From assembly GCA_034521815.1 (NCBI GenBank), contig JAXHLW010000013.1, positions 1,632,001 to 1,696,000 of the forward strand: a DNA stretch of 64,000 bases. Reading direction: 5' to 3'. The stretch comes from Trueperaceae bacterium (GTDB taxonomy: Bacteria; Deinococcota; Deinococci; Deinococcales; Trueperaceae). The notes beneath the pieces are model-generated. The model was given only the letters and a program-made list of their open reading frames with translations, was not told where the DNA came from and did not search any database. Within the stretch, counting starts at the first letter, position 1; each line of letters starts with the position of its first letter. Below, piece after piece: positions 1 to 64,000 of the stretch. A program made the position numbers and the translations under genes.

Positions 1-816
1 TGGATCCCTCCCGAGCTGCGCGAGGACCGCGGCGAGATCGAGGCCGCCGAGGAGCGGCGGCTGCCGCGGCTGATCCGTGCGGACGACGTCGTGGCGGACC
101 TGCACACGCACAGCGACTGGAGCGACGGCTCGGCCACCTTGCGCGAGATGCAGGAGGCGGCCGCCGCGAGGGGCCTCGCGGTCCTGGCCGTCACCGACCA
201 CAGCCCGGCGCTGAAGATGACGGGAGGCCTGGACCGGGACAAGCTGCTGCGCCAGTGGGAGGCGCTGGACGAGCTGGACGGCGCCGTGCCGGGACTGACC
301 GTCCTGCGCGGTATGGAGGTCGACATCCTGGCGGACGGAACGCTGGACATGGACGACGACCTGCTGGCGCGGATGGACGTGGTCGTGGTGAGCGTGCACG
401 GCCGCTTCGAGCTGGACGAGGCGCGCCAGACCGAGCGCGTGGTGACCGCGCTGGCGCACCCGTCGGTGAACGTGCTGGGCCATCCCACCGGCAGGCTGCT
501 GGGGCAGCGCGACGGGTTCGCGATCGATCTGGACGCGGTGATCGCTGCCGCCCGCGAGCACGACGTCGCGCTCGAGATCAACGCGCACCCCGCCAGGCTG
601 GACCTGGACGACCGCTGGGCACGCGTGGCGGCGAAGGCGGGCGTGCCGATCGCGATCAATACCGACGCGCACGCTCCCGCCGAGCTGGGGCTCCTCCCTC
701 ACGGCGTGCTGCAGGCCAGGCGGGCGTGGCTGGAGCCGCGGCAGGTGATCAACACCTGGCCGCTGCCGCGCCTGCGCCGGTTCCTGAGCAAGGACCCGGG
801 GTGGCGCGAGGATTGA
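1..816 (+). CDS. polX: DNA polymerase X / PHP-domain protein, C-terminal part (5' end outside window)
   Basis: Frame open from base 1: WIPPELREDRGEIEAA (PolX end motif), then PHP motifs DLHTHSDWSDG, TDHS, GMEVDI, GHPTGR, NTDAH. Confidence 0.9.
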   Translation, partial: WIPPELREDRGEIEAAEERRLPRLIRADDVVADLHTHSDWSDGSATLREMQEAAAARGLAVLAVTDHSPALKMTGGLDRDKLLRQWEALDELDGAVPGLTVLRGMEVDILADGTLDMDDDLLARMDVVVVSVHGRFELDEARQTERVVTALAHPSVNVLGHPTGRLLGQRDGFAIDLDAVIAAAREHDVALEINAHPARLDLDDRWARVAAKAGVPIAINTDAHAPAELGLLPHGVLQARRAWLEPRQVINTWPLPRLRRFLSKDPGWRED

Positions 817-939
817 CGGCCGCGCGGATCGACGGCCGCGCGGATCGACGTTCGCACGTGGCTGACGGCCCCGCCGTCGATCGCCGTGTGCCACGGCGGG
901 CCGCGGTATCGTCTGGACCGACACGGAGGAGGCATCGCC

Positions 940-1299
940 TTGAGACCGATCGATCCGACCGACATCCAGACGGAGCTCGCACGCAAGGCAGGACGCGACG
1001 TGTACCTGCACCTCGAGACGACCACGGGAAGCTACACCTCGTTGGAGCCGGAGCCCACGCCGCCCTGCATCGCGTTCGTCCGCAACGCGCGCATCCGCTA
1101 CGAGCGCGGCGCGGTGAAGGGGCCGGGCCCGTACCGGGTCGGCCTCAAGATGGACGACGGCTGGGTGTACGGCGACGGCCTGACCCACGCGGAGGTCGAC
1201 GACGAGGGCCGCCTGCTGATGGCGGGCTACGACGATCAGGGCCGGGTGCGGCTGGCGTTCGAGATCAGCGAGACGCCGTTCCGGGAAGGCGTGTCGTGA
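940..1299 (+). CDS. yojF: YojF family (DUF1806) protein
   Basis: VYLHLETTTGSY...RNARIRY...GPYRVGLK...GWVY..GLT resembles Bacillus YojF; GGAGG RBS before TTG at 940; directly upstream of bshB2. Confidence 0.85.
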   Translation: MRPIDPTDIQTELARKAGRDVYLHLETTTGSYTSLEPEPTPPCIAFVRNARIRYERGAVKGPGPYRVGLKMDDGWVYGDGLTHAEVDDEGRLLMAGYDDQGRVRLAFEISETPFREGVS

Positions 1300-2036
1300 G
1301 CGCCGCCGATCCGGCACCGACCGCGGCCGCGACCAGCGACGAGTTCACCGTGCACGGACCGGTCGCCCAGCGGCACTTGCTGGTCGTGCTCCCCCATCCC
1401 GACGACGAGAGCTTCTCCTCGGGCGGGACGATGGCCATGCACGCCGACGCCGACGTGCCGGTCACGTACCTGTGCGGCACCTACGGCGACATGGGGCGAA
1501 ACATGGGGGTGCCGTTCTTCGCGAACCGAGAGACGCTCCGCGACGTCCGGGAGCAGGAGCTGCGCGAGGCGTGTCGCATCCTGGGCGCGGACGTTCGTTT
1601 GATGGGCTTGCGCGACAAGACGGTCGAGTTCGAGGACCCTGACGAGCTGGCTGCCCGCATCGCCACGGTGATCGCGGAGCTGGGCGCCGACCTGGTGATC
1701 TCGTTCTACCCGGGGCACGGCGTCCATCCCGATCACGACGCGATGGGCGAAGCGACGCTGCGCGCCGTGAAGCGCCTCGCCGAGGACGAGCGGCCCACGT
1801 TCTGGGCGGTCGCGGTCGGCGAGCGCGACGGGCTCGAACAGGTGCTCGGACCGCCCGACGTACGCGTCGACATTCGGGCGTGGGCCGACCGCAAGCGGTC
1901 GGCCCTCGAGGCGCACACCACGCAGACGAAGACGATGTTCGCGCGGATGGAGACGCAAGCGGCCGGCGACGAGCACCTGCGCGAGCGTCTCGAGGAGGGT
2001 CGCCGGGTGGAACGGTTCTACGACCTGACCCCATAG
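1296..2036 (+). CDS. bshB2: Bacillithiol biosynthesis deacetylase BshB2 (PIG-L family)
   Basis: PHPDDESF, GDMGRNMG..FANRE, LRDKTVEFE, HPDHDA; GTGA overlap with yojF stop. Confidence 0.85.
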   Translation: MSAADPAPTAAATSDEFTVHGPVAQRHLLVVLPHPDDESFSSGGTMAMHADADVPVTYLCGTYGDMGRNMGVPFFANRETLRDVREQELREACRILGADVRLMGLRDKTVEFEDPDELAARIATVIAELGADLVISFYPGHGVHPDHDAMGEATLRAVKRLAEDERPTFWAVAVGERDGLEQVLGPPDVRVDIRAWADRKRSALEAHTTQTKTMFARMETQAAGDEHLRERLEEGRRVERFYDLTP

Positions 2037-2190
2037 CGTTCCGCTCACTGGAATTCGGGGCGTACCTCGTTCGGCATGGGTCCACGATCGTTTCTTCGAA
2101 GTGTGGCGGCCTTCGGTGCACGTCGCCAGGCCATGGCGTACAGTGCTGCAACGATCCGCAGCCAGGGATCGTGTTTCCGGAGGTAGAAGC

Positions 2191-2577
2191 ATGAACCACG
2201 TCGAAGCCAAGGTGATGGTCCCGGAGGACCGCCTGGCAGAGTTCTACGCGCTGATGGGACGCTGGCTCGCGGGCGAAGCCACGCTCCCGTCGGTAAGGCG
2301 CGGGTCGCGCAGGTCCAGGCGCGCCAGCGGCCCGTCCGCCAGCAGCTACGCCGCGATCGGCACGCACCTCGCCGACACGTCCGGTCGCGAGGCCACGTTG
2401 TCGTTCGATCAGATCGAGTCGATCATCGGCCGTCAGCTGCCGGCCTCCGCGCACCGGCATCGCGCCTGGTGGGCGAACACCGACACGCACTCCCAGGCGC
2501 TGACCTGGCTGTCGGCAGGCTGGAAGGTCGAGGCCGCCGACCTGGACGCCAAGGAAGTGACGTTCGTCCGCGACTGA
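2191..2577 (+). CDS. Small hypothetical protein with DUF7662-like C-terminal domain
   Basis: GGAGG RBS; LSFDQIESIIGRQLPASA...WWAN...WLSAGWKV pattern. Confidence 0.6.
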   Translation: MNHVEAKVMVPEDRLAEFYALMGRWLAGEATLPSVRRGSRRSRRASGPSASSYAAIGTHLADTSGREATLSFDQIESIIGRQLPASAHRHRAWWANTDTHSQALTWLSAGWKVEAADLDAKEVTFVRD

Positions 2578-2687
2578 CGCACGCACGACCGCACGACCGT
2601 CCGGACCGTGAGCCGCGTCACGCCCGACGTCCGGGCATCGAGGTCGAGCGAGGGGGCGCCCGCGGGCGCCCCTGTCCTCTCGGCCCG

Positions 2688-3902
2688 TCAATCGAGCCTC
2701 ATCCGGTCCAGCTCCGCCTGTCGCTGGGCCTCGCGCTTGCGAGCCGCGGGCGACCTGAGCCAGCGGCCGAGCCGCTCGCTGAGCAGGTCGTAGCGGCCGA
2801 AGACGACGCTGCCCAGCAGGATCGACACGATCACGTACGACGACACCGTGGAGCGGAGCGCCTCCTGGATCTCCGGATCGATCTGCGGCGCGACCGCGGC
2901 CAGACCGATGATCACCAGGCTGAACTCGCCACGCGGCAACAGCATCAGGCCGTGCCCCACGCTCCCTCGCAACGACAGGCCGCTGAAGCGCCCCGCCACG
3001 AACCCGGTCGCGAGCTGCGTCACGCTGGTCACGACGAGCAGCAGCAGCGCCAGCGGCAGGTACCGTCCGGCCCCCACGAGCTCGACGTGCAGACCGACGT
3101 CGAAGAAGAAGGCGGCGGCGGCGACCTGGTGCCACGAGCCCAGGCTCTCCTCCACGCGCTCGCGATACCGAGATTCCGACACGACCATCCCCAGCAGGAA
3201 CGCCGCGACCGCTTCTGGGAAGCCGAGCTCCGCGGCGCCCAGGGAGAACAGCAGGACCAGCGCCAGCAACAGCAGCACCAGCGCCTCTCCCTCGCGGCTC
3301 AGGAGCCGTTCCAGGCCCTCCCGCCCGAAGCGCAGGAACAGGCCGTACGCGGCCAGGAACGCCAGCACGCCCGCGAACTGCCACGGACTTCCGCCCGCCG
3401 TCGCGAGGCCCAGCCCGCCCAACACCACGACCATCGCCAGGTCCTCGTACACCAGCACGCCCAGGGTGCGCTCGGCTTCGGGGTAGGCGACCAGGTCCCG
3501 TTCGGAAAGCAGCTTGGCGATGACGCCACTGCTGCTGATGTACGTCGCAGCTCCCAGGAAGGCCGCCCCCCAGAGCCCGAAGCCCAGCGCCAAGCCCAGC
3601 GCCGCTCCCACCAGCAGGTTCACCAGGTCGATCGATCCGGCGATCATCGTGCGGCGCCCGCCCTCGGCGAAACGGGCCAGCGAGAACTCGAGGCCCATGA
3701 AGAACAGCAGCAGCAGCAGGCCCAGCTCGCCGAACAGGTCGGTGATCTCGCTGGGCTCGAACACCGGAACGAGGCCGCCCGGTCCGAGCAGCAGGCCGAC
3801 GACGATGAACCCGACGACGGTCGAGACGCCGATCTTCTTCGACCCCCAGGCCGCGAGGTAGAGGGCCAGCGCGATCAGGCCGAGCTCGAGCGTCGGGGTC
3901 AC
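2688..3902 (-). CDS. khtU: CPA2 cation:proton antiporter (KhtU-like)
   Basis: Polytopic membrane protein, LLLFFMGLEFS, YISSSGVIAKLL, LVYEDL, PRGEFS; GTG overlaps khtT stop. Confidence 0.8.
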   Translation of the reverse strand: MTPTLELGLIALALYLAAWGSKKIGVSTVVGFIVVGLLLGPGGLVPVFEPSEITDLFGELGLLLLLFFMGLEFSLARFAEGGRRTMIAGSIDLVNLLVGAALGLALGFGLWGAAFLGAATYISSSGVIAKLLSERDLVAYPEAERTLGVLVYEDLAMVVVLGGLGLATAGGSPWQFAGVLAFLAAYGLFLRFGREGLERLLSREGEALVLLLLALVLLFSLGAAELGFPEAVAAFLLGMVVSESRYRERVEESLGSWHQVAAAAFFFDVGLHVELVGAGRYLPLALLLLVVTSVTQLATGFVAGRFSGLSLRGSVGHGLMLLPRGEFSLVIIGLAAVAPQIDPEIQEALRSTVSSYVIVSILLGSVVFGRYDLLSERLGRWLRSPAARKREAQRQAELDRMRLD

Positions 3903-4423
3903 GAGTCGGCCTTCTTGTCGCCCTCCTCGATCAGGCGGCGCGCGGCGTCGGTCTGATCGTCGTCGCCGATGAGCAGCAGCGTGTCGCCCGCCTCGAACAC
4001 CGTGTCGATCGGCGGGTTCGGAATCGCGTCGTCGCCGCGGATGACGGCCACGACGCTGGCGCCCGTGGTCTGGCGCAGGCGCGACTCGGCCAGCGTGTGA
4101 CCCACCATGGCGGAGTCCTGGTCCAAGCCGACCCACTCGATCTCGAGCGCGCCCATGACCAGCTCGAGCTTGTCGAGCTCGGGCGCGCCGACCATCGCGG
4201 CGCCCAGCAGGTTGGCGACTTGCTGAGCCTCGTCGCGCTCGAGCTTGACGACGTCGGACGGCCGGTCCTCGTCGGGCTGAAAGTGGAACAGCTGACGCTC
4301 ACCGTCGGGGCGAACGATGATGGCGACGTTGCCGCCGTTGCGAAGCGGCATCACGTACTTCTTGCCGATGCCCGGAAGCGTCGCTTCGCGGACCTCGATG
4401 GGCTTGGACTCGGAATCGCTCAT
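3899..4423 (-). CDS. khtT: Antiporter regulatory subunit with TrkA-C/RCK_C domain (KhtT-like)
   Basis: REATLPGIGKKY, LRQTTGASVVAVIRG..IPNP..FEAGDTLL; TATCAT -10 six nt before ATG. Confidence 0.8.
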   Translation of the reverse strand: MSDSESKPIEVREATLPGIGKKYVMPLRNGGNVAIIVRPDGERQLFHFQPDEDRPSDVVKLERDEAQQVANLLGAAMVGAPELDKLELVMGALEIEWVGLDQDSAMVGHTLAESRLRQTTGASVVAVIRGDDAIPNPPIDTVFEAGDTLLLIGDDDQTDAARRLIEEGDKKADS

Positions 4424-4501
4424 GCCGGCATGATACGCACGGCCCGGTCGCGACCCGGTAGGGCGCTGCCATGAGCTCCGCCCAGGTCGACGTTTCGTCC
4501 C

Positions 4502-6184
4502 TCAGCCGCGACCGTGGCTGACGGACGCAGCCGTGGACGCGGCGGACGGCACCGGCGCGGGGTCGCGGCTGCCACGACCTGCGCCGCTCTCGGCCTCGCC
4601 GCCCGCCGGCTCGTCGTTTACCGTCGACGCTCGCGCCACGCCGTCGTCCAGCTCCGCCTCGGGCAGACGCGCCACGACCACCAACGCGACGACCGTGACC
4701 ACCAGCGCGACGACGAACACTTCGGAGACGGCGCCTCCGAGCAGACTCCTCAGCGAAGCGAGGAACGCCGCGAACCGGTCGGCGCCCAGCAGGGGCACGA
4801 CGGTGCGGCGGACGGCGTCGACCCGGTCCGGATCGGTCAACAGGTTCGGGTCGCTCAACGACGCGAGGACCGACGCCGGCACCTTGGCGGCGTCGTCCGC
4901 GAGCAGCCCCGGCAGGCCCGCCCGGACCCGTCCAGCCACGATGGCGCCGAAGATCGTGACGCCCAGCGTGCCGCCGATCTGGCGGAAGAACTGGTTCGCG
5001 GAGGTCGCGGCGCCCAGCAGGTGGATCGGCAGCGCGTTCTGGACCGCCAGGGTCAGGAGCGAGTTCGTCGGGCCGATGCCGGTCCCCAGCACCACCATCC
5101 ATGCCACCACCGTGACCATCGGCGTGTCCGGGCCGAAGGTCGCCGTCGCCGCGAAGCCGACGGCCATCAGGGCCACGCCGATGGCGATCCAGCGTCGGTA
5201 GCGGCCGGTGCGGCTAGCCAGCCAGCCGCTGAGCGTGGAACCCAGCACGACGCCGATCATCATCGGCGCGAGCACGAACCCGGACGCGGCGGCGCTGCCT
5301 CCTTGGACGCCCTGGATATAGAGCGGGAGGTAGATCACCGCGCCGAACAGGCCGATGCCGGTGAGGAACGCGGCGATGTTGGCCACGCGGTAGGTCCGGT
5401 CGCGGAACAGGGCCGGATCGAGGGTGGGGTGCGAGCTGCGCAGCTGCACGACCACGAACCCCGCCAGGCCGACCGCCGCCAGCGCGAACGCCGACACGAC
5501 GCGAACGTCGGTCCACGGGTACGTCGTCCCGGCCCAGGTGAGGGCCACCAACAGCGGCACGGTGCCTGTGATCAGCAGGACCGTGCCGGGCAGATCGATC
5601 CCGGATCCGGGCCGGCGTACCGACCGCGGCAGGTAGCGACGGACGATCTCGAACGCGATGACCGCCACCGGCACGTTCACGAAGAACACCCAGCGCCAGC
5701 CGAGCGTGTCGGTCAGAAGGCCACCGACCAGCGGTCCGATGACGCTGGATACGCCGAACACCGCGCCGGTGAGCCCCTGGTAACGACCTCGCTCGCGCGG
5801 AGCGAAGATGTCGCCGATCGCGGCCCAGCTCATGCTGATCAGGGCGCCTCCGCCGATCCCCTGGAGCGCGCGGAACGCGACGAGCTGTCCCATCGACTGC
5901 GACGCGCCCGCCAGCAGCGAGGCGACGGTGAACGCCACGATGCCGGCCAGCAGGACGGGTCGCCGGCCGACCACATCGCTGATCCGCCCGTAGATCGGAA
6001 GCGTGACGGTGGACGCCAGCGAGAACGACGTGAACGCCCAGGCGTAGAGGTCGAACCCCTCGAGCTCGGCGATGATCCGGGGCAGCGCGGTGCCGACGAC
6101 GGTCATGTTCAGCGACGACAGGAACAGCACGGCCAGCACGCCGCCCAAGGCGGCCATCTTCTCGCGCTGCGTCGCGTCAGCCAT
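4502..6184 (-). CDS. MFS multidrug efflux transporter, DHA2 (14-TMS) family
   Basis: TVVGTALPRI, YGRISDVVGRR, FRALQGIGGG, GPLVGGLLTD..GWRWVFFVNVP. Confidence 0.9.
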   Translation of the reverse strand: MADATQREKMAALGGVLAVLFLSSLNMTVVGTALPRIIAELEGFDLYAWAFTSFSLASTVTLPIYGRISDVVGRRPVLLAGIVAFTVASLLAGASQSMGQLVAFRALQGIGGGALISMSWAAIGDIFAPRERGRYQGLTGAVFGVSSVIGPLVGGLLTDTLGWRWVFFVNVPVAVIAFEIVRRYLPRSVRRPGSGIDLPGTVLLITGTVPLLVALTWAGTTYPWTDVRVVSAFALAAVGLAGFVVVQLRSSHPTLDPALFRDRTYRVANIAAFLTGIGLFGAVIYLPLYIQGVQGGSAAASGFVLAPMMIGVVLGSTLSGWLASRTGRYRRWIAIGVALMAVGFAATATFGPDTPMVTVVAWMVVLGTGIGPTNSLLTLAVQNALPIHLLGAATSANQFFRQIGGTLGVTIFGAIVAGRVRAGLPGLLADDAAKVPASVLASLSDPNLLTDPDRVDAVRRTVVPLLGADRFAAFLASLRSLLGGAVSEVFVVALVVTVVALVVVARLPEAELDDGVARASTVNDEPAGGEAESGAGRGSRDPAPVPSAASTAASVSHGRG

Positions 6185-6668
6185 CGGCGTCGCTCTCGGC
6201 ATCGTCGGCTGGCTCCATCGTGAATGTGGGGCTCACGCGCGTCTCCGCCAGTCCGGCGAGGCCGGTCGCCAGGTCCGCCGCCCGCTCCGTCGGGAGGTCG
6301 GGCCACGCGTCCGCCAGCGCCTGCGCCAGCACGGCGCGAGCCTCGCCGGTCGCCGCGCGGCCCGCCTCGGTCAGCGTGAGCACGACGTGGCGTCGGTCGT
6401 GCTCGCTGTCGTGCCGTCCGACCCAGCCGCGGTCGACCAGCCGTTGCACGGCGCGGGTCACGCTCGGAGGGGGCAGGTTGAGCGTCTCCGCCACCCGGCC
6501 GGGGCGCAGGTCGCCCCGATCGAGGGCGGCGAGGACGAACATCTCGCGCAGCGACAGCGCGTGGCTGTCGCGCAACGCCTCGTCCATCACCCCCTCGACG
6601 GTCCGGTCCAGGCGGACCAGGCTGCGCGCCAGTTCGAGGAACGCGGCCTGCCGCGCAGTCATTTCCAT
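6177..6668 (-). CDS. MarR family transcriptional regulator
   Basis: PPSVTRAVQRLVDRGWV..DRRHVVLTLTEAG winged helix; upstream of MFS. Confidence 0.9.
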   Translation of the reverse strand: MEMTARQAAFLELARSLVRLDRTVEGVMDEALRDSHALSLREMFVLAALDRGDLRPGRVAETLNLPPPSVTRAVQRLVDRGWVGRHDSEHDRRHVVLTLTEAGRAATGEARAVLAQALADAWPDLPTERAADLATGLAGLAETRVSPTFTMEPADDAESDADG

Positions 6669-6794
6669 TCGGAAAGATTTACCATGGAACGACCCGAGGC
6701 CGCGTCCGTTCGACCCGCCGAGTCGACGAGTCGACGGCGAGCGACGCGAGTCGCGAGCCCGCTCAGCGTCGCGCGCGACCGCTCCGGATCCAGC

Positions 6795-7442
6795 TCAGTC
6801 CAGCAGGTCGTGCTCGATCGCCCAGCGCACCAGCTCGGCCCGCGTGCGCACCCCCAGCTTCTCGCTGGCGCGCTCGCGGTACGTCGCGACCGTCTTCTCG
6901 CTGATCCCCAGCATCTCCGCGATCTCGCGATAGGTCGAGCCGTGCGCGATCTGCTTGACGACCTCGTGCTCCCGACCCGTCAGGCGGGCGTGCTTGTACG
7001 GATCGCCGCTCGCCATCTCGCGAGCCAGCTCGGCCAGCAGCCGTGCAGGGGCGTAGTACTCGCCGCGCGACACCGCCAGGATCGCGTCGACCAGCTGCGT
7101 CTCGACGCTGGTCTTGGGGACGTAGCCGGTGCCGCCGGCCTCCAGGAAGCCCTGAACGTACTCGGGATCCTCGTGCATCGAAAGCGCCACGTAGCGAGCG
7201 GAGGGCAGCACCGCCTTGAGCGCCCGGGCGGTCTCGATCCCGTTCATGCCGGGGAGCGACAGGTCCAACAGGACCACGTCGGGGTTCACCTCCGGCGCCA
7301 GCCGCAAGGCGTCCTCGCCGCTTTCCGCCTCCCCCACCACCTCGAACCCCTCTTGCGATTCGAGCAGCATGCACACGCCGGCGCGGACGATGGCGTGATC
7401 GTCGACGACGAACAGCCGGACACGATTCTTCATGTCGGCCAT
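6795..7442 (-). CDS. NarL/FixJ family response regulator (REC + LuxR HTH)
   Basis: VVDDHAIVRAG, DVVLLDLSLPGMNG, LTGREHEV..EIAEMLGISEKTV. Confidence 0.92.
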   Translation of the reverse strand: MADMKNRVRLFVVDDHAIVRAGVCMLLESQEGFEVVGEAESGEDALRLAPEVNPDVVLLDLSLPGMNGIETARALKAVLPSARYVALSMHEDPEYVQGFLEAGGTGYVPKTSVETQLVDAILAVSRGEYYAPARLLAELAREMASGDPYKHARLTGREHEVVKQIAHGSTYREIAEMLGISEKTVATYRERASEKLGVRTRAELVRWAIEHDLLD

Positions 7443-7443
7443 C

Positions 7444-8595
7444 CTATCCGGCTCGACGCGGCAAGCGGGCGTGGACCGTCGTTCCGCGGCCCGGAGTCGT
7501 CTCGATGCTCAGCGATCCTCCGAGCAGCTGAAGACGCTCGCGCATGCCCACGATCCCCACCTCGTCCGCCGGCGAGAGCGCCGACGGGTCGAAGCCCGTG
7601 CCGTCGTCCTCGACGACCAGCTGGATCTGCCGCTCGCCTGCCGTGGCGACCACCGACACGCTGGACGCCTGCGCGTGGCGAGCCACGTTGGTCAGCGCCT
7701 CCTGGCAGACCCGGTACAGCACCGTCTCCTCCACGCTCGAGAGCCTGGGGAGGTGCACGGCCACCTGCGTCTCGAGTCCGTAACGCTCGTGGAGCTCGCG
7801 CGCGAAACGGCGCACGGCCGCCTCGAGGCCGAGAGCGTCCAGCACCGAGGGCCTGAGGTCCAGCGCGATGCGCCGCACGTCGCCCAGCGTGGCGGAGGTG
7901 AGCTCCTTGAGCCTCGTCAGCTCGACGGGGTCGGGCTTTTCGGTCGCAGCGTCGAGCCCCAGCAGCAGACCGGTCAGCGCCTGGCCGATCTGGTCGTGAA
8001 GATCGCGCGAGATCCGAACGCGCTCCTCCTCCTGGGCCGTGAGCAGCGCGCCGATCAGGCGCGCCCGCTGGCGCTCCTTCTCCGTCAGCCGGGCCTGCAA
8101 GGCCGCGCGCCTGAGGCCCGAGGCGACCAAGGTCGCCACCGTCCGAAGGAACGCCGTCGCGTCGTCGCGACCTCCCTCGCCCACCCCCTCGCCCATCCCC
8201 TCGCCCACGATCAGCGACAGCGCGGCCCGTCGCTCGACCGGCACCGTCCAGCGCGCGCCCTGGGCGACGGGGTCGCCGCTCGCGATCGCCCGCCGAATCC
8301 CATCGTCCAGCCCCGGCCGCCCGGTCGCGTCGCCCATGACCTCGGACGTGACGTCCGGATCGGGCGGATCGTCGCTCCCCGGCACGCGGACCGTGGCGAC
8401 CGGCTCGGGCGCGCCTTTCACGATCCGGAACGCGGTGCCGCCCGAAAAGCCGCCCATGTCGATCAGACACGCCAGTGCGCGCTCGAGGACCTGACGCTCG
8501 CCCGGGCTGCGCGCGATCTCGCCTCCCAGCCGGTGCAGCGTCGCCAGCTCGCGGGTCCGCCGATCCGCCGGCTCGACCGGAGCGTCGGCCGTCAC
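7444..8595 (-). CDS. Soluble sensor histidine kinase (GAF-like N-term, HisKA_3, HATPase)
   Basis: EEERVRISRDLHDQIGQ, QEALTNVARHA, VEDDGTGF, GIVGMRER; no obvious TM segment. Confidence 0.9.
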   Translation of the reverse strand: MTADAPVEPADRRTRELATLHRLGGEIARSPGERQVLERALACLIDMGGFSGGTAFRIVKGAPEPVATVRVPGSDDPPDPDVTSEVMGDATGRPGLDDGIRRAIASGDPVAQGARWTVPVERRAALSLIVGEGMGEGVGEGGRDDATAFLRTVATLVASGLRRAALQARLTEKERQRARLIGALLTAQEEERVRISRDLHDQIGQALTGLLLGLDAATEKPDPVELTRLKELTSATLGDVRRIALDLRPSVLDALGLEAAVRRFARELHERYGLETQVAVHLPRLSSVEETVLYRVCQEALTNVARHAQASSVSVVATAGERQIQLVVEDDGTGFDPSALSPADEVGIVGMRERLQLLGGSLSIETTPGRGTTVHARLPRRAG

Positions 8596-8665
8596 CCGTT
8601 CGTCACCCTGTTCATCACGCCCTCGTCACGCCCTCGTCACGCCGTCGTCACGGTCTCATCACCCC
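8590..8665. repeat. ~7 copies of an 11-bp unit C(G/A)TCACnnnnT between USP stop and kinase start
   Basis: cgtcacccgtt|cgtcaccctgtt|catcacgccct|cgtcacgccct|cgtcacgccgt|cgtcacggtct|catcacccc. Confidence 0.9.
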
Positions 8666-9213
8666 GCGGACGATGGGCCGGCGTGCCCGGCGTCCTCCGC
8701 CGCGTCCGCGTCGGTGCCGCGAACGTCCTCGGGTCGCACCATCAGGACGGGCACCGCCAAGCGACGCAGGGCGCGTTCGGCGACGCTGCCCAGCAGCGCT
8801 CGCGAAAGGCCGGTTCGTCCGTGCGTGGCCATGGCGACCAGATCGGGCCGGTGCTCCACGCACCAGGCGACGATCTCCTCGGCGGGATCGCCGAACGCCG
8901 TCGCCAGGTCGACGGTCCAGCCGTCGCGCTCCAGCCGCCGCGAGGGCGGTCCCAGCTCGTCGCGCAGACGCTGGCGGGCGCTCTCCCACTCCTGGCTGTC
9001 CCAGACGTGCGCGGCCTCCTCGGGCTCGGGAAGGATCATCTCGGAGGTGACCGTCCGGCGTGCGGGCGGCGCACCGACATGCGGTGGCGCGTCGCCCACG
9101 CGAAAGAGCGTGATCCGCGCCCGCTCGGGAACGAACAGCGAACGCACGGCGGTCAGGATGGAACGGCTGAACGCCGAGCCGTCCAGCGGCACGAGAACCC
9201 GGATCTCAGCCAC
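8659..9213 (-). CDS. Universal stress protein
   Basis: RVLVPLDGS, GDPAEEIV, DLVAMATHGRTGLSRALLGSVAE. Confidence 0.9.
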   Translation of the reverse strand: MAEIRVLVPLDGSAFSRSILTAVRSLFVPERARITLFRVGDAPPHVGAPPARRTVTSEMILPEPEEAAHVWDSQEWESARQRLRDELGPPSRRLERDGWTVDLATAFGDPAEEIVAWCVEHRPDLVAMATHGRTGLSRALLGSVAERALRRLAVPVLMVRPEDVRGTDADAAEDAGHAGPSSAG

Positions 9214-9673
9214 GCTCCTCGCGCTCCAGCTCCTCGTCGCTCGCGCGGATGACCATGAACGGCTTCTTGGAGCGCCGAAGAGCGCCCTCGGCGACCGATC
9301 CGAACATCCAGCGGTCCATTCCGCGACGCCCGTGCGTGCCCATGATCACCAGGTCGTGGTCCGCTTCCGCCTCGTGGATCGCGTCCGGCGGCCGGCGGTT
9401 CTCGATCAGCCGGGCCTCGGCCTCGACGCCCTGCTGCTCGGCCAACGCCAGCGCCTCGTCGAGGATCTCCTGCCCCGCCTTCTTCAGATCCTGGTAGAGC
9501 TGCGCCGAGTACGGCAACGCCTCGGGCGCCGCGTAGCCCGCCACGAGCGGGTTCTCCAGCACGTGCAGAAAGGTGACGGAGGACCCGAGCAGGCGCGCGA
9601 GCTCCAGCCCCTTGCGGGTCGCCTTGCGCGCGCACCCGCTTCCGTCCGTCGGCATCAGGATACGGTCGTACAC
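9206..9673 (-). CDS. Universal stress protein
   Basis: YDRILMPTDGS, DLVIMGTHGRRGMDRWMFGSVAE; GTG start with purine-rich RBS. Confidence 0.92.
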   Translation of the reverse strand: MYDRILMPTDGSGCARKATRKGLELARLLGSSVTFLHVLENPLVAGYAAPEALPYSAQLYQDLKKAGQEILDEALALAEQQGVEAEARLIENRRPPDAIHEAEADHDLVIMGTHGRRGMDRWMFGSVAEGALRRSKKPFMVIRASDEELEREERG

Positions 9674-9955
9674 GTCGTACCTCTCTCCCCGGCCGTCGCC
9701 GGCCCTTCGAGCGTTCCTTGCGTGCCTCCAGCATGGCACGCTCGGCGTGGTCTTCGGTGCACGGCCGCCGACGGACCGTGTGGGATATCGACCGACAAGC
9801 GGCCGAACGAGGCGTGGTGTCCTTAGGTCGGCCCCGGGCGCGGATCACTCCGCGACGATGGGCCGTCGGTCCCCGTGGCGTCCCCCGGCAGCCCGCAGCC
9901 ACGGGGGCCGTCGTTTGTCGACGCACCGCGTGGACGGTGCGTGACCACGATTCGA

Positions 9956-10357
9956 TCAGCGTTCTCGCGGAGCGTCCTGAGGGGACGACGTGCGCAGCGT
10001 CGCGGTCAGGCGCGACGCCAGTCGCAACGGCGCGCCGGCATCGCGGGGCGCCTCGCCTCCAGGCCGCGTCCCGGACAGGGCACGGACCCCGAAAGGAAGA
10101 GGCCCGCCGTCCACGGTGAACCCGTACACCTGCAGCGTGTCGCGGGTCAGGCCGAAGCTTTCGATCAGCTCCATCAGCTCGTCCGTGCCGGATCGGTCCA
10201 CCGCCAGCACCAGCGCCGAGGGTCGGCCCAGCCGCGCGACACGCCCCGCCGCACGCACGTACGCCTCGATGCCGATTCCGCGCAGCGCCCGCGCCAGACG
10301 AAGGGCGGGGGCTCGGGCAGGACCGCCGGGATCTCCGTACACCACAAAGACGGTCAT
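9956..10357 (-). CDS. Hypothetical protein
   Basis: GAGGT RBS before ATG (MTVFVVYGD); plausible codon usage; same strand as USP genes. Confidence 0.45.
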   Translation of the reverse strand: MTVFVVYGDPGGPARAPALRLARALRGIGIEAYVRAAGRVARLGRPSALVLAVDRSGTDELMELIESFGLTRDTLQVYGFTVDGGPLPFGVRALSGTRPGGEAPRDAGAPLRLASRLTATLRTSSPQDAPRER

Positions 10358-10636
10358 GGCGACCTCTCTCCCCGGACGCCCCCCTCTCGCGAACCCGTTC
10401 GGCGACCGTTGACGCGACGGTAGCCGTCGAACGTGGTGCCAGCGGACGGCCCCCTCCCGACGGCGCGCGTCGGAGATCGGCCGACGGCTCGCGCCGGAGC
10501 GCGCGGCTGACGGCACCCAGGGGGCCCGGAACCCCCGTGCTACCTTGGCGCTACCGAAGCACGACGCGCGGCCGAGACGCCGCACGCTGCGGCCCGCCCC
10601 CAGGCGCCGGGACGGTCGCGATCAGGAGGTAGCGCG

Positions 10637-11482
10637 ATGAGGATCCTTCACCCCACCGACTTCTCGAAGACGGCCGAGAAGGCCCGAAGGCTGGCGCTCG
10701 CGCTGCTGCGGCTCACCGACGGCGACCTCCACATCGTGCACGTGCAGCAGCGATTCGAAGCGGACACGCAGAAGTTCCTTCGCCCCGGCATCGATACGCT
10801 CAACCCGGAGCTGGTCAGGCGCGTCGACGAGGAACGGACGGCCGAGGTCCGGCGCATCCAGGAACGGCTGCGCTACCTCTCCAGCGATGGCGGCGACTGG
10901 GAGCTGCGCTGGGGCCACCCGGTCCGCGAGCTTCTCGACGCCGAGGAAGGGTTCGACATCGTGGTCATGGGTGCGCACGGCGCCAACCGGCTGGACGCGT
11001 TCTTCCTGGGCGGCACCGCCGGGCGGCTGGTGCGCCGGAGTCGCGTTCCCGTCCTCACCGTCCGCGACGAGGCCAAGGAGCCCCAGATGCGCCGGATCCT
11101 GCTGGCGACCGACTTCGGCGACGCCAGCCGACACGCCTGGGAGACGGTCGAGCCGTGGACCCGCTACGGCATCGAGACGGTCCTGGCGCACGTCGTGGAC
11201 GACCCCCGCTACCGGAAGGACGCCGCCTACGCGAAACGCGCCGAAGAGGCGATGCGCGAGATGAGTCACGGCCACGCGGTGCAGCACGTGCTGCGCGAAG
11301 GAAACCCGATCGAGGTCCTGCCCGCGCTGGCCGAGGAGGTCGAGGCCGACGTGATCGCCGTCGGCGTCCGCCGGCACGCCGGTGCCGTCGGCCTGCTGCT
11401 GGGGAGCCGCGCGGACGCGCTGCTCAGGTCCAGCAAGGTTCCGATCCTCAGCGTTCCCTACCGTGGGGCCGCCAAGAGCTGA
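10637..11482 (+). CDS. Tandem-domain universal stress protein
   Basis: MRILHPTDFS...VVMGAHG..LGGTA; RRILLATDF...LLGSRADALLR; AGGAGG RBS. Confidence 0.92.
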   Translation: MRILHPTDFSKTAEKARRLALALLRLTDGDLHIVHVQQRFEADTQKFLRPGIDTLNPELVRRVDEERTAEVRRIQERLRYLSSDGGDWELRWGHPVRELLDAEEGFDIVVMGAHGANRLDAFFLGGTAGRLVRRSRVPVLTVRDEAKEPQMRRILLATDFGDASRHAWETVEPWTRYGIETVLAHVVDDPRYRKDAAYAKRAEEAMREMSHGHAVQHVLREGNPIEVLPALAEEVEADVIAVGVRRHAGAVGLLLGSRADALLRSSKVPILSVPYRGAAKS

Positions 11483-11502
11483 GCGCCCTCGACGGCCCGC
11501 GC

Positions 11503-13155
11503 TCAGCCGCCCGAGCCGTCGGCATCGAACGCGGCTTGCACCAGCGCGCGGGCCTCGTCCATCAGCCGGTCCAGGTGGTCGTCGCCCAAGAAGCTCTCGG
11601 CGTAGATCTTGTAGATGTCTTCCGTGCCCGACGGCCGGGCGGCGAACCAGCCGTTCCGCGTCGAGACCTTCAGCCCACCGATCGGGGCTCCGCCCGACGG
11701 GGCGTGGGTGAGGGTCGACTCGATCGGCTCCCCCGCGAGCTCGCGCGCGGTGACGGCGGACGCGTCGAGGTTCGCGAGCACGCGCTTCTGCGCGTCGTCG
11801 GCGGGAGCGTCCGCTCGCCGGTAGACCGGCGCGCCGTGGCGCTCCGCCAGAACGTCGTAGCGCCGGGCCGGGTTCTCGCCGGACACGGCCGTGATCTCGG
11901 CCGCCAGCAAGGCGAGGATGATCCCGTCCTTGTCGGTGGTCCACACCGTGCCGTCGCGCCGGACGAAGGAGGCGCCGGCGGACTCCTCGCCGCCGAAGCC
12001 GGTGCTGCCGTCCAGCAGCCCGTCGACGAACCACTTGAACCCGACCGGCACCTCGCGCAGCGGGCGGCCCAGGTCGTCCGCGATCCGGTCCAGGATCGAC
12101 GACGTCACCACCGTCTTGCCGATCGCGGCGTCCGGTCGCCAGCCGTCGCGGGACCGGAACAGGTAGTCGACCGCGGCGGCCAGGAAGTGATTCGGGTTCA
12201 TCAGCCCGCCACCCGCCACGATGCCGTGCCGGTCGACGTCGGGATCGTTGCCGAAGGCGACGTCGAAGCGGTCCGCCAGCTCGATCAGGCCCGCCATCGC
12301 GTAGGGCGACGAGCAGTCCATGCGCACCTTGCCGTCGCGGTCCAGCCGCATGAACGCGAAGGTCGGATCGACGCGATCGTTGACGACCTCGAGATCGAGC
12401 CCCCAGCGCTCCGCGATCCGGGGCCACATCGACGTCGCCGCGCCGCCCATCGGGTCCACGCCCAGCTTCAGCCCCGAGCCCGCGATCGCCTCCATGTCCA
12501 GAACCGCCCCGAGGTCGTCGATGTACGGTCCCGCCAGGTCCAGACGCTGCGTGGCGCTTGCCCGCAACGCCCGTGCGAACGGAACCCGCTCGATCGCCTC
12601 GACCCCCGACGCGAGCAGCTCGTTCGCGCGGGCCTCGATCCGCTTGGTGAGCTCGGTGCCGGCCGGCCCGCCGTGCGGCGGGTTGTACTTCAGCCCGCCG
12701 TCGCGTGGCGGGTTGTGCGACGGCGTGATCACCACGCCGTCCGCCCGCGGCGAGCCCGCCGCGGCGTTGCGCGTCAGGATCGCGTGCGACACGACGGGCG
12801 TGGGGACGTAGCCCAGATCGGCGTCCAGCACGACCGACACCCCGGCGGCGGCGAACACCTCCAGCGCGGTGCGAAGCGCGGGCTCGGAGAGCGCGTGGGT
12901 GTCCGCGCCCAGCACCAGGGGACCGTCCGTTCCCTGCTCGCTGCGCACGTCGGCGACGGCGCGAGCGATCGCAGCCACGTGGGCGTCGTTGAACGACCGA
13001 TCCAGCGAGCTGCCGCGGTGGCCCGACGTGCCGAACGCCACCCGTTGCCCGGGGTCGTCCGGATCGGGTGCGTCGGTGTAGTACGCGGCGACGAGGCGGG
13101 GGACGTTCACGAGACGATCGTGCGGGACGGGCCGCCCGGCGAGGGGGTCGGACAT
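11503..13155 (-). CDS. pgm: Phosphoglucomutase (alpha-D-glucose-1,6-bisphosphate dependent)
   Basis: [48 protein letters not shown]. Confidence 0.95.
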
Positions 13156-13385
13156 GGGTACCTCCTGCCCGGAGCGTAGCAGGCGCTCGTGTCGCCGAGA
13201 CGCGCCCGGCTCCCGGGCGTCCGTGCTATTCTCGCGCGGTCCCGGAGTGGGCTCGCCGCGATTCCGTCGCCGTCCCGAACAGGCTCCGATCACCCGATAC
13301 GGTCCCCCGCGCGCTGGCTCCGACGCCCGTCCCTTTGGGCGGTGCCCCTCCTTGCCGCCCGCGGTCGACGAAAGCGAGGCCAGAC

Positions 13386-14804
<1,419 letters not shown>

Positions 14805-14813
<9 letters not shown>

Positions 14814-14841
14814 GTCGGCTGGAATGAGTCGGCTGGAATGA
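14805..14841. repeat. 14-bp tandem repeat CTGGAATGAGTCGG x2.6 at sigma stop / next start
   Basis: Direct reading of the sequence. Confidence 0.9.
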
Positions 14842-15710
14842 AACGGTCCGGACGGCCACGCCTGCCTTGGTGGGCGTGGCCGTCCGTGCTCGCCCTGGAC
14901 GCCCCCGCCGTCGCGATCGCCTGGAGCTGGGCCCTCGCCGACGCTGCGGGGGCGTCGTTCACGGGGGTCGAGGCGGCGGTGGTCGGTCTGGCGACCGCCT
15001 CGGTCTACCTGCTGGACCGTCGCCTGGACGTCGCGACGATTCTGCGCATGCCGTCGGCGCCGCTGCGGCACGTCTGGGTCGCGGCCCACCGTCGCGCGGT
15101 CACGGCCGTGGCGGCCGCGACGGCGATCGCGACGGCGCTCCTGGCCCTCCTCCTCCCCTGGCGCGAGATCGCCTGGGGCGTGATGGTCGCGGCGGCGGCC
15201 CTGCTCCTCCTGCTGGGCCCGAAGCTCCAGGCGCGGCACGGGGCGCGAGACGGGTCGCGGGTCGAGGCGCGCGGTGGGCGCCGGCGTCGCTCGCGCCTTC
15301 GACCGCTGGCGGTGGGCGTCGTGTTCGCCGCCGGCGTCGCGCTTCCCGCCGTCGACGGCGTGCTGGCGACGGTGGTCCCGTCGGCCGTCCTGCTGGCGGC
15401 GCTGGTGGCGCTGAACGTGACCCTCATCGCCGCCTGGGAGTCCGGACTGGACGACGGCCGCGGAGAGGTCGGTCCTGCACGGTCGGACGGGGGCCGGGCC
15501 CGCGCAGCGCGCGTCGCCACGGCGTGCGCTCTGGCGCTGGCCGCGTGGGCCGCGCGTCCATGGCTGGCGGAGCTGGGGTCGGCGCTGGCGCTGGGGGCTC
15601 TCGTGCTGGCGCTGCTGGAGCTGCTGGGACGTCGCTGGCCGTCCGAGCTCCGGCATCTCGCCGCGGACGCGGCCTTGCTCGTGGCGCTTCTCCCCGTGGT
15701 GGGCGCCTGA
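14838..15710 (+). CDS. Polytopic membrane protein, possibly UbiA-prenyltransferase-like
   Basis: About 8 hydrophobic segments; YLLDRRLD resembles the UbiA Asp-rich motif. Confidence 0.5.
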   Translation: MKRSGRPRLPWWAWPSVLALDAPAVAIAWSWALADAAGASFTGVEAAVVGLATASVYLLDRRLDVATILRMPSAPLRHVWVAAHRRAVTAVAAATAIATALLALLLPWREIAWGVMVAAAALLLLLGPKLQARHGARDGSRVEARGGRRRRSRLRPLAVGVVFAAGVALPAVDGVLATVVPSAVLLAALVALNVTLIAAWESGLDDGRGEVGPARSDGGRARAARVATACALALAAWAARPWLAELGSALALGALVLALLELLGRRWPSELRHLAADAALLVALLPVVGA

Positions 15711-15768
15711 CGGCGCGGCGTCCCGGGTCGAGCTGCGACCGGCCGGCCACGAACCCGATCGATACGCT

Positions 15769-15792
15769 TTCAGAATAGTTCATGTTTCTGAA
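15769..15792. promoter_or_regulatory. Putative MarR operator TTCAGAA-N10-TTCTGAA
   Basis: AT-rich inverted repeat 15 nt upstream of the MarR ORF start. Confidence 0.55.
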
Positions 15793-15807
15793 CGACTGTA
15801 GTCCACC

Positions 15808-16365
15808 ATGCCGACCCCTCGCTCGAGCCCGAGGATGATGACGGGCGTGATTCGTGCCGACCCCTCCGATCCGAGCGAGCGTCCAGGTTCCGGCGACGCC
15901 AGCCCCGACGCCGGCCCCGACCACGGCCCCGACCACGGCTCCGACCCCCGTGACGACCTGCTCCACGAGCTCAGCGCGCTGACGCTGCCGATGATGTGGG
16001 CGCTGCGCCAGGCGGCGGTCCGCGCGCTCGAGCCCCTCGGCATCCGGCCGATCAAAGGCCTGGTGCTGGGCCTCGTCGTGGGCGGAACCTCCTCGCCCAA
16101 GGAGCTCACCGAGCTGCTGGACACCGCTCCGCCGATGATGTCCAGCCTGCTGGCCGACCTCGAGGAGCGCGGTCTGATCGTCCGCGAGCTCGACCCCAGC
16201 GACCGTCGTCGCGTGCGTATCCGACCCACCGCCGAAGGCGTCGCGATGACCGAGCGCATCACCGACTTCTGGGTCGAGGCCGGCCGCGAAAGCCTGCACG
16301 AGCTGTCCGACGACGACCTCCGACACCTCATCACGGTGTACCGGACGATCGTGGGGACGCCGTGA
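15808..16365 (+). CDS. MarR family transcriptional regulator
   Basis: LADLEERGLIVRELDPSDRRRVRIRPTAEG; start uncertain. Confidence 0.88.
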   Translation: MPTPRSSPRMMTGVIRADPSDPSERPGSGDASPDAGPDHGPDHGSDPRDDLLHELSALTLPMMWALRQAAVRALEPLGIRPIKGLVLGLVVGGTSSPKELTELLDTAPPMMSSLLADLEERGLIVRELDPSDRRRVRIRPTAEGVAMTERITDFWVEAGRESLHELSDDDLRHLITVYRTIVGTP

Positions 16366-17811
16366 TCCGCGCCGTGGAACGCCGTCGCATCGCCCGGTCG
16401 CTGGCCACCTTGCTTCTGCTGGCGGGAACGGCCTGGGTGGGAACGGCCTGGGCGCAGACGGACGGCGCAGCCGACCCGCCTTCGACCGACCTCGGCCCAG
16501 GCGTCCTGGCCCCGACGGTGGCCCAGCTGCTCGCCGGCATCGACGATCATCCCGCCCTGAGAGCCGCCCGCAGGTCGGTCGACGCCGCCCGGGCGGAGCT
16601 CGCGGCTGTCCGGTTCCCCGTCGCGCTCGAAGGCGAGGTGTCCGCGCAACGTCCGTACGCGTCGGCGACCGCAGTCCCGGGCGTGCCTCAGGACCAGGTC
16701 GACGAGCTGGTGGCCGACGTGGACTGGGTGACCAGCGCGTCGGTCCGCGCCAGGCTGCGACCGTTCCTGGTCGGCGACCTCGCCGATCTCGGTGCCCAGC
16801 GACGCATCGCCGTCGCCCGCGCGGAACGGCGCCTACGCGACACCCGGGCCGAGCTCGAAGCCGCCACGCTCCAGTCCGCAGCCGGCCTGCAGGTCGCCGA
16901 GCAGGGTGTCCGCTTGGCCGAAGCCGGCCTGTCGTTGGCGCGCGAGGCCGCCGACGCGACGGAGGTTCGTATCCGACGCGGTGCGGCCCGCGAACGCGAG
17001 GCGGAGCGCGCGGCGCTCGAGGTCGCCCGCGCGGAGGAGCGGCTCCGCGCCGCGCAGGTCGCCCGCGACCAGGCCGCAGACCGCCTGGCCGATCTGGTGG
17101 GTTCGGACCGTGTCGGAATCGAGATTTCCCTGACCGACCTTCCCGACCTGCCGGTCGCCCAGGCCGAGGACCCCGCGGTCCTCGCCGCCGCGGACGATGC
17201 CACGTTGGCCGCGGTCGCCGTCGCCTCGGCCAGCCGGGGCCTCCTCCCCACCGCCAGCGCCAGCTACGCCTGGAGCACCGACGACGGCGCGCTGAGCCTC
17301 TCGCTCGAGTCGCGGACGTTCCAGCCCACGATCGCGTACGACACGCCAGAACCGTTGGCCGAGCGCGGCCCGCTCGATCGACATCCCGCGCGACGTGGCG
17401 CAGGACGTCCGCGTCGACGCCAGCCTGACGCTCGCGCTGTCGTTCGAGCTGGGGGCGGAGGGCGTGACCGCGGTCGACGCCGCCCGGGCACGCCTGGACG
17501 CCGCCGAGGCGGCCTTGCAGCTGGCACGGACCGACGCCGACCGCGCCGCTGCGGACCGGAGCGAAGCGGTCCGTGCCGCCCGCGCCGACCTGGCGTTCGC
17601 CGGGGCCGACCTGGAGCTGGCCCGGCAGGACGCGGACGACGTCCGTCGCCGCGTCGAGCTCGGCCTGGCCACCCCTCTCGACGCCCTCCGCGCCGACCTG
17701 AGCACGCTCCAGGCCGATCTCGCGGCGCTTCAAGCCCGTCTCGATCTACTCGCAGCCCAGGTCCGCGGCTACCGCGACCTCGCCGTTCCCCTCTCGGAGG
17801 TCCTGCCGTGA
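16362..17811 (+). CDS. TolC-family outer membrane efflux protein, one frameshift near 17370
   Basis: Signal peptide ending AWAQ, HPALRAAR, coiled coils; continues in the 17395-17811 frame (ELGLATPLD). Confidence 0.75.
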
Positions 17812-18878
17812 TCCGCACCATCGCCCTGCGCCCGCTCGTCGCTCCCCTCGCCGCTCCCCTCGTCGCTCCCTTCGCCGTCCTGCTGGCCCTGTTCGCGTCG
17901 CTCCCCGCGACCGCCGCGACCTTGCCGGAAGCGCTCCAGGCAGCCGACCAGCGGACCGGGGTCGTGACCGCCGGCCTGGATCTCGGCGACGCCGAGCGCT
18001 CGCTCGAGCGCACCGTGGCCGACCCGTCCGCGCTGCGGCTCGAGCGCCTCCAGGCCCGCCAGGGAGTCGAGCTGGCCACGGCCCAGCTCCGAGCCGCCCG
18101 GTTCGAGGCCTACACCGACATCGCGTCCGCCTACGTCCAGGTGCTCGAGGCCGAAGCCGGCCGCGCCCTGGCCGAGGACGCCGCGGCCCTTGCCCAACGA
18201 GGACTCGACATCGCCCGCATTCGCCTGGAGCGCGGGGCCGGCACCGAGCTGGACGTCCGCGACGCCGAGACCGACCTGGCCAGCGCACGCAGCGACCTGG
18301 CCTCGGCCCGCCAAGGCGAGGCGCTGGCACGGCGCTCCTTCACCAGCCTGACCGGCTTGGGCGCCGACGATCTTGCGCCCGTGCCAGGCGAGCTCCTGGC
18401 CACCGAGCTGCCGAACGAGAACGCTCTGTACGGTCGGCTCGACCAGGCGCCCACGCTGCTGCAGGCCGCGCACGGCGTCGCGCTGGCCCGAACGGCACGC
18501 GAGCTGCTCGATCCGGCCTACGCCCCGGCCCGCGACATCGAAGCGGCCGAGCTGAGCGTGACGCAGGCGCGTGAAGGCCTGGGCGAGGCCCGCCGCGGCC
18601 TCGAGCTCCAGCTGCGCAGCCTGATCGACCGCGTCGCCGCGGCACGAGACGGGCTGGCGGTCGCCCGCGACGCGCTGGACAACGCGCGCGACCGCGACGA
18701 CGTCGACCGGTCACGGCTCGAAGCCGGCCTGATCGCCGAGATCACCTACGACCAGACGCGCCTGGCGACCGCCCAGGCCCGGCTGTCGGCGATGCAGGCC
18801 CGACACGAGCTGCTGCTCGCGCTCCTGCGGCTCCAATCCGACACCGGCGTTCCGTTGGAGGGTGTCGATGGGTTCTGA
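17808..18878 (+). CDS. Second TolC-family outer membrane efflux protein
   Basis: Signal peptide, RLERGAGTELDV and RLEAGLIAEI motifs; GTGA coupling. Confidence 0.8.
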   Translation: MIRTIALRPLVAPLAAPLVAPFAVLLALFASLPATAATLPEALQAADQRTGVVTAGLDLGDAERSLERTVADPSALRLERLQARQGVELATAQLRAARFEAYTDIASAYVQVLEAEAGRALAEDAAALAQRGLDIARIRLERGAGTELDVRDAETDLASARSDLASARQGEALARRSFTSLTGLGADDLAPVPGELLATELPNENALYGRLDQAPTLLQAAHGVALARTARELLDPAYAPARDIEAAELSVTQAREGLGEARRGLELQLRSLIDRVAAARDGLAVARDALDNARDRDDVDRSRLEAGLIAEITYDQTRLATAQARLSAMQARHELLLALLRLQSDTGVPLEGVDGF

Positions 18879-20178
18879 CGACCGCCCGCGACACCGTCGA
18901 TTCGCGCCCGCCGTGGTCGCTTGCGTGGTCGTGGTCGTCGCTCTGGCGTTCCTCGCCGGCTGCGGCGGCCAACAGGAGACGGCCGCCGCCCCGGGAACCA
19001 GCGCCGCGGGATCCAGCGCGGCGGCGCCCAGTGCTGCGGCGCCCGCCGCCACACCGGCGGACGACGCTCGGCTGGTCCGTACCGTGACGCCCGAGGTCGG
19101 GACGCTGCGAGCGAACCGCTCGGCCAGCGCGCGGATTCGCGCCTTGCGCGAGGCCAGCGTGGCCAGCGGCGCCTCGGCCCGCGTCACCGAGATCCTCGCC
19201 CGCCCGGGCGACGAGGTCGCCGAAGGCCAGCTGGTGATCCGGCTGGACGACGACGCGGCCGCCTTGCGGGCCGATAGCGCGCGCCTGGCGGTGCGCCAGG
19301 CCGAGATCGACCTGGAGCGCGCCCGCCGGGCCAGCGAGGAGGGCGCCTCGCAAGCGCGGGACTCGCTCAGCGCGGCCCAGTCCAACGTCCGGACCGTGCG
19401 CGACCGTGTCGCGGAGGTCCGCGCCCTCGTCGCGGCCGGCGGCGCGGCGCGCGCCGATCTGAACGCGCTCGAGACCCAGCTGGAGCAGGCCCAGGCCTCG
19501 CTGGGGCAGGCCCAGGACGCCGTCGCCCGGGCCGAGCGCAGTGAAGGCGAGGATCTCGCGCTGCTCGAGCTCCAGCTGCAGCAATCCCGCGTCCAAGCCA
19601 GGCAGGCGCAGGACGCGCTGAGCGAGACCGAGATCCGCGCGCCGTTCGCGGGTCAGGTGGTCGAGCTGTTCCTCGAGACCGGCGAGTTCGCCGGGGCCGG
19701 CCAGCCCGCGTTCCGGATGCACAGCCTGGTCGGTCGCGAAGCCGTGTTCGACGTGCCCCCTGAAGACGCCGCGCGCCTGCTGGAGCAGGGCGAGGTGTCG
19801 CTCCGCTACGCCGGGCGCGACGTGCTCGGAACCCTCGTGGCCTCCGCCAGGCCCTCGCAGCAGGCTCGCCTCGTCCAGCTCACCGCCCGCATCGATGGCG
19901 AGGACAGTCGCATCATCCCCACCGGCGCGCTGGCCGAAGTCCGCTACGACATCGCCTTGGCCGACGGCGCGCTGATTCCCTCCGGCGCCATCGCCAGCGA
20001 GTCCGGCGCGACCTGGGTCTACCTGGTCCAGGACGGCGTCGCGACCCGCACGCCCGTCGACGTCCTGGCCGAAGCGGGCGCGATGGCGGCCGTCGCAGGC
20101 ATCGACGAGACCGCCGCCGTGATCCACCCGCGGCCCCTGGACGTCCGCATCGGAACGCGGGTCCGGACCGAGCCATGA
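18868..20178 (+). CDS. RND efflux periplasmic adaptor (MFP), lipoprotein
   Basis: Lipobox LAGC, RPGDEVAEGQLVIRLD, IRAPFAGQV. Confidence 0.9.
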   Translation: MGSDDRPRHRRFAPAVVACVVVVVALAFLAGCGGQQETAAAPGTSAAGSSAAAPSAAAPAATPADDARLVRTVTPEVGTLRANRSASARIRALREASVASGASARVTEILARPGDEVAEGQLVIRLDDDAAALRADSARLAVRQAEIDLERARRASEEGASQARDSLSAAQSNVRTVRDRVAEVRALVAAGGAARADLNALETQLEQAQASLGQAQDAVARAERSEGEDLALLELQLQQSRVQARQAQDALSETEIRAPFAGQVVELFLETGEFAGAGQPAFRMHSLVGREAVFDVPPEDAARLLEQGEVSLRYAGRDVLGTLVASARPSQQARLVQLTARIDGEDSRIIPTGALAEVRYDIALADGALIPSGAIASESGATWVYLVQDGVATRTPVDVLAEAGAMAAVAGIDETAAVIHPRPLDVRIGTRVRTEP

Positions 20179-23100
20179 ATCCGCTGATCCGCTTCTTCGT
20201 CCGTCGCTACGTCTTCGCGATCGCCATCTTCCTGGCCGTGGCGTTCTTCGGCCTCTCGGCCGGGACGCGGCTGGGCATCGAGCTCCTACCGGAGTTCGAC
20301 ATCCCGATCGTCGCGGTGAGCACCACCTACACCGGCGCCGGCTCGCAGGAGACCGCGGAACAGCTGAGCGAGCCGATCGAGGACGCCATCGCCACGGTGC
20401 CGGGCGTGACGGACGTCAGCAGCTTCAGCGGCGAAGGGTTCAGCTTCGTCATCGCCCAGTTCGCCTCCTCGGTCGACGTCGATCAGGCGGCGATCGACGT
20501 CAAGCAGCGCGTCGACGGCATCGTCGACAGCCTGCCGGACGACGCCTCGACGCCCGTCGTCCAGAAGTTCGATCCGTCCGACCAGCCGATCCTGTCGCTG
20601 GCGGTGCAAGGGACCGGCCTGACGCTCGACAGGATCGAAGCGCTCGCGGAGGAGACGATCGAGCCGGTGCTGCAGCAGGTCGACGGCGTCGCCGACGTCG
20701 CCGTCGTCGGACCGATCGCCCGCGAGATCCAGGTGCTCGTCGACCCCGCGGCGCTCCAGTCGTACGGCCTGAGCGCCGGCCAGATCGCGTCGGCGATCGG
20801 CGCCGGATCCGCGACGCTGCCCGCCGGCTCGCTGACGGTCGGGGGCGAGCGCATCCTGTTGTCGCTCCGCGACCGCCCCGAGAGCGCAGAAGACGTCGCC
20901 GAGATGGTGGTCGACCCGGTGCGCGGCCTGCTGGTCCGCGACGTGGCCCGGATCCAGGACACGATCGCGGAGCCCAGCGCCTTCACCCGCCTGAACAACG
21001 AGCCCGTGGTGCTGCTCGAGGTCCGCAAGGTCTCGGGCGCGAACGCCGTCTCGACCGCCCGCGCGCTCAAGTCCCGACTGCGCGGCCTGGAGCTTCCCGA
21101 GGGGGTCGCCGCCACCGTCGTCGGCGACACCTCGGTGTTCGTCGAGAGCTCCGTGATCGACACCGTGCGCGAGACCGGGCTGGCGATCCTGGCGGTCGCG
21201 CTGGTGGTGCTGCTGTTCGTCGGCCGGCTCGGATCGACGTTCAGCGTGGTGCTGGCGATCCCGATCACGCTCCTGGGCGCGGTGGCGATCTTCGGGCTGC
21301 TGGGGTTCACGTTCAACACGGTCACCCTGCTGGCCATCACCGTCGCGGTGGGCCTGGTGGTCGACGATTCGATCGTCATCGCCGAGAACGTCGAGCGCTG
21401 GAGACGCAACGGTGCCGGCGCCATGGACGCCGTGTTCAAGGGCGCGGGCGAGGTGTCCGTCGCGGTGCTCAGCGCGACGCTGTCGCTGCTGGCGGTGTTC
21501 ATTCCGATCGCGTTCCTGCCCGGCCTGATCGGCCAGTTCTTCAGCCAGTTCGGCCTGTCGCTGGCCGCCACGATCTTCGTCAGCTACTTGGAGGCGATGT
21601 TCTTCCTCACGGTTCGCCTGGCGTACCTGCCCGACCCGCTACCGCCCTCCTGGTCCAGCGTCCGCGCGTCGGCCACCCGGATCCGTGCCGACCTGCGGTG
21701 GACCGTGCTCCAGTACCGCCGCCGCTGGCTGGCGGTCGTCGGTGTCGTCCTCGCCGGCGCAGGCGCGCTCGACGGCGCCCGGGGCGGCGTCCTCGCCAGC
21801 ACGCTGGGGCTCGAGGCGGGCGCCCTCGCCGCGCTGGCGCTCGGAACGCTGGGCCTGGCGGTCGCGGCGGCGCTTCCGTGGGCGCTGCTCGTCGTCGGCG
21901 TCCCGACGCGGACCCTCGCGGCCGCGCTGGGCGCGGCGCTGCGCAACGCGCACGAGGCGACCGACGCCGGCGTCCGCTGGCTGCGCGAGCGCTACGCCGT
22001 GGCGCTGAAGGCGATCCTGACGCCGCGCGCCAGCACCATCGTGCTGGTGGTCGCGGTCGCCCTGGTCGCCAGCCTGGGGTGGGTCGTCCCCCGCATCCAG
22101 TTCAACTTCGTCTCCCAGGTCGACGCCGGCGCGGTCGCGGTGACCATCGAGATGCCGCCCGGCACGCCGCTGGAGCGGACCGACGTCGTCTCTTCCACGA
22201 TCGAGCGCGCCGTGGCCGACCACCCGGCGGTCGAGAACGTCGTCGCCTCGATCGGCAGCGGCGGCCTGCTGGGGACCGACAACGCCCAGCTGGCCACCAT
22301 CACGCTGGAGCTCGTCCCGCTGGGCCAGCGAGGCCGCTCGTCGTTCGAGGTGGCGGACGACCTCCGTCCCCGCGTCGCGGCGCTGTTGGCGGACGTCGCG
22401 CCCGAGGCGGACGCGACCGTCGGCAGCGACGACGGAGGCGCCGTGCCGGTCGAGACGGGGCTGGAGCTCAGCCTCCAGGCCAGCGACCTGGACCTGCTCC
22501 GCGAGCGCGACGAGGCGGCCCGCCGCGTGATGCGCGACAGCGCATCGCTGCGCAACGTCGCCTCGTCGCTCGAGGGCTCCGTGACCGAGCGGGTGTTCGA
22601 CCTCGACCGCACGGCGCTGGCGGGGACGGGCCTGACCGCGGCCGAGATCGGCGCGACGCTCCGCACCTACAACGTCGGCACGCGGGCCGGCGACCTCGAG
22701 GCCGGCGGCGAGAACGTCGGCATCGTGGTCCGGGCCGATCCGCGCTTCATCGCCGACGAGCAGACGCTCCTCAGCCTCCCGATCTACGCCCCCGCCCTGC
22801 AGACCTGGCTGCCCCTCTCCGAGCTGGGCCGCTTCCGGGTCCAGGCGGGACCGGTCGCCATCGACCGCGCCAACCAGGCGTACGTCAGCACCTTGACCGC
22901 CGACATCGTCGACGGCGCGCCCGGCCAGTTCCAAGTCAGGAACGATATCGAGGAGGCGTTCGCGGCGGCGGGCGTTACCGACGAGCGCGTCACGGTCGGT
23001 ACCGGCGTGGGACCCGACCTGCTGGGCGACCTGGTGTTCTACGGTCCGCTGGCGTTCCTGCTGGCGATCGCGCTGAACTACCTGGTGATCGCGAGCCAGT

Positions 23101-23612
23101 TCAACAGCTTCAAGTACCCGCTCTACCTGCTCGCCACGGTGCCGCTGGCGCTGGTGGGCGCGTTCTGGCTGTTCTTCCTGACCGGCAGCGCCCTGGACGT
23201 GATCAGCGTGCTGGGGGTGGTGATCCTGATCGGTCTGGTCACGAAGAACGCCATCCTGCTCCTCGACGTGGTCATCTCCGGGCTCGAGGAGAACGAGACG
23301 CTGGAGCGGGCCCTGGTTCGGGCGGGCCGACTGCGACTGCGGCCCATCCTGATGACGGCGCTCACGGTGGTGATCATCAGCGTGCCGCTGCTTCTGGGGC
23401 TGGGCGAAGGCTCGGAGTTCCGCAAGCCGCTGGGCCTGGTGATCGTCGGCGGCGTGGTGTCGTCGACGTTCCTGACGCTGTTCGTCGTTCCCGCGGCGTT
23501 CTTCCGCTTCGAGCGGCACCGCTTCGCCAGCGAGCCGGTGGCCACGTCCCGCGACCTGCCGGCGGCACGGTCCGCCCCGCCACGCGGCGAGGGCGCTGCG
23601 CCGGGCGATTGA
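20175..23612 (+). CDS. RND efflux permease (AcrB family)
   Basis: GLVVDDSIVIAEN, GLVTKNAILL, RLRPILMTALT. Confidence 0.95.
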   Translation: MNPLIRFFVRRYVFAIAIFLAVAFFGLSAGTRLGIELLPEFDIPIVAVSTTYTGAGSQETAEQLSEPIEDAIATVPGVTDVSSFSGEGFSFVIAQFASSVDVDQAAIDVKQRVDGIVDSLPDDASTPVVQKFDPSDQPILSLAVQGTGLTLDRIEALAEETIEPVLQQVDGVADVAVVGPIAREIQVLVDPAALQSYGLSAGQIASAIGAGSATLPAGSLTVGGERILLSLRDRPESAEDVAEMVVDPVRGLLVRDVARIQDTIAEPSAFTRLNNEPVVLLEVRKVSGANAVSTARALKSRLRGLELPEGVAATVVGDTSVFVESSVIDTVRETGLAILAVALVVLLFVGRLGSTFSVVLAIPITLLGAVAIFGLLGFTFNTVTLLAITVAVGLVVDDSIVIAENVERWRRNGAGAMDAVFKGAGEVSVAVLSATLSLLAVFIPIAFLPGLIGQFFSQFGLSLAATIFVSYLEAMFFLTVRLAYLPDPLPPSWSSVRASATRIRADLRWTVLQYRRRWLAVVGVVLAGAGALDGARGGVLASTLGLEAGALAALALGTLGLAVAAALPWALLVVGVPTRTLAAALGAALRNAHEATDAGVRWLRERYAVALKAILTPRASTIVLVVAVALVASLGWVVPRIQFNFVSQVDAGAVAVTIEMPPGTPLERTDVVSSTIERAVADHPAVENVVASIGSGGLLGTDNAQLATITLELVPLGQRGRSSFEVADDLRPRVAALLADVAPEADATVGSDDGGAVPVETGLELSLQASDLDLLRERDEAARRVMRDSASLRNVASSLEGSVTERVFDLDRTALAGTGLTAAEIGATLRTYNVGTRAGDLEAGGENVGIVVRADPRFIADEQTLLSLPIYAPALQTWLPLSELGRFRVQAGPVAIDRANQAYVSTLTADIVDGAPGQFQVRNDIEEAFAAAGVTDERVTVGTGVGPDLLGDLVFYGPLAFLLAIALNYLVIASQFNSFKYPLYLLATVPLALVGAFWLFFLTGSALDVISVLGVVILIGLVTKNAILLLDVVISGLEENETLERALVRAGRLRLRPILMTALTVVIISVPLLLGLGEGSEFRKPLGLVIVGGVVSSTFLTLFVVPAAFFRFERHRFASEPVATSRDLPAARSAPPRGEGAAPGD

Positions 23613-23753
23613 CGCCGGGGCCGGTCGCCCAGCGACCGACCGTGCGTGACACCGCTCCCCCGGACCGTTACGATCATTGGGAGGAGCGTCCGTGCGACCT
23701 CGCACGGCGGTCGGTCGGACGACCGGGTACCGTTCTTCCGTGGAGGCGGACCG

Positions 23754-25184
23754 TTGAACACCCCCCCGATGATCATCCAAGGCGGCATGGGCGTCGCCGT
23801 ATCCGGCTGGAGACTCGCTCGCGCGGTCTCCGAGCTCGGCCAGCTGGGCGTCGTGTCCGGTACCGGCATCGACACCGTGCTCGTTCGGCGACTGCAGGAC
23901 GGCGACCCGGGCGGGCACGTTCGCCGTGCCATCGAGCGCTTCCCGATGCGGGACGTCGCAGCCAGCCTGCTGGACCGCTACTTCCGCCCGGGCGGGCGCG
24001 AGCCGGGGCAGCCGTACCTGCGCCTGCCGCTCGCGACGGTCGAGGGGAACCGCCTGCAGCGCGGCGCCCTCATGGTCGGCACGTTCGTCGAGACGTTCCT
24101 CGCCAAGGAGGGCCACGACCGACCGGTCGGCATGAACCTGCTGACGAAGATCCAGCTCGCGACCCTCCCCAGCCTCTACGGAGCGATGCTGGCGGGCGTG
24201 GATTGGATCCTGATGGGCGCCGGCATTCCGATGGCCATCCCCGGAGCGTTGGACCGGCTGGCGCGGAACGAGTCGGCCTCGCTACGCATCGACGTCGCCA
24301 ACGCCGAGCGCGGAGATCCGCCCGTCGAGACCGTGTTCGATCCTGCCGAGTTCGGCAGCGAGCAGCCTGCGCCGCTGCGCCGGCCCGGCTTCCTGCCGAT
24401 CGTCGCCTCTCATTCGCTGGCCAGCATGCTGATCAAGCGCGCGTCCGGATCGATCGAGGGGTTCATCATCGAGGGGCCCACCGCCGGGGGGCACAACGCT
24501 CCGCCGCGCGGCGGCAAGACGTTCGACGAGCTCGGCCAGCCGGTGTACGGCGAGCGGGACGTCGTCGACTTGGACAAGCTCCGTGAGCTCGATCGGCCGT
24601 TCTGGCTGGCCGGCGGTACCGGCTCGCCGCAGGGGCTTCGCGACGCTCTGGACCAAGGCGCCACGGGCATCCAGGTCGGCACGCTGTTCGCGTTCTGCGA
24701 CGAGTCGGGCCTGACCGAGGAGATCAAGCGCGACGTACGTGACCAGGTCCGGTCGGGACGGGCGACGGTGAGGACCGACCCACGCGCCTCGCCCACCGGC
24801 TTCCCGTTCAAGGTCGTCTCGCTCGAAGGAACGAACTCGGAGCCGGACCGGTACGAGGACCGAGGGCGGGTGTGCGACCTCGGCTACCTGCGCGAGGTGT
24901 ACCGGACGCCCACGGGCCAGCTGGGCTACCGCTGCGCCTCGGAGCCGGTGGACGCCTACCTCGCCAAGGGCGGCGAGGTCGAGGACACCGTCGGCCGGAA
25001 ATGCCTGTGCAACGCGCTGCTCGCGGACGTCGGCCGGGCGCAGGTCCAGAAGGGCGGCGAGGTCGAGCGTCCCCTGGTCACCAGCGGCGACGACCTCACC
25101 AACCTCGGGCGGTTCCTGCCGTCGATCTCCGAAGGCGAGAGCTACACCGCAGCCGACGTGGTGCGCTACCTGCTCGGACGCTGA
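23754..25184 (+). CDS. Nitronate monooxygenase family flavoprotein with Cys-rich C-terminus
   Basis: IIQGGMGVAVS, EGPTAGGHN, WLAGG, GIQVGTLF; GGAGG before TTG 23754. Confidence 0.85.
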   Translation: MNTPPMIIQGGMGVAVSGWRLARAVSELGQLGVVSGTGIDTVLVRRLQDGDPGGHVRRAIERFPMRDVAASLLDRYFRPGGREPGQPYLRLPLATVEGNRLQRGALMVGTFVETFLAKEGHDRPVGMNLLTKIQLATLPSLYGAMLAGVDWILMGAGIPMAIPGALDRLARNESASLRIDVANAERGDPPVETVFDPAEFGSEQPAPLRRPGFLPIVASHSLASMLIKRASGSIEGFIIEGPTAGGHNAPPRGGKTFDELGQPVYGERDVVDLDKLRELDRPFWLAGGTGSPQGLRDALDQGATGIQVGTLFAFCDESGLTEEIKRDVRDQVRSGRATVRTDPRASPTGFPFKVVSLEGTNSEPDRYEDRGRVCDLGYLREVYRTPTGQLGYRCASEPVDAYLAKGGEVEDTVGRKCLCNALLADVGRAQVQKGGEVERPLVTSGDDLTNLGRFLPSISEGESYTAADVVRYLLGR

Positions 25185-25189
25185 GCCAC

Positions 25190-25228
25190 GGGCGGGCCGC
25201 CACGTCGACCCGGCACGTCGGCCCGCCC
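25190..25228. terminator. GC-rich hairpin after nitronate monooxygenase
   Basis: GGGCGGGCCG...CGGCCCGCCC 10-bp arms; no U-tract. Confidence 0.4.
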
Positions 25229-25401
25229 GGATGCACGAAACGCCGCACCGCCGCGTGAAAACCGCGTGATACCATCGCGCCGTCGGTTCGCAGCCGGTCC
25301 TCGGACCGCTCTTCGCGCCCGCCGGCGCCGTTCGTCTCGCGCCCGGTCGTGGAGGGCGGCCGCCTGCCGGTGGGCGGCCCCATCCCCGCCTTGGAGGTGC
25401 C

Positions 25402-27480
25402 ATGGAGTTTCTCGTCATTCTCGTCCCGATCGCCGCGATCGTCGCGCTGTTCGCTGCTTGGCAGCAGGCCAACGGCGTTCTGTCCGCCCCCACCGGCGAC
25501 GCCCGCATGAACGAGATCGCGGACGCCATTCGGCAGGGCGCCAGCGCCTATATGAACCGTCAGTACCGCACGATCTTCGTCGTCGCGCTGATCATCGCCG
25601 CCCTGTTCGCGCTGGTGGCGTACTTTCAGACCGCCCCGCACCAGGCGACGACCTGGTGGTGGACCACGGTCGGCTTCGTCGTGGGTGCGGTCTTCAGCGC
25701 CCTCAGCGGCTACGCCGGCATGAACTTCGCGGTGCGCGCCAACGTCCGGGTCGCTCAAGCCGCGCGTGAGGGGATCCCCGGCGCCCTCAAGATCGCTTTC
25801 GGCGGCGGCGCCGTGTCCGGCCTGGCCGTGGCGGGCCTCGCCCTGCTGGGCGTGTCCGGCTTCTTCGTGCTCTTCGACCTGGTGCTGGGCTTGGCGAACC
25901 CGATCGAGCCGCTGGTGGGCTTCGCGTTCGGCGCCTCGCTGATCAGCCTGTTCGCGCGGGTCGGCGGCGGCATCTACACGAAGGCGGCCGACGTGGGAGC
26001 GGACCTGGTCGGCAAGCTCGAGGCCGGCATCCCCGAGGACGACCCCCGCAACCCGGCCGTGATCGCCGACAACGTCGGCGACAACGTCGGCGACTGCGCC
26101 GGCATGGGCGCGGACCTGTTCGAGACGTACGCCGTGACCGCCATCGGCGCGGTCTTCCTCGGCTACCTCCTGCCGGGAGGGATCGTCTCGGCCCTGGTGA
26201 CGTACCCGCTGGTGCTGGGCGCGATCGCGATCCTGGCGTCCGTCGTCGGGGTGCGTTTCGTCAAGCTGGGCAGCGACGGAAACATCATGGGCGCGCTGAA
26301 CCGCGGCGTGTACACCAGCGCCGCCATCTCGGCGGTCGGCTTCCTGATCGCCTCCGCGCTGATGCTGCAGAATGCGAACGAGCTCCTGGGCACGGGATCG
26401 TGGTTCTCGCTGTTCCTGGCGTCGATGGTCGGCATCGTCGTGACGCTGCTGCTGATGTTCATCACCGAGTACTACACCTCGACCGAGTACGCGCCGGTCC
26501 GGCGCATCGCCAAGGCGTCCGAGACGGGCGCCGCCACGAACATCATCAGCGGCCTGGCGGTCGGCATGCAGTCCACGGCCGCTCCGGTCCTGGTGCTGGC
26601 GTTGGCGACCTTCGGGTCGTTCCTGCTGGGCGGGCTCTACGGGATCGCGGTCGCTGCGGTCGCGATGCTGTCGGTGACCGGGATGGTCGTCGCGATGGAC
26701 ACCTACGGGCCGATCACCGACAACGCCGGCGGGATCGCCGAGATGAGCGAGCTCCCGCACGAGGTCCGCGTCAACACCGACGCCCTGGACGCGGTCGGCA
26801 ACACCACCAAGGCGGTGACGAAGGGGTACGCCGTCGGTTCCGCGGCGCTGGCCGCGCTGGTGCTGTTCGCGGACTACGCCGAGCGGCTGGACCTGGGCGA
26901 GGCGGCGTTCCGGCTGAACGACCCCCTGGTCGTCGTCGGCCTGCTGTTCGGCGCGATGCTGCCGTTCCTGTTCAGCGCGTTCCTGATGGAGTCGGTCGGC
27001 AAGGCCGCCGGCGCGGTGATCGAGGAGGTGCGCCGGCAGTTCCGCGACGTGCCCGGCATCATGGACGGCACCGGCAAGCCCGAGTACGGCAAGGCGGTGG
27101 ACATCGTCACGACCGCCGCCCTGAAGGAGATGGCGGTTCCGGGCCTGATGGCGGTCGTCGCGCCCCTGATCGTCGGCTTCCTGTTCGGCCCGATCGCGCT
27201 CGGAGGACTGCTGATCGGCGTCACCGTCTCGGGTCTGATGATGGCGCTGATGATGTCGAACGGCGGCGGCGCTTGGGACAACGCCAAGAAGTACGTCGAG
27301 GACGGCCACCACGGCGGGCCCGGCTCCGAGGCGCACGCCGCGAGCGTGGTGGGCGACACCGTCGGTGATCCGTACAAGGACACGGCGGGCCCGTCGATCA
27401 ACCCGCTGATCAAGGTGATCAACACCGTGGCGCTCATCTTCGCGGGCCTGATCGCCAGCGTGGGCGGCATCCTGCTCTGA
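25402..27480 (+). CDS. hppA: Membrane-bound pyrophosphatase, K+-independent H+-PPase type
   Basis: [46 protein letters not shown]. Confidence 0.95.
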
Positions 27481-27501
27481 GGCGCGGGGCCCTCACGACA
27501 G

Positions 27502-27541
27502 AGCGATGCGCGCGACCGGAGGTTCGGTCGCGCGCATCGCT
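27502..27541. terminator. Perfect 17-bp hairpin downstream of hppA
   Basis: AGCGATGCGCGCGACCG-GAGGTT-CGGTCGCGCGCATCGCT. Confidence 0.65.
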
Positions 27542-27678
27542 GTCGTCGTTCTCGTCATCGGCCGTTCTCGTCATCGCTGGCCTCGTCCGGCCCCAACTAT
27601 CCATTATACGACGTTTCGCGCCGATGTCATGAAGCGCATTTCGCGGCGCGCGCAGGTCGCTCGGTCGTAGCATCACAG

Positions 27679-27842
27679 GCGAAAGGGAAAGGAGGCACTT
27701 ATAGACGACGAGATGAACCGATCCTTCAACGGAGTCCCTCGATCCCACTAAAGGCTCACCCGCTCATCCCGAACGGCCCGAACAGGGCGACCGAAGACGG
27801 AGGCGACCGAGCGACAAGAGGAGAATCGAGGGACTTCCGTAT
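27679..27842 (+). ncRNA. Putative structured small RNA, copy 1 (family unknown)
   Basis: TAGCAT -10 at 27668-73; stem 27729-43 pairs with 27825-40. Confidence 0.5.
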
Positions 27843-27879
27843 GCGCCCGGCGGGCATCCGTCCGAGGCGCGCGCTCGTT

Positions 27880-27930
27880 TTTGGGGACGCGTGCATCTTT
27901 GGGGCGCGTGCATCTTTGGGCGTGTGCATC
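27880..27930. repeat. 3x TTTGGG(G)(A)CG(C/T)GTGCATC tandem repeat between the cassettes
   Basis: Direct reading of the sequence. Confidence 0.85.
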
Positions 27931-28038
27931 GATGCCGGGGCCTTCGCCAGCCCCAATTTGTAATCATACGCCCATCCGGCCCAAAAGGCTGAATCACATC
28001 TCACCGCGCGCCCAGATCGGTGGGGCGTAGCATCACAG

Positions 28039-28199
28039 GTGAAGGGAGGTTCGCCAATCGAAGAACCGACGAACCAGTCCTTGAACGAAGTTCCTCGATC
28101 CTAGTAGAGGCTCACCCGCTCATCCTGAACGGCCCGAACCGGGCGACCGAAGACGGAGGCGACCGAGCAGGAACAGGAGATCGAGGGGCTTCGTTCGTA
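28039..28199 (+). ncRNA. Putative structured small RNA, copy 2 (family unknown)
   Basis: TAGCAT -10 at 28028-33; 18-bp stem 28083-28100 with 28179-96 including two U-G pairs. Confidence 0.5.
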
Positions 28200-28268
28200 C
28201 CCTGATCCCAACGCACGTCGATCTGCACCTTCCACCCCCGCCGACGCGGGGGCGTCGTAGTCTGGCGT

Positions 28269-29123
28269 ATGCAGCTCCGTTCGCTGGCCGGCTGGACCGA
28301 ATCGTGGTTCGTCGAGGAGGTGCGCGACCTCGGCGACGCCGTCGCGTTGCGCTGCCCGACCGAGCCGACCTTTCGTTGGGGCAACGTGCTGATGATTCCG
28401 GACGCCCCCGAGCCCGGTGACCGCGCGTGCCTCGAGGCGCGCTTCGCCGAGGTGTTCGACGACCTGCCGGAGGTGCGGCACGTCACGGTCGGCTGGGACG
28501 ATCCGGAGGGGCGTGAAGGCGACGTCGCCGAGTGGCAAGCCGCGGGCTACGAGATCGACCGAAACGTGACGCGCGTCGCGGAGGCGGCCGATCTGCACGC
28601 CCCCGCGGGGCGCCCCGCCGGTTTCGCCGTCCGTGCCGCCCGCGACGACGACGACTGGCGTCAGGTCGTCGCGCTGCAGGCGTCCGACCCCGGCGACGAG
28701 GAGCCGACGTCCTACCGCGCGTTAATCCTTGGACGTGCCGCGTTTCGCAGACGCCTGGCGGAAGGAGTGCGACCCGATCTGCACGGGGCGTGGTTCCTCG
28801 CGACCCTCCACGGCGTGCCGGTGGGCAGCATGGGCCTGTTCGTCCACCAGCGCGTCGGTCGGTTCCAGTTCGTGCACGTGGCGCCGGAGCACCGCCGAAA
28901 AGGCGTCGCGACGGCCATGGTCCACGCCGTCGCGCGCGAAGGGCTAGGGCGCATGGGGGCGGAGCGCCTGGTGATCGTGGGGGACGAGGGAACGTCCGCC
29001 GACGGCATCTACGCCGCCCTGGGCTTCCGCGCCGTCGAGCGCCTCGTCGGCGCCTGCCGCAAGGAGCCGGTCGGCGCGGAGCGGCAAAGCGTGGCGCCGG
29101 GGATCACGTCCAAGACAGGATGA
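28269..29123 (+). CDS. GNAT family N-acetyltransferase
   Basis: [21 protein letters not shown]; leaderless TAGTCT-5nt-ATG. Confidence 0.88.
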
Positions 29124-30138
29124 CCTTGCCAGCCTCTCCGGAGCGCATCGCATCGAACCCCGCCTGGAAGTCGTCCACGTCGAACCGGTGGGTGATCACC
29201 GGATCCAGGTCCAGGCCGGCCTGCAGAAGGTTGCCCATCTTGTACCAGGTCTCGAACATCTCGCGACCGTAGATCCCGCGCACGTGGAGCCCCTTGAAGA
29301 TCAGCTGATTCATGTCGATCGGCACGCGCCGGGACGGGATGCCCAGCAGCGCGATCCGTCCCCCGTGGTTCACCGTGTCCAGGATCTGCACGTACGCGCC
29401 CGGGGCGCCCGACATCTCGAGCACCACGTCGAACCCCTCGGTCATGCCCAGCCCGGCCATCACCTGGCGCAGGTCGGCGTCGTCTCGCGACACGTCCACG
29501 ACCCGGTCGGCCGCGCCCATCGCCTCCGCCAGACGCAGGCGGTGCGGGTTCACGTCGGTGATGACCACGTAGCGCGCGCCGACGAAACGAGCGACGGCCG
29601 AGGCCATCACGCCGATCGGACCCGCGCCCGTGATCAGCACGTCCTCGCCCACCAGATCGAACGCCAGTGCGGTATGGACCGCGTTCCCGAACGGATCGAG
29701 GATCGCCGCCCACTCGTCGGGAATCCCGTCCGGCACCTTGTACGCGTTGCCCGCCGGCAGCACGAAGCGCTCCGCGAACGCGCCGGGGCGGTTCACGCCG
29801 ACCCCCAGCGTGTTGCGGCACAGGTGCCTGCGCCCGGCCCTGCAGTTGCGGCAATGGCCGCACGTCAGGTGCCCCTCGCCGCTGACGCGGTCGCCGACGG
29901 CGTAGCCTTCGACCTCCGACCCGACGGCCTGCACGACCCCGACGTACTCGTGCCCGGTGATCATCGGGACCGGCACGGTCCGCGCCGCCCAGTCGTCCCA
30001 GGAATAGATGTGCACGTCCGTGCCGCAGATCGACGTGTGCGTGATCCCGATCAGCAGGTCGTTGGGGCCCGGCGTCGGCTCGGGCGCGTCGATCATCGAG
30101 ATGCCCGGTCCCGGCTCGAGCTTCGCGAGCGCCTTCAC
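29104..30138 (-). CDS. tdh: L-threonine 3-dehydrogenase
   Basis: [46 protein letters not shown]. Confidence 0.97.
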
Positions 30139-31328
30139 GACGGGATCACCCCCAGCTCGGTGCCCACGCGGGTGAACGCCAGCACCGCCTGCTCGAGCTG
30201 CTCGCGGGTGTGCAACGCCGACAGCTGGGTACGGATGCGGGCCTGACCGCTCGGCACGACCGGGTACGAGAACGCGATCACGTAGATCCCCTCGTCCAGC
30301 AGGCGATCGGCCATGCGCGAGGCCAGCGCGGCGTCCCCGACCATGACCGGCACGATCGGATGGCCGTCACCGGCCAGCTCGAAGCCCGCCTCCGTCATCG
30401 CGGTGCGGAAGAACGAGGCGTTGTCGCGCAGCCGCTCGCGAAGATCGCCGGAGGCCTCGAGCAGGTCGAGCACCTCGAGCGATGCCGCCACGACCGGCGG
30501 CGCGACGCTGTTCGAGAACAGGTACGGGCGGCTTCGCTGGCGAAGCCAGTCGGTCACCTCGCGCTTCGCGGCGGTGAACCCGCCCGTCGCGCCTCCCAGC
30601 GCCTTGCCCAGCGTGCTGGTGATGATGTCCACCCGGCCCAGCACGCCGCGGTGCTCGTGGCTGCCACGTCCGTTCCGTCCCATGAACCCGGTGGCGTGAC
30701 AGTCGTCCACCATCACCATCGCGTCGTAGCGGTCGGCCAGGTCGCAGATCGCCTCCAGGTCGGCGACGATGCCGTCCATCGAGAACACCCCGTCGGTGGC
30801 GATCAGCCGGAAGCGGGCGTCCTGGGCCTCGATGAGCTTGGCCTCGAGGTCGGCCATGTCGTCGTTCGCGTAGCGGAACCGCTCCGCCTTGCAGAGCCGG
30901 ATCCCATCGATGATGCTGGCGTGGTTCAGCGCGTCGCTGATCACGGCGTCCTCGGGACCCAGCAACGTCTCGAACAGTCCTCCGTTGGCGTCGAACGCGG
31001 AGGCGTACAGCACCGCGTCCTCGCTGCCGACGAACTCGGCCAGGCGGGCCTCGAGCTCCTTGTGAATGTCCTGGGTACCGCAGATGAAGCGGACCGACGC
31101 CATGCCGAAGCCGCGATCGTCGATCCCCCGCTTGGCGGCCTCCATGATCGCTTCGTGGTTCGCGAGTCCGAGGTAGTTGTTCGCGCACAGGTTCAACACC
31201 TCGCCGCCACCCTCCACGTCGATCAGGTCCTGCTGGTGCGACGCGATGACGCGCTCTTCCTTGTACAGCCCTTGGCTCCTAAGCGTCTGCAGCTCGCGGG
31301 CGAGGTGGGCGATCAGATCTCGGGACAT
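30135..31328 (-). CDS. kbl: Glycine C-acetyltransferase (2-amino-3-ketobutyrate CoA ligase)
   Basis: [37 protein letters not shown]; operon with tdh. Confidence 0.97.
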
Positions 31329-31446
31329 GCGCAGTCCTTTCCGAACGGGGGCTCGTACGTCAGGCTACCGCCGCTACGACGTTCGTGCACCCGGGCGTGG
31401 ACGCGGGCCTGGACCCGGGCCTGGACCCTGCCGTGTACGCTGGCGC

Positions 31447-32214
31447 ATGCGAAGAAACCCGGTCAAACGCGCGCTGGACGAGGGACGCCCCGTGGTGAGC
31501 GGCTGGCTGACCGTCGGCCACCCGCTTCTCGCCGAAGGGCTGGCTCACGCCGGCTACGACGCCGTCACGGTCGACGCTCAGCACGGCGCGGTCGACGATG
31601 CCGAGCTGCTCGGCGTGCTGCAGGCGATCTCGACGACGGACGCGGTTCCCCTGGTGCGGGTCGCCTGGAACGAGCCTGCGCGCATCATGAAGGCCCTGGA
31701 CCTGGGCGCGTACGGCGTGATCGCACCGATGATCGAGGGGCCCGACGACGTCGAAGCGCTGATCGCGGCCTGCCGCTACCCGCCGCTTGGCCGCCGAAGC
31801 CACGGTCCGACACGCGCGGCGTTCTACGCCGGAGCGGACTATCCGCAGCACGCGAACGACGAGATCCTGGCCGTCGCGATGATCGAGACGCGCGAGGCGC
31901 TCGCGTCGCTGGACGCGATCCTGGAGGTCCCCGGACTGGACATGGTGTTCGTCGGCCCCGCCGACCTGTCGCGGGCCTTGGGCGGACCTCCCGGTGCGGA
32001 CTTCGGCGACGGGCCCGTGCCGACGGCGTTGGACAGGATCGTGGAGCGCTGCGCCGCTCACGGCGTGCCAGCAGGCGTGTTCTGTCGCTCGGCCCGCCAT
32101 GCGCGCACGATGCTGGAGCGCGGCTTCCGCTTCGTCACGGCGGACAGCGATATGGGCTACGTGAAGGCGGGCGCGGCTGCGGCGCTGGCGACGGTGCGTG
32201 GGGAGGACGGCTGA
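31447..32214 (+). CDS. HpcH/HpaI aldolase family protein
   Basis: VDAQHG, KALDLGAYGVIAPMI, RYPPLGRRS, MIETREAL, FVGPADL; leaderless TACGCT-5nt-ATG. Confidence 0.9.
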   Translation: MRRNPVKRALDEGRPVVSGWLTVGHPLLAEGLAHAGYDAVTVDAQHGAVDDAELLGVLQAISTTDAVPLVRVAWNEPARIMKALDLGAYGVIAPMIEGPDDVEALIAACRYPPLGRRSHGPTRAAFYAGADYPQHANDEILAVAMIETREALASLDAILEVPGLDMVFVGPADLSRALGGPPGADFGDGPVPTALDRIVERCAAHGVPAGVFCRSARHARTMLERGFRFVTADSDMGYVKAGAAAALATVRGEDG

Positions 32215-32244
32215 CCGCAAGGCCTACGGCAGCTTCGCTGCGCG

Positions 32245-32901
32245 TCAGTCCGCGTCGGCCTCCAGCGCCGCGACCCGGCGTTCGAGCGCGTCCACCCGGT
32301 CGAGGAGCTGCTGGACCAGCGGCGACGGTTCGGCGTCCGACGCGGTCGACGACGCCTCCGTGTCGGGCCCCCGATCGCTAGCGGCGCGCACGCGCGGCTG
32401 CATCGCCGTCTCGTCGCTACCAAGCGTCTGCGTCCAACGATCCTGACTCTGGCCCGGCCGCCGGCCTCGGTTGCGGACGAGCGGCGTCGGTCGCTCGGCC
32501 AGTCGCGCCAGCGTGGCGAGCACCGTGTCCACGTCGGGGAACTGGACGTACCGCTCGGTCCGGGTCCGCAGCTCGCCGGCCGTCTGCGATCCGCGCAGCA
32601 TCAGGACCGCCATCAAGGCCGCTTCGCGCGCCGTGAGCGAAAGCGCGTCGGTGAAGCGTTGCCGGTGCTTCGGGACCCGCTCGCCGCTGGCGCGGACCGT
32701 GGCGGCGAGTCCCCGGTCGCGTAGCTGCTGCAGTCCCTCCTCCACCTCTCTGAGGTGTAGATCCATGACCGGCTCGCGCGCGGTGCGCTGATTGCACGCC
32801 GCGACCAGCGCTTGGGTCGAGAGCGGATAGGCGTCCGGGGTGGTGCGCTCCTTCTCGAGCAGAGAGCCCAGGACGCGGAGAGCGGGATCCGAGAGGGGCA
32901 T
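32245..32901 (-). CDS. yceH: YceH / DUF480 family protein
   Basis: RVLGSLLEKERTTPDAYPLS..ACNQRTAREPVM, LMLRGSQTAGELRTR. Confidence 0.9.
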   Translation of the reverse strand: MPLSDPALRVLGSLLEKERTTPDAYPLSTQALVAACNQRTAREPVMDLHLREVEEGLQQLRDRGLAATVRASGERVPKHRQRFTDALSLTAREAALMAVLMLRGSQTAGELRTRTERYVQFPDVDTVLATLARLAERPTPLVRNRGRRPGQSQDRWTQTLGSDETAMQPRVRAASDRGPDTEASSTASDAEPSPLVQQLLDRVDALERRVAALEADAD

Positions 32902-33039
32902 GGGGGCGACGATAGGCCATTTCGCGCGGCGACGTCCGACCTGGGCGACGCCGCACGGGCGCAGCCCTGCACGAGCGCAGCCCCGCACGGGCGCGCGGCC
33001 GTACGGGGCTGGCGTGAACGCTGACGACGGGCGTGCGCG

Positions 33040-34362
33040 TTACAGGTCGCAGACCACCCGGTTGCCGGTGCCTTCGTCGCGAACGGTGGCGGCGTCCGTG
33101 CACACGACCGTCGTATCCTGACTTCCCGGGCCCAGCACGATCATCGCCTCGCTGGCCGTCAACCCCGCGAAGTCGTTCGCCGCGACCAGCCACCTCGCGA
33201 CGGGCGGCGCGGGCTCGTCGTCCGGCGTGACGCCGATCGCGATCGCGGCGCGTGCGGAGCCCTGCATCACGTTGTCGTGCACGATCGCGCCGACGGTGTG
33301 CTGGCTGAGCACGCCCGTCGCGTCGCCGGACAGCTCGAACAGGTTGCCGCGAACGATGGCGCGGAGCGTATCGGCGCCCTCGGCCCCGTCGAGGCCCACG
33401 CCGAACCGTTCCGGCCCGCGAACCTCGTTTCCGTGGATCAGCATCGTGCTGAGCGCCTCGGGGACCGCCCACGAGCCTTGGATGACCTCGACGCCGATAT
33501 CGACGTCGTCCATCACGTTGCCGCGGATCTCGACCGTGGAGCCCGTCAGGTCCTGCGTGTCCATGCCGGCGATCAGATCCTCGTAGCGGTTGCCTGTGAC
33601 CAGCACCTGGGCGCCGATGAGGTTGAACAGCGGCGAGCCGTACGCGACGTGCCGGAACGTGCTGTCTCGGACCGTGAACGTGCCGCGCAGCGGTCGCGTC
33701 GGATTGCCCTCCTCGTCCGGCAGCAGGCCTTCGATGTAGACGCCGTTGATGATGTTGTACCCCTCGAACCCGCCGTCCGCTCCTTCGACGGTGATGCGCT
33801 CCAGGGTGGCGTCGGCGCGCTCGCCCGTGACCACCAGGCTGGACGCCATCACCGTGAACTCCATCCCGAACAGCGTCCACGGGTGGGCGGGCTCAGGCGC
33901 CGCCATCCGGAACGTCAGGTCCGACACGGTGACGTCGCCCCCCACGAACGTGACGTGGAACGGCCAGGGATTCTCGGGCGAGGGCGGCCGGCCGATCGCC
34001 ACCTCGTCCTGCGACACGGTGAACCGCTCGAACGGCTCGAGGACCGTCACGTCCTGGCCGGCGCCCCGGAACGTGCCACGGAAGTCGTGCACGAGCAGCT
34101 GCTGGGTTCGGAACGTGCCTTCGCCCAGCGCGACGGTGCAGTCCGGACCGAACGTGACGCAGGCGTCCAGGGCGGCCTGCACGGCGGCGGTGTCGTCACC
34201 GCCGCTGGGCTCCAGGGCGATCGTGCGCGTCTGGGCGTCGACGCGCTGGGCGAAGGCGGGAGCGGTCGAGAGGGCGAGCAGAGCGAGGCAGACGACGACG
34301 AGGAGCGGACGGAGACGGCGGACCGAGGGGGACGGGAACGGCGGGCGAGACACATCGATCAC
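33040..34362 (-). CDS. Secreted right-handed parallel beta-helix (pectin-lyase-like/NosD) protein
   Basis: Signal peptide (PAFAQ), DDTAAVQAALD, repeated VxGN/IxGN strands. Confidence 0.7.
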   Translation of the reverse strand: MIDVSRPPFPSPSVRRLRPLLVVVCLALLALSTAPAFAQRVDAQTRTIALEPSGGDDTAAVQAALDACVTFGPDCTVALGEGTFRTQQLLVHDFRGTFRGAGQDVTVLEPFERFTVSQDEVAIGRPPSPENPWPFHVTFVGGDVTVSDLTFRMAAPEPAHPWTLFGMEFTVMASSLVVTGERADATLERITVEGADGGFEGYNIINGVYIEGLLPDEEGNPTRPLRGTFTVRDSTFRHVAYGSPLFNLIGAQVLVTGNRYEDLIAGMDTQDLTGSTVEIRGNVMDDVDIGVEVIQGSWAVPEALSTMLIHGNEVRGPERFGVGLDGAEGADTLRAIVRGNLFELSGDATGVLSQHTVGAIVHDNVMQGSARAAIAIGVTPDDEPAPPVARWLVAANDFAGLTASEAMIVLGPGSQDTTVVCTDAATVRDEGTGNRVVCDL

Positions 34363-34593
34363 CTCCGGGACGACGCTAGTCGGACCGGCGTTACGCCCGC
34401 GTTAGGTCGATCGGCGAAGAAGCGCGGCAAGAAGAAGCGCGGCAAAAGGTGCCGACCGCGCTCTGTTCGATGGCGTGGAAGGATCGTCGCGACGCGCATC
34501 CGACGATAACGGTCGCATCACGGTCGCCGGGCAATGCTTGGCCAGTACGCCGTCGGTCCTCTACCCCTCGTCCCTCGCGAACGGAGCTCCTCG

Positions 34594-35106
34594 ATGCGCC
34601 GAAACGCCCTGCCTCTCATTCTGATTGCCTTCCTTCTGACCGCCGCGGCCCTCGCCCAGGACGTCCAGTACGCCGTCGCCTTCGAGTCCGTCGGCGGCGA
34701 CCCCGTCGCCAGCGACAGCTTCGCGTCCGGCGACGTGGTGGTCCTGCGCGTCGATCTCCACAACGGAAGCGACGCTGCGTTGGAGCCGGGCGCCTTCTGG
34801 GTGGCGTTCCCGCCGGTCGAGGGCGCGACCCTGTTCGGCAACTCCGGTGGTGGATTCAGCTTCCCCGATCGCATGGTCGATGCGGACGGCCAGGACGTGA
34901 TGGTCGACTGGGGTGGCGGAGCGGGCCTGACGCAGCTCCACGAGCTGTCCGACCCGCTCGCGCCGGGCGACACCGCGTCGCTGGTCCTCCAGGTCACCGT
35001 CCTGTCGTCGCGCAACTCGCTGGACGACCTCCTGAGCGAGACGCGTCTTCTGAACGCTGCCGACGAGCCGCTCGGCACGCTGGTGGACGAGGTGACGGTG
35101 CGCTGA
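34594..35106 (+). CDS. Secreted hypothetical protein (beta-rich)
   Basis: Signal peptide MRRNALPLILIAFLLTAAALA-Q; GGAG RBS. Confidence 0.7.
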   Translation: MRRNALPLILIAFLLTAAALAQDVQYAVAFESVGGDPVASDSFASGDVVVLRVDLHNGSDAALEPGAFWVAFPPVEGATLFGNSGGGFSFPDRMVDADGQDVMVDWGGGAGLTQLHELSDPLAPGDTASLVLQVTVLSSRNSLDDLLSETRLLNAADEPLGTLVDEVTVR

Positions 35107-35153
35107 AGCGTGCCCTGAGGGACAGGTCGCGCCGCATGCCGGTCGGCGCGTCC

Positions 35154-35678
35154 TCAGCGCTTTCGGGCCGCCGCGGCGTAGATGTCGCGGGGTCCGTACC
35201 GCGACCGCGTCCGTCCCACCTCGCGCACGTCGACGAGCCCGAGGGTTCGCGCGAGCTCCGCGAAGCGCGCGAACGAGACCGGATGCGGGATCCACGGCGT
35301 GCCGCGGTCCAGGTCGTACTCCACGAGCAGGAGCGTGCCGGTGGACCGGACACGCTCGAGAACCGGACGGAGGACGGTCTCCGCGTCGCGCGCGAAGTGA
35401 AGCGCGTTGGCCATCGAGACGCCGTCCAGGAGCGGCAACGCCAGGGGCTTCGCGAAATCGGCGCGGAGCGCGCGGATCTCCGCGCTCTTCGCGCCCGCGT
35501 CGCGCCCAAGGGCGTTCACGCTCGCCTGCCGATCCACGGCGATCACGACGCCCGCCTCGCCCAGAAGATCGGCCAGCGCGCGCGTGAACACGCCGCTGCC
35601 CGCTCCCAGGTCCGCCCAGGTGCCGCCCGACGACGGAACGCCGTCCCGGATCAGCGCCACGGCGTCTTCGTGGGTCAC
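35154..35678 (-). CDS. Class I SAM-dependent methyltransferase
   Basis: WADLGAGSG, VIAVD, MANALHF, LLLVEYD. Confidence 0.85.
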   Translation of the reverse strand: MTHEDAVALIRDGVPSSGGTWADLGAGSGVFTRALADLLGEAGVVIAVDRQASVNALGRDAGAKSAEIRALRADFAKPLALPLLDGVSMANALHFARDAETVLRPVLERVRSTGTLLLVEYDLDRGTPWIPHPVSFARFAELARTLGLVDVREVGRTRSRYGPRDIYAAAARKR

Positions 35679-35700
35679 GACGCGGCCCCTGGAACCGTCG

Positions 35701-36906
35701 TCACGTTCCGTTCCCGTCGCGGTCGCTGCGCCACGGCTGCGCCGTGCCGTACGTGAGGCTCCGCCACGCCCACTCCGCAGGCCCGAACCGGAATCGCTGG
35801 AGCCACCAGCGAGCGGCCACGACCTGGACGGCGAACAGGCCCAGCGCGATCGGAAGGCCCACGGTGGGGCCGACACGGCCGTAGAGGCCGAGCCCGTAGC
35901 CGTAGAACAGGAGCGTCATGACGATCGACTGGCTCAGGTAGACCGTGAGCGCCATCCGGCCTGCGGCCGCGAGCGCGCGCTCGATCCCGACCGCCCAGCC
36001 GGGCCGACGCGGCGCCGTGAACGCCAACGTGGCGAGGCCGAGGTACGCGAAGCCCAGGACGGGTCCGCCGAGCGAGGTCGACAGCACCAGCCGGAACGTC
36101 TCCCCCTCCCCCAGCAGGCGCGAGGCGTAGATCGCCTTGAGCGCGAGGCCGACGGGGAGCGCCACCGCGACGCCCCTGCGCCATGCGCGCCGCACGTCCT
36201 CCGAGGCGCCGGCGCGCTCGAACGCACGGCTCTTGGCCAGCGCCGCGCCGATCAGGAAGAGGCCCAGCACCGAGGGGAGATACGCGACGGCGGACGCCAC
36301 GACGTCCACTCCCTGCTCCAGCCGCGCCCCAAGGATCTGTCCGAACCCACCGTTCTGGTAGAGCTCCACCCACGGGTGCGGGCTGGAGGATGCGGGATCA
36401 CCGCCGGAGGTCGCGCCGAGGAAGAGCAGGACGCCCACCACCCACGAGCCTGCGCCCGCTAGCGCCAAGCCGCGGGCCCGCACGGTCGCGAAGGGGAGCA
36501 GCACGAACCCGATCAGCGCGTACTGCGTCAGGATGTCGCCGACCCAGACGCCGAACAGGTGCACCGCGCCGATGACGAGGAGCCACCCCAGCCGCCGGGC
36601 GAATCGCGGCGTGGCGTCGTCGCCCCGGTCGCGGATCCAGCGTCCGAAGCCCCAGCCGAACAAGACGCTGAAGATGGTGTAGAACGCGCCCTCGGCGAGG
36701 ACGAGGACGCCCCACTCGAGCCAGCGATCCGCACCCGACCACCACGTCAGCGGTTCGGCGTACAGGAACGACGGTCCGCTGAACGCCAGGAGGTTGACGA
36801 TCAGGATTCCGAACAGCGCCACGCCCCGCAGCGCGTCGACGTGCATGAGCCGGTCGCGGCCGCGCACGGGGCGGCCTGGCGTCGTCGCCGTGGTCGGCGG
36901 AGTCAC
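35701..36906 (-). CDS. DUF418 (YeiB-like) membrane protein
   Basis: VDALRGVALFGILIVN, FYTIFSVLFG.GF, GDIL..YA, GRMALTVYLSQS, FRFGPAEWAWR.LTYG; leaderless GTG. Confidence 0.9.
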   Translation of the reverse strand: MTPPTTATTPGRPVRGRDRLMHVDALRGVALFGILIVNLLAFSGPSFLYAEPLTWWSGADRWLEWGVLVLAEGAFYTIFSVLFGWGFGRWIRDRGDDATPRFARRLGWLLVIGAVHLFGVWVGDILTQYALIGFVLLPFATVRARGLALAGAGSWVVGVLLFLGATSGGDPASSSPHPWVELYQNGGFGQILGARLEQGVDVVASAVAYLPSVLGLFLIGAALAKSRAFERAGASEDVRRAWRRGVAVALPVGLALKAIYASRLLGEGETFRLVLSTSLGGPVLGFAYLGLATLAFTAPRRPGWAVGIERALAAAGRMALTVYLSQSIVMTLLFYGYGLGLYGRVGPTVGLPIALGLFAVQVVAARWWLQRFRFGPAEWAWRSLTYGTAQPWRSDRDGNGT

Positions 36907-37054
36907 CGGAGCAGCGTAGCGTCCATCCATGGGCGCGCTCGTGTCGCGCCGCCGGACGCCGAGATCCAGCTTCGCGGAGAGACGGTTTGGAGGGGCGGCT
37001 CCCGAGCGTTGGCCGCGTGTTGCCAGGCGTGGGGCGATCCCCCTAAACTCGTTC

Positions 37055-40000
37055 ATGGGTCCGTACGTGGTACTGCTCGGCACTCCTTCGATCGAGCGCC
37101 ACGGGAAGCGCATCGAGCTGCCGCCGGGCAAGCTCTCGGCGCTCCTCCTCTACCTCGCCTACGGGACGGGGTGGGCGAGCCGCGACGAGGTGCTCTACCT
37201 CCTCTACCCCGACATGGACGAGCGCCGGGCGCGGGGCAACCTGCGGCCCCTCCTCACCCGGCTGCGGCGCCTGCCCTACGCCGAAGGGCTCGAGATCGAG
37301 CCGACGCGGCTACGGTGGGAGGTCCACACGGACGTCGCCGCATTCCGCGAGGCACTGCGCCTTGATGCGCCGGCGCATGCCGTGGAGCTCTACGGAGGCG
37401 AGCTGTTGGCGGGGTTCCACCTCCCCAACGCACCGGAGTACGAGAGCTGGCTGACGTTCGAGCGGACGGATCTGCGGGAGGCGTGGCGCCGGGCGTCGCT
37501 CGACGTCGCCGCCCGGCTCGAGGAGGACGGACGCGCCGAGGAGGCCGCCGGCGTCCTGGACCGGTTGCAGAAGGACGATCCGCTCGACGAGGAGGTGGTC
37601 CGCCGGTCACTGACGGCGTTGGCTCGTGCGGACCGGCCGAACGACGCGGTGCGCGCGTACGGAGCCTTCGAGCTCCGTCTGCGACGGGAGGTGGACGGGG
37701 AGCCCGAGGAGGCGACGCGCGCGATCGTGCAGGAGATCCGGAGCGGTGGGACGCCCGGAGGCCCGGCCGCCGCGCGGGCGGCGCCACGCCGGCCGCCCGC
37801 GGTCCTACCCACGCCGCCGACCGAGTTCATCGGGCGGGAGCGGGAGGTGGCCGAGATCAGCGGACGGCTGCGCGATCCCGCCTGCCGCTTGCTGTCGATC
37901 GTCGCCGCCGGCGGGATGGGCAAGACCCGAGTGGCGGCCGAGGTGGCGCGCCGTCTCGCGGACGACCATCACGACGGCGTCTTCTTCGTGGCCCTCGAGG
38001 CGGCGAGATCGGCCGGGCAAGCCGTGACCGCCGTCGCCGACGCCATGGCGCTAGCGTTCTTCGGGCCGCGCACCCCGCTCGACCAGCTCCTCGACCACCT
38101 CGCGGACAAGCGCCTGCTCCTCGTGCTGGACAACTTCGAGCACCTCCTCGACGACCCCGAGGGCACGGAGCTGGTGACGGGCCTGCTGGCGCGGGCCCCG
38201 GGCGCGAGCGTGCTGACCACCTCGCGCGAGCGCCTGAACCTGCGGGCCGAGTGGGTCCACGACCTCGACCCCATGGAGCTCCCTGGAAACGAAGACGCGC
38301 AACGCGACGCCGACGCGGTCGTTCTCTTCCTGCAGTCGGCGCTGCGGGCGGGCGTGGACGCCGAGCCGGACCTTCCCGACGTCGTCCGGGTGTGTCGTCT
38401 CACGGGCGGCATGCCGCTCGCCCTGGAGCTGGCGGCGAGCTGGCTGCGGGCCCTCACCGTCGCGGAGATCGCCGAGGAGCTCGGCGGCGGCATCGGCCTG
38501 CTCGCGTCGCCCCTGCGCGACCTGCCCGAGCGGCACCACAGCCTGCGCGGCATGTTCGACGCGTCCTGGCGGCGACTCTCGGAGCGGGAGCGAGGGGCCC
38601 TGCGGCGACTGGCGACGTTCCACGGGGGATTCCGACGGGAGGCGGCGCAGGCCGTGGCGGACGTGAGCCTGCCGCTCCTGCTCACGCTGGCCAACCGGTC
38701 GTTCCTGCGACGGGACGGGACCGGCCGGTTCACGCAGCACCCGCTCATGTGGCAGTACCTCCGAGACGCGGCCCTAGAGGACGAGGCGACCCGCGACACG
38801 GCCGCCCGACACGCCGCCTACTACGCCGCCTTCCTGCATGAGCGCGAGGCGGGCCTGCGCGGCCTCGAAGCACGACGAGTACGTGACGAGATCGGCAGCG
38901 AGCTGCCGAACGTGCGCGCCGCGTGGGCGTGGGCGATCGCCGCGGAGCGGGAGGACCTCCTCGACCTGGCGGCGGAGGGACTCTACATCTACTGCAACGA
39001 CGAGGGTCGCTACCACGAGTCCGAAGCCCTCTTCGCGGCGGGGGTCGACGCCGTCGGCGCCGCCGGGCGAGTGGCGGGGCGGCTCCGCCTCTTCCTGGGG
39101 GGCGCCCACAATTTCCTCGCACGGCCGGACCTCGTGATTCCTGGACTCGAGAAGGCCTCGGCCGTGCTCGCGACCGCGGGCGCGAAACGCGACGAAGCCA
39201 TGGCGCAGATACTCCTGTGGTCCGGCTACTGGATGGCGGACCGCCCGTTCGAGACGTCCGCGTCCGCCGCCCGGCGGGCCCTGCGGCTCTTCGCCGAGGC
39301 GGGCGACCGGGCGGGCGAGGCGGAGGTGATCGGCCTGCTGGCCGAATACACCGAGGATCCGGTCGCCGCGGAGGAGGAGTTCCGGGCCAGCCTGCGCGGG
39401 TTCGAGGCGTCCGGGGCGTGCTTCGCCGTCCTGGGCGGGGTCAGCTTGACCCTGAGCAACTACGCGCTCTTCCTCGGCCAGGTCCACGGCGCGTACGGCC
39501 GCGCTCACGCACTGCTCGACGAGGCCGTCCGCGTGGCACGGCTCCGCGCGGAGCCCTACAGCGTCGCCTGGTACCTCAACAACCAGGCGCACACGCTGAT
39601 CGAAGCGGGATCCTGGGACGAGGCGGCGCGACGGCTCCTCGAGGCGCGCACCGCCGCCGAAGGGCTCGCCTCCGGCTGGGGAACCTGGACGCTCGTCGAC
39701 GCGTTGTACGGATCGGGGCGGATCGCGCTCCTGCGCGGCGAGCACGCCGACGCGAGGCGCCATTTGACCCGCGCGCAGGAGCGGATCGCGACGCACGGGG
39801 ATCCGTTGGGAACGGGAGGCCAGATTCGCGTCGCTCTGGCAGATCTCGCGCTCGCGGAGGGTCGCCCCGACGAGGCCGAGGAGCAGGGCGAGGAGGCGCT
39901 GAGGCACTTCCTCACGCTCGGGCTCCAGAGCGGCATCCGCGAGTGGGGCAAGGCGGACTGCCTCGTCCGGCTCGGCTCGGTCGGCCTCGCGCAGAAGCAT

Positions 40001-40303
40001 GCGTCCGCCGCGGCCGAGCGCTTCGACGCGGCGCTCGCGATCGTCGAGCGCTGGCACCTGCTGCCCCTCGCGCTGCAGCTCGCCGTGGCGGTCGCCCCGT
40101 TCCTCCGCGCGGCTGACCGGGCCACCGAGCACGAGCGCCTCCTGCACCTCGCAGCGGCCTGTCCCGCCAGCACCCGCGAGACGCGGGAGGCCGCGGCGCG
40201 CGCGCTGGGGCGACCCACCGTGGCTGCGGGGCCCGACGAGCCCACCCTTCTCGGTCCCCTCATCGCGGAGCTTCGCGAGGTCGTGCGGGCGATGCGACGG
40301 TGA
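37055..40303 (+). CDS. AfsR/SARP-like regulator: wHTH + BTAD + NB-ARC (STAND) ATPase + TPR
   Basis: LLLYLA..SRDEV..LLYPD, YGGELL.GF..YESWL..ER, DPLDE, PTEFIGRERE, GGMGKT, LLLVLDNFEHL, GMPLALELAA; leaderless TAAACT-5nt-ATG. Confidence 0.9.
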   Translation: MGPYVVLLGTPSIERHGKRIELPPGKLSALLLYLAYGTGWASRDEVLYLLYPDMDERRARGNLRPLLTRLRRLPYAEGLEIEPTRLRWEVHTDVAAFREALRLDAPAHAVELYGGELLAGFHLPNAPEYESWLTFERTDLREAWRRASLDVAARLEEDGRAEEAAGVLDRLQKDDPLDEEVVRRSLTALARADRPNDAVRAYGAFELRLRREVDGEPEEATRAIVQEIRSGGTPGGPAAARAAPRRPPAVLPTPPTEFIGREREVAEISGRLRDPACRLLSIVAAGGMGKTRVAAEVARRLADDHHDGVFFVALEAARSAGQAVTAVADAMALAFFGPRTPLDQLLDHLADKRLLLVLDNFEHLLDDPEGTELVTGLLARAPGASVLTTSRERLNLRAEWVHDLDPMELPGNEDAQRDADAVVLFLQSALRAGVDAEPDLPDVVRVCRLTGGMPLALELAASWLRALTVAEIAEELGGGIGLLASPLRDLPERHHSLRGMFDASWRRLSERERGALRRLATFHGGFRREAAQAVADVSLPLLLTLANRSFLRRDGTGRFTQHPLMWQYLRDAALEDEATRDTAARHAAYYAAFLHEREAGLRGLEARRVRDEIGSELPNVRAAWAWAIAAEREDLLDLAAEGLYIYCNDEGRYHESEALFAAGVDAVGAAGRVAGRLRLFLGGAHNFLARPDLVIPGLEKASAVLATAGAKRDEAMAQILLWSGYWMADRPFETSASAARRALRLFAEAGDRAGEAEVIGLLAEYTEDPVAAEEEFRASLRGFEASGACFAVLGGVSLTLSNYALFLGQVHGAYGRAHALLDEAVRVARLRAEPYSVAWYLNNQAHTLIEAGSWDEAARRLLEARTAAEGLASGWGTWTLVDALYGSGRIALLRGEHADARRHLTRAQERIATHGDPLGTGGQIRVALADLALAEGRPDEAEEQGEEALRHFLTLGLQSGIREWGKADCLVRLGSVGLAQKHASAAAERFDAALAIVERWHLLPLALQLAVAVAPFLRAADRATEHERLLHLAAACPASTRETREAAARALGRPTVAAGPDEPTLLGPLIAELREVVRAMRR

Positions 40304-40497
40304 GGCCGGCCTGCTCGCCCGGATCGTTCCCGACGTAGCGCCGAGCACCCTCGACATCCTCGACGTGCCTAACCGTTGGCCTTACCACCCGCGCGATTTC
40401 CCGAACCTTTGGGGGTCGAGTATGCTACCGTTCGGTCAAGCATCAATGCATATTCTCTAGCGTACTTGCAACGGGTCGAGATGCGTGAGGAGGAGCT

Positions 40498-40986
40498 ATG
40501 AAGGTGATCAGTCGTCGCAGCGTCTTGAAGGCTGGGGTCGCAGGTGCCGTTTTCGTGGCGCTGGGCCCCTCCTTCGCCCAGGAGTATCCCGAAGACTATC
40601 CGCTGACGGTCATCGGCAACGCCAACGATCTGGAGGTCGGACAGGCGGTCTACTTCACGTATCCCGACGGGCAGTCGCAGGGCATCTTGGTCAAGCTCGG
40701 CCAGGAGGCGCTCGCGGGGGTCGGTCCGGAGCGCGACATCGTCGCCTACTCCGCCGCGTGCACCCACATGGGCTGCGGCGTGCAGTTCAAACAAGGGCGC
40801 TTCGTCTGCCCCTGCCACAACTCGATGTTCGATCCGGCCGTGAACGGCCAGGTCTATCAGGGGCTGGCCACGACGTACCTGCCTCAGATCGGCCTCGCGC
40901 TCGACGAGGGAACCGGTGATCTTTCGGCGGCGTTCGTCGAAGGGGTCATCTGGGGCCGCGTCGACAACGTGCTTCCCCAGGATTAA
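40498..40986 (+). CDS. aioB: Arsenite oxidase small Rieske subunit with Tat signal
   Basis: SRRSVLK Tat motif; GVGPERDIVAYS..CTHMGC...CPCHNSMFD; GLATTYLPQI. Confidence 0.92.
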   Translation: MKVISRRSVLKAGVAGAVFVALGPSFAQEYPEDYPLTVIGNANDLEVGQAVYFTYPDGQSQGILVKLGQEALAGVGPERDIVAYSAACTHMGCGVQFKQGRFVCPCHNSMFDPAVNGQVYQGLATTYLPQIGLALDEGTGDLSAAFVEGVIWGRVDNVLPQD

Positions 40987-40997
40987 GGAGCGCTGCG

Positions 40998-43571
40998 ATG
41001 GCTTTGTACGATCGCCAAGACGAGCTGCCCATCCCCCCCAAGGGCACCGAGAAGCGCAACACCGTCTGCCAGTACTGCAACGTCGGCTGCGGCTACGAGG
41101 TCTACACCTGGCCGGTCGGCACCGTAGGCGGAAAAGCCCCGAGCGACAACGCCTTCGGAATCGACCTGAGCGCGCCGCAACCGCCGCTCCAAGGGCTGGC
41201 CTATACCGAGTCGATGCACTCGGTGGTCACCAACCGAGACGGTCGCCGCTACCACGTGGTCATCGTGCCGACCAAGGACTCGGCGATCAACCTCCAGGGC
41301 GACCACTCGAGCCGTGGCGGTTCGAACGCCCAGACGCTCTTCTCCGAATCTCGCGGCACCCAGGAACGCCTCAAGTATCCGCTCTTGCGCGTCGGCGACG
41401 ACTTCCACGCGATCACCTGGGACGAGGCGTTGCGTCTGCTTGGACGGGTCATCAAAGGCGTGCACGGCAGGTACGGCCCCGACGAGCTGACCGCCAAGGC
41501 GGCCGATCACGGCGGCGCGAACGGCGGCTTCGCGAACATCTACGCCGTCGGGCGTCTCTTCTTCACCGGTCTCGGCATGAAGTACGTCGCGATGCACAAC
41601 CGTCCGGCGTACAACTCGGAGGTGTGGGGCAGCCGTGACCGGGGCGTGCACGAGCTCCACTACACCGCCGAGGACGCGCGACTCTGCGACACGCTGGTGC
41701 TCTGGGGCGCGAACAGCTACGAAACCTCTACCGTCTTCTACACCGAGCACATGCAGCCGAACTTCCAGGGCGGAACGCAGTCCGAGAAGCGAGAGGTCTT
41801 CGACGATGGCGAGCCGGTCATCCCGACACGCCTCGTGGTGGTCGACCCGCGCCGAACCTCGACGCTGACGATCCTGGAGGCGATCGACCCGTCTCGCACG
41901 CTGCACCTTCGCCCCAACCTGGGGACGGACTACGTGCTCGCCAACGCCGTCGCTCGCGTGATCTGGGAGCGGGGCTGGCAAGACCAGGAGATGATCGATA
42001 CCCGCACCGACGCGGCGACGTTCGAGGACTACCAGGAGAAGAGCCTGCAGCTGGGCAAGCCGCTGGACGAGCTTCTCGGCGAAGCGGAAGAGATCACGGG
42101 CGTCCCGCGCGCCCAGATCGAGCAGGCGGCCGAGTGGATCGCCGCGCCGAAAGAGGGCGGCTTCAGAAACCGCACGCTGAACATCTACGAAAAAGGGATG
42201 ATCTGGAACTACAAGAACTACGACACCATCGCCGCCCTGGTCCAGATGGAGGTGTTGGCGGGCAATATCGGGCGACCCGGTACGGGCTGCGGACGACAAG
42301 GCGGGCATCAGGAGAGCTACGTGCGTCCCCCGTACCCCGGCGGGCGTCCGCCCCCCAACGTGGACAAGTACCTCTTGGACGGGAACGGCAAGTTCTACTG
42401 GGTGATCGCCAACAACCCGTACCTGTCGACCCCGAACAACCAGCTGTTCCGCAAGCGCATCCACGAGCGCACCCTGGCGTTGACGAGCTTCCTGTCGATC
42501 CTGGACGAATCCGCTGGCGAGCCCAGCAGCATGGACGAGCTGGCCGATCGCGTCCTGCAAGGCGTCGAGCAGACCGGCGGGCTGTTCATGGTGGTGCAAG
42601 ACATCTACCAGACCGAAGTCGCCCGTGACGCGCATCTGGTTCTTCCGGCGGCCTGCTGGGGCGAGATCGACATGACCTCGGTCAACTGCAACAGCCGTTT
42701 GCTCAGGCTCTACGAGAAGTTCATGGATCCGCCCGGCGAAGCCATCGCCGACTGGGACATCATGGCCCGCACCGGGCGTCAGCTCGCCGAGCTGTACGAG
42801 GCCGAGGGCGACGGCGAGTCCGCCCAACGGTTCGCCGGGATGGAGTGGCAGAGCGACGAGGACGTGTTCTTGGCAGGGGGCCAGGAGTTCGAGAGCAACG
42901 AGGTTCCCGCCGACATGGAGGCGTCGCTTCACCCGTTCAACTACAAGGGCGTGGACTACGCCATGCTCCGCGAGTTGGGGCAGCAGGGGATTCAGACGCC
43001 CATCCGTCGAGACCCCCAGTCGGGCGAGCTGGTCGGGACCAAGCGCCGCTACACCGAGCGGTTCGGTACCGAGTCGGGACTGTTCGAGTGGTACGGCACC
43101 GACGCCTGGCCGGGCTTTCCCGCCGAGGTGCAGAAGTACCTGGAGGGAGACAAGGCCGAACGCTACCCCTTCTGGATGACGACCGGGCGCAACCAGACCA
43201 TCTGGCAGAGCGCGTATCACCAGCGCCACAACCCCGAAAAGATGTTGACCGTGCCGCTTCCCTACGTCGAGCTCCACCCGGACGACGCGGACCGGCTGAG
43301 CATCGAGAGCGGCGACATGGTGAGCCTCTTCAACGAAGAGGGCAACGGCACGTTCGTCGCGTACGTCACCGAGGCGGCTAGGCCCGGCATGGTGTTCGCG
43401 ATCCAGTACCACCCTGGTGGTACGTCGAACGGCATGGTCTCGCCCTACACCGACCCGAAGACGACGATCCCCTGGTACAAAGGGGCCCGCGTCGCCGTTC
43501 GGCGGCTCGAAGGGACCATCGGCAGCGTGAAGCGCACGACCAGCTTCCGCTCGCAGATCGACTTCTCGTAA
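40998..43571 (+). CDS. aioA: Arsenite oxidase large molybdopterin subunit (Thermus/Chloroflexi-type)
   Basis: CQYCNVGC [3Fe-4S] motif, DHGG, HNRPAYNSE, YEKGMIW, RQGGHQE, PWYKG. Confidence 0.92.
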   Translation: MALYDRQDELPIPPKGTEKRNTVCQYCNVGCGYEVYTWPVGTVGGKAPSDNAFGIDLSAPQPPLQGLAYTESMHSVVTNRDGRRYHVVIVPTKDSAINLQGDHSSRGGSNAQTLFSESRGTQERLKYPLLRVGDDFHAITWDEALRLLGRVIKGVHGRYGPDELTAKAADHGGANGGFANIYAVGRLFFTGLGMKYVAMHNRPAYNSEVWGSRDRGVHELHYTAEDARLCDTLVLWGANSYETSTVFYTEHMQPNFQGGTQSEKREVFDDGEPVIPTRLVVVDPRRTSTLTILEAIDPSRTLHLRPNLGTDYVLANAVARVIWERGWQDQEMIDTRTDAATFEDYQEKSLQLGKPLDELLGEAEEITGVPRAQIEQAAEWIAAPKEGGFRNRTLNIYEKGMIWNYKNYDTIAALVQMEVLAGNIGRPGTGCGRQGGHQESYVRPPYPGGRPPPNVDKYLLDGNGKFYWVIANNPYLSTPNNQLFRKRIHERTLALTSFLSILDESAGEPSSMDELADRVLQGVEQTGGLFMVVQDIYQTEVARDAHLVLPAACWGEIDMTSVNCNSRLLRLYEKFMDPPGEAIADWDIMARTGRQLAELYEAEGDGESAQRFAGMEWQSDEDVFLAGGQEFESNEVPADMEASLHPFNYKGVDYAMLRELGQQGIQTPIRRDPQSGELVGTKRRYTERFGTESGLFEWYGTDAWPGFPAEVQKYLEGDKAERYPFWMTTGRNQTIWQSAYHQRHNPEKMLTVPLPYVELHPDDADRLSIESGDMVSLFNEEGNGTFVAYVTEAARPGMVFAIQYHPGGTSNGMVSPYTDPKTTIPWYKGARVAVRRLEGTIGSVKRTTSFRSQIDFS

Positions 43572-43628
43572 CGAGCACCGAGACGCTCGTGGGCGGGCCG
43601 TTCAGGCCGCGACCCGCTGGTGCCGTCG

Positions 43629-44847
43629 TCACGTTGCGTTCCCGTCGCGGTCGCTCGCGCCACGGCTGAGCGCGTGCCGTACGTGAGGCTCCGCCACGCC
43701 CACTCCGCAGGCCCGAACCGGAATCGCTGGAGCCACCAGCGAGCGGCCACGACCTGGGTGGCGAACAGGCCCAGCGCGATCGGAAGGCCCACGGAGGGGC
43801 CGACGCGGCCGTAGAGGCCGAGCCCGTAGCCGTCGAACAGGAGCGTCATGACGATCGACTGGCTCAGGGTAGACCGTGGACGCGCCATCCGGCCTGCGGC
43901 CGCGAGCGCGCGCTCCAGCCCGACCGCCCAGCTCGGCCGCCCACGCGGCGCCCGTGGAACGCCAACGTGGCGAGGCCGAGGTACGCCGAAGCCCCAGGAC
44001 GGGTCCGCCGAGCGAGGTCGACAGCACCAGCCGGAACGTCTCCCCCTCCCCCAGCAGTCGCGAGGCGTAGATCGCCTTGAGCGCGAGGCCGACGGGGAGC
44101 GCCACCGCGACGCCCCTGCGCCATGCGCGCCGCACGTCCTCCGAGGCGCCGCGGCGCGCTCGAACGCACGGCTCTTGGCCAGCGCCGCGCCCGATCAGGA
44201 AAGGCCCAGCGCCGAGGAAGATACGCGACGGCGGACGCCACGACGTCCACTCCCTGCTCCAGCCGCGCCCCGAGGATCTCTCCGAACCCACCGTTCTGGT
44301 AGAGCTCCACCCACGGGTGTGGGCTGGAGGATGCCGGATCACCGCCGGAGGTCGCGCCGAGGAAGAGCAGGACGCCCACCACCCACGAGCCTGCGCCCGC
44401 TAGCGCCAAGCCGCGGGCCCGCACGGTCGCGAAGGGGAGCAGCACGAACCCGATCAGCGCGTACTGCGTCAGGATGTCACCGACCCAGACGCCGAACAGG
44501 TGCACCGCGCCGATGACGAGGAGCCAGCCGAGCCGCCGGGCGAATCGCGGCGTGGCGTCGTCGCCCCGGTCGCCGGATCCAGCGTCCGAAGCCCCAGCCG
44601 AACAAGACGCTGAAGATGGTGTAGAACGCGCCCTCGGCGAGGACGAGGACGCCCCACTCGAGCCAGCGATCCGCGCCCGACCACCACGTCAGCGGTTCGG
44701 CGTACAGGAACGACGGTCCGCTGAACGCCAGAAGGTTGACGACGAGGATCCCGAACAGCGCGATGCCCGAAGCGCGTCGACGTGCGTGAGCCGGTCGCGG
44801 CCGCGTACGGGGCGGCCTGGCGTCGTCGCCGTGGTCGGCGGAGTCAC
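43629..44847 (-). pseudogene. DUF418 protein copy 2, multiple frameshifts (real or sequencing error)
   Basis: Near-identical to 35701-36906 but split over several frames. Confidence 0.85.
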
Positions 44848-44993
44848 CGGAGCAGCGTAGCGTCGCATCCATGGGCGCGCTCGTGTCGCGCCGCCGGACG
44901 TCGAGATCCAGCTTCGCGGAGAGACGGTGTGGAGGGGCGGCTCCCGAGCGTTGGCCGCGTGTTGCCAGGCGTGGGGCGATCCTAAACTGGGTC

Positions 44994-47900
44994 ATGGATC
45001 CGTACGTGGTACTGCTCGGCACTCCTTCGATCGAGCGCCACGGGAAGCGCATCGAGCTGCCGCCGGGCAAGCTCTCGGCGCTCCTCCTGTACCCTCGCCT
45101 ACGGGACGGGGTGGGCGAGCCGCGACGAGGTGCTCTACCTCCTCTACCCCGACATGGACGAGCGCCGGGCGCGGGGCAACCTGCGGCCCCTCCTCACCCG
45201 GCTGCGGCGCCTGCCCTACGCCGAAGGGCTCGAGATCGAGCCGACGCGGCTACGGTGGAAGGTCCCGACGCGGACGTCGCCGCGTTACCGCGAGGCGCTG
45301 CGCCGTGATGCGCTGGCGCATGCCGTGGAGCCTACGGAGGCGAGCTGTTGGCGGCGGATTCCACGTCCCCAAGGCACCGGAGATACGAGAGCTGGCTGAC
45401 GTTCGAGCGGACGGATCTGCGGGAGGCGTGGCGCCGGGCGTCGCTCGACGTCGCCGCCCGGCTCGAAGCGGACGGACGCGCCGAGGAGGCCGCCGGCGTC
45501 CTGGACCGGTTGCAGAAGGACGATCCGCTCGACGAGGAGGTGGTCCGACGGTCACTGGTGGCGTTGGCTCGTGCGGACCGGCCGAACGACGCGGTGCGCG
45601 CGTACGGAGCCTTCGAGGTCCGTCTGCGACGGGAGGTGGACGGGGAGCCCCGAGGAGGCGACGCGCGCGATCGTGCAAGAGATCCGGAGCGGCGGGACGC
45701 CCGGAGGACCGGCCGGCCGCGCGGGCGGCGCCACGCCGGCCGCCCGCGGTCCTACCCACGCCGCCGACCGAGTTCATCGGAAGGAGCGGGAGGTGGCCGA
45801 GATCGAGCGGACGGCTGCGCGATCCAGCCTGCCGCTTGCTGCGATCGTCGCCGCCGGCGGGATGGGCGAGACCCGAGTGGCGGCCGAGGTGGCGCGCCGA
45901 CTCGCGGACGACCATCGCGACGGCGTCTTCTTCGTGGCCCTCGAGGCGGCGAGATCGGCCGGGCAAGCCGTGACCGCCGTCGCCGACGCCATGGCGCTAG
46001 CGTTCTTCGGGCCGCGCACCCCGCTCGACCAGCTTCTCGACCACCTCGCGGACAAGCGCGTGCTCGTCGTGCTGGACAACTTCGAGCACCTCCTCGACGA
46101 CCCCGAGGGCACGGAGCTGGTGACGGGCCTGCTGGCGCGCGGCCCGGGCGCGAGCGTGCTGACCACCTCGCGCGAGCGCCTGAACCTGCGGGCCGAGTGG
46201 GTTCACGACCTCGACCCCATGGAGCTCCCTGGGAACGAAGACGCGCAGCGCGACGCCGACGCGGTCGTTCTCTTCCTGCAGTCGGCGCTGCGAGCGGGCG
46301 TGGACGCCGAGCCGGACCTTCGCGACGTCGTCCGGGTGTGTCGTCTCACGGGCGGCATGCCGCTCGCCCTGGAGCTGGCGGCGAGCTGGCTGCGCGGCCC
46401 TCACCGTCGCGGAGATCGCCGAGGAGCTCGGCGGCGGCATCGGCCTGCTCGCGGCGCCCCTGCGCGACCTGCCCGAGCGGCACCACAGCCTGCACAGCAT
46501 GTTCGACGCGTCCTGGCGACGACTCTCGGAGCGGGAGAGAGGGGCCCTGAGGCGGCTGGCGACGTTCCACGGGGGATTCCGACGGGAGGCGGCGCAGGCC
46601 GTGGCGGACGTGAGCCTGCCGCTCCTGCTCACGCTGGCCAACCGGTCGTTCCTGCGACGGGACGGGACCGGCCGGTTCACGCAGCACCCTCTCATGTGGC
46701 AGTACCTCCGAGCCGCGGCTCGGGAGGACGAGGCGACCCGCGACACGGCCGCCCGGCACGCCGCCTACTACGCCGGCTTCCTGCATGAGCGCGAGGCGGG
46801 CCTGCGCGGCCTCGAAGCACGACGAGTACGTGACGAGATCGGCAGCGAGCTGCCGAACGTGCGCGCCGCCTGGGCGTGGGGGATCGCCGCGGAGCGGGAG
46901 GACCTCCTCGACCTGGCGGCGGAGGGCTCTACATCTACTGCAACGACGAGGGTCGCTATCACGAGTCCGAAGCCCTCTTCGCGGCGGGGGTCGACGCCGT
47001 CGGCGCCGCCGGGCGAGTGGCCGGGGACGGCTCCGCCTCTTCCTGGGGGCGCCCACAATTTCCTCGCACGCTCGGACCTCGTGATTCCTGGGCTCGAGAA
47101 GGCCTCGGCCGTGCTCGCGAGCGCGGGCGCGAAACGCGACGAAGCCATGGCGCACATTCTCCTGTGGTCCGGCTACTGGATGGCGGACCGCCCGTTCGAG
47201 CATGGCCGCGTCCGCCGCCCGGCGGGCCCTGCGGCTCTTCGCCGAGGCGGGCGACCGGGCGGGCGAGGCGGAGGTGATCGGTCTGCTGGCCGAATACACC
47301 GAGGATCCGGTCGCCGCGGAGGAGGAGTTCCGGGCCAGCCTGCGCGGGTTCGAGGCGTCCGGGGCGTGCTTCGCCGTCCTGGGCGGCGTCACCTTGGCCC
47401 TGAGCAACTACGCGCTCTTCCTCGGCCAGGTCCACGGCGCGTACGGCCGCGCTCACGCACTGCTCGACGAAGCCATCCGCGTGGCACGACTCCGCGCGGA
47501 GCCCTACAGCGTCGCCTGGTACCTCAACAACCAGGCGCACACGCTGATCGAAGCGGGATCCTGGGACGAGGCGGCGCGACGGCTCCTCGAGGCGCGCACC
47601 GCCGCCGAAGGGCTCGCCTCCGGCTGGGGAACCTGGACGCTCGTCGACGCGTTGTACGGATCGGGGCGGATCGCGCTGCTACGCGGCGAGCACGCCGACG
47701 CGAGGCGCCAGTTTGACCCGCGCGCAGGAGCGGATCACGACGCACGGGGATCCGTTGGGAACGGAGGCCAGATTCGCGTCGCTCTGGCAGATCTCGCGCT
47801 CGCGGAGGGTCGTCCCGACGAGGCCGAGGAGCGCGGCGAGGAGGCGCTGAGACACTTCCTCACGCTCGGGCTCCAGAGCGGCATCCGCGAGTGGGGCAAG

Positions 47901-48252
47901 GCGGACTGCCTCGTCCGGCTCGGCTCGGTCGGCCTCGCGCAGAAGCATGCGTCCGCCGCGGCCGAGCGCTTCGACGCTGCGCTCGCGATCGTCGAGCGCT
48001 GGCACCTGCTGCCCCTCGCGCTGCAGCTCGCCGTGGCGGTCGCCCCGTTCCTCCGCCGCGGCTGACCGGGCCACCGAGCACGAGCACCTCCTGCACCTCG
48101 CAGCGGCCTGTCCCGCCAGCACCCGCGAGACGCGGGAGGCCGCGGCGCGCGCGCTGGGGCGACCCACCGTGGCTGCAGGGCCGGACGAGCCCGCCCTTCT
48201 CGGTCCCCTCGTCGCGGAGCTTCGCGAGGTCGTGCGGGCGATGCGACGGTGA
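44994..48252 (+). pseudogene. SARP-NB-ARC-TPR regulator copy 2, multiple frameshifts
   Basis: Near-identical to 37055-40303, fragmented; Walker A GKT changed to GET. Confidence 0.85.
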
Positions 48253-48447
48253 GGCCGGCCTGCTCGCCCGGATCGTTCCCGACGTAGCGCCGAGCACCCT
48301 AGACAGTCCTCGACGTGCCTGAACCGTTGGCCTTACCACCCGCGCGATTTTCCGAACCTTCGGGGGTCGAGTATGCTACCGTTCGGTCAAGCATCAATGC
48401 ATATCTCTAGCGTACTTGCAACGGGTCGAGATGCGTGAGGAGGAGCT

Positions 48448-48936
48448 ATGAAGGTGATCAGTCGTCGCAGCGTCTTGAAGGCTGGGGTCGCAGGTGCCGT
48501 TTTCGTGGCGCTGGGCCCCTCCTTCGCCCAGGAGTATCCCGAAGACTATCCGCTGACGGTCATCGGCAACGCCAACGATCTGGACGTCGGGCAGGCGGTC
48601 TACTTCACGTATCCCGACGGGCAGTCGCAGGGCATCTTGGTCAAGCTCGGCCAGGAGGCGCTCGCGGGGGTCGGTCCGGAGCGCGACATCGTCGCCTACT
48701 CTGCCGCGTGCACCCACATGGGCTGCGGCGTGCAGTTCAAACAAGGGCGCTTCGTCTGCCCCTGCCACAACTCGATGTTCGATCCGGCCGTGAACGGCCA
48801 GGTCTATCAGGGGCTGGCCACGACGTACCTGCCTCAGATCGGCCTCGCGCTCGACGAGGGAACCGGTGATCTTTCGGCGGCGTTCGTCGAAGGGGTCATC
48901 TGGGGCCGCGTCGACAACGTGCTTCCCCAGGATTAA
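48448..48936 (+). CDS. aioB: Arsenite oxidase small subunit copy 2 (intact)
   Basis: Same protein as copy 1 except one E->D change. Confidence 0.9.
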   Translation: MKVISRRSVLKAGVAGAVFVALGPSFAQEYPEDYPLTVIGNANDLDVGQAVYFTYPDGQSQGILVKLGQEALAGVGPERDIVAYSAACTHMGCGVQFKQGRFVCPCHNSMFDPAVNGQVYQGLATTYLPQIGLALDEGTGDLSAAFVEGVIWGRVDNVLPQD

Positions 48937-48947
48937 GGAGCGCTGCG

Positions 48948-51521
48948 ATGGCTTTGTACGATCGTCGAAGACGAGCTGCCCATCCCCCCAAGGGCACCGA
49001 GAAGCGCAACACCGTCTGCCAGTACTGCAACGTCGGCTGCGGCTACGAGGTCTACACCTGGCCGGTCGGCACCGTAGGCGGAAAAGCCCCGAGCGACAAC
49101 GCCTTCGGAATCGACCTGAGCGCGCCGCAACCGCCGCTCCAAGGGCTGGCCTATACCGAGTCGATGCACTCGGTGGTCACCGAACCGAGACGGCCGCCGC
49201 TACCACGTGGTCATCGTGCCGACCAAGGACTCGGCGATCAACCTCCAGGGCGACCACTCGAGCCGTGGCGGTTCGAACGCCCAGACGCTCTTCTCCGAAT
49301 CTCGCGGCACCCAGGAACGCCTCAAGTATCCGCTCTTGCGCGTCGGCGACGACTTCCACGCGATCACCTGGGACGAGGCGTTGCGTCTGCTTGGACGGGT
49401 CATCAAAGGCGTGCACGGCAGGTACGGCCCCGACGAGCTGACCGCCAAGGCGGCCGATCACGGCGGCGCGAACGGCGGCTTCGCGAACATCTACGCCGTC
49501 GGGCGTCTCTTCTTCACCGGTCTCGGCATGAAGTACGTCGCGATGCACAACCGTCCGGCGTACAACTCGGAGGTATGGGGCAGCCGTGACCGGGGCGTGC
49601 ACGAGCTCCACTACACCGCCGAGGACGCGCGACTCTGCGACACGCTGGTGCTCTGGGGCGCGAACAGCTACGAAACCTCTACCGTCTTCTACACCGAGCA
49701 CATGCAGCCGAACTTCCAGGGCGGAACGCAGTCTCAGAAGAGAGAGGCCTTCGACGAGGGCGAGCCGGTCATCCCGACACGCCTCGTGGTGGTCGACCCG
49801 CGCCGCACCTCGACGCTGACGATCCTGGAGGCGATCGACCCGTCTCGCACGCTGCACCTGCGCCCCAACCTGGGGACGGACTACGTGCTCGCCAACGCCG
49901 TCGCTCGCGTGATATGGGAGCGGGGCTGGCAAGACCAGGAGATGATCGATACCCGCACCGACGCGGCGACGTTCGAGGACTACCAGGAGAAGAGCCTGCA
50001 GCTGGGCAAGCCGCTGGACGAGCTTCTCGGCGAAGCGGAAGAGATCACGGGCGTCCCGCGCGCCCAGATCGAGCAGGCGGCCGAGTGGATCGCCGCGCCG
50101 AAAGAGGGCGGCTTCAGAAACCGCACGCTGAACATCTACGAAAAAGGGATGATCTGGAACTACAAGAACTACGACACCATCGCCGCCCTGGTCCAGATGG
50201 AGGTGTTGGCGGGCAACATCGGGCGACCCGGTACGGGCTGCGGACGACAAGGCGGGCATCAGGAGAGCTACGTGCGTCCCCCGTACCCCGGCCAGCGTCC
50301 GCCCCCCAACGTGGACAAGTACCTCTTGGACGGGAACGGCAAGTTCTACTGGGTGATCGCCAACAACCCGTACCTGTCGACCCCGAACAACCAGCTGTTC
50401 CGCAAGCGCATCCACGAGCGCACCCTGGCGTTGACGAGCTTCCTGTCGATCCTGGACGAATCCGCTGGCGAGCCCAGCAGCATGGACGAGCTGGCCGATC
50501 GCGTCCTGCAAGGCGTCGAGCAGACCGGCGGGCTGTTCATGGTGGTGCAAGACATCTACCAGACCGAAGTCGCCCGTGACGCGCATCTGGTTCTTCCGGC
50601 GGCCTGCTGGGGCGAGATCGACATGACCTCGGTCAACTGCAACAGCCGTTTGCTCAGGCTCTACGAGAAGTTCATGGATCCGCCCGGCGAAGCCATCGCC
50701 GACTGGGACATCATGGCCCGCACCGGGCGTCAGCTCGCCGAGCTGTACGAGGCCGAGGGCGACGGCGAGTCCGCCCAACGGTTCGCCGGGATGGAGTGGC
50801 AGAGCGACGAGGACGTGTTCTTGGCAGGGGGCCAGGAGTTCGAGAGCAACGAGGTTCCCGCCGACATGGAGGCGTCGCTTCACCCGTTCAACTACAAGGG
50901 CGTGGACTACGCCATGCTCCGCGAGTTGGGCAGCAGGGGATTCAGACGCCCATCCGTCGAGACCCCCAGTCGGGCGAGCTGGTAGGGACCAAGCGACGCT
51001 ACACCGAGCGGTTCGGTACCGAGTCGGGACTGTTCGAGTGGTACGGTACCGACGCGTGGCCGGGCTTTCCCGCCGAGGTGCAGAAGTACCTGGAGGGAGA
51101 CAAGGCCGAACGCTACCCCTTCTGGATGACGACCGGGCGCAACCAGACCATCTGGCAGAGCGCGTATCACCAGCGCCACATCCCCGAAAAGATGTTGACC
51201 GTGCCGCTTCCCTACGTCGAGCTCCACCCGGACGACGCGGACCGGCTGAGTATCGAGAGCGGCGACATGGTGAGCCTCTTCAACGAAGAGGGCAACGGCA
51301 CGTTCGTGGCGTACGTCACCGAGGCGGCTAGACCCGGCATGGTGTTCGCGATCCAGTATCACCCTGGTGGTACGTCGAACGGCATGGTCTCGCCCTACAC
51401 CGACCCGAAGACGACGATCCCCTGGTACAAAGGGGCCCGCGTCGCCGTTCGGCGGCTCGAAGGGACCATCGGCAGCGTGAAGCGTACGACCAGCTTCCGC
51501 TCGCAGATCGACTTCTCGTAA
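48948..51521 (+). pseudogene. aioA: Arsenite oxidase large subunit copy 2, frameshifted near 48965-48990, 49182 and 50930
   Basis: ORFs 48948-49589, 49207-50985 and 50796-51521 together reproduce AioA. Confidence 0.88.
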
Positions 51522-51631
51522 CGAGCACCGAGACGCTCGTGGCGGGCCGTTCAGGCTCGCCCACGTCCCGTCCGGGTCGGATGACGGACCGGACCGGGAG
51601 CGCGTCCGGCCCGGTGGTATCGTCGCGGATC

Positions 51632-51897
51632 ATGTTCTTGGGCATGGATCTGGGTACGTCGGGGGTGAAGTGGTCGCCGTGGACCAAGGCGGCGGCATCG
51701 TCGCACGCGCCTCGGCCTCGTATCCGCTGGACGCGCCGCGTCCCGGTTGGGCCGAGCAGCATCCCGAGCGCTGGTGGACGGCGACGGTCGAGGCCGTCCA
51801 GCACCTCGCGGGCAATCTCGACGTCCGTGACGTCGAACCGATCGGATTCTCGGGCCACTGCCGGAGCGGTCGCCGTGCTCGTCAGGCGACGGCGTAG
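51632..51897 (+). pseudogene. N-terminal fragment of an FGGY carbohydrate kinase (xylulokinase-like)
   Basis: MFLGMDLGTSGVK / YPLDAPRPGWAEQHPERWW..IGFSG, then truncated. Confidence 0.8.
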
Positions 51898-52670
51898 CGC
51901 CGAGGCACGTCCTGGTCCTGCTCGATGACCCACTCCATCACCGCGGCTCGTCGCTGTTCGAGATCGGCATCCGTGTTCAGGCCCTGATCTCGGTCGCCGA
52001 CGATACGCCCGTCGATCATGTAGAGCAGCCGCTCGGTGCGGGCGGCGACCTTGGCGTCGTGGGTGACCAGCATCACCGTCGTGCCCTCGGCGTTGAGATC
52101 GCCGATGATGTCCATCACCTCGTTCGCCGCCGTCGAGTCCTCCAGCGCCCCCGTCGGCTCGTCGCAGAACAGGATCTTGGGCCGGTTGATCAGCGCTCGG
52201 CAGATCCCGATCCGCTGCAGCTGGCCACCCGACGCCTCGGTGACGTCCCGCTCCGCGAGCTCGACGACGCCCGTGCGTTCCATGAGGGCCAGTGCCCGCT
52301 CCGTCGAGGCTCCTCACGAGGGGCCAGTCCGGCGAGGGTACGCCGGGAGCACGACGTTGTCGAGCAGGCAGAGGTTCTTCAGCAGGTGGACGTGTTGGAA
52401 GACGAACCCCATGGTGGTGAGCCGTAGCCGCGCCAGCCGTTTCTGATCGAGGGCCGTCAGGTCCTGCCCCGCGAACGAGACGGTGCCCGCGCTGGGTCCG
52501 TCCATGCCGCTGATGGTGTAGAGAAGCGTCGACTTCCCCGATCCCGAGGGTCCCATGACCGAGACGAACTCGCCCTCTCGGACATGAAGGTCGACGCCGT
52601 GGAGGACGGTGTTCCCGTCGAACGTCTTCGTCAGTCCGCGCGCGTCCAAGATGACTTTCGCTGTCGTCAT
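51882..52670 (-). CDS. ABC transporter ATP-binding protein (LolD/MacB-like), frameshift near 52310
   Basis: GPSGSGKST, GFVFQ, ASGGQLQR, LFCDEPTGAL, VTHD. Confidence 0.85.
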
Positions 52671-52678
52671 GGCAGCCC

Positions 52679-55048
52679 CTATTCGGTGGCCAGGCTCGAG
52701 ATGCTGGCGTCTGAGATGGAACGGGCACTGGCGGAGGTCGCTAGCCCGACGGCGACCAGGAGGGCCGCCGGCAGGGCGAGGTACGCCAGCAGCGGGTCGA
52801 CGACGAGATCGATCCGGCTCGTCCCTTGGAAGAGCATCTCGAACCCACCGAAGATCCCTTCGAACATGAGGTTGAAAAGCCCCTCGCCCAGCGTGTTCGC
52901 GGCGACCGTTCCCGCCACCACGCCCAGCACCAGCACCAGGGCCATACGGGTGAGGTACTGCGTCCGCAGGCCGGCGTCGTCCGCCCCGATGGCCCGCTGG
53001 ATGGCGATCTGGCCCGCATCGCGCGCAAGCAGCATCCGGGCGAACAACGCGGTCATCAGCACGGCGAGGGCGACGGCCGATACGGCCGACACGACGGCCG
53101 CGACCGTCACCTGTTCGGCGATGGGGCCCAGGGTCTGTACCTGCCACTGATCGATGTCGGCGACCGCGGCCGCGTCGAACCGCTCGCTGTACTCCCGTGC
53201 TTTCGGCACCGGCATCCACCCCGGCGGCCAGCTCGACGCCGACCATGGACCACATCACGTCGTTGCCCGCGGTCGGCAGCGTCGACTTGGCCGTCTTCCC
53301 ACCGTTGGTGATGTCTTGGTAGCTGCCGACGATGGTCAGGTCCCGTACCTCGCCTCCGACCTCGAGGGGCAGGCTCTGACCGACGGCGCGTCCGGCTTGG
53401 TTCAGCGCCAGGAGCGATAGGGCGATCTCGGACGCGTCCATCGCAGCGCGTCCCTCCGCGTAGACGAGCGGCAGCCGCGTGTGGTCGCCGTTCTCGACGT
53501 AGAGGCTGATCTCGTTGCCGTCCTTGTCGACGGTGTCGTTCAGCGTGGTCGTCATCGGGGCGATCGTCGTGACGTCGGGGTCCGCTTCGAGCTGCTCCAC
53601 GACGGCCGCGAAGGTGCGCCTCGACCCGTCGTCGACATGGCGCACGTCGAACCGCAGGTCGACGGGACCGACGCCCATGTAGTTGATGAAGTCCGGGGCG
53701 TTCACGGTCGTCGCCGTGCTGACCGGCACGATCATGATGAACGTGGAAACGGCGAACACGAAGAAGAGGAGGACGTAGGTGGGCCACCGACCCATCACGT
53801 CCGTCGCGCCGAGGTGGACGTGGACCGGCAGACAGGACCTGTACAGCCGCTGGCGTCCGGCCCCCGACGGCCGACTCGTCGCGCCTGCCCGGAGCGCGTC
53901 GATCGCGCTGATCCGGTCGAAGCGACGGAGCAACAGCAGCACGAACAGCACGAGGGCCACGAAGACGAAGACCGTCGCGAGCGCAGGAGCCAGCCAGTTC
54001 CAGATGCTCGGCACGGCGCCCATGTAGAGCGTGATCTTCCGGGTGAGGAGAGGCGTCAGCACCCAGTTCCCGAGCAGCTCTCAGCAGCGACGCGATGCCG
54101 GCGAGCACCGCGTACTTGGTGAGGTAGATCCGCTTGATGCCCCAGGGCGCCACGCCGATCGCCTTGAGCACGCCGATCTTCCCGATAGTCCTGCTCGGCA
54201 GCGGTCAGGAACGAGGAACCGCATGCACAGCAGCCCCACGAAGAGCAACAACACCGACACCAGGATCACGACGGCTGCGACCATGCCGTCGCCGACCATC
54301 GTGAGCATGCGGAAGATGGCCGTGTCGACCATCTGGCCGGCCTTGGGGAGGTCCGAGTCCTGGTACGCCTTCTCGAAGGCCGCGGTCTGGGTATCCGGAT
54401 CGTGCAGCCAGAATTCCACGAGGTGCTCGACCGTGCCCGTGTGCGCGCGCACGTCCTCCAAGTCCGACGCGGATACGGCGAGCCGCTTGGAGCTGGCGAT
54501 GGCGGGATTCATGATCGAGTCCCGGGCGAACCCGGCGATTCGCGAGCTTCTTCGGAACCCGTCCGGCGCCCGGACGGTCACCGTGTCGCCGATCTCGAGT
54601 GCGTTCTCGACGGCGTAGATCACCGGCAGCACGATCGTGCCGGGCGCCACCTCGGTGATGGGCTCGTTGTCCAGGTTCAGCAGGAGGTCCCGCTCGGGAT
54701 TGGGAACCACCAGCGCGTTCTGCTGGATGTTGGTCGTTTGCGCCACGCCGTCGAACGACAGGTTCGCCCCGTCGATGCCCAGCATCAGCATCGACTGGTG
54801 ATGGGCGACCTCCTGCCTTCCAGCGGCCCAACGCTCGACCGCCTGCGCGTCGTACGGGCCGGCGTGGATCTGCACGACGTGCGGCGCGTCGGAGAACTCG
54901 CCAGCAGACGGTTCGCGGCGCCGGTGAGGCGCGCCAGGGTCCCTGCGCTGGCCGCAGCGAGGAGCGCCGAGAGCGTCATCAGCACGACCAGGACCACCGT
55001 GATGCCGCGGTTGCGCGAGAAGTCCCGGGCGATCATGCGGGCGTACAT
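52679..55048 (-). CDS. FtsX-like ABC permease, several frameshifts
   Basis: Fragments MYARMIARDF.., LKAIGV..IKRIYL, IAIQRAIGA..LRTQY over ~2.4 kb. Confidence 0.75.
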
Positions 55049-55364
55049 CCTCAGACGCCGCCCGAGACGCTCGTGGCGCTGACGTCGCGGCGGGCGCCGT
55101 CGATCTGCAACCAGCCCTTCGCGATCCGCTCGCCGGTCCGCATCTCGCGTTCCTCCCAGTCCACGGGCGCGCGAACACGTTGTGGACAGGCCACGATGTC
55201 TCGTCCGAACGCCTCCATGGAGTGGCGAACGTCCCGAAGAGCACGCGAGTCGACGGCGAGCGAGGGACGGCCGGGCAATCGTGCCGGTCGTGCACGGTCG
55301 CTTTGACCCAGGTCATGGCCGGCCGGACGCCTTTTCGGCGATCCTCCCGATCGAAGGGGGAACG

Positions 55365-55600
55365 ATGCCGCACATCATCGCCGAACCGTGCATCGGAACG
55401 AAGGACGCGGCCTGCGTCGACGTCTGTCCCGTGGAGTGCATCTACGAGACCGACGACCAGTTCTACATCCACCCCGAGGAGTGCATCGACTGCGGTGCAT
55501 GCATCCCGGCTTGCCCGGTCGATGCCATCTTCATCGAAGAAGACGTTCCGCCGAATGGCGATCGTTCATCGCCAAGAACTACGAGCTGTCAGGACTCTAG
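55365..55600 (+). CDS. fdxA: 7Fe ([3Fe-4S][4Fe-4S]) ferredoxin, frameshift near 55550
   Basis: EPCIGTKDAACVDVCPVECIY...CIDCGACIPACPVDAI; C-terminus EWRSFIAKN in the adjacent frame. Confidence 0.88.
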
Positions 55601-55611
55601 GAGGCGACAGA

Positions 55612-56040
55612 ATGCCCACGCGCACATCGCACGCACGCTGGCAAGGCACCCTGCACAAGGGAAACGGCAACGTGGAACTCGGAAGCGGAGCGTTCAGGGG
55701 ACCGTATTCGTTCGCGTCACGTTTCGAGGACGAAGCCGGCACCAACCCCGAAGAGCTCATCGGAGCGGCGCACGCCGGTTGCTTCGCTCAGTACCTCGCC
55801 CTTCTCCTGGAGAAGGAGGGGTTCGACCCGGCGTCGATCGATGCCGATGCCCACGTCACCATCGAACAGGTCGACGGCAAGCCCACCATCACGTCCAGCA
55901 AGCTCACGGTGTCCGCCAAGGTGCCCGGGCTGGACCGCACGTCCTTCGAACGACACGCCCAGGCCGCCAAGACCGACTGTCCCGTGGCGAAGGCGCTGAC
56001 CGGCACCGATGTGACGCTCGAGGCCGAGCTCGTGAGCTGA
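55612..56040 (+). CDS. osmC: OsmC family peroxiredoxin
   Basis: YSFASRFE..GTNPEELIGAAHAGCF, AKTDCPVAKAL; AGGAGG RBS. Confidence 0.93.
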   Translation: MPTRTSHARWQGTLHKGNGNVELGSGAFRGPYSFASRFEDEAGTNPEELIGAAHAGCFAQYLALLLEKEGFDPASIDADAHVTIEQVDGKPTITSSKLTVSAKVPGLDRTSFERHAQAAKTDCPVAKALTGTDVTLEAELVS

Positions 56041-56071
56041 GGAGGCACGGATCCGATAGGCTGATGCACCC

Positions 56072-56541
56072 ATGAAGAAGGGTCCTCCACCATCCCCCGC
56101 GGCCGTCACGTTCATCGACAGGCACTTTCGAACGATTCTCGTAGCCATTCTCGTCGTCGGCACCACGGCGTCCGCAGTCGCTGTGGTTCTGGCCACGAGG
56201 TCCCCGCACGGATACGGAGTCCGCGAGCCTGCCGAGCTACCCGGTCGAGCAAGTCGTTCGAGGCCGCGACATCTTCCAGCACACCTGCGCTACCTGAAAC
56301 GGCCGCGAAGGACGAGGGAACCCCAGCGCGGGCGTGCCCGCCCTCGATGGGAGCATGCACGCCTGGCACCACCCGGACAGCCAAATCGCCGGGCTTCTTG
56401 CGGCACGGCGTCGGCGACATGCCCGCCGTCGGTAGCGAGTGGACCGACGACGAAATCCGGGCAGTGCTCGCGTACATCAAGCAATGGTGGGAGCCCGATC
56501 AGCTCGCCTGGCAGACGACCGCCTCGCGCCAGAACCCTTGA
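56072..56541 (+). pseudogene. Membrane-anchored monoheme cytochrome c, disrupted
   Basis: TM anchor; GRDIFQHTCAT*NG..G, PALDGSMHAWHHPD, GDMPA..WTDDEIRAVLAYIK across frames. Confidence 0.75.
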
Positions 56542-56616
56542 GCTGAACACGGGCTCGGGGTTCGAATCGAGTCTCAGGAACACGGTCCAGACAGGGTTCA
56601 CGCGCCGCAGGAAGCG

Positions 56617-57208
56617 GTGCCTCGCACCAGCGACCACGTCCGCTTGGCCGACGGCCGCCGAATCACGTTCGACCGCTTCGGCGAGGAAGGCCCCGCGGTG
56701 CTGCTGCTGCACGGAATACCAGGGTGGCGTGGCACGTTCGCACAGGTCGGCGCGCGCGTCGGACGACGCTGCCGCGCCTTCGCTCCCGACCTTCTCGGGT
56801 TCGGGGACTCCGACGACGCTCCCGACGGTGCACACGCTGCTCAGCACGCCGATGCCATCGCCAGCATGGCAGAAGCGCTCGGACTCGAGCGGTTCCACCT
56901 GGTCGGGTTCGACTTCGGCGGGCCCACGGCCATCGAGCTGGCGGGCAAGACCCGAGAGAAGGTCCGGTCGCTCACCCTCCTCGCGACGAACCTGTTCCCT
57001 GACACGCCGCCCGAGCCCTGGACGTGCCGTCGCTCGTGATCTGGGGCGACTCGGACCCCTCTTCCCGCTCTCCGTGGCGCGACGGACGGCAGCCGCGGTG
57101 AACGGACAGCTCGAGATCCTCGAGGGTTGCGGTCACTTCGTGCCGGAAGAGCGGCCGGAGCAGGTCGCTACGGCGATCTTGGACCTCGTCGAGCGGAGTG
57201 AAGGATAG
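56617..57208 (+). pseudogene. Alpha/beta hydrolase with apparent internal deletion and frameshift
   Basis: LLLHGIPG, APDLLGFG.S, VGFDFGG, then jumps to PSLVIWGDSD..GCGHFVPEERP; cap region missing. Confidence 0.7.
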
Positions 57209-57339
57209 CTATCCACAGGCTCTCGTCGACACAAACTGATTCCATCCGCCGACGACGAGATTCGCGCGCGACGAGCGTCGTGTACGTGCCACGTCATCCT
57301 GCGAACTGATCTCCTCGACCATGTATCGCTGGTCGGCGA

Positions 57340-57392
57340 TTGACAAGCCGTGCCGTCCGTCCGTACACTCCTGACACCTGAATCAGTCGTCA
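57340..57392 (+). promoter_or_regulatory. sigma70 promoter TTGACA-18-TACACT plus palindromic operator TGACacCTGAaTCAGtcGTCA
   Basis: -35 at 57340-45, -10 at 57364-69, inverted repeat 57372-92 over the predicted start site. Confidence 0.75.
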
Positions 57393-57436
57393 TGTTCTGG
57401 CTCGGCCGGTCCCCGGTCAGCCCAGGAGGTCGTCCG

Positions 57437-58081
57437 TTGCCCCAACGTCCACGTCCCGCCACCGCGCGCGGCGAAGCCACGAGGTCCAAGCTGCTGGACG
57501 CCGCCGAGCACGAGTTCGGCGAGAACGGCTTCCACGCCGCCTCCGTCGCCTCGATCACGCGCCGGGCGGGCGTGGCGCAGGGCACCTTCTACCTCTACTT
57601 CGCCTCCAAGGAGGACGCCATGCGAGAGCTCGTCGCCCACATGGGCCACGCGCTCCGCAGCGAGCTGAGCGTCGCGATCGCCGGCGCCGCGGAACGCATG
57701 GAGGTCGAGCGTCGCGGGTTCGAGGCGTTCGTGCGCTTCGCGCTGGCCCACGACAACCTGTACCGCGTGGTGATGGAGTCGCAGTTCGTGGACGAGGCCG
57801 TCTACCGCGACTACTACCGCCGCCTCGCCGACGGCTACGCGCGGGGCCTCGGGGCCGCGCAGCAGCGTGGCGAGGTCCGCGCCGGCGATCCCGAGGCGCA
57901 GGCGTGGGCGCTGATGGGCATCGCGCACTTCCTGGGCCTGCGTGCGATCTGGGCGGGCGGAGAGCCGGACGCCGCGACGATGGACGCGGCGTTCGACGTC
58001 GTGCGCCACGGGCTCCATCCCGCCTCGCCGACCAGCGCCACGCTGGCCGGCGACAGGGCACGAACGGAGACCGAGGCATGA
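57437..58081 (+). CDS. TetR/AcrR family regulator
   Basis: LLDAAEHEF..GFHAASV..ITRRAGVAQGTFYLYFASKE; AGGAGG before TTG. Confidence 0.92.
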   Translation: MPQRPRPATARGEATRSKLLDAAEHEFGENGFHAASVASITRRAGVAQGTFYLYFASKEDAMRELVAHMGHALRSELSVAIAGAAERMEVERRGFEAFVRFALAHDNLYRVVMESQFVDEAVYRDYYRRLADGYARGLGAAQQRGEVRAGDPEAQAWALMGIAHFLGLRAIWAGGEPDAATMDAAFDVVRHGLHPASPTSATLAGDRARTETEA

Positions 58082-59097
58082 GCCGGCCCGATCGCATCGG
58101 CGTCGTCGGGCTGGGCACCTACCTGCCCGAGGGTCGCACCAGCTCGGCCGACATCGCCGCCGCCTCCGGCCTGCCGGAGTGGGTCGTGCGCGACAAGCTC
58201 GGCATTCACCAGAAGCCCGCGCCCGGTCCCGACGATCATCCCACCGCCATGGGGGTGTGGGCCGCGCAGCGCGCGCTGGCCGACGCCGGCCTCTCGCCCG
58301 CGGACGTCGACGTCGTGATCAGCATGACCGAGGAGTACAAGGAGTACCCGGTCTGGACGGCCGGCATCGCGCTGGCGCACGACCTGGGCGCCACGAACGC
58401 CTGGGCGTACGACGTCGGGCAGAAGTGCGGCACCTCCGTCCTCGGGCTGAAGCTGGCGCGCGACACGATCGCCGCCGACCCCGACGTCGACACGGTGCTG
58501 GTCGCCGGCGGCTACCGCAACGGCGACCTGATCGACTACCGCGATCCGAACGTCCGGTTCATGTTCAACCTCGGCGCCGGCGGTGCGGCGGCCGTCGTGC
58601 GTCGCGGCGCCGGGCACGACATCGCCGGGTCGCACATCGTCACCGACGGCAGCTTCTCGCTGGACGTGAAGGTGCCGGTCGGCGGGACGGTGGCGCCGAT
58701 CGGTCCCGACAACGCCGATCGGTTCCGCCTGGAGGTGGCCGATCCTGCCGGCATGAAGGAGCGGCTGGAGGCGAAGAGCCTGGACACCTTCCGCGAGGTC
58801 GTGGTGCAGGCCTGCCGCAAGGCGGGCGCCACGCCGGACCAGATCCGGCACCTCGCGATGCTGCACGTCAAGCGCAGCGCGCACCACTGGCTGCTGGACG
58901 CGCTGGGCTTGAGCGAGGACCGCTCGATCTACCTCGAGGACGTCGGCCACCTCGGCCAGGTGGACCAGCTGCTCAGCCTGGAGCGGGCTCGCGACCAAGG
59001 CCGGCTGTCGCACGGCGACCTCGTCGTGCTCGTCGCCGCCGGCGTGGGCTACGTCTGGAACGCGCTGGCGCTGCGCTGGGACGGACCGCCGTCGTGA
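58078..59097 (+). CDS. 3-oxoacyl-ACP synthase III-like (FabH-like) enzyme
   Basis: GLGTYLPE, YDVGQKCGT, GAGGAAAVV, LHVK, GHLG, AAGVGY. Confidence 0.85.
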   Translation: MSRPDRIGVVGLGTYLPEGRTSSADIAAASGLPEWVVRDKLGIHQKPAPGPDDHPTAMGVWAAQRALADAGLSPADVDVVISMTEEYKEYPVWTAGIALAHDLGATNAWAYDVGQKCGTSVLGLKLARDTIAADPDVDTVLVAGGYRNGDLIDYRDPNVRFMFNLGAGGAAAVVRRGAGHDIAGSHIVTDGSFSLDVKVPVGGTVAPIGPDNADRFRLEVADPAGMKERLEAKSLDTFREVVVQACRKAGATPDQIRHLAMLHVKRSAHHWLLDALGLSEDRSIYLEDVGHLGQVDQLLSLERARDQGRLSHGDLVVLVAAGVGYVWNALALRWDGPPS

Positions 59098-60593
59098 GCT
59101 CCCCGGTGCAGCTGGACGTCGCCGCCAGGCGAGCCGAGCTGGCGCCGCGGCGGCCGGCGGTCTGGTGGCGCGGCGACTGGATCGACTACGGCACCCTGAA
59201 CCAGCGGGCCGAACGTCTGGCCGGCCGCCTGTACGCGGAGGGGATCCGCCCCGGCGACCGCGTCTCGATCCTGGCGCACAACCACGTCGCCCACCTGGAC
59301 CTGATCCTGGCCACCGCCAAGTCCGGGGCCGTGTACGCCCCCCTGAACGTTCGCCTGGCGCCGGCCGAACAGACCGCCATCGCGGCCTACCTTCGTCCCA
59401 GCCTGCTGCTGCACGACGAGGATCACCGAGAAGGCGCCGACGCCACCGGCGTGCCCCGCGTCGAGCTCGAGCGGTACGACGACTGGCTGGGCGACCCCGC
59501 GCCCGCCCCCACGCCGGCGCTGACGCTGGACGATCCCCAGATGATCCTGCTGACCGGCGGCACCACCGGCCTCCCGAAAGGAGCGGTCCAGCCGTACCGG
59601 CAAGGCTTCGTGAACGCCGAGAACACCGTGCTGTCGTGGGGCCTGCGCGACGACGACGGCTGCGTCCAGGCGACGCCGTGCTTCCACGCCGCGGTGAACG
59701 CGCTGACCCTGCCGCTTCTGCACCTCGGTGGGCGGGTCGCGCTGCTCGAGCGCTTCGAGCCCGCCGCCTACCTCGACGCGGTGCAGGCGTCGGACGCCAC
59801 CCTGATGTTCCTGGTGCCGACGATGTACCAGCTGGTGGCCGAGGATCCCTCGTTCGCGAGCGCCGACCTGAGCCGCATCCGCTGGGCGATCAGCGGCGGC
59901 GCGCCCTGCCCGGACCCGGTGCGGCGCGCGTTCGCGGACCGTGGCGTGCGGTTCAAGCAGGGCTACGGGCTCACCGAAGCCGGGGTGAACTGTTTCGCGA
60001 TCGACCTCGACGACGCCGAGGCGCACCCCGACGCGGTCGGCGTGCCGATCCTCCGGGCCGTGGCCGAGGTGCGACGGCCCGACGGAACGCCGTGCGATGT
60101 CGGCGAGGTGGGCGAGCTCACGCTGGCCGGTGAGCACCTGTTCGCGGGCTACTTCGAGCGACCCGACGCCACCGCCGAGACGCTGCGCGACGGCTGGCTG
60201 TGGACCGGCGACCTGGCCTCGCGCGACGAGGAGGGGCGCTACCGCATCGTCGGCAGGCGCAAGGAGATGTTCATCTCGGGCGGCGAGAACGTCTACCCCG
60301 CCGAGATCGAGCGTGCGCTCCACGATCATCCCCGCGTCGGCGCGTGCGCCGTCGTCGGCGTGCCCGACGAGCGCTGGGGCGAGGTGGGGCTGATGGCCGT
60401 CGTGCCCCGGCACGGCGTGCAGCAGACCGGCGACGAGCTGACCGGCGACGAGCTTCGCGCCTGGCTGCGCGAGCGACTGGCGCGCTACAAGGTCCCCAAG
60501 CACGTCCGGCTGCTGGACGCGCTGCCGACCTCCGGCGCCGGCAAGATTCTCAAGGCCGAGCTGGCCCACAGCTTCACAGAGGAGAACCGATGA
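59094..60593 (+). CDS. AMP-dependent acyl-CoA synthetase
   Basis: TGGTTGLPKG, QGYGLTE, WTGDLA, GRRKEMFISGGENVYPAE, GAGKILK. Confidence 0.92.
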   Translation: MSSPVQLDVAARRAELAPRRPAVWWRGDWIDYGTLNQRAERLAGRLYAEGIRPGDRVSILAHNHVAHLDLILATAKSGAVYAPLNVRLAPAEQTAIAAYLRPSLLLHDEDHREGADATGVPRVELERYDDWLGDPAPAPTPALTLDDPQMILLTGGTTGLPKGAVQPYRQGFVNAENTVLSWGLRDDDGCVQATPCFHAAVNALTLPLLHLGGRVALLERFEPAAYLDAVQASDATLMFLVPTMYQLVAEDPSFASADLSRIRWAISGGAPCPDPVRRAFADRGVRFKQGYGLTEAGVNCFAIDLDDAEAHPDAVGVPILRAVAEVRRPDGTPCDVGEVGELTLAGEHLFAGYFERPDATAETLRDGWLWTGDLASRDEEGRYRIVGRRKEMFISGGENVYPAEIERALHDHPRVGACAVVGVPDERWGEVGLMAVVPRHGVQQTGDELTGDELRAWLRERLARYKVPKHVRLLDALPTSGAGKILKAELAHSFTEENR

Positions 60594-61412
60594 CGTCAGA
60601 CGCGTTTCCCACCAGCGTGAACGATCACGACGTCCGCCTCGCCAGCGGAGCGACGATCCGCGTGGCGGAGGCCGGCGACGTGGACGGCGGGACGCCGGTC
60701 GTGCTGGTGCACGGCAACTTCGCGAGCAGGCGCTGGTGGACCGATCTCCTGACCCGGCCGCCGCGTGGGCTTCGCCTGATCGCGCCGGACCTTCCGAACT
60801 TCGGCGCGTCCGACCCGCTGCCGGGCACGCTATCGCTGGACGGCTACGCGGACGCCCTGATCGCCACCATGGACGCCCTGAGCGTGGACCGGGCCGTGCT
60901 GGTCGGCCACAGCCTCGGTGCCGCCGTGGTCGAGCGGGCCGTGCTGGCCGCTCCAGGCCGCGTCGCGGGCTTGATGCTCGTCGATGGCTGCACCCCCCGA
61001 AGGCCTTCCGCGGCCCGAAGAGCACTACGCGCTGCTCTCGGGCTTCGTCGGCGACCGCGACGGCCTGGCGGCCGCGCTGGCGCCGCTGTGCGGCACCCGC
61101 ACCCCGCCGTACTGGGAGGCGCTCCTCGACGATGCCCTGGCGATGGCGGCTCCCGCCTTCGAAGGCAACGCGCGAGCGCTCGGAGGGGCGGCATTGGCCG
61201 CTCCCCCCGCCGGGTTCGACCTGCCCGTCCTCGTCCTTCACGGCGGCATGGACCCTCTGATCGACACCGACATGGCGATGGCCACGGCGCGCCACTGGCC
61301 GGATGCGCACTTGGAGACGTGGCCCGACGTGGGCCACTCGCCGCAGGTCGAGGCGCCCGACCGGTTCGCCGCCCTGTTGACCGCCTTCGTGCAGGGGGCG
61401 GCCATGGTCTGA
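60590..61412 (+). CDS. Alpha/beta hydrolase (GHSLG), frameshift in the C-run near 60995
   Basis: VHGNFAS, APDLPNFG.S, GHSLG; second frame VLVLHG..D..GHSPQVE. Confidence 0.85.
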
Positions 61413-61491
61413 CCTCTCCCCCGTCCATCCACCCTCCGCCCCCTGCGTCGGCCGCTACGCCGACCTCGTCCCGTCCCCTTGGAGGACCCGT

Positions 61492-62682
61492 ATGAAGCGC
61501 ATCCTGACCATCCTCGCGACCGGCCTGATCGCCGTCGCCTTCGCGCAGCCCGTCCAGATCGGCCTGCTATCGCCCCTCACCGGCGGTGCCGCCGGCACCG
61601 GCCAGGCGCAGAAGGCCGGCTTCGAGCTGGCCCTGCAGGAGATCAACGCCGCGGGCGGCGTGCTGGGCGAGCCGCTCGAGATCATCCTGGAAGACACCCA
61701 GGCCTCGCCCGAGGTCGCCTTGGCCGCGTTCGAGAAGCTGATGACCGAAGACGGCGTCGCGTTCGTCGGCGGCGGCTACTCCAGCGGCGTCACCCTCGCC
61801 CTGATCGAGTCGCTCAAGACGTTCCAGCCCGTGGTGAGCTGGATCGGCGGCGCCGTCTCCGGCGTCGGCATCGACGGCTTCGACGGTATCGAGGAGCTCC
61901 TGGCCGACGAGCCCTGGTTCTTCCACGTCCACCCGTGGGACTACCACAACGTCGACGCGGCCACCTCGTTCGTCGCGGACAGCGGCGTCGAGACCGTCGC
62001 GCTGCTCCACGAGGACAGCGCCTTCGGCGGCCCCGGCTCCGCCGGCGCGCAGGCCCTGCTCGAAGAGGCCGGCCTCGAGGTCACGCTGCGTGAAGCGTTC
62101 ACCTCGACCCTGCTGGGCGGCAGCGGCGACTTCCGCGCCGCGATCAGCAAGGCCCAGGCCACGAACGCCGACATGCTGTACTGGATCGGCTACGACAGCG
62201 ACGTGGTGCCGCTCACCAGCCAGGTGCGCGAGCTGGGCTACGTCCCGCAGCAGATCTTCGGGGCCCCTCCCGGATGGCCGTCGGAGTTCGGCGCCGCGCC
62301 CGAAGCGCAGTGCGTCACCGGTCTGATCGGCTTCCTGCCCAACCTGCCGACCGAAGAGGCCAGCGCGTTCACCAGCGCCTACACCGACCTTCACGGCACC
62401 GCGCCCGACAACTACATGGCCGCCCTCGCCTACGCCCAGCTGTGGTCGTTCGCCGACGCCATCAACGCCGCCGGCAGCGCCGACGAGCAGGCCGTGATGG
62501 AGCAGATGGAGACGATGACGTTCCGCTCGCCGATGGGCGACTGGTCGTTCGGCCCCAGCGAGCTCACCGAGCGTCAGGGCTTCGACGCCGACATGTGGCT
62601 GGTGTTCCAGTACCAGGACGGCGTCCGCGAGATCGTCTGGCCGCTCGAGCGGGCCACCGCGCCGCTGGCCAGCTGCCGCTGA
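61492..62682 (+). CDS. ABC transporter substrate-binding protein (LivJ/K-type)
   Basis: Signal peptide; IGLLSPLTG, EINAAGGVLG, GGYSSG. Confidence 0.9.
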   Translation: MKRILTILATGLIAVAFAQPVQIGLLSPLTGGAAGTGQAQKAGFELALQEINAAGGVLGEPLEIILEDTQASPEVALAAFEKLMTEDGVAFVGGGYSSGVTLALIESLKTFQPVVSWIGGAVSGVGIDGFDGIEELLADEPWFFHVHPWDYHNVDAATSFVADSGVETVALLHEDSAFGGPGSAGAQALLEEAGLEVTLREAFTSTLLGGSGDFRAAISKAQATNADMLYWIGYDSDVVPLTSQVRELGYVPQQIFGAPPGWPSEFGAAPEAQCVTGLIGFLPNLPTEEASAFTSAYTDLHGTAPDNYMAALAYAQLWSFADAINAAGSADEQAVMEQMETMTFRSPMGDWSFGPSELTERQGFDADMWLVFQYQDGVREIVWPLERATAPLASCR

Positions 62683-62813
62683 TCCACGTCCTGTGATCGG
62701 CCGCACCTGAGCCGACCCCTGCCCCAGCCGGCGCGCCCCCCGCGCGCCGGTGCACGGCGCCGACCTCGTCCGGGGGGCGGGCCAGCCCCGTCCCCCGACC
62801 CACGCGGAGCTCC

Positions 62814-63680
62814 ATGGACCCCACCCTGATCCTCCAAGCCGTCGTGTCCGGCGTGCTGGCCTCGGGCCTGTACGCGCTGGTGTCGGTCGGTCTGGCCCTC
62901 GCCATCGGCGTGATCGGCATCGTGAACTTCGCCCACGGCGAGTTCTTCATGATCGGCGCCTTCCTGACGTACCAGCTGTTCGTCTCCTTCGGCGTCGACC
63001 CCGTCTTCTCCCTTCTGTTCGTCGCACCGGCCCTGTTCCTGCTGGGCGCGGTGATCTATCGCACCACCATCCAGTACGTCCTCGAGGCGCCCGAGCTGAA
63101 CCAGATGCTGCTCACCTTCGGGCTGGGGATCGTGCTGCAGAACCTCGCCCTGCTGATCTGGGGCGGCGATCCCGTGTCGATCTCGGGCATCGCGTACCGC
63201 TCGATCGGCTACCGGATCGGCGGCATCTCCGTCGGACTGGTGTCGCTGGTCAGCTTCGCGGTCTCGATCCTCCTGGTCGCGGGCCTGTACCTGGCGCTGT
63301 CGCGCAGCCGCACGGGCCGCGCCATGCGGGCCGTCGCGCAGAACCGGGTCGGCGCTTCGCTGGTCGGGCTCGAGGTCAACCGCGTCTACCTGGTCGCCTT
63401 CGCGCTCTCGGCGCTGCTCGCCGGCATCGGCGGCGTGATGATCGCCGTGATCCAGTCGCCCACCCCCACGATCGGCCTGGCGTTCACGCTCAAGGCGTTC
63501 TCGATCGTGGTGCTGGCCGGCCTGGGCAACATCCGCGGCGTCCTGGTGGCCTCGCTGGTCGTCGCGCTGGCCGAGTCGCTCGTCGCCACGCTGGTGCCCA
63601 ACGGGGGCACCCTCAGCAACGCGGTGTTCTTCGCGATCATCTTCCTCGCCCTCATCTGGCGCAGTCGGAGGACGGTATGA
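62814..63680 (+). CDS. LivH-type ABC permease
   Basis: GIVNFAHGEF, GRAMRAVAQNR, LKAFSIVVLAGLG. Confidence 0.92.
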   Translation: MDPTLILQAVVSGVLASGLYALVSVGLALAIGVIGIVNFAHGEFFMIGAFLTYQLFVSFGVDPVFSLLFVAPALFLLGAVIYRTTIQYVLEAPELNQMLLTFGLGIVLQNLALLIWGGDPVSISGIAYRSIGYRIGGISVGLVSLVSFAVSILLVAGLYLALSRSRTGRAMRAVAQNRVGASLVGLEVNRVYLVAFALSALLAGIGGVMIAVIQSPTPTIGLAFTLKAFSIVVLAGLGNIRGVLVASLVVALAESLVATLVPNGGTLSNAVFFAIIFLALIWRSRRTV

Positions 63681-64000
63681 GCCCGAACGCCATGAACCGG
63701 GTCCGCGACCTCCTTCCCGTCGTCCTGTTCGCCGTCGCGCTGTGGTTCCTGCCCGACCTGCTGCGGGCGTGGAGCGGCCGCGCCTCGGTCAGCTACCTGT
63801 CGCTGGTCACGAACGGGCTGGGACTGGCCGTGCTGGCGCTGTCGTGGGACATCCTGGCGCGGACCGGCCAGCTGTCGCTGGCGCACGCCGCGTTCTACGG
63901 CGCCGGCGCGTACGTGACCGCGGTCCTCGCCCGGCTGGACGTCGGTCCGCTGTGGCTGGGCATTCCCGCGGCCGGCGTGTTCGCCGTGCTGCTGGCGCTG
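63677..64000 (+). CDS. LivM-type ABC permease (partial, runs off window)
   Basis: LALSWDIL..TGQLSLAHAAFYGAGAY. Confidence 0.88.
   Translation, partial: MSPNAMNRVRDLLPVVLFAVALWFLPDLLRAWSGRASVSYLSLVTNGLGLAVLALSWDILARTGQLSLAHAAFYGAGAYVTAVLARLDVGPLWLGIPAAGVFAVLLAL

Follow-up and report, generated by a model that had tools for sequence, protein, structure and literature searches.

The DNA between hppA and a GNAT acetyltransferase gene in the window (the whole stretch of 64,000 nucleotides that was analysed) carries two tandem paralogues of what is, with a probability that we put at about 0.8, an independent and functional small RNA (sRNA) belonging to a new family. Each of the two units would be a complete gene for a stand-alone structured RNA of approximately 160 nt, transcribed from the plus strand. 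The proposal of a sequence-only reading of this DNA, namely that there are two paralogous plus-strand RNAs of this size, each with a -10 box and a closing stem maintained by compensatory change, is thereby upheld. The RNA is confined to one family of the Deinococcota, the GTDB family of the host, and is usually single-copy there. It adds a well-supported structured RNA family, covarying, nearly family-wide and absent from Rfam, to a phylum in which, to our knowledge, few regulatory RNAs have been characterised.

Two tandem units between hppA and a GNAT acetyltransferase gene

The two homologous units are flanked upstream by hppA (25402-27480) and downstream by the GNAT acetyltransferase gene (28269-29123). 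The product of the latter matches Pfam Acetyltransf_1 (E 1.4e-10), and an hppA homologue at another locus matches Pfam H_PPase. The units, the TAGCAT box in front of each and the long closing stems that the sequence-only reading had described were all recovered, the stems being present in the minimum free energy (MFE) folds (Table 1), and, in keeping with that reading, which saw no credible long open reading frame, the two copies have no open reading frame in common. A repeat search delineated a 124-nt direct repeat (27701-27824 and 28057-28180) with 84% identity at a spacing of 356, and alignment of 27590-27900 with 27950-28260 (311 nt per unit) using MAFFT gave a mean column identity of 83%, with 2 differences between the copies in the approximately 60 nt of the core (27752-27812). 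When the whole host genome (2.63 Mb, 83.5% complete) was searched with unit A using BLAST, the sole homologue recovered was unit B (E 5.7e-44); the best of the remaining matches was a segment of 23 nt with E 0.049, and the rest were no longer than 23 nt, with E of at least 0.049. The presence of only two copies, adjacent to each other, indicates a local tandem duplication rather than a dispersed repeat.

Table 1. Coordinates, in the window, of the features assigned to the two RNA units
Feature	Position	Strand	Basis and remarks
Upstream box, copy A	27590..27630	-	Plus strand GCCCCAA..ATTATAC; minus strand promoter-like ATGACA-16 nt-TATAAT
-10 box TAGCAT, copy A	27668..27673	+	Sequence
sRNA copy A (predicted)	27679..27843	+	Model R1 match 27685-27843, 155 bits; fold
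P1 hairpin, copy A	27688..27726	+	AAAGGAGG at 27688-95 pairs with UCCUU at 27722-26; AUA at 27701-03 in loop
P2 rod, copy A	27729..27840	+	Closing stem 27729-44 / 27825-40 around internal loops and core 27752-27812
Weak hairpin plus run of five T, downstream of copy A	27863..27882	+	Possible terminator by eye; not called by the terminator scan
GC hairpin (27937-54), then upstream box of copy B	27937..27969	.	Hairpin terminator-like in scan; alignment
Minus-strand -10-like TATGAT, upstream box of copy B	27963-68	-	
-10 box TAGCAT, copy B	28028..28033	+	Sequence, alignment
sRNA copy B (predicted)	28039..28201	+	Model R1 184.2 bits, model R2 120.2 bits at 28039-28201
P1 hairpin, copy B	28041..28082	+	GAAGGGAGGU at 28041-50 pairs with GUCCUU at 28077-82; AUC at 28057-59 in loop
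P2 rod, copy B	28083..28196	+	Closing stem 28083-100 / 28179-96

Distribution and searches against known RNA families

Sequence searches with BLASTN recovered the element in 9 of the 10 other genomes of the genus and in none of 50 more distant genomes. An alignment of 11 sequences from the genus, in which 9 compensated pairs are already seen in the closing stem, was used to build a covariance model (R1). This model obtained full-length matches in 97 of 128 genomes of the host's GTDB family, spread over 28 of its 36 genera, with one copy in 93 of the matching genomes and two in the remaining 4. A second model (R2), built from 66 aligned matches, recovered the RNA in 32 of 36 genomes of the family versus none of 114 genomes from the order's remaining four families; across a sample of the whole phylum, the RNA was found in 11 of 12 genomes of the family versus none of 138 others. 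The ribosomal protein uL2 of the host scores highest against PDB chains from Thermus thermophilus and Deinococcus radiodurans (472 and 465 bits, as compared with 365 for the group that comes next), in agreement with the Deinococcota, in which the sequence-only reading had proposed to look for homologues; the family may be the Trueperaceae. The covariance models thus supplied, within the host's family, the covarying homologues that the sequence-only reading had called for, whereas its own alternative, a REP or MITE scattered through the genome, fails, as unit A finds only unit B in the host. Such a dispersed repeat was rejected on the two adjacent copies in the host genome together with the single copy in 93 of the 97 matching genomes.

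Several members of the family that are 92-99% complete lack a match to the RNA, indicating that it is not essential for the family. An hppA gene was present in 4 of the 5 RNA-less genomes that were tested, and a search beside hppA in RNA-less genomes of the family did not find the RNA (best score 11.1 bits, E 0.21); a strict coupling of the RNA to hppA was accordingly rejected. A link to phages was also rejected: of 74 viral contigs containing a 14-base pattern from the core, none matches model R2.

The sequence-only reading had placed the units outside any family that it could name and had proposed an Rfam scan as a check. A scan of positions 27400-28400 with cmscan against the 4227 families of Rfam 15 recovered no match with E<=10 on either of the two RNA bodies; the nine weak matches obtained at this threshold fall on the terminator hairpin of hppA or on the spacer between the units. 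Likewise, the whole window has no Rfam match at the gathering score, and the placement outside known families stands. Identity with the SRP RNA or tmRNA was rejected, both being found elsewhere in the host genome. No prior description was recovered in a search of the full-text literature outside the subscription journals for RNAs of Deinococcus, Truepera and Trueperaceae and for motifs associated with hppA.

Conserved structure and coding strand

A comparison of the 66 homologues revealed a two-domain fold in which a hairpin at the 5' end (P1) precedes a long rod (P2). On the plus strand the two units fold with MFE z-scores of -3.14 (copy A) and -2.54 (copy B), with 0 and 1, respectively, of 200 shuffled sequences folding as well. 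A structure refined with mutual information has standard pairs in 92.8% of its cells versus 74.8% in column shuffles, none of 500 of which reached the observed value, with compensatory changes in 33 of its 40 pairs, among them every one of the 12 in the closing stem of P2; as the alignment follows the model to which it was fitted, these pair counts lean towards the structure. The model's own structure, to which the same applies, has 88.7% paired cells and compensatory changes in 35 of 42 pairs. In slid controls, in which the partners were moved by 1-3 columns, only 37-49% of the cells are paired; such controls preserve the relatedness of the sequences, yet score far lower. Covariation is thus above that in both shuffled and slid controls, albeit in an alignment fitted to the model, as is typical of a structured RNA.

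The strand of the RNA is indicated by two lines of evidence. G-U cells exceed A-C cells both in P2 (75 versus 13) and in P1 (63 versus 22), and the model scores are 141-188 bits on the plus strand as against 20-30 bits on the minus strand. The preference of the core for the minus strand, which the sequence-only reading had noted, does not survive this family-wide comparison: the minus strand does have the lower folding energy (-60.9 and -63.5 kcal/mol for the two copies), but its z-scores are no better (-2.16 and -2.48).

Several elements of P2 are under strong constraint. Its internal loop, CACUAGAG opposite ARGAAAA, is nearly invariant across the 66 homologues; it is purine-rich, with approximately 8 by 7-12 nt, and is bounded by helices on either side. 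In the GCUC/GAGC helix three of the four pairs are present in 66 of 66 homologues. A 3x3 loop displays covariation of a non-Watson-Crick type (G-A in 23, G-G in 21 and A-C in 14 sequences), and the CG pairs past this loop are also conserved. The apical hairpin of P2, on the other hand, differs between genera in both length and sequence. The earlier picture of a constant core with guide-like variable loops is hence reversed by the family alignment: the internal loops that had been taken as variable are among the best conserved parts of the 66 homologues, and the core that had been taken as constant contains the apical hairpin, which varies.

Promoter, ends and upstream region

A TAnnnT box is present within 20 nt upstream of the RNA in all 65 homologues with enough flanking sequence, and in 51 of these it ends 8-9 nt before the (A)AGGAGG motif at the 5' end of the RNA. 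In the 51 sequences that could be aligned, the T, A and T columns of this box are invariant, while the three middle letters vary freely. Such a pattern is characteristic of a -10 element, from which transcription is expected to start 1-2 nt before AAGGAGG; there is no evident -35 box. At the other end, a run of at least four T residues follows P2 in 16 of the 66 homologues; these are low-GC members, and the high-GC members, including those in the window, have no such run. The 3' end of the RNA seems to lie immediately past P2, and termination at this point in the high-GC members, inclusive of the two copies in the window, is proposed from the sequence as a candidate only.

Further upstream lies a second conserved box, which is promoter-like on the minus strand. 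In copy A it matches 11 of 12 promoter positions, with 0.1 such sites expected in shuffled sequences, and its columns A-N3-TA, which read TAnnnT on the minus strand, show no variation among the 51 aligned homologues. In the 100 nt upstream of the RNA in these 51 homologues, RNAalifold predicted no pairs, and this region is conserved in sequence and not in structure. In 35 of the 66 loci a co-oriented hppA gene precedes the RNA at a distance of no more than 610 nt. A search for pairing between the RNA and the start region of hppA by means of RNAduplex recovered no common site; with the long sequences used, the pairings extended over the whole length, with z-scores from -2.1 to +3.4.

The 5' hairpin P1

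At the 5' end of the RNA, 54 of the 66 homologues have AAGGAGGU and 64 carry a GGAGG-like motif. The 16S rRNA of the host ends in ...GGAUCACCUCCUUUCU, its tail reading ACCUCCUUUC, and the full form of the motif, GAAAGGAGGU, is perfectly complementary to this 3' tail over 10 nt. The 10-mer is found in 17 of 66 homologues, with its exact form in neither copy in the window. In the host genome GAAAGGAGGT occurs four times; one of these sites is the antisense strand of the 16S gene and the other three are situated 5-6 nt before ATG or TTG, indicating that such motifs act as true Shine-Dalgarno (SD) sites in this organism.

In P1 a CUUCU/CUCCUU strand serves as the partner of the SD-like motif, with frequent G-U pairs; pair 13-60, for instance, is G-U in 31 sequences and G-C in 30. 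An AUA or AUC (AUM) triplet is located in the apical loop, 5-8 nt downstream of the motif. The third letter of this AUN triplet is C in 35, A in 30, U in one and G in none of the 66 sequences. Averaged over the homologues, the SD-like motif has a predicted pairing probability of 0.76 and the triplet one of 0.26, a masking reminiscent of RNA thermometers, with no regulated reading frame following it. The AAGGAGG motif could instead serve the pairing in P1 or a protein.

Hints of expression

Five metatranscriptome runs from two studies, one of ice and the other of sediment, contain 7-16% of the sampled words of a 1.2-kb stretch. Contigs from four runs were used to derive depth profiles, in which depth is a contig-wide mean that carries neither strand nor true ends; the contigs over the RNA are 90-100% like the window and therefore come from relatives of the host. 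In the first run (X1) the summed contig depth over 28038-28201 is 223, 161, 533 and 393, as compared with 104 and 30 in two bins upstream of the RNA, 27.5 just downstream and 4.9 on the GNAT gene. The second run (X2) has a similar profile, with 53-92 over the RNA versus 16 downstream. In the third there is no cover on the RNA bodies and in the fourth there are low-depth contigs only. The units, for which the sequence-only reading had predicted a transcript, are covered by RNA contigs from both studies, which bear no strand information. Since expression is poorly measured by contig depth and RNA libraries can contain DNA, we treat these profiles as no more than a hint that the RNA is expressed and, apparently, abundant. 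One contig of X1, with a depth of 90, extends past the predicted start by approximately 70 nt on the upstream side, which leaves room for a 5' end further upstream or for longer precursors.

Alternative explanations

The combination of an SD-like motif and an AUM triplet at a spacing of 5-8 nt, which is ideal for initiation, raises the alternative of a tiny mRNA or dual-function sRNA, in which the motif would drive synthesis of a peptide of 12-21 residues from AUA/AUC to a conserved UAG. The 12-21 codons are indeed open in 56 of 62 sequences and are in frame with the UAG in 43 of 62, and within the genus the codon at the stop position is variously UAG, UAA or UGA. This reading also draws on the three of the four GAAAGGAGGT sites that precede start codons in the host, and the lack of AUG at the triplet in any of the 66 homologues is as expected under selection for inefficient initiation. 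It could be extended such that a near-cognate start and the pairing of the SD-like motif together hold initiation low, perhaps in response to initiation factor 3 (IF3). The basis of this idea is infC, which has an AUU start, a triplet that IF3 discriminates against. Nevertheless, we consider an mRNA unlikely. The frame is lost in 19 of the 62 sequences, and by our reading 13 of these 19 still contain the UAG, implying that its conservation reflects the RNA rather than a stop codon. The entropies of the three codon positions are nearly flat (1.02, 1.10 and 1.26), and the likeness among the peptides tracks nucleotides that are constrained by pairing in P1 and P2. The distance from the SD-like motif to the UAG is 50-56 nt, with every residue modulo 3 represented (41, 15 and 10 of 66). 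By our own estimate, an open stretch of about 15 codons would arise by chance roughly half the time. Thus, we find neither a conserved frame with a coding pattern nor a canonical start codon (0 of 66 homologues), as would be expected of the mRNA of a small protein, and a reading frame from AUA/AUC was judged unlikely on its frame, codon-position entropies and modulo-3 distances. Another small frame, starting at an upstream GTG, was rejected because of frame-shifting indels in three members of the genus. As the frame is not kept, the entropies are flat and the distance to the UAG is found in all residues modulo 3, we read P1, from its sequence, as a putative mimic of an initiation region and not a working one. 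A quite different and rather improbable alternative is that the RNA is the family's equivalent of 6S RNA, with P2 and its bubble mimicking an open promoter and sequestering the RNA polymerase holoenzyme. It resembles 6S RNA (RF00013) in being a probable stand-alone gene, usually single-copy, family-wide and abundant-looking in the metatranscriptomes, and in the rod-like form of P2, with its purine-rich internal loop between helices. Moreover, the 6S slot looks empty: the RF00013 model has no match with E<=10 in the host genome and a single weak one (E 0.86, 15.8 bits) in five complete genomes of the family, but the model scores poorly in Deinococcus and Thermus control genomes too, so that its absence here says little. 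The locus itself is without similarity to RF00013. Further, in 6S RNA the 5' and 3' ends close one rod, whereas here they are not paired with each other; the first 50 nt form the separate hairpin P1 with its ribosome-binding-site motif, a feature that we know from no 6S RNA, and only P2 is rod-like. Both the bubble and the closing stem (12+2 bp) fall short of the size usual in 6S RNAs, and the loops are conserved in sequence, suggesting a sequence-specific partner.

Two other alternatives would dispense with a stand-alone RNA altogether. The units could be a cis-regulatory leader, a riboswitch or attenuator, of the downstream GNAT gene that was duplicated in tandem, as within the genus the RNA is found 68-177 nt upstream of this gene and on the same strand in 8 of the 8 loci that reach that far, and GNAT homologues follow it in 4 loci of other genera. 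We regard this as very improbable. A GNAT gene comes after the RNA in merely 12 of the 66 loci; in 22 of the 31 other loci with a Pfam-supported downstream gene, the nearest such gene (for an aldehyde dehydrogenase, GH94, methylpurine glycosylase, GHMP kinase or another protein) is convergent, and the families are unrelated. This variety of mostly convergent genes excludes a leader or riboswitch as the general role. In the window, the GNAT gene has a -10-like box of its own (TAGTCT, ending 6 nt before the ATG) and is separated from the RNA unit by a GC hairpin, and the depth of the X1 contigs falls from 393 to 27.5 to 4.9 in going from the RNA to GNAT. Least probable of all, and close to being dismissed, is the absence of any functional RNA, the units being instead a DNA-level cassette, such as divergent promoters or operators, or the remnant of a mobile element. 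The invariant second -10-like box, which points in the opposite direction approximately 75 nt upstream, and the conservation of the upstream region in sequence alone could be accommodated by such a cassette. However, compensatory changes in stems whose strands are approximately 90-170 nt apart, together with the G-U asymmetry, are those of RNA pairing. In addition, the genome has just two copies, none of the 74 viral contigs with the core motif matches the model, and high-depth RNA contigs cover the unit.

Possible mode of action and relationship to known RNAs

We propose that transcription of this sRNA starts 1-2 nt before AAGGAGGU, and that the SD-like motif would be masked in P1. The molecule would act in trans as a regulatory or housekeeping RNA, and the invariant loops of P2 may bind a protein or some other partner. 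P1, as a masked mimic of a translation-initiation region, may couple the RNA to 30S subunits or to the fidelity of initiation, and engagement by the ribosome would then open P1 along with the 5' strand of P2. That P1 links the RNA to the ribosome in this general manner, as a 30S decoy or as a sensor of initiation, is a tentative suggestion drawn from the motifs in P1, and we think it has a modest chance of being right. Its more specific form is more doubtful: P1 would dock the 30S subunit, or would report the fidelity of initiation or the supply of free 30S subunits, and the unwinding of P1 and P2 driven by the ribosome would release or capture the partner of the P2 loops. An article that touches on the matter (PMC5741613, citing Zheng et al. 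2011) reports leaderless mRNAs to be common in Deinococcus-Thermus. If the decoy or sensor were real, the RNA could, in such a lineage, shift the balance between SD-led and leaderless translation.

Comparison with other known systems places P1 close to, and yet apart from, certain regulatory regions of mRNAs. As in RNA thermometers such as ROSE and fourU, an SD sequence pairs with a U/C-rich strand, including by G-U pairs, and an initiation triplet is nearby; but thermometers are part of the 5' UTR of a real open reading frame with a canonical start, whereas the hairpin here is the 5' domain of an sRNA and no conserved reading frame follows it. P1 likewise shares with the initiation region of infC a good SD sequence and an AUH triplet, but infC encodes a conserved protein, while here the frame is not conserved. 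Among structured RNAs, the raiA-motif RNA and the Y RNA of Deinococcus are comparable in that they are lineage-restricted, structured and independently transcribed (the last being probable for the RNA described here), with conserved loops that suggest a protein partner; they differ in that their Rfam models have no match here, and their motifs and the P1/P2 architecture are distinct. We class the RNA as a probable new family of a known general kind, the structured bacterial sRNAs, with an unusual 5' domain. This domain opens with a near-perfect ribosome-binding site, to which it adds an internal strand masking this site and a start-like triplet that is never AUG, and we know of no described sRNA in which these three features are found together. 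If the RNA does talk to the ribosome, it would represent a new way of regulating translation; if it is not linked to the ribosome, it is still a clean candidate for a new RNA-protein complex.

Origin and maintenance of the two copies

In a phylogenetic comparison of the copies, copy A of the host (G000) groups with copy A of a second genome (G007) with a support of 97/96, and the B copies of these genomes are 93% identical to each other. The grouping of A with A implies that the duplication predates the split of the two species and that both copies have since been kept. In a further genome (G004) the assembly breaks inside the repeat, so that the 5' half, next to hppA, is A-like and the 3' half, next to GNAT, is B-like, which fits a third species possessing both paralogues. 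The sequence of the apical loop is the same in both copies within a genome and differs between G000 and G007. A loop shared in this manner by the copies of each genome points to concerted evolution of the core, of which the near-identity of the core between the copies is at least partly the consequence; this helps explain why the core is better conserved than its flanks. Copy B is the one closest to the single copies of related genomes, and copy A displays quicker evolution than copy B, with a 4-nt insertion at its 5' end.

A minus-strand promoter-like site upstream of the RNA

A second invariant box lies ~75 nt 5' of each of the two copies of the structured RNA found between hppA and the GNAT acetyltransferase gene, and likewise at the homologous loci. 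On the plus strand it reads A-N3-TA, i.e. TAnnnT on the minus strand, where UUGGG comes next after it. At copy A the box forms a near-perfect promoter-like site on the minus strand, ATGACA-16-TATAAT. The predicted promoter would fire in the antisense direction, toward the 3' end of hppA. The box also accompanies the RNA at loci that do not have hppA upstream.

The complete genome G029 has the RNA at two loci, L038 and L067, separated by 1.65 Mb. The copies there are almost the same in sequence, their 75-nt upstream flanks are identical, and hppA is found upstream of only one of them.

Sequence features around the RNA copies

The features recognized in the window are collected in the table below. 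The spacer separating copies A and B, with its head-to-tail repeats, is replaced by 151 other nucleotides in metatranscriptome contigs of relatives. On the GNAT side, the end of the -10-like TAGTCT lies just 6 nt 5' of the GNAT ATG, which suggests that the GNAT mRNA is leaderless and transcribed from its own promoter.

Features of the window and their positions
Feature	Position	Remarks
RND efflux operon	15996-23612	outer-membrane factor, HlyD-like adaptor, AcrB-like pump
hppA terminator-like inverted repeat	27502-27541	17 bp
Exact 14-nt direct repeat CGTTCTCGTCATCG	27547-27576	two copies, spacing 16; directly past the hppA terminator-like inverted repeat
Second invariant box	27603-27630, 27963-27968
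17-nt unit (TTGGGGACGCGTGCATC and variants)	27881-27930	three copies, head-to-tail; spacer between RNA copies A and B
GC hairpin CCCCCGC..GCGGGGG, then -10-like TAGTCT	28235-28271
BTAD/NB-ARC/NACHT/TPR protein	36929-40303	1124 residues

Genes adjoining the RNA in related genera

In the genera represented by loci L064, L088, L068 and L087 a second H+-pyrophosphatase, with ~50% identity to the hppA product of the window, adjoins the RNA on the opposite strand; at L068 it is the convergent gene downstream of the RNA. A different neighbor is seen in genus g6 (loci L031-L050), where nine of the ten g6 loci listed have a gene of baeRF_family10, a bacterial eRF1-like family, ~0.5 kb downstream of the RNA. 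A search for such a gene in the window's own genome found none. The g6 gene lies on the same strand as the RNA, behind a short unannotated ORF, and the member at L032 is matched by the Pfam family with an E-value of 1.5e-18.
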